A stretch of 20,000 nt of DNA, from the NCBI GenBank assembly GCA_009602735.1, contig WELA01000984.1, forward strand, positions 139,840-159,839. Direction: 5' to 3'. The notes beneath the pieces were generated by a model. It worked only from the letters and a program-made list of their open reading frames with translations, had not been told where the DNA came from and searched no databases. The stretch comes from Mesotaenium endlicherianum. Its lineage: Eukaryota. Positions 1 through 20,000 of this stretch are shown here, one piece after another (the stretch's first letter is position 1; each line of letters starts with the position of its first letter). The translations under genes were made by a program, and so were the position numbers.

Positions 1-830
1 AACACCTTGCGGCGTACCATGACCTTTAGCAGTTCATCAGGGTTGTCCAGGTTTTTCACTTGCTCAATCTCCTGCTTGATGCTGCTGGGCACAACTGGAC
101 TTCTGCCAAACAGCATTTGATAAGGCAAGTAATTCGCCAAAGCAGCTTGCTTGCTAAATCTGTAACCCATAACCAGCCATGGCAGGACCAGATCCCAATC
201 ACGCTTATCATGCTCAAGGCAAAATTTGCGCAAAGCAGACTTAATGGTTTGCACCATCCAATCTGCTAAGACATCTGCTTGTGGGTGATCTCTCAACGTA
301 GTGCGATGGTCAATGAAGCATCTATCCAAGAATTTCTGAAAAGATCCTTGGAACTCAGACCCTTGGTTTGTCAGCAGGTCTGCTAGAGCTCCATGACGTA
401 CAATCACACCGTTGAGGAGCGATTCCGCGGTCCCCAAGCTTTCCTTAGCAGTTAGAGGTACAACCTCTATCCACTTAGAGAAATGCTCAATCATGACCAT
501 AATGTACTTGTTACCTCGCCTGGACTGCGGTAGCTCACCTGCGAGATCGCAGCTTAAATCGGTAGCCTAGGCCCATGATTGGCAAAGGTTGCAGGTGTGG
601 GTGTTGCTGCGTATAACCAGCCTTGACGCGATCGCAGCTTTTGCAGGCCTTGATCACATCCTCACACTGCTGCTTCATGCCCCTCCACCAGTAAGACAGC
701 TCCACAAGACTATATGTCTTCTTGACACCATACTGTCCGGTATTCTCATGCATTTCTTGCACCCGAGCTCGCCTTTTGGTGGGTCTGGCACCAACTTCTC
801 CTGACCAATTTGTTCAATCTTGAAGAGGTT
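1..830 (-). pseudogene. Element A integrase (HHCC zinc finger plus DDE core), frameshifted, truncated by window edge
   Basis: ORF 535-762: MHENTGQYG...YWWRGM...CKSCD...LQPLP. After a frameshift near 555, my translation gives DLAGELPQSRRGNKYIMVMIEHFSKWIEVVP...LLTNQGSEF...HPQADVLADWMVQTIK, open to position 1 (absent from the ORF track because it has no stop). Second catalytic D reads N and the E reads D. Confidence 0.9.
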
Positions 831-1089
831 ATTGCGTTTCCAGCAAAACCTTCTAGCTCGATGGCTCACCTGGTCCTTTTCTTTCATCGATAATCCTTCC
901 ATGTGGACTCCCGTCTTCAGCCAATGCATAGTGGCTTGATGTTTCCAGATCTCTGGAGTGAACAGGGGTAGAGGCTCAGCTTCTCCTGACGCTACCATTC
1001 TAGCCATTTCGGCCAGGCAGGCTGCCAATTCTGCTGGACTGCTTGGATCTTCATCTTCTTGAGCTCCCGTTTTGTTGTCTGCGGATGGG

Positions 1090-1718
1090 TCCGGGTTCTT
1101 GCTGAGTCCATCGGCGTTCTTGAGTATACCTGCTCGATGTATCACTGTCATCTGGTGCTCCTGGAGCTTAAGAGCCCAGCAAGCCAATTTACCAGTGAGG
1201 TCTCTATTCTTCATCAGCCAGAGCAACGGCGAGTGATCTGTGATCAGCGTGAAGGGTCTTCCTCATAGATACTCTCTGAAATGTGCGACAGTTCAAACCA
1301 CTGCCAGCAGCTCTCCTTCGTAGGACGAGTAGTTGCTCTCCGCTCGGTTGTTAGAGCGCGAGGCATAGGCAATGACGTACTCCTCTCTAAGACTTGCGGC
1401 CTGAGTGAGTACTGCACCGATTTTCACACGACTCCAGTCAGTGTGTAGACTGAACAGCTTGGAGTAGTTGGGCGTTCGCAAAACTGGGGCCGTTACCAGC
1501 CGCTTCTTGAGCTCGTTCATGGCCTTCTCCTGGGCTTCCGTCCATACAGAAGGTACGTTCTTTTTCAGGAGTTCTGTCAAGGGTTTAGCAATTTTGCTAT
1601 AGTCCTTCACAAATTTACGATAGTATCCGCTTAGCCCTAACAAGGCTTTCAGCTTAGACACATTCGCCGGTGTAGGTATCTTGTAAATGGCTTCAGTCTT
1701 TACAGCCTGAGGGGACAT
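1090..1718 (-). pseudogene. Element A RT connection plus RNase H
   Basis: LKALLGLSGYYRKFV, LHTDWSRVKIGAVLTQ, YASRSNN..ESNYSSYEGELLAVV, ITDHSPL, NADGLS; in-frame TGA stops at 1293-1295 and 1263-1265. Confidence 0.92.
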
Positions 1719-1739
1719 AGCATTGTTTCCAATCTCATG

Positions 1740-2470
1740 TCATGTGCCTCAAAGAATCTGCACTTTCCAGGGTGCAGCGTCATCTGGAATTTCTCCAGGC
1801 GCTGGAACACTTGTTCCAAGTACTTGAGGTGTTCCTCTATAGACTTGCTGAACACCACTATGTCATCAATGTATGGTTTTGCAAAATCCAGCCCCTCCAG
1901 CACTTTGTCCATAGTCCTCTAAAAGATGGCTGGGGCATTTTTCAGCCCAAACGGCATTATCGTCCATTGCCAAAGTTCCCTTTGAGCCCAGAAACCGGTC
2001 TTACCTCGATCTTTTGTTTTCACAGGGATTTAGTTGAAGCCTTGGCGTAGATCAATGATGCTGAACACCTTCCCGGTGGTAGCAATTGCAAAGATCCGTT
2101 TTGGTGTAGGCATCACATAGCTGTCTGGCTCCGTGTGAAGATTCAGTCGTCTGTAGTCTCCACACATACGAGTGGCTGTATAATTGCCAGCCTCGTCCTT
2201 CTTGGCAACTACTACTGTGGGAGCTCCATGTACTGAGGTTGATTTCTCAATCATGCCAAGCTTGTGCAGCTCCTGGCAAGTTTTATCCACACAGTCCCAT
2301 TCGGTCTGACTGAGCTTATGCGGCCCAAGTCTGACTGGGTTATCAGTAGTTAGTGTGATCTCACACACACTGGCAGTGGTTCTACCAATCTCCTCCTTGG
2401 TAAAAGCAAACGCCTTGCGGTGCTTTTTCAGCAGCCTTTCTACTTGTGCTCTCTGTTGGGCTGAGACCAT
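1740..2470 (-). pseudogene. Element A reverse transcriptase (Ty3/Gypsy type)
   Basis: RMCGDYRRLN, FSIIDLRQGFN*, MPFGLKNAPAIF*, PYIDDIVVFS, HPGKCRF; stops at 2030-2032 and 1919-1921, frameshift near 1740. Confidence 0.95.
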
Positions 2471-2479
2471 TTTTCCAAT

Positions 2480-4700
2480 GGTGCAAACCTCAGTTTCCAG
2501 CTGCTTTTCCCCAACACAGGCATCCAGTAGTTGCTACTTTTTGGGTTCAGGTGGGGTCTTTTTGTCCTCATCCTGGCCTTCGAGCTTTTTTGCCTGATTG
2601 TTAGGAGGTGGAGTGGCAGGCTTCGTAGCTTGCTCCTCCGCTGATTTTAGGCTCGACGGCCTGCTTCCTAGGCTTTTTACCTTTTTCGATGGATCGTCGC
2701 CTCTCGTGTTGAGTGGGGTATGTCAGACGCCTCCGGATGGGCTGCCTCAAGAACCTTTCTTCATCTGCTGCAGTCCAGCTGGTCCCTGTTCCTCCCTCTT
2801 CATGTGGCGGGGGCGGGTTTGGCAAAGGCCACCCTGCTGGATCTGCTATAAGGTCAATTGTCCAACCCCACTTGTGCTCAATAGTAGTAATGCGCGCAAC
2901 GGTCGTGCCAAATTCCTCCCTGGCTGGTGGCGTAATCGTCCATGCTTGTGTCAAAGACTGGGGTCTTTGAGCCGCAGCTAGTTGTGCGTATATAGCATTT
3001 TCTGCTGTCAAGCGGCTTATGGTGCTTCTCAGCTCTACCAATTCCCTTTCAGAAACTGCAGATGTCCTAGGAGCTGAACTGTCCTTCTCCCACGTTCTAG
3101 TGGATGAAGGACGCACCATGGGAATGTGAATTCCCAGTGCCATGGCTTTGCGAATCAAGTCATCCTCTCCTTCTCTCTGCAAAATCTCCAGGATAGGTTG
3201 TGGAGGCGGAGCCATGGTTCCTTTCGGAACCCCTTCTCTCTGAGCTGTTCCCCTATACTTGAGATAACGCATCAGCATCCGCCTGAAAGGTGCATTCCCT
3301 CCCGGGCCACCTTTCTTGGTCTGCTTGCGCGACCGCGAGGATTACCTTGTGTTGGTTCCACCTTAGCGATACAGGCAGCCACTTCCTGCGGCTGTTGTAG
3401 CTGATGGGGGGTAGCTTTTGGTGCTGGAAAACTGGCGGTTGGGGTGCTGGATGTAGGCGACCTCAGATCATTGTATAGATCTGATGGGCTGGGCCCCTCC
3501 ATTATCAAGCGGTCGGCCACCCAGTCATCCGTCCTGAGCTCTTGTCGCTCCAACAGATCCAGCTCTGGGGTAGGAAAACGTGGAATTTCTTCTTGAATCT
3601 CCTCTTCATTGGTGACTGATAGGAGGTCGAACCCTGGAAGGTCTGGCATTTCTGCCTAATCTTCAACTGACTTCTCCACTCCAGGTGGTGGTGGCTCTTC
3701 ATCATTATCTGTGTTGAGCTTCGCCAAGTTGACAATGGCTGATTGCAACGTGCTTGCTGCCTTAGCCACTTCCTTTTTCTTGTGCTGTCGAGCGTCTGCT
3801 TCCAGCAGCTGCTCCATGATCTGCCTTGTAATGGATTCAGCTGTCTGACGGGCTGAACCCTGCTGTTGCCCCTTAGCCTGCGGCTCTGGGCTCATCAAGG
3901 CAGGTGTTGTAGACAATTTCTTGTCCAACTCCTCCTGGCGTTCTTCGAATATCACTTCAAGGCATATGGTCTTGGCAGACCCTCCAGAATCTCCTGAATT
4001 TTGGCTACTCTCTTCAGCCCATTCACCAATATTGCACTGGCGTTCTCGCCCTAATACTTGATTTAGATAATATCCAATTTCTTCAGGCGTTGGCTTAGGG
4101 GCCTTCTTCTCAGACTCTTCTGACATGTCTTGTAACGGCGCTTGCTCTGGTGAAGACGATAGATACTTTTGGTTAGCTTCCCAGCTACTTGAGCTTTCCT
4201 GCCAGTAGTCTCCGTGCCCAGCTGCTCTTGGGCTGAGGTGGGTATCATACCGTGATCTGGTATCTTCTGGAGTCTCCTCACGCCTTGATGTTGTGGCTTC
4301 GGAAGGTGGGCTCCCAAATATCTAGCTGTGAGTGGCGTTTCTCATAGGTGATGGGGTGTCCTGCGTATCGTCTTTTGTGCTTGGCAGCGGCGTTGCCTGC
4401 TCAGGCGCCTGGTCCCCCATGGGTGTATCCTCTCTTTCCAGAGATGCTTGTAATTCATCGGTCCGGTTATCGATCCGATCCAACAGATCCTGGCATCTCA
4501 TCAATTCAGCCACCCTAGCTACCCTGAATGCTCTGTCTCTGGCAGCTTCCGCTGCGTCTCTTTGCAAATCGTATTCTTCTTGTTGCTGATGTGCCGTCCT
4601 GATAGCCCTTTGATTAGATGTTGGCACCACATGGACCCCAATTGTTACTGGTCTTGGCCTCGGCATAGGCTTGTCAGTGAAGGTCAACTGCTGCCACGTC
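2480..4700 (-). pseudogene. Element A long DNMT-RT spacer (~2.2 kb), low-complexity/coiled-coil-like coding sequence of unknown function
   Basis: Chain of same-strand ORFs (4322-4828, 4063-4317, 3656-4126, 3272-3649, 2601-3278) rich in E/Q/P/R, no recognisable domain. Confidence 0.55.
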
Positions 4701-5656
4701 ATGATTGTTTCCACTAACCAAGTCATAAAGTGCTGCCCAGACATGTTGCTGAAAATCTTTGACCCTACAGCACCGGCTATATGCCGAGCTATGGTGTCAA
4801 GTATTCCAAGGTATTTGCCCTTCTCCACCGCAGTAGGCTCTTTCTAAACGGCGTCTCTTTCATGTATGTCTTTGACCATTCTTGGTCCACCTTCTATGAA
4901 GGCTCGAGATCTTGGATATGCTATGAAGGTTGGCAGTACCAACCTTGGCTGACCTAGTTCGTTGATGACACACTGTGGATAGGAATCCCTCCTAGTCACT
5001 AGTCTGGTATGCACCACCAGCGCCTCTTCCACTGTCAATGCCGTTGGTGATCGCCGTGTAATTTCCTCCATCTCTCTCAGGACCTCAATAGACATGCCGT
5101 TGGTCCAAAATATTCTGGCCCTATGGGATAAGCCTCCGTGCTTGGCGTCGTTGATTAGCACATGATGGCCCAAAGTGGAGTCAAAAATCAGCCATGGTTC
5201 TCCCGGCTTCATCTGCTTGTAATCCATTCCTGGATGCACATTCTCAATCACAAACACTGGTGGGTAGTAGTGCTGTCGTTCCCGCAGCATGCTGATGGTT
5301 TTTACCATCCATCCCCAGTATTGTGCTCGTAGATCACTGAATCCCCTCCTGTTTCCAGCTTGAGAAACCGGTTGACAAGGAAATCCAGCAAAGATCCAGT
5401 CAATCCTGTAGCCATACAGGCCTTCAGGCTTCACATCAATAATGTTGCCTCCGGCGATGCGCTCGACATTGCTATATGCGGGCACCAACCCTTTAAAATG
5501 ATGCATTTGTCGCATCTGACTCATGACTTCTCTGAATGCTAGAAAAGCGTGGGCATCATTGTCCACATACAGGACTCTGGCCACCTGTATTCCTTGCTGG
5601 ATCAATGCTATGGTCCCAGACCCAAGTTCGGCAAATAATTCCAATACCACTACTCC
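4700..5656 (-). pseudogene. Element A C5 cytosine DNA methyltransferase domain (DNMT3/Dcm-like)
   Basis: Motif I VLELFAELGSG (FxGxG with G>E), II YVDND, III GNIIDV, IV IFAGFPCQPVSQAG (PCQ at 5372-5380), VI FVIENV, VIII SHRARIFWTN; divergent IX/X-like region continues in frame past the TAG at 4844-4846. Confidence 0.92.
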
Positions 5657-5994
5657 CCTTTTGCGAAAAGGATCTTCCATCCTGACAATGCCTTGCGGCA
5701 GCGGCTCAACTCCAGGCATCAGATTTGCAATGGAGGTAACTGGGTAGGGTACTGGCAGCAACTCTTGCGGGCCGCGGTCCCTATTACTCAGAGTTTCCAG
5801 CTGCTTCATGATCCGAGGTTGCCATACCAAGGGTGTTGGCATGTTGATGCTCGTATAGCCTTCCTCTTCTTGCTTCATGATGTTGTCGCAGGCTTCTGGG
5901 TACCTGTCATTAACACAGCAGTCTAGCAGTCCGTAGTTTGCTTCTCCTGTGCAAACCATCTTCACATGAATTTCTCCTTCCGGCTGCCGATCTG

Positions 5995-6340
5995 TTGACC
6001 GGTAAGTCATCCTCTGATTCCGCAGATCAATGACCAAACCCAAGGGAATCAGTGCTTCTGTTCCAAAGAGAACATCATAGTTCTCTGCCTCCGTCACTGT
6101 GCACTCCATAAGTAGTGATGCCTCTTCAGGTTCCCCTGGATTTACTGTGTCTTTCACAGGCTTGCGGGTAATCCCACAAGACTTTGAGACTTGTCCTGAG
6201 GCAATTCTCAATTGGAAAGGACTCTCTTTTAGGTCCCTTGCCGTCAATCCTAGAGCTTTCACAGCTCGCTTTCCCAGGATGACTGGCTGTGCGCCTGTAT
6301 TCAACAGAATGTTGGGAGCTGCCCAGTTGTTGAAGATTAA
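5995..6340 (-). pseudogene. Element A retropepsin-like aspartic protease
   Basis: ILLNTGAQPVILG (DTG>NTG at 6293-6301) and YDVLFGTEAL; aligns with the element C protease MFDTGAQPVLIS...FDVLLGQDVL; same open frame as the DNMT (ORF 4844-6490). Confidence 0.88.
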
Positions 6341-6470
6341 TGCACCCTCCCTATTCTGCACTCTCACGGTGCTGAAATTGGTGAGCAATGAGGCGCTATT
6401 TGCACCTTCCTCAGCTATATCCAGCTGCTGTCTGGCTTCTTCAACCGTGAATGGGTAAGTGATATGCAAA

Positions 6471-7781
6471 TCAGCGAGGTAAAGGAGCATGCTGGATCCG
6501 GTGTTCCACCAGGGCCTTCAGCTTCTCCAGCGAAAAACGAAATGTCTTACGCGTCCCGGGCCTGGCTTGTCGTAGCTGCGAGATCTCATTTTCATCTAGA
6601 GTGATCCGGAAAGTCTGAGGAAGCTTCCCAGCATTCCTTGGCACCAGACGATTGTGATCTGCTTGCTCGGCAGCCGTTGCGTCCACAGCCATTTCAGGCA
6701 TCAGCTTCTCGCCTTTGCAGACGGTCTTTTCTGCAAGATCTGCATCATAGTAGACATTGGGTGCGTTTAGTTTCGCAAATTGAGCTTTCAACTCAGCGAT
6801 TTCTGCACTCATAGCTTCATACTGCTGGTTACCCTTGGGGTTACCAGAGCCACCCTTTTCTTTCTTTTCTTTCTTGTCTGCCTCTTTCATGGCAACATTT
6901 GCCCATGGCGGTTTTAAATTTGGGTTCTTAGACCAGCACTCATCTTCTGAATGTCCCTTCTTGCTGCAATGTGCACATATCTGCGCCTTGCTAGCAGATA
7001 GTTACTTAGCATCTAGGTACGGACAATCCCTCTTTTGATGTCTTGATTTCTCGCAATTCCAACAGCTCTTTGCTGTTTCAGCAATGTTGGCATGCTTAGC
7101 AAACTTATTGAAAGACCCGCTCTTTTTCTTAAACTGAAAATTAGAGCTGTTGGCCTTAGGCGGAGAGGATTCCTCCCTCCTCTCAGGAGCCATAAGCGTC
7201 CTGGAAGCCTCTTTGTACCACACTTTACCTTCTTCGACATTGCGTGCTATTTCAGCCGCCTCGTCGATGTTCCAGTTAATCCCGTGCTTTGCGGACAGAT
7301 GTGGCTTGACTTCACGATCTGTTTCCTTGCCCAAGCACAACAGAAACTTGTCAGCCACTATTTTGGGCTCGTATATGTTTGCCTTTTTGGCGAGGTCTAC
7401 CAATCTAGATTTAACCTCCAGGACTGTCTCGTTCTTCTGACGAACAAAATGCACATAACGGTGCACCTTAAGACTGCGATCCTATGGGAATCGTGCTTCA
7501 AGTAACTTAAAGAAACGGCACAGACAATGCTCGGAGTCTAGCTGGTCATCCCCACCCTCCATATCCTTACGACAGCTAGCCAAGGCTTGCGCATGGCTTG
7601 CCTCTGTCGTAGCGCTATCGCCTTGCTGACCATGAAGAGGTGCAGTTCTGCGTGTTACTTGTTCCTGAGCATTAGCAATCTTTACAGACAGTTCTGCACA
7701 CACCTTTCGCAACTCTGCGACAGAGCTGGCATCATCGTTCTGAGTAGCAGCCCTTTGCTAACCCTCAGTGAGTTGCCTCAT
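6471..7781 (-). pseudogene. Element A gag (retrotransposon gag core plus two CCHC zinc knuckles), 5'-truncated
   Basis: ORFs 7482-7712, 7002-7466 and 6471-6890 share one frame separated by stops; knuckles CWNCEKSRHQKRDC and CAHCSKKGHSEDEC at 6936-7064; HFVRQKNETVLEVKSRL aligns with element C HFFRRKNETIRMLYRRL. Confidence 0.88.
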
Positions 7782-8521
7782 TGAAAGGGGCAGAGTGCCC
7801 TAGTGGAAGCGTAGTGATTCACGAGGAAAAGAACTAGTTGCAATCATACTAAAGAGTGCAGCGGCATATCAATAAGAAAACTTGAGAAAATTACTTGACA
7901 TTTTGATTAGCAAGAAACCGCTCACAAATGATGTAGGATGGAAGGCCTTGTCATTACAAACCCGTAGAAATTTACAGAAGTGAAAACTGATAAGAAACAA
8001 AGAAGTTATGCCTATTTAAAATTTTCTGCCTAAGTGCTCCTCCCTAGGAGGAAGCTACGGATTTTCCTAAGTGTTCGCCAAATCGTCCCTTCTAGAATAT
8101 TTGTGAGTAAGCCAGATCAGTCTAATCTGACGTTTCGGGCCGAATTGACGTCCACATACATGCATCGACATTACTAGAATATTCTATCTCAGACGCGCTA
8201 GGCTAAATTGAAACTTCTAGGTAAATCGACCTAGTCGACACTCAGCGTCAGCCGAACGCGAAGGTTCGAGTTTATTCTAACGGGCCAGATCGCTCAACGC
8301 TGTCGGTCAATCCGACGGTCGCGCTCACCGCGAATTAAGGACAGTCGTCAACCAACCTCAAAACCAATTAAACTTCAGAAATCCGTAACTCTCTCAATAC
8401 TTGACCAAATTCGATGAACTTTATATCAAAATGACCACAAAACTGCACTCTACACTAATATATAATCAAAACATACTTTTATGAAACTCAAAAATGCACT
8501 TTATAAACCTATGACCTTACA
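7782..8521 (-). repeat. Putative 3' LTR of element B (~740 bp)
   Basis: Starts TGTAAGG 3 nt after the PPT and ends CCTTTCA (6/7 terminal inverted repeat); non-coding, AT-rich, contains a TATA-like box. Distal boundary uncertain; partner LTR not in the window. Confidence 0.65.
8011..8020 (-). promoter_or_regulatory. TATA-like box in element B LTR
   Basis: TTTAAATAGG on the minus strand followed by a pyrimidine-rich tract, typical of a plant LTR U3/R junction. Confidence 0.45.
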
Positions 8522-8524
8522 TCA

Positions 8525-8535
8525 TCCCCCTCCTC
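8525..8535 (-). other. Polypurine tract (PPT) of element B
   Basis: Minus strand GAGGAGGGGGA-tga-TGTAAGG immediately after the chromodomain. Confidence 0.85.
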
Positions 8536-8559
8536 AAGATGCGACGTCCTCGACGCATT

Positions 8560-8721
8560 CTGCAGATAACGTCTCAACTTACTCTTACAATGAGTCAAGT
8601 TGGCCTCTGGCTCCCAAGTGTTGTCGTCCGCATGGTAGCCTTTCCACTTGACCAGATACTCTTGGACAAATCGTTGACCTCGCTTGACTCGTCGATCGCC
8701 GACAATCGCCTCCACTTCATA
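8560..8721 (-). other. Chromodomain at the integrase C-terminus with intact aromatic cage (group I type)
   Basis: YEVEAIVGDR...EYLVKWKGYHADDNTWEPEANL. Confidence 0.93.
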
Positions 8722-10862
8722 CTCCAATACATCATCGATCTCGACCGGTGGTGGCGGTGTAGGTAGTCGTCCTGGATGTCCTTCATTCGGGTCAACGTAT
8801 GGCCGTAGACAACTGACATGGAACACATCATGGATACGCCAGCCTGAAGGAAGTTCCAACTTGTAGGCCACTGGATTCACCTGCTTGAGCACTACAAAGG
8901 GACCTGTAAACCGTGCCCGCAGTTTCCTCTTGCCTGTGAAAGGTAGGTTCTCTGTTGACAAGTGTACTTTGTCGCCCACATGGAATGTCACTTCCCTCCG
9001 ATGCTTGTTGGCATACTTGACCTGTTCCTCCTGTGCCTTCCGAATACACGTCTTTGCCATATNTGCCATATCCCATCTGCTCCATGAAAGCTTGTGTAGT
9101 AGGAACCTGAGTCTCCTTGGCCCTCTCCAACAAGATGTTCCCTGGATGATATACTTCTTGTCCATAAACCATAGCAAATGGTGACTGCTTGGTCGATCCC
9201 TGCATGCTGTTGTTGTAGGCAAACTCCAATCCTGGCAGCTTCTTGTCCCACTCTAAAGGGTCCTCCATAGTGAAACTCCTGAGCACCTCTTGCAGAGTTC
9301 TGTTGAGCCTCTCACTCTGCCCGTCTGTCTGGGGTGATAGGAAGTGCTCATACTCAACTTGGTCCCCATCAAAGTAAACAATGACCGCCAGAAGTTGCTA
9401 GTAAACCTTGGATCCCGATCTGAAACAATCACCTTCGGCAACCCATGTAGCCTGAAAATATGATCAAAGAATAGCCGTGCCACATCTGCTGCCGTAGAAG
9501 TCTCCTTCATGGGAATGAAGTGAGCCATCTTGCTGAGTCTGTCAGACACAACCCATACTGCATCGTGCCCTTGACCACTGACTGGTAACGATGTGATGAA
9601 GTCCATAGCAATCTGCTCCCAAGGATACTCTGGAATAGGCAGGGGCCGCAATGTACCTCCCTTCTTTTGATTTGGTGTCTTGTTTCTCTGGCACGCATCG
9701 CAACTCCTGATCCACTCCTCGATGTCCTTGTCCATACTTCTCCAGTAGTATTCCCGCTTCAGCACGCTTCCCGTCTTCTTGCTTCCAAAGTGTCCAGCAT
9801 ATAAGCAGTCATGATGCTCCGCAAGTAGTAAGTCTCGTAGCTCCTTGATGTCAGGTACCACCACTCTGTTGAAATCACCATAATACCATATGCCGTCCTT
9901 CTTCTGCATACTCGCGTTGAACTCAGCTGCTCCACCATCAGCAAACTCGGGGTCCTCCTCATAACCTCTTTGAAGCTTCTCCTTGAAGTCCATATTCTCC
10001 TTGATGATTGAGACAGCTGCAAGGTCACACCTCCTGGATAAAGCGTCTGCAGGGTTGATCTTCCCAGGTAAGTACTCAATCTTGTGGTCGAACTGTTGCA
10101 GAAACTCCATCCACCTTGCTTGTCTTGGTGTCAACGTCGGCTGCGTCATAAACTTCTCCAAGCTCTTGTGGTCGGTCTTGATGAACACCTTCCGTCCGTC
10201 CACATAACATCGCCAAATCCTCAAAGCCTGGATAATAGCCAACATCTCTCGCTCGTGTGCTGCATAGTTCTGCTCCGCAGGACTCAACTTCCTGCTCTCA
10301 TATGCCACAGGCTGCAACCCTTTGCCCTGGTCCTGGAGAAGAATGGCCCCCACTGCAAAGTTTGATGCGTATGTGATGATGGTGAAAGGAAGCTCTGGAC
10401 TGGCGGTTGCCAACACAGGTGCCTGTGTCAATAACTCCTTAATCCTCTCAAATGCTTGCTGCTCCTTGTCACCCCATAGCCACTTCTCCTGCTTCTTCAA
10501 CATGTCCGTGAGCGGTGCACACACCTTGGCAAATCCTTCAATGAAACGTCGATAATAATTGGCCGTGCCGAGGAAACTCCTGAGTTGATGAATATCAGCA
10601 AGTACCGGCCAATCTCCGACTGCTTGCACCTTCTTCTGCTCCACCTTGACTCCTTCAGCTCCCACTATGTGTCCAAGAAACTCGACTTCCTTGAGACAGA
10701 AGTCGCACTTGCTCATCTTCCCATATAACTTTTGATCTCTCAAGACCTCCAACACCTTCCTCAGATGTTCCACATGCTCTTCCAAGGTCTTTGAATAGAT
10801 CAGGATGTTGTCCACAAATACCACCACAAACTGGTCCAAGTAGGGTCTGAAGATACTTGTCA

Positions 10863-11704
10863 TGATTTATTGAGTCGAGGTTGTCGTATAAAAACCAAGC
10901 TCCACATGTGCGGAACATCAACCTAGGAAGGCCGACTTTGCATTGACTTTACGCATTTGTATGTTGACCTTTTCTTGATTTCCAAGTCACCAACGTGTAG
11001 CGCGTCGAAGCATCTTCCGAATGGCACCAATTTTGCGTCATTTGGTCAAGTATCGAGCGAGATAGGTGCGATCTAGTCCGCGTCACCTACCGGTCCCTAG
11101 CGGATCCTCACCAAAGGGCAATTTGTGTTTCAATGTGCACATTCTTGCCTATTCGTGACCCCCTAAAACCCCTAGCTTGTGCGCACAAATCCGCGAGCCC
11201 CTTAGCCTACATAAGCTTTGCATTTCCATAGTATATGTGCATCATTGAGGCTATAACTTGGTGACTGCATCACCTACTCCTAGAGGAAGCTTCCTCAATT
11301 TCCAGATCCACTTTTGAGGCGCTATCTAGGTAGAATCACCCAAGGTAAGCTCGGCCAATGAGGGACACGTAGCATATCCTACGCACCTTGCTTTGATTGG
11401 TTTGAGTTATGCTTAGCCTATAGGAGTGCTAGTACATGCCTTGTACACATTAGTGGACATAGGAGAGCCTCCTAGAGTGACTACATGCATTGGATCCGCC
11501 GCATACCCCGCCGGATTTCCAGGAGTATAAGTACTAGAGATGTCCCTAGAAGAGACATCTTTTAGAAGTCCATTATGCCAGGTGTAAGTAACAGAGATTA
11601 TCAGTAAAGCTTACACTTTTATCTCTTGTGTTTTCAGGACCACTTAGTTACTCTCTTGTGAAAAGCAAGCCCTCCGGGCTTCCAGTCACTTGAAGAATTT
11701 CACA
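10863..11704 (+). repeat. Putative 5' LTR of element C
   Basis: Begins TG at the point where the element B RT homology breaks; non-coding; TATA-like TATAAGTA at 11526-11533; candidate end ...TTTCACA followed by AG-TGG; shares a spaced motif with the LTR of B. Confidence 0.55.
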
Positions 11705-11706
11705 AG

Positions 11707-11718
11707 TGGTGAGCAAAG
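11707..11718 (+). other. Possible primer binding site (TGGTGAGCAAAG), primer tRNA unidentified
   Basis: CA-nn-TGG geometry ~200 nt upstream of the gag start; does not match the canonical tRNA-Met-i PBS TGGTATCAGAGC. Confidence 0.3.
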
Positions 11719-11906
11719 TCACAACTTAAGCCCTTGCCATAGGACTACTCTGAAGATCATGATGTGCTTCCAGTGATCTTTTGGGCCATACTTCATTAGT
11801 TGTTTTCCTACCAGATTACGGTCTTGAGGTGCTCACTCTGGAGAGTACACATTCCTTACTTCTAAAAGATCTCTCTTTGCCTGCAAGCAATAAGAACCTT
11901 CAGCGG

Positions 11907-13049
11907 ATGCCTACCCGTAGTGGGCTTTCTTATCAGCCATACTACAAAGGGGTTAGTGGAGAAAACTCAGACTCAGATCTCAGCACTATCACTGAACCCG
12001 CCAAAGAAGAGCAACCTGCTCTCCAGCACACAGCAGTTGCTTCTGAGCCATCTCCCCAGTGGGCTCACTACGATTTCTGGTATCCCATGGCAGGTGACCA
12101 CGAGGTCAAGACTGACAGGTCTGCCTACCGCTTCAGCGGTAGGCCAGGTACCTGTAATCTAGAAGATACCATCTTGGAGTTTCAGGCTGACTTCGCGGCT
12201 GCAAAGCTCAAGACACCCACGCTGACTAAGCGCGACGTCTTCGACACGCTTATGCGCTACCTCTCGCACAAGGCCCGCGACACCTTCCGTGAGAAGGAGG
12301 CCGAGCTCCGGACCCGCACTGAGCTTATGGGTGACCCACCAGTGGCGACCCTGCTAGCTGATCCAGTGCAAGCCTTCTGGAACATCCTGAAGACAGAATT
12401 CCAGGCTGCAACTGAAGAGAAGGTGTACGAGCTGCACCATTTCTTCCGACGCAAGAACGAGACTATCCGCATGTTGTACCGCCGCTTGGTGCACCTCCGC
12501 CGCGATGTCGGCACTGTCACTGACCGGGAGGCCGCGGAGATCTTCTTGCGCGCCGTTGAGCCGCGTCTGAGGAAGAGGGCCGTAGTCCCCCTCATCGACC
12601 GCCACGATTCAGAGTATTCTCTGGAGCAGGCCTACCTCTCCGTTGAGAAGCAGAGCTTGGCCGCCGCACGGAGCAACATTATCGATCGTGTGGGCTTAGA
12701 ATCCACGGGCGTGCTCGAGGAGGCCTAAGTGCTGCCGTCTTCTACGACGCGCACGACGCCTGCCCGCCAGCCCCAGTCGCAGCAGCAGCAGCCTCAGCGC
12801 TCTCAGCTGCCCCAGCAGACGCAGCAGCGCGGAGCTACGCGTGGCCGCATTTCCATGGCTGCCACTATGAGCGATCCCTGCTGGTCCTGCGGGAAGACGG
12901 GCCACTCACACCAGAACTGCACTCTCGCGCAGAATGGCAAGCCCGGCGACTGCACCTATTGTGGCAAGGCCGGCCACCTGCAGATCGTTTGTCTGCAAAA
13001 GAAGCGCGACGTCGAGAACGGACGCGCTCGCGACGGCCCTACACCTTGA
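11907..13049 (+). pseudogene. Element C gag with two CCHC zinc knuckles
   Basis: Likely start MPTRSG at 11907; YRFSGRPG, RRKNETIRMLYRRL; knuckles CWSCGKTGHSHQNC and CTYCGKAGHLQIVC at 12879-12992; in-frame stops at 12726-12728 and 13047-13049. Confidence 0.88.
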
Positions 13050-14083
13050 GCAAGACAGCGAGGCGCACGCAACCCTCGTACGGGTGGCCGCCTCGCAATG
13101 ACAGCAGCTACGGCCACGACGGACGCCGCATTGATGCCTGGAGCTGACTATTGCAGCTTCGACGACGTCAGCGACGCCCTCGTGGTGGCCAACGCAGAGA
13201 TTGCTAGACTCCGTGGCCTCATCGACGTTGATAACTATGACGCGTGCGGAGCACTCCTCGCGTCGGCTTCACCGTCCTATGCCACGGCACTGACAGCTGG
13301 CGCACGCACAGCTTCAGCGCACGCATCAGGCTCAGCAGCAGCGCCGCAGCCCCGCGCACGTCCGCGTCACGACGTAGCGTCCGCTGCCAGAGCCGCAGGC
13401 GCCAGCACCGGCAGCTCTGCTAGCCCTGTGCGCACCGCTCTGACAGCGGTCAGCAGCGACAGTCGAAGTCCCGACAAACTGCGGGATGGCAGGCTGCACG
13501 ACTGCGCGGTTGCGCCATCTCCCGGCGCAAGCTCGCGCGCACGCGGGCCAGTCTGCGCGCCAGCCGAGGCCTCGACAGAGTCCCTGGCTTGCGCTTCCCT
13601 GCTGGCACCAGCAGGCCTCCCGTCAGCCCGCGTAGCAACAGCTGGCAGGCAGGGACGGGGGCGGCGTGCACAGCTACAGCTGGTCCGGCCGCAGCCTCCC
13701 GCCCGTGCGGCACGCCCGTGCGCAGCTCTGCGCACAGGCAGGGACAGCAGGTCCCCGCTGGTTGCTGCAGACAGCAGGCTCCAGCAGAATCCGCCACGTG
13801 GCACGTGCACGGCAGGCGGGGCCNACCCTCGGTCAGCAGGGAAGGGTCCTGACTGCGCTGTGCGGCCGGATCGCCGGCAAAAGCGCCGACAGCGCACCCG
13901 CAGCTGCGCACATCCAGGCTCAGCCCTTGCCGCGCACATACCGCCACTTGGCGCGCGCGCATGGCCCGGCTCAGCCCGCGCTGATCGGACGGCCGCAACG
14001 TCTCTCCGCAGTCAGGGGCGGGCTATCCCAACCGCTCTGTGCTGCCAGACCTCCGTGCGGGGTCCTGCCAACGCACGTACCGG

Positions 14084-14666
14084 TGTGCGCAGCCAGGGCT
14101 TAAACCCTGGTTGCACACAATACCCCAGCCCCGACGCATTTTGCGCCACCGGGGCTTCGGCGGGCGTACGCACCAGGGTGGGGGCACGACAAAGCTCGTC
14201 CGGGGCAGCCGAAGACGGCGCCGACACCACGCTGGCAATTCGACCTCGCAGCCCCAGGAGCGACCAGGGCCCGCCACCTGGCAGCCCCCCAGCAGCCGAC
14301 GTCACGCCGGCAGCGGCAGCCGTGACTGCAACTGTGCCTCCAATCGGCACGCATCTGCCGGTTGCGATCGACAGTAGCGGTCAAGGGGGGGGGCCCTTGA
14401 CTGCGCCGTACGAACGAGGCACAAAGCCGGCTGCCGACGCCATAAGTACGGCCGCGCTCAGCCAGGGGCTGTCAACTGGCACGCTTGCGTTGCCACGTGG
14501 CGCGTGCGCACGGCCCAGCACGCCCCGAGAGGACCGGGCAAACTCGGCTGATGTTTTCAGCTCGGGGGCGGCACTCCCGACTGCGCCACGCGGTCGCATG
14601 TCCGATCGCGGTGCCGACGGCCCGCGCACGGCTGCGCACAGCCAGGGCCTAAACCCTGGCTGCGCA
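14084..14666. repeat. Two dispersed copies (14084-14119, 14633-14666) of an inverted-repeat unit CAGCCAGGG-N6-CCCTGG(C/T)TG
   Basis: Read directly; both translate as SQGLNPGC(T/A)Q in ORF 13098-15047. Confidence 0.8.
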
Positions 14667-15069
14667 CAAAACCCCGGCAGCAACCCAACGCAGGCTGCCG
14701 GGGGGTCAGTTAGCCCACGCATCGGGGGGAGGTCGAACGGAGGAGACACCGCGGCTGCCCCGTTCCTTCCGCATCCTAGAGCCCTCCACGACCTCAGCAG
14801 AGCCGACGCCACATGCGCTCGCTTCGCCTATGACGACGGTGCAGCTCAACGTCGAGGTCATCTCTCTAGCACTGCACCGCATGCCGGCGGTCTCCTTTGC
14901 AGAGCTCGGTGTCTCCATGGAGGCAACGAGGCACGCCGCTCAGCTGATGCTCCAATCGCGCAGAGCCACGCTGCGCACCGCCGCCAGGAGACCGACGGCC
15001 GATGCCGCCACCGCGGTGCAATCCGCGCCCGCGCGTCCTGCGCATGAGCGCAGGATGATCAGCACTCCT

Positions 15070-15460
15070 AACGCCACGTTTTTGGATAATTCGCAAGGGA
15101 TCGTGCTTGTCAACACCCAGGCGCCGCAGCGCATCATGTTCGACACAGGCGCGCAGCCGGTTCTCATCAGCCTCCGCTACTTCCGTCAGCTGGGACTCTC
15201 TTCCGCCGACTTGGAGGACTCTCCGACGCGCATTAACACCGCCACCGGCACGTCCGAGACCGTCGCCGGCCGCACGTGGTTGGCGCTACTGTTCACTCTG
15301 CGCCCAGGCACGGCAGACGAGACAACCATCCATCGGCACGCACTCGTCACTCCTTCCGAGTCCTTCGATGTGCTCCTAGGGCAGGACGTGCTCTTTCCCA
15401 TTGGCGCCGCGGTCAACAACTGGGCGGAGCGCGTCTTCTATCGTCCCGACTGGAGGACAG
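15070..15460 (+). pseudogene. Element C aspartic protease
   Basis: RIMFDTGAQPVLIS (DTG at 15142-15150), INTATG flap, FDVLLGQDVL. Confidence 0.92.
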
Positions 15461-16489
15461 GGGGGACGCACACCGCATCCTTGCCCCTTGACATTTTTGA
15501 TCGCCGCCCAGCAGTGTCCGCTCTTTAAGGCTTCATGGGGCTGGGCGATGGCCGGCCAGTGGTCAAGACCGATAAGGACGGGCCCGAGGACAAGGAGATC
15601 TCTGTGGGGGTAGACCTGCTCGAGCCACAGGACGAAAAGTCGGACCTACCTAGTGCCGAGCTCCACCTCACGCCGCAGCAGCAGGCGGATGTCCTGGCAG
15701 CCCAGGCCAGGGAGCAGATCCGCATCTCCACTGCCCACAGCGCGATGATGCGGCAGATGGTGGACGATGCTACTGAGGCCCTCGCCACGGCCAGCATAGC
15801 CATCGCTACCGCCGCCCTTGCTCGCGGTGCGGCCACAGCGCCTACGGCTCATCAGGGGGTCTCGGCCTCTCGCGGCGAGCCGTCCGCGCGCGAACCGACG
15901 TCCGCGTTCACCACGACGTGCCTGTTGGCGTGGCCATTCAGTACAGTATGGACTCTCAGCCGCCCCCTCACGACGCCTCGCATCAGACCGGCGAGACCTG
16001 GCCTCGCACCACGGCATCCAAGGACGAGGTCATGCGGCAGGCAGCTTCTCCTGGCAGATCCGACGACCAGTCCCTCAAGAGTGAGGAGGAGACACAGTGG
16101 GAGCGACTGCCAAAAGCATTTGTCGAGGAACTCAGCGCGGAGCCCTTGCCAGCTGCGCCTACGGCACGCAGGCAGCGCGCACCTACTGGTCCGCTCGGCT
16201 TCAGCGCACCCAGCCAGCCCATGACACACGACTGGCCCAGCAGGGCTCGCACTGACGGCGCTGGTCCCAGCCGTCCAGTGTCACACGACTGCTCGACAAG
16301 CCACGAGTGTCGCCGCATTGCGCATTTGTTTGCAACAAGCCGGGCTGCGGCGGCCTCCTCTAGCGCTGGCACACACTCCATACAGCAGCCAGCGCCCAGG
16401 CTCAGCGTCCGCGAGCTACCCCGCACGACCCCGTCTATCTGCGCCCATCTGACCTACGCACATCGCACTAGGCCGACCATCGGGCCCGC

Positions 16490-16706
16490 TCGAGAGACCA
16501 CTCCTCTCCGCGAGACGAGCCGCTCCCGATCGCTCACACCCCTTTGCGAGACGCGAGAGGTGACTCCCCTCCGCGAGACGCGAGCCCGCTCCATCACGCC
16601 GCCCTACGACGACAGGGAGCGCACGCCTCCTTACGACGACACGCGGGCCCGCGGGGACACGCCGCCATACGACGACACTCGAGACCGACGCCGCACTCCG
16701 CCCTTC
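16490..16706 (+). repeat. Degenerate coding tandem repeats (RExTPLRET-like x3; TPPYDD x3)
   Basis: ORF 15918-16976 translation RETTPLRET..LTPLCETREVTPLRET..TPPYDD..TPPYDD..TPPYDD..TPPF. Confidence 0.75.
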
Positions 16707-17486
16707 CGGCCCCTCTCAGCTGGCGACGACGCTCAGTCTTCTTTCGAGGCGCATTTTGTGATGTTGGCCCCTACAGCTCCGCGCGCCAGCGTCCCTCGCA
16801 GCCACATCGCTGGCGACGGTCCCTCCGGGCTACCTCCTCCCAAGGTGGCCCGCACCGACAGCAGGCCGCCCAATCGCCACCCATCTACGGCCGCCGCACG
16901 CACACGGCTCATGCCTAGTCTCCGACAGCCCCGAGACGTGCCCGTCCCACGAGGGCAGCCCCGGCCGCGAGTCTAGCTGGCCCCTCGCCGGTTAGTTTGG
17001 TCCCCGCAGGAGGTCGACAGCTCCGAGCGCTCCGTCTGCACAGTCCCCTCTGCAAACATGCGCGCACGCCAGCGGGCCTACTTCGACCCGCACCCCTACT
17101 TGACTCAGCGTCCCGTTCTCGACCGGCTGGCCCACACGGCCTTGCACCAGACTGACCACGCCCAGCGCGACAGGTGACAGCAGCTGTGCGTGGCCTCGGC
17201 CCGACGTCAGGCCCGTGCTGTCTCTCCGATAGCCCTCCAGGATGCGCGCCTGCGGTGGCGCACCTACCAGGACCACGCACGGGAGGAGCGTCCGCAGCCG
17301 CTCACTGACCGCATCCCCAGCCTTACGCGTGACTACGCAGACCGTGCTGTGGCCGCCCTCCGCATGGCGCCACATCAGCACAGCGCCGAGGGTACCTTCC
17401 CGCCGCTCGCTCAGCCCGGCACCCCCGCAATGGGGTGTCGCCCACTTCTGACTCCTATCTGCGCAGACGCTCTAGACGAGCGGCCC

Positions 17487-18455
17487 GGCGGCATCGTCCT
17501 CATCGAGCTCTTCGCCTGTATTGCCACCGGGTTGCTCGCGACCTTACAGGTCGGCATCCCGGTGCGCCGCTACGTCTATGTCGATCCCCATCCTGAGGCC
17601 TAGCAGGTGGCCCGTCGGCAGATGGCGTTGTGCCACGAGCGGTTCCTAGACCTCCTTCCCGCGCACGCATTCTGCCGCGCTCAGACAGACTGGCCCATGG
17701 ACATCCGCGACATCACCGTCGAGCATGTCACCCGCCTTGGGCCCATTGACCTCGTCATTGCCGGTTGGGAGTGCCAGGGCTTCTCCAGAGCCGGGCGTGG
17801 CAGGGCGCTCAGCAATCCCCGCACGGCCCTCTTCTGGCACTTGCTCCGCGTCCTCAACATTATTGAGGATCGCCAGCCGCCGCACACACTCGCGTGGGTC
17901 CTGGAGAACGTGGCCGCGCGCCACGATCACCGACCCGATGTTAGCGCCGACTTCGCTCTTTGTAGCAGCTACGTCGGCCGCGAGGCCGTCATTGACGCTG
18001 CCCAGATTGGTTCCTTCGCGCACCGCGTCCACGCCTACTTCACGAACCTGGCAATGCCAGGTACTCTCGAGGCGTTGGCCGCCTCTCATCAACGTCACCC
18101 ACGAACCGTCGACTCCATCCTCGATGCCCCTTGTCTGGCCCAGCGCGTGACTGCACTACCACATCCGTCCAAGGCGCAGTGTGAGGTCCTGCATGACGTC
18201 ACTCGCGCGCTGCCGACTTTTGTCAGCCGCTACGACAGCGACGCCTTCGTCGGAGATCAGCGCGGGATGGTCATCGACCTGGAGACTGGCATGTTTGACA
18301 GGCCGCGCCCTGCGGAGATGGAGCGTGCCATGGGCTTCCCGCCGCATCTCACACAGGTGGATGGTCTCACTGAGGTGAACCGCATTCGCCTCTTGGGGCA
18401 CGCGATTGACGCCAACGTCCTCACGTGGATTCTGCTGCAAACGCAGGCCTTGGCG
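17487..18455 (+). pseudogene. Element C C5 cytosine DNA methyltransferase domain, DNMT3-like
   Basis: I: LIELFACIATGLL..GIPVRRYVYVD; III-IV: DIRDITVEHVTRLGPIDLVIAGWECQGFS (Cys at 17772-17774); VI: WVLENV (ENV at 17904-17912); VIII: IDAAQIGSFAHRVHAYFTNL; IX-X: EMERAMGFPPHLT..RIRLLGHAID; single in-frame TAG at 17601-17603. Confidence 0.95.
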
Positions 18456-18679
18456 CCTCTCTACGCCGCAGCCCGGCATCCCGAGCTGCCTCGGCCTGCC
18501 GATGATGTGGACGATGACTCCACCGACGATGACAATCAGGCCCCGCCCGGCACGACGTGGCATCCTTAGCGCGCAGGGCCTGCACCGCAGGCGCGCGCGC
18601 GCCCTCCCTCCCCACCGCCGCGCAGGGAGGACTCTGGTTCGCTGGGGGGGGGACGGCGGAGAGAGGAGTCCTCACAGCA

Positions 18680-18719
18680 ACCCAGGGAGTCCCGGTCACC
18701 CAGGGAGTCCCGGTCACCC
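18680..18719 (+). repeat. Perfect 18-bp tandem duplication (ACCCAGGGAGTCCCGGTC x2 + ACCC)
   Basis: Read directly from the sequence, in the DNMT-RT linker. Confidence 0.9.
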
Positions 18720-18909
18720 TTTCTTTTTCCTCGCTCGCAGGCAGACGGTGCCAGGCAGCTGGCCGCAGCTGCCACGATGCAGGTACCCGCGGCAGGCCGA
18801 GCGCCAGCCGCTGCAGGGCAGGTGACACCTGCAGCACCACAGTCTACCCCAGCGGCAAGACGGGAGACTCCAACTGCAAGCCAGGCGACGCCACCAGCTC
18901 CACCAACAT

Positions 18910-19749
18910 GGAAGCTGGGGGGGACACTCACCAAGGCGCAGGCTGCACAGTTGACGGCACTGCTGGACGGGAGGCGCAGCACCAGCTTTGCCAGCGGCAT
19001 GCACGATCTCGGGCGCTATAGGGGGAACCCCATGCGGATTACTCTCACGTCGCAGGAGCCCGTTTTCCTGAAGCGTTATCGCTACAGCCACTTCGAGGAT
19101 GGCTTGATCAGCGCGCAGACAGGCAAGCTGGAGGACAGCCGGCTCATTTGGGAGTCCTCCTCTTGCTATGCCGCACCCACGGTCATGCCAGCCAAGAAGG
19201 ATGCCTCGGGCAACTGGTCCGAGAAGAGGATGTGCGGTGACTATCGTAGGCTAAACGAGGTCACCGAGCAGGACAGATATCCTATGCCGACGCCTGACGA
19301 GATCTTTGACGACATTGGCACGTGCACTTGGTTCTCAGTGCTGGATCTGCGTCAGGGCTTCAACCAGATTCCCATCGCCGAGGAGGACCAGCATAAGACG
19401 GCGTTCTGGGGAGCACAGCGGCTCTACGAGTGGGTGGTGATGCCGTTCGGGTTGAAGAACGCGCCAGCTACCTTTCAGAGGGTGATGGATAAGGAGCTGG
19501 TCGGGCTATCCTTTGCCCGATGCTACATCGATGACGTGCTCGTCTTCAGTCAGACGTTTGAGGAGCACGTGGTGCACATCACTGCCGTCCTGGACCGCTT
19601 GGAGGCCGCTGGGCTCAAGTGCCATCCAGGCAAGTGCACTTTTGGGACCCGCGAGGTGGAGTACCTTGGCCACCTGCTCTTCTCCAGCGGCTTGGCACCC
19701 CAGCTGGCGAAGATCTCGGCCATCACAGGCATCCCACCTCCTACAGATC
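18910..19749 (+). CDS. Element C reverse transcriptase; core domain uninterrupted but truncated at the start of the connection region
   Basis: KRMCGDYRRLN, DRYPMP, FSVLDLRQGFNQ, MPFGLKNAPATFQR, CYIDDVLVFS, HPGKCTF, YLGH; homology stops after IPPPTD. Confidence 0.95.
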
Positions 19750-20000
19750 TGTAGTAAAACAGATAGATAAAGTACTTAGTAAAACAGAATAGTTTATCTA
19801 TTCAAGACAAGGATCTTTGAACACAAGTGGTAGCTTCTTGAAAGAGAGATGGCTTCTTGAAAGTTAATATATTTCTGGATTTTGGCAAGTACAAGAGTGA
19901 TTCTGGAATGTCTTTCTATGTTCTAGCTCTTGTTTATATACTTGCTACATAAGTAATTTCTAGGAAGGTGTATGTTGATGTGTTGGCACCCAACACATCC
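19750..20000 (-). repeat. Element D: probable LTR of a further retrotransposon inserted into element C
   Basis: Abrupt switch from GC-rich pol to AT-rich non-coding DNA starting TGTAG (..CTACA end on the minus strand); minus-strand TATATAAA at 19933-19940. Confidence 0.55.

Follow-up and report, generated by a model that had tools for sequence, protein, structure and literature searches.

Element A on the minus strand and element C on the plus strand, two decayed Ty3/Gypsy elements in the window of 20,000 nucleotides analysed from Mesotaenium endlicherianum, are read, at a probability of roughly 0.6, as dead copies from two families that diverged deeply within the KnitGypsy-Dnmt3 lineage of Ty3/Gypsy, in which a DNMT3-type methyltransferase (DNMT) was likely captured once between the protease (PR) and the reverse transcriptase (RT) and likely methylates the element's own cDNA. 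Observed in the analysis were the domain order, the clade, the retention of the DNMT, the congruence of the trees, the conservation of catalytic motifs and, in relatives, the split-repeat ends. The window also holds the unrelated element B (minus strand) and the end of element D, and its features are as follows.

3..780, minus strand: integrase of A (zinc finger and core), broken and continuing beyond the window edge (Pfam rve, Integrase_H2C2)
1263..1739, minus strand: RNase H of A (Pfam RT_RNaseH)
1754..2480, minus strand: RT of A, with in-frame stops (motifs, identity, RT tree)
2481..4689, minus strand: long DNMT-RT spacer of A (about 2.2 kb), without known domain (covered over its full length by reads of run X1)
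4690..5680, minus strand: C5-cytosine methyltransferase domain of A, one stop (Pfam DNA_methylase, E 1e-12)
5999..6361, minus strand: aspartic protease of A, NTGAQPV (Pfam, motifs)
6474..7781, minus strand: gag of A, 5' part interrupted by element B (motifs)
7782..10865, minus strand: element B, a chromovirus without DNMT, unrelated to A and C (Pfam domains, reads, RT tree)
10882..11859, plus strand: probable 5' repeat (A1) of C, boundary inferred (TGTCGTA start resembling the TGTCATG/TGTCACG ends of relatives)
11858..11870, plus strand: 13-nt site of C at which self-priming is predicted (inverted-repeat search)
11909..13046, plus strand: gag of C (Pfam, motifs)
15082..15444, plus strand: aspartic protease of C, DTGAQPV (Pfam, motifs)
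17433..18446, plus strand: DNMT3-like methyltransferase domain of C, one stop (Pfam DNA_methylase, E 3e-9; predicted fold)
18915..19749, plus strand: RT of C, broken off at 19750 (Pfam, motifs, identity)
19750..20000, strand not assigned: element D, LTR-like end of another repeated element, inserted into C (reads)

The full order gag-PR-DNMT-RT-RNase H (RH)-integrase (IN) is readable in A, and C shows gag-PR-DNMT-RT before being interrupted after its RT; stops and frameshifts occur in both copies, and other insertions interrupt both. An assembly chimera was ruled out, since the identical order was observed in the single open reading frames P0032, P0223, P0295, P0297 and P0302 and since the DNMT of C is bridged by contigs from runs X5 and X7. 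Across that DNMT the RNA run X23, of which about 6% was covered, gave zero depth. The boundary of D at 19749-19750 displays a TG start, a jump in read depth, joints and loose ends. Element B, comprising partial RT, RH, IN and chromodomain pieces and a single LTR at about 7782-8521, serves as an internal control; a B-type LTR at 10866-11860 was ruled out, the match being 25 nt only.

The features that the sequence-only reading had reported as common to A and C were all recovered. Both RTs carry KKDEAGNY/KKDASGNW, RMCGDYRRLN, MPTP, DLRQGFN, KT(G/A)FW and HPGKC, both proteases contain TGAQPV (with NTG at the catalytic site in A and DTG in C), both gags exhibit KNET (about 7425-7436 in A, 12453-12464 in C) followed by two CCHC knuckles (about 7023-7064 and 6936-6977 in A, 12879-12920 and 12951-12992 in C), and a Pfam DNA_methylase domain sits between PR and RT in both. 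The reported differences were likewise seen, with a GC content of 0.65 in C versus 0.50 in A, and with a spacer of about 2.2 kb at DNMT-RT in A and spacers of about 2 kb each at gag-PR and PR-DNMT in C. These long spacers have no counterpart in any fetched relative, and the DNMT-RT spacer of A yielded no match in Pfam or among fetched relatives, nor did its ORF in Atlas. The identity between A and C is 51% for RT, 33% for protease and 25% for DNMT. Across 177 RT rows, MCGDY was present in 45/55 rows of the clade described below, 0/49 of its sister clade and 0/73 of the outgroup, and the KKDxxG-type insertion is wider (49/55, 40/49 and 0/73, respectively); MPTP occurs in only 11/55 clade rows and is thus not a clade marker.

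The RT-RH-IN tree (58 rows picked by hand, 573 columns) places A and C inside one 25-row clade with support of 99/94, so that the two do not belong to unrelated clades; the sister clade is supported at 100/98, the joint clade at 100/99, and element B groups with the chromodomain-type outgroups. RTs below 170 aa and DNMTs below 230 aa were left out of the trees, and loci were dereplicated at 80%. A and C occupy separate deep branches, and their placement as sisters is unsupported. Their Ty3/Gypsy membership follows from the gag-PR-RT-RH-IN order, which in C ends after RT, and from a Gypsy-type RT; they are not chromoviruses, lying outside the group containing B, and their relatives terminate in a PHD finger. 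The proposal that A and C define the clade held in that both are members, but not further, because the clade already contains the Klebsormidium-type (K. nitens) element published in 2018 and is far wider. It includes a K. nitens element of the same domain order (row P0188, whose neighbouring gene P0078 encodes gag-PR-DNMT), Closterium and Mesostigma sequences with the DNMT shown, and Coleochaete and liverwort (Calypogeia) sequences represented by RT only, whereas the sister clade, which includes Scenedesmus, has its DNMT between RH and IN. In K. nitens, a 7,497-bp contig carries KFL_013780020 (gag-PR-DNMT) with KFL_013780010 (RT-RH-IN) as its neighbouring gene, and we infer that this pair is one of the copies of de Mendoza et al. 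2018. In the literature searched, with subscription journals mostly outside its scope, nothing was found on the clade in land plants or chlorophytes, its breadth, the RH-DNMT-IN sister clade, the end structure or integration of circles. IMG/VR returned no RT relative, and its DNMT matches were all distant (34 loci, none better than E 9e-11); by these patterns there is no sign of a close viral donor.

The DNMT is retained by most of the clade, as had been anticipated. Among 80 loci picked by RT alone, 63 of which represent one family with some assembled twice, 70 have the DNMT upstream, eight are too short and two lack it (one being an internally deleted copy), giving 70/72 informative loci, and in all ten RT-picked clade proteins holding both domains the DNMT lies between PR and RT. 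The RT and DNMT trees of 66 elements have 20/63 splits in common against a shuffled mean of 0.24, and RT and DNMT distances correlate at rho 0.63 overall and 0.66 within the 17 PR-DNMT-RT rows; nine pairs of well-supported splits conflict, each involving the sister clade. Related DNMT domains number 449 representatives at E <= 1e-30, of which the best 150 were examined. The catalytic Cys is present in 216/216 aligned domains and the Glu in 209/216, and motif IV is EC in 131 of them and PC in 70; the EC of C is accordingly not decay. In C, ENV is kept and the second Arg of motif VIII is replaced by His, and in A, PC, ENV and RxR are retained with motifs I and X diverged. The domain is DNMT3-like and not rearranged like DRM, judging from its sequence and fold: the family profile matches DNMT3A at E 3e-22, versus 3e-11 or weaker for other enzymes, and the predicted fold of the C domain has DNMT3A as its first structural match. 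In Atlas the C domain falls in generic DNA_methylase clusters. The A domain alone, searched against PDB, matched M.HaeIII best (E 0.002) and did not match DNMT3; its link is through its variable region, for which the clade profile gives 59 bits (maximum 4.8 in 200 shuffles). The DNMT trees consist of element sequences (39 hand-picked rows in one tree), and in them the PR-DNMT-RT domains form a grade without backbone resolution, with A on a long branch. The idea of a single ancient capture gained from the congruent trees, the retention and the one RT clade, and a single DNMT3-type capture between PR and RT is likely, as judged from DNMT trees confined to element sequences and with the A domain on a long branch.

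The elements are of the KnitGypsy-Dnmt3 kind as set out in the available text of PMC5890265 and not a new kind, on the basis of the RT clade with K. nitens, the congruent trees and the Dnmt3-related domain, intronless within the polyprotein region. The repeats of KnitGypsy-Dnmt3 are arranged in a DIRS-like manner, A-coding-B-A-B, according to the figure legend (PMC5890265); this layout was seen in relatives, and the window contains only the putative 5' repeat of C. De Mendoza et al. 2018 regard the acquisition as belonging to the K. nitens lineage and, in that text, offer no replication model (PMC5890265). SymbioDIRS-Dnmt3 and SymbioLINE-Dnmt are likewise retrotransposon-borne cytosine methyltransferases under purifying selection, but reside in tyrosine-recombinase or LINE elements rather than a DDE-integrase Gypsy (PMC5890265). 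EpiLTRs/DAM-LTRs are methyltransferase-bearing Ty3/Gypsy elements whose DNMT is sister to DNMT4 and accompanied by Dam and a chromodomain; in its available text, the preprint sets this DNMT apart from streptophyte Gypsy-DNMT3 (bioRxiv 10.64898/2026.05.21.726589); Dam and chromodomain were absent from the A and C pieces scanned with Pfam, and the DNMT is DNMT3-like. Tf1/Tcn1-type elements also carry a self-complementary site for priming below their 5' repeat, but their LTRs are ordinary and paired (PMC6317226, PMC5006619). Entry into REXdb depended on paired LTRs with a similarity of at least 95%, a filter likely to miss split-repeat elements of this kind; Phygy has tRNA primer sites without the extra domain. 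The split-direct-repeat layout A...B-A-B is also that of PAT/Ngaro elements. These use a tyrosine recombinase, whereas in the relatives of A and C the integrase is of the DDE type, the ends are TG/CA and the duplications measure 4 bp.

The ends of relatives are arranged A-coding-B-A-B or A-coding-B (12 B-A-B, 26 B-only and two unfinished among 40 loci), with a 4-bp target duplication at eight of the nine loci where both ends could be read and a single mismatch at the remaining one. The B|A junction is palindromic, CACGACA-nn-TGTCA(T/C)G, and conserved in L001, L005, L010 and the large family. The predicted self-priming site of C is a perfect complement to 11557-11569, a segment beginning 31 nt below the TATA (11526) of the putative 5' repeat, and complementarity of at least 13 nt was reached by 1/1000 shuffles; among relatives, a perfect match of at least 11 nt is retained in only 12/26 loci. 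Neither A nor C has its 3' end within the window. A programmed gag-PR frameshift was ruled out as a clade trait, the frame being the same in 10/14 loci. The ends of relatives would fit integration of circular cDNA; such circles of LTR elements are normally regarded as dead ends. The DNMT would be synthesised in the polyprotein, freed by the protease and packaged with RT; self-primed reverse transcription would yield an LTR in which B precedes A; circularisation of the cDNA would follow, and integrase would cleave at the palindromic CA-GC-TG site within U3, so that insertion would produce A-coding-B-A-B from a two-LTR circle and A-coding-B from a one-LTR circle. Methylation would then let the cDNA pass for host DNA or would establish the chromatin state of the new copy. 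The A-coding-B layout is obtainable also through B1-B2 recombination.

More than one capture, or an exchange of related DNMT modules among co-infecting elements, with the RH-DNMT-IN clade taking its DNMT separately from a PR-DNMT-RT element, would account for the two Pol positions (at PR in 23, at RH in 93 and unplaced in 54 of 170 proteins) and for the backbone lacking resolution, and Symbiodinium DIRS elements acquired Dnmt3 twice (PMC5890265). We consider this unlikely, though the strongest of the alternatives, as the split between the two positions is recovered in both the RT (91) and DNMT (98) trees, the two groups are sisters by RT, and no supported RT/DNMT conflict was observed within the PR-DNMT-RT group. 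Somewhat less probable is a clade that is not old by descent, whose spread over algae and land plants reflects mostly horizontal transfer: the named hosts are patchy and the element branches follow no obvious host order, but the distances among families are large, with the 51% RT identity of A and C in one genome and five RT clusters at 70% among the 80 loci, and long divergence is needed wherever it happened.

The least probable of the three is that the DNMT fold was kept for a non-catalytic role, such as nucleic-acid or chromatin binding or tethering, or acts on RNA. The divided motif IV would suit it, as would the lack of CpG depletion in C (CpG o/e 0.97, with 0.54 in A and likewise 0.54 in the DNMT-less B, hence no compositional trace of self-methylation in these three elements), and in yeast the K. 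nitens domain showed no activity, in an assay its authors judged inconclusive (PMC5890265). Against this, Cys, ENV and RxR are nearly invariant among the 216 domains, and related SymbioDIRS-Dnmt3 domains methylate CG in yeast (PMC5890265). In the L005/L010 pair of relatives, outside the A and C families, stop-free in both domains and the only measurable deep intact pair, dN/dS is 0.11 for DNMT and 0.04 for RT at dS of about 1.45; values among decayed copies are about 0.4, which is weak evidence. Methylation by the element DNMT of its own new cDNA is retained as the likely function.

A wider reading is put forward tentatively: the elements may represent a Gypsy clade spanning the green lineage (streptophytes and chlorophytes), likely missed by LTR-based catalogues, that self-primes, circularises its cDNA and integrates by cleavage at an internal palindrome, with one DNMT3 kept since before the split of algae and land plants, moved once within Pol and methylating the circle. 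What had been a single-alga curiosity becomes an old lineage of wide reach, with related DNMT domains numbering in the hundreds, and why transposons carry an enzyme that silences them can now be tested in hosts whose methylomes differ. LTR elements that integrate circles are suggested by the permuted ends, which also hint at why standard annotation misses them, and the element-borne DNMT3 copies can inflate counts of host DNMT.

Elements A and C belong to a common DNMT-bearing Gypsy clade, as the sequence-only reading had proposed, since in the 58-row RT-RH-IN tree both fall within one 25-row clade (99/94, bootstrap not fully settled), where they form separate branches of a polytomy; the group with DNMT between RNase H and integrase (RH-DNMT-IN) is sister of this PR-DNMT-RT group, and element B lies outside. 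In the 179-row RT tree, all DNMT-type rows were also set apart from 73 other Gypsy RTs (support 95). The window itself consists of nested, decayed retroelements:

1-7781, minus strand: element A; gag (two CCHC knuckles), protease, C5 methyltransferase, 2.2-kb spacer, RT, RNase H, integrase
Between A and C: element B, a chromodomain element without DNMT
About 10882-19749, plus strand: element C; gag, spacer, protease, spacer, methyltransferase, RT; interrupted at 19750 by another repeat
10882 (TGTCGTA) and 11526 (TATA), plus strand: likely 5' repeat of C

Every motif listed from sequence alone was found in A and C, with identities of 51% (RT), 33% (protease) and 25% (DNMT), and 70% at the DNA level, limited to 129 bp of RT. 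Both are multi-copy families; all 30 bins of the window are covered by contigs of sequencing run X1, and contigs in runs X5 and X7 span the DNMT of C. The window has A/T where other copies in X1 have G/C at 496 positions and the reverse at 252, as expected of deamination decay. RNA run X23 (about 6% of the run) showed zero depth over the DNMT of C and bins up to 19343. The gag-PR spacer of C (13341-14674) is a hypervariable GC-rich region with low depth, many joints among copies and an 87% inverted repeat (14084-14113/14639-14668), and short tandem repeats in its PR-DNMT spacer (16491-16677) code for TPLRET and TPPYDD. A 25-nt motif is common, in inverted orientation, to the LTR of B (8386-8410) and the 5' repeat of C (11040-11064), which are otherwise unrelated.

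When A, C and six homologues were combined into one profile, its E value was 3e-22 for DNMT3A and no better than 3e-11 for other methyltransferases, and DNMT3A was the first match of the predicted model of C's domain (pLDDT 63). The DNMT of A, the most divergent member, matches only M.HaeIII, weakly, when queried alone; it matches clade proteins at E 3e-40, and its variable region reached 59 bits when scored with a clade profile from which A had been left out (shuffles ≤4.8). Across 216 domains there is almost no variation in the catalytic Cys, ENV or RxR.

The DNMT-first search (best 150 hits) plus earlier hits gave 170 proteins, comprising 23 PR-DNMT, 93 RH-DNMT-IN, often with a PHD at their end, and 54 unplaced. 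Named relatives were Klebsormidium, Closterium and the liverwort Calypogeia from the RT-first protein search, and, from look-up, Coleochaete (RT-RH-IN-PHD transcript), Mesostigma (PR-DNMT) and Scenedesmus (RH-DNMT-IN). The last is the one named host within the large sister clade (proteins P0012-P0022, P0058 and others), in which DNMT lies between RNase H and integrase and the protein ends in a PHD. The nearest RT outgroups, proteins P0230, P0250 and P0284, have an adenine methyltransferase (Dam) immediately upstream of RT, which in P0230 and P0250 is preceded by the protease, and two of the three have a PHD finger; Dam may have held this slot earlier than DNMT, or the slot may have been filled twice. 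Clade members P0015 and P0348 carry bacterial names in NCBI (Minisyncoccia, Synechococcales) and probably stem from eukaryotic contigs that binning assigned to metagenome assemblies; P0023, a Closterium gene model fusing part of the clade's DNMT to a Copia-type RT, is possibly a nested-insertion artefact.

The K. nitens gene pair KFL_013780020/010 shares its domain order with the clade and ties it to KnitGypsy-Dnmt3, so this kind of element was already published in 2018 (PMC5890265). Later papers refer to streptophyte Gypsy-DNMT3 (a 2026 preprint, bioRxiv 10.64898/2026.05.21.726589; PMC12344493), and the accessible part of PMC11244446 adds nothing further. Our literature search returned no account that extends the clade to land plants or chlorophytes, describes the relocation of the domain (RH-DNMT-IN) or reports circle integration by the clade.

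The DNMT was proposed to have been retained through the radiation, and most clade members do keep it: among the best 80 of 334 metagenome loci retrieved with RT patterns, DNMT lies upstream of RT in 70, upstream sequence is below 1 kb in 8, and DNMT, gag and protease are all missing in 2, which are identical copies. These 80 loci form six families at 80% identity, the largest with 63 loci, each with DNMT-bearing members. The expected congruence was likewise observed: when the RT tree of 66 elements was compared with their DNMT tree, 20 of 63 splits agreed (shuffled trees, 0.24 on average and 3 at most); all nine supported conflicts involve the sister group. In the DNMT tree, built without host DNMT3, RH-positioned domains form one clade (100/99) and PR-positioned domains are unresolved, a pattern compatible with a putative single capture plus one move within Pol. 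One deep intact pair gave a dN/dS of 0.11.

Paired LTRs are absent from relatives, which begin with TG and end with CA; of 9 readable loci, 8 are flanked by 4-bp duplications. A G-run stands immediately 5' of the B repeat. Among 40 loci with a 3' repeat, tails were B-A-B (12), B-only (26) or unfinished (2). The A repeat contains a TATA and, ~32 nt lower, a complement to the bases just after A1, the 5' repeat, perfect over 11-15 nt in 12 of 26 loci. The geometry of C is equal, its TGTCGTA and TATA being accompanied by a 13-nt complement (11557-11569 vs 11858-11870; 1/1000 shuffles). Families <70% alike in RT share the B|A junction CACGACA-GC-TGTCATG apart from slight differences, and A|B junctions are variable (gaps of -2 to 6 nt, one of 134 nt including the G-run), a pattern expected if a B-A LTR were circularised by end-to-end joining and the circle then reopened at B|A. 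In the available part of the 2018 paper, DIRS-like repeat order is mentioned in a legend only (PMC5890265).

CpG depletion was looked for in C and none was seen (CpG o/e 0.97), and the value of 0.54 in A equals that of DNMT-less B. Yeast experiments with the K. nitens enzyme yielded no signal (PMC5890265). The most likely role of the DNMT is a putative cis methylation of newly made cDNA, in line with the proposal put forward in 2018 for DIRS and Gypsy elements (PMC5890265). One sub-family, in four metagenome loci, has a lone in-frame TAG between DNMT and RT followed by CAR-YYA (L002, 4509-4511; L005, 5083-5085; L010, 4661-4663; also L003); the related locus L009 has tandem stops without this context, and no conserved DNMT-RT stop was found in the other families. 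CAR-YYA after a stop is the readthrough context of TMV, and readthrough of the TAG would give gag-PR-DNMT far in excess of RT-IN.

Follow-up and report, generated by a model that had tools for sequence, protein, structure and literature searches.

The closest described system to the locus analysed here is KnitGypsy-Dnmt3 of Klebsormidium nitens, a Gypsy retrotransposon whose polyprotein includes an intronless, unpermuted domain of the DNMT3 clade under purifying selection, and whose repeats have the DIRS-like order A-coding-B-A-B (de Mendoza et al. 2018, PMC5890265). The consulted text of that article presents it as a single lineage with few copies. Target duplications, an internal palindrome, self-priming and a readthrough stop do not appear in that text, and its supplement may describe the end structure. 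In yeast, no methylation was obtained with KnitGypsy-Dnmt3, a test that the authors call inconclusive. SymbioDIRS-Dnmt3 of Symbiodinium, from the same article, similarly combines a DNMT3-type domain with A-coding-B-A-B repeats and two DNMT positions in related elements, and CG methylation was shown for it in yeast. The EpiLTRs of Cymbomonas and Euglena are also LTR elements with a DNMT, but a DNMT4-related one accompanied by DAM and a chromodomain, and the consulted part of the preprint sets them apart from the streptophyte Gypsy-DNMT3 elements (bioRxiv 10.64898/2026.05.21.726589). Our search of mostly open-access literature found no further paper on Gypsy-DNMT3; outside Repbase, it likewise revealed no report of Gypsy elements whose LTRs are split or permuted.

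The window, i.e. the whole stretch of 20,000 nt that was analysed, harbours a Gypsy element on its + strand (element A, 10858-19749; Table 1). It belongs to a Gypsy-DNMT3 family with many copies, and this particular copy is truncated and dead. Judging by its sequence, element A is of the KnitGypsy-Dnmt3 kind already described in Klebsormidium, although it belongs to a different family and likely to a different host, probably a streptophyte without seeds. The first-pass annotation of this DNA had regarded such an element as rare and possibly undescribed, a view that its match to KnitGypsy-Dnmt3 in domain type (PMC5890265, consulted text), the match of its relatives in repeat layout and the hundreds of divergent relatives reported below do not bear out. 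It had also delimited the element as 11907..19749; position 11907 is the gag start, and the element itself starts at 10858. Stops are found at 12726 and 13047 (both in gag), 15526, 16974, 17175, 17601 (within the DNMT) and 18567, in addition to frame changes. RNase H (RH) and integrase (IN) of element A fall outside the window because a different repeat interrupts it at 19750. At 19749/19750 there are a depth jump and loose ends in all four runs, and other copies of A continue differently from 19750. Element A is nested in element C. Its left junction has 8 nt in common with the target, so that a recombination scar is possible and a target duplication of A cannot be scored.

Table 1. Features of the window
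Feature	Coordinates	Strand	Remarks
Element B, divergent second Gypsy: gag-PR-DNMT-long spacer-RT-RH-IN	1..7757	-	Pfam PF00145 E 1e-12, RH, rve; RT tree
Element C, chromovirus pol (RT end, RH, IN, chromodomain)	8512..10865	-	Pfam
5' terminal repeat 'A' of element A	10858..11858	+	Starts TGTCATG; stops immediately 5' of primer site
TATA-like box	11526..11533	+	Followed after 29 nt by the 15-nt left-arm core (relatives: 32-33 nt)
Left arm: predicted RNA 5' end and predicted self-primer	11550..11569	+	Inverted repeat I7
Right arm: primer-binding site, replaces tRNA site	11858..11877	+	19/20 complementary to left arm
gag, two zinc knuckles (12879, 12951)	11907..13049	+	Start MPTRSG 11907; zf-CCHC E 6e-4; gag matches in relative loci
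Long GC-rich low-complexity coding linker	13050..15047	+	No Pfam match
Aspartic protease (PR), DTG 15142-15150	15031..15525	+	Pfam gag-asp_proteas PF13975 E 5e-9
Second GC-rich linker with short direct repeats	15529..17486	+	No Pfam match
DNMT3-like C5 cytosine methyltransferase, motifs I-X unpermuted	17487..18455	+	Pfam PF00145, PDB and Foldseek matches
In-frame TAG between DNMT and RT	18567..18569	+	Decay or programmed stop
Reverse transcriptase (RT), YIDD 19524-19535	18906..19749	+	RVT_1 PF00078 E 7e-32; cut off at 19749
Terminal part of another LTR-type repeat of high copy number, beginning with TG and nested in A	19750..20000		Read depth

The first-pass annotation had described a set of C5-MTase motifs on the gag-pol strand, between a DTG protease and a YIDD RT. 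All of them are present at that place in one frame: ELF (17505), YVD (17577), DIRDI (17700), GPIDLVI (17739), GWECQ with the catalytic Cys (17763-17777), ENV (17904), AHR (18018), EMERAMGF (18315) and LLGHA (18390). Its assignment to an unpermuted, DNMT3-type enzyme is likewise supported. The domain matches Pfam DNA_methylase PF00145 with E 3e-9 (37 bits, cut-off 22), and its motifs follow the order I to X. Searches of PDB sequences ranked DNMT3A (1.7e-14), DNMT3C (2.4e-14) and DNMT3B (2e-12) before the DRM-type enzymes (1.8e-6), DNMT2 (5.5e-6) and HhaI (2e-3), and a profile search of these sequences gave 4e-25 for DNMT3A vs 2e-12 and weaker for the others. The top Foldseek matches of an AlphaFold model (pLDDT 72, pTM 0.77) are all DNMT3A/B/C, with a best E of 2.7e-16. 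The DNMT of this copy is dead, with a stop at 17601-17603 and two altered conserved residues: the third residue of motif I departs from 130 of the 132 matched domains, and motif VIII is devoid of the second Arg kept by relatives. Given the stop inside the domain, the window copy cannot itself undergo the release by the protease and the packaging, nor perform the cDNA methylation, that the first-pass annotation had envisaged. No RNA reads covered the DNMT in the 6% of one RNA run that was read.

The 5' end of element A resembles those of Tf1/Sushi and the plant Tcn1 elements, which have no tRNA site and whose primer site behind the 5' repeat is complementary to the predicted RNA start (PMC6317226). 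According to the consulted part of that article, all of these belong to the chromoviruses, have ordinary LTRs and lack a DNMT, whereas our RT tree places A and B outside the chromoviruses. Behind the 5' repeat of element A lies a site complementary to the RNA 5' end, as placed by the spacing from the TATA box. None of 200 shuffles reached the score of the two arms (Table 1), and the MFE fold of the leader is closed by them. The z-score of the whole-leader fold is modest (-1.8, with 4 of 100 shuffles as good); the arm-specific shuffle test is the stronger of the two. Relative to the arms of relative L003 there are four compensatory changes, and the self-complementary primer site is common to the relatives and to the 5' end in the window. 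The TGTCAYG sequence occurs only once on the + strand of element A, and all eight complete relatives start likewise. In run X1, read depth over the 5' repeat is 2-3x that of the internal part of the element.

Only the 5' half of the A-coding-B-A-B layout is present for element A within the window, and it matches the relatives. Complete relatives are organized as A-coding-PPT-B-A-B with TG..CA ends; exact 4-bp target duplications flank six of the eight, and one has none. The PPT adjoins repeat B and not a TG end. A conserved internal CA-nn-TG palindrome is located at the B1/A2 junction, with its spacer fixed at 2 nt. The two flanking dinucleotides are both found in the end-to-end A2/B2 joint, which differs between copies through small losses. 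A pattern search places the palindrome after IN in 26 of 37 loci, of which 25 stood up to inspection and several are the same insertion, vs 3 matches in 320 kb of coding control; it occurs in both DNMT-position architectures. This layout suggests a two-LTR circle that was opened at an internal site. A DIRS/Ngaro identity was rejected based on the rve integrase of element B and the relatives and on the 4-bp duplications; SymbioDIRS-Dnmt3 has a DIRS RT and a tyrosine recombinase (PMC5890265), in contrast with the Gypsy RT, DDE integrase, TG..CA ends and 4-bp duplications found here. Troyka elements, which are described in the consulted text as restricted to animals, with CG..CG ends and 3-bp duplications (PMC12440569), were discarded on the same end features.

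Ordinary linear integration might also account for these copies if A-B-A-B arose by another route, such as strand transfer giving a linear A...B-A-B cDNA, or head-to-tail dimers; the DNMT would still act on cDNA. For retroviruses, linear DNA has been proven to be the precursor (PMC11054761), no circle was observed, and the A-coding-B forms with target duplications (L052 and L070) can also be explained by post-insertion B-B recombination. Nevertheless, both the position of the PPT and the difference between the variable A2/B2 joint and the invariant B1/A2 palindrome argue against this scenario, which we consider rather unlikely. A-B-A-coding-B and B-A-coding forms are absent among the 33 loci with A/B repeats, which also counts against linear integration, although neither the circle nor the linear model fully explains it.

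We favour, with reasonable but not high confidence, a mechanism in which active members of the family likely self-prime and likely integrate a cDNA circle opened at the LTR-internal palindrome, and in which the DNMT3 would methylate the cDNA before insertion. The RNA would start about 30 nt after the TATA box, fold onto the site behind repeat A and prime as in Tf1. The true LTR would then be B+A, and the linear cDNA would have no TG at its left end. Joining of the cDNA ends would generate an A2/B2 joint made of the 2 nt beside the primer site and the 2 nt beside the PPT, with small losses. The DDE integrase would cut the internal palindrome with a 2-nt stagger, yielding CA-3' ends. As the window does not contain the 3' end of A, the LTR, end-joining and palindrome-cutting steps rest on the relatives. 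The DNMT would be carried in the particle, possibly at Gag level in families with a leaky stop. It would add de novo methylation to the circle, CG being the most likely context by analogy with SymbioDIRS-Dnmt3, such that the new copy would be pre-marked. That DNMT3 carriage accompanies the same split-repeat layout in both Gypsy and DIRS elements suggests that the substrate is a circular intermediate of DNA. In the model of Panganiban and Temin, integrase similarly acts on a palindromic CA..TG joint in a two-LTR circle; as stated in the consulted text, that precursor model was refuted for retroviruses (PMC11054761). Here, by contrast, the joint lies within the LTR, contains a spacer of 2 nt and was deduced from inserted copies. 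If true, these would be natural DDE retroelements integrating from a circle, according to a model once proposed and then dropped for retroviruses.

The relatives form 469 clusters at E<=1e-30. PR is found upstream and/or RT downstream of the DNMT in 67 of 80 loci, the DNMT is between RH and IN in 11, and two loci are too short. Two positions of the DNMT exist, PR-DNMT-RT and RH-DNMT-IN, and what had been published as one case from an alga, its repeat layout left unexplained (PMC5890265, consulted text), appears here as a large lineage. The present analysis adds the end structure of complete relatives, the palindrome, the end-to-end joint, the self-complementary primer site and the leaky-type stops. 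Several families of relatives have such a conserved stop after the DNMT. UAG-CAR-YYA is a readthrough motif; our literature search on it found no paper. The check for dN/dS<1 proposed in the first-pass annotation gave 0.09-0.19 in eight of nine unsaturated pairs of relatives and 0.35 in the closest pair, comparisons of A with relatives being saturated, which supports purifying selection on the DNMT of the relatives.

The DNMT might have been kept for a non-catalytic or non-cDNA role: it could bind DNA, contribute to particle structure, take part in the choice of target, or methylate RNA or host chromatin. The CpG o/e ratio of the DNMT region of A is 1.07, whereas the 15 relatives measured range from 0.26 to 0.71 and the neighbouring elements B and C have about 0.5; family A thus shows no CpG depletion and no footprint of self-methylation. 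Moreover, EC replaces PC in element A and is the commoner dipeptide among relatives (106 EC and 69 PC in 202 domains), some relatives' domains are missed by Pfam, motifs IX-X of element B are degenerate, and the Klebsormidium enzyme was negative in yeast. Against such a role, which we deem improbable, most of the 202 domains retain the catalytic Cys, EN and RxR, across lineages saturated at synonymous sites, and the related DIRS-borne DNMT3 enzymes methylate CG (PMC5890265).

Near-identical DNMT sequences are present in the DNA runs of three organisms. In X1, read depth over the DNMT is similar to that over RT, and ungapped contigs cover the DNMT in runs of two further organisms (X5, 16935-18386, with 54 differences; X6, 16323-17641 and 17663-18417). 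A single uninterrupted frame, for which the first-pass annotation had suggested a search, is not that of the window copy but is found in relative P0091, as one open gag-PR-DNMT-RT-RH-IN frame. That this copy alone captured a fragment of a host DNMT3, or that the assembly is at fault, is scarcely credible and can be considered refuted, even though the window copy is broken and no single contig of the DNA runs spans PR to RT: the DNMT is intronless within the Gypsy polyprotein, flanked in A by PR and RT in the same frame series, found at this position in 67 loci and also in another element of the window, the region is tiled by contigs from three organisms, P0091 is open, and selection appears purifying. 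These data support the DNMT being a family trait of the Gypsy element, as first proposed.

In both the DNMT and RT trees, element A clusters with PR-DNMT-RT elements. It is on a long branch (at most 41% identity to any relative for the DNMT and 57% for RT), and support for the PR-DNMT-RT elements as a monophyletic group is weak, at 62% of bootstrap trees for RT. The RT tree includes 22 of the 55 rows with RH-DNMT-IN and 14 of the 34 from chromoviruses, both drawn at random, and the trees are without host DNMT3 or Klebsormidium sequences. The named DNMT relatives are a Mesvir1 protein, which we take to be from Mesostigma viride, and one of Closterium sp. NIES-54; no Klebsormidium sequence was among the matches. 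A search of IMG/VR yielded weak phage-type methyltransferases only (24 loci, best E 2e-8), whose coverage was too short for the trees, and no viral donor was seen in it. More tentatively, and with less than even confidence, we propose a widespread, old green-plant and algal Gypsy lineage characterized by self-priming, an obligatory two-LTR circle, a DDE cut at the palindrome and a particle-loaded DNMT3 (at Gag level with a readthrough stop) methylating the circle. Family A might be a GC-rich, CpG-undepleted branch that shares its genome with a second lineage of this type. The silent DNMT3 copies borne by TEs, which number in the hundreds, bear on host DNMT3 gene counts in seed-free plants and algae.

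The first-pass annotation mentioned neither the self-priming 5' end, nor the permuted ends of the lineage, nor the second DNMT element of the window, element B. The latter is decayed, with both ends outside the window. Its DNMT is at about 5660-4700 (GFPCQ 5386, ENV 5245) and its YIDD at 1873 (- strand); RH and IN are found in it as in the relatives, and its DNMT is 26% identical to that of element A. No DNMT was seen in element C. Over its full length, no relative exceeds about 50% identity, which says of the host no more than that its genome is not among the well-annotated ones; the named relatives are mostly from Closterium.

Element A, the DNMT-bearing Gypsy copy under study, is a real, family-level DNMT3-bearing element. 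Its family is new, as the first-pass annotation had thought possible; the kind is neither rare nor undescribed, being already published and represented by 469 clusters at E<=1e-30 in our profile search. What is added here is how broad the Gypsy-DNMT3 lineage is, together with a specific replication route that can be put to the test. All the claimed C5-MTase motifs were found in one frame on the gag-pol strand, with the DTG protease (PR) upstream and the YIDD reverse transcriptase (RT) downstream. The Pfam score for PF00145 is above the cut-off, and the protease and RVT_1 were matched too. The proposed DNMT3 affinity was borne out: the nearest solved structures are DNMT3A, DNMT3C and DNMT3B (1.7e-14 to 2e-12), with DRM-type enzymes, DNMT2 and HhaI far behind, and a profile built from 11 sequences widens this lead against solved structures (4e-25 vs 2e-12). 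The predicted structure of the domain has a pLDDT of 72, and the top fold-search matches listed are DNMT3 chains only.

The copy itself is dead, because it carries seven stops and also frame changes. Its DNMT motifs I and VIII deviate from those of the relatives, and its DNMT region is not depleted in CpG (observed/expected 1.07 vs 0.26-0.71 in 15 relatives). The family may have entered this genome recently from a host rich in GC. Among copies of the family, the linkers vary most.

Several LTR elements are nested in the window, and element A is inserted in the RT of the chromovirus element C. The chromodomain at the end of element C keeps its aromatic-cage residues, by reading of the sequence; chromodomains with such residues are described from non-seed plants only (PMC6317226). 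The second DNMT-bearing Gypsy, element B, shares only 26% DNMT identity with element A and groups in the RT tree with the metagenome locus L003 (support 99/93), apart from element A; therefore, two DNMT-Gypsy lineages occur in one genome.

Features of the nested elements (window coordinates)
Feature	Position	Strand	Remarks
Element A	10858-19749	+	3' end missing; interrupted at 19750 by a different high-copy repeat
Start of A	10858	+	TGTCATG
Pairing arms of A	11550-11569 / 11858-11877		complementary, 19/20
DTG protease of A	15142	+
YIDD RT of A	19524	+
Stops of A	12726, 13047, 15526, 16974, 17175, 17601, 18567	+
GC-rich part of family A	11907-18455		GC 0.60-0.73, CpG not depleted; surroundings GC 0.49, CpG o/e ~0.5
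Inverted repeat, GC-rich linker of A	14084-14113 / 14639-14668		30 nt
Short direct repeats, GC-rich linker of A	16491-16677
Element B	7757-1	-	gag-PR-DNMT-RT-RH-IN, same order as A; PF00145 E 1e-12; DNMT-RT spacer ~1.8 kb; motifs IX-X degenerate
Element C	8512-10865	-	chromovirus
25-nt motif, 88%	8386-8410 / 11040-11064		repeat of C / 5' repeat of A; sense identical
High-copy LTR-type repeat (end)	19750-20000		further insertions in family A (in sequencing run X1, 10893 and 11372 are each joined to 19750)

Parts of the window sequence occur in 20 of the 24 sequencing runs listed, under five organism codes. Copies were compared in four runs, and the DNMT is present in all three DNA runs: X5 and X6 have ungapped contigs across it, and in X1 its summed depth is close to that of the RT. 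In the one RNA run examined, of which 6% was read, no reads fell on the DNMT and the 5' repeat was covered. Most differences between the window and these copies are C-to-T and G-to-A decay; they also include the stop at 17175-17177 and an indel at 15885, which are therefore private breaks. Among 29 transitions, drawn from 40 of 527 difference rows, 13 are in CG, 10 in CHG and 6 in CHH contexts, with CG and CHG together exceeding their site share (p 0.004). This context bias and the chromodomain of element C suggest that the host is probably a streptophyte without seeds.

The metagenome scan confirmed 464 stretches, of which 80 loci were kept, many of them copies of few families. In 67 of these, PR lies upstream and/or RT downstream of the DNMT; in a further 11 the DNMT sits between RNase H (RH) and integrase (IN), and two are too short. 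The long profile-search clusters are mostly RT-RH-DNMT-IN, often with a PHD finger; the named matches are a Mesvir1 protein and Closterium. The uninterrupted ORF sought earlier exists in the relative P0091 (gag-PR-DNMT-RT-RH-IN), not in the broken copy of element A. In relatives, DNMT dN/dS is below 1: eight of nine unsaturated pairs give 0.09-0.19, and the closest pair gives 0.35; for RT, two pairs were measurable, at 0.04 and 0.15. In the 157-row DNMT tree, one change explains both DNMT positions, and element A falls on a long branch within the PR-DNMT-RT group. In the RT tree, the RH-DNMT-IN group forms one side of a branch (100/99), and the PR-DNMT-RT group appears in only 62% of bootstrap trees. 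The large RH-DNMT-IN sister group (L040-L042, L061, L064, L069, L072-L074, L078, L080; P0025, P0031, P0032, P0039, P0073, P0084) often has a C-terminal PHD finger and shares the internal palindrome described below; Pfam misses the DNMT in several members.

Element A starts like complete relatives, and no tRNA primer site was found behind its 5' repeat. Instead, the arm at that place pairs with a left arm inside the repeat at a score reached by none of 200 shuffles, with a TATA box 29 nt upstream of the left arm. Among the 16 relatives whose repeat end could be defined, 13-15 of 15 positions pair in 12 and 10-12 in four; the TATA box lies 32-33 nt upstream in 12 of the 16. Relative to L003, the window arms show four compensatory changes and one one-sided change. 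Judging from these sequences, element A likely self-primes in the manner described for Tf1 (PMC6317226). The left junction of element A may be a microhomology-type recombination scar, since its first 8 nt (10858-10865) are identical to the target sequence in element C; alternatively, the element happened to insert at a site resembling its own end.

Complete relatives have the layouts A-coding-PPT-B-A-B or A-coding-PPT-B, A and B here being terminal repeat parts and PPT the polypurine tract. All eight independent insertions with both ends start with TGTCATG and end with CA, and target duplications are exact 4-bp in six, with one mismatch in one and absent in one. Directly behind the G-run PPT lies repeat B, which lacks a TG start. 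At the B1/A2 joint stands a palindrome, CA-nn-TG, whose spacer is 2 nt. Among 37 loci whose tail was long enough, a pattern search placed this palindrome downstream of IN in 26, and inspection upheld 25; both architectures are represented, and 320 kb of coding sequence gave three matches. Where A2 meets B2, the joint is made up of the 2 nt preceding the primer site and the 2 nt following the PPT, some copies being shortened. These joints match what would arise if both ends of a linear B-A...B-A cDNA were joined into a circle that was then opened at the palindrome, leaving A2/B2 and B1/A2 as observed. For element A we infer this route, because its 3' repeats lie beyond the window. For the Klebsormidium element KnitGypsy-Dnmt3, a figure legend draws a DIRS-like layout without a mechanism (PMC5890265). 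L043 has, at 9282-9967 (minus strand), a second B-A-B block from another same-family copy, near the first block and on the opposite strand.

The DNMT would best be read as an enzyme that methylates the cDNA circle de novo, because most of 202 DNMT domains retain the catalytic Cys, EN and RxR and the related SymbioDIRS-Dnmt3 enzymes of Symbiodinium, whose elements share the repeat layout of the Gypsy-DNMT3 relatives, methylate CG in yeast (PMC5890265). Against it stand the Klebsormidium enzyme, for which nothing was detected in the same assay (PMC5890265), and the undepleted CpG of element A.

In three families (L023/L016/L030/L032/L068, L026 and L050/L054/L056), an in-frame TAG stands at a constant position between DNMT and RT, and the next codons read CAR-YYA or CAR-YYC. 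CAR-YYA after TAG is the leaky-stop context of plant viruses; a literature search on this motif found no paper. The conserved TAG is a candidate readthrough site: termination there would yield the DNMT together with Gag, and readthrough would add RT-RH-IN. The TAG at 18567 in element A is outside a CAR-YY context, and the L003 family and P0091 have a single frame.
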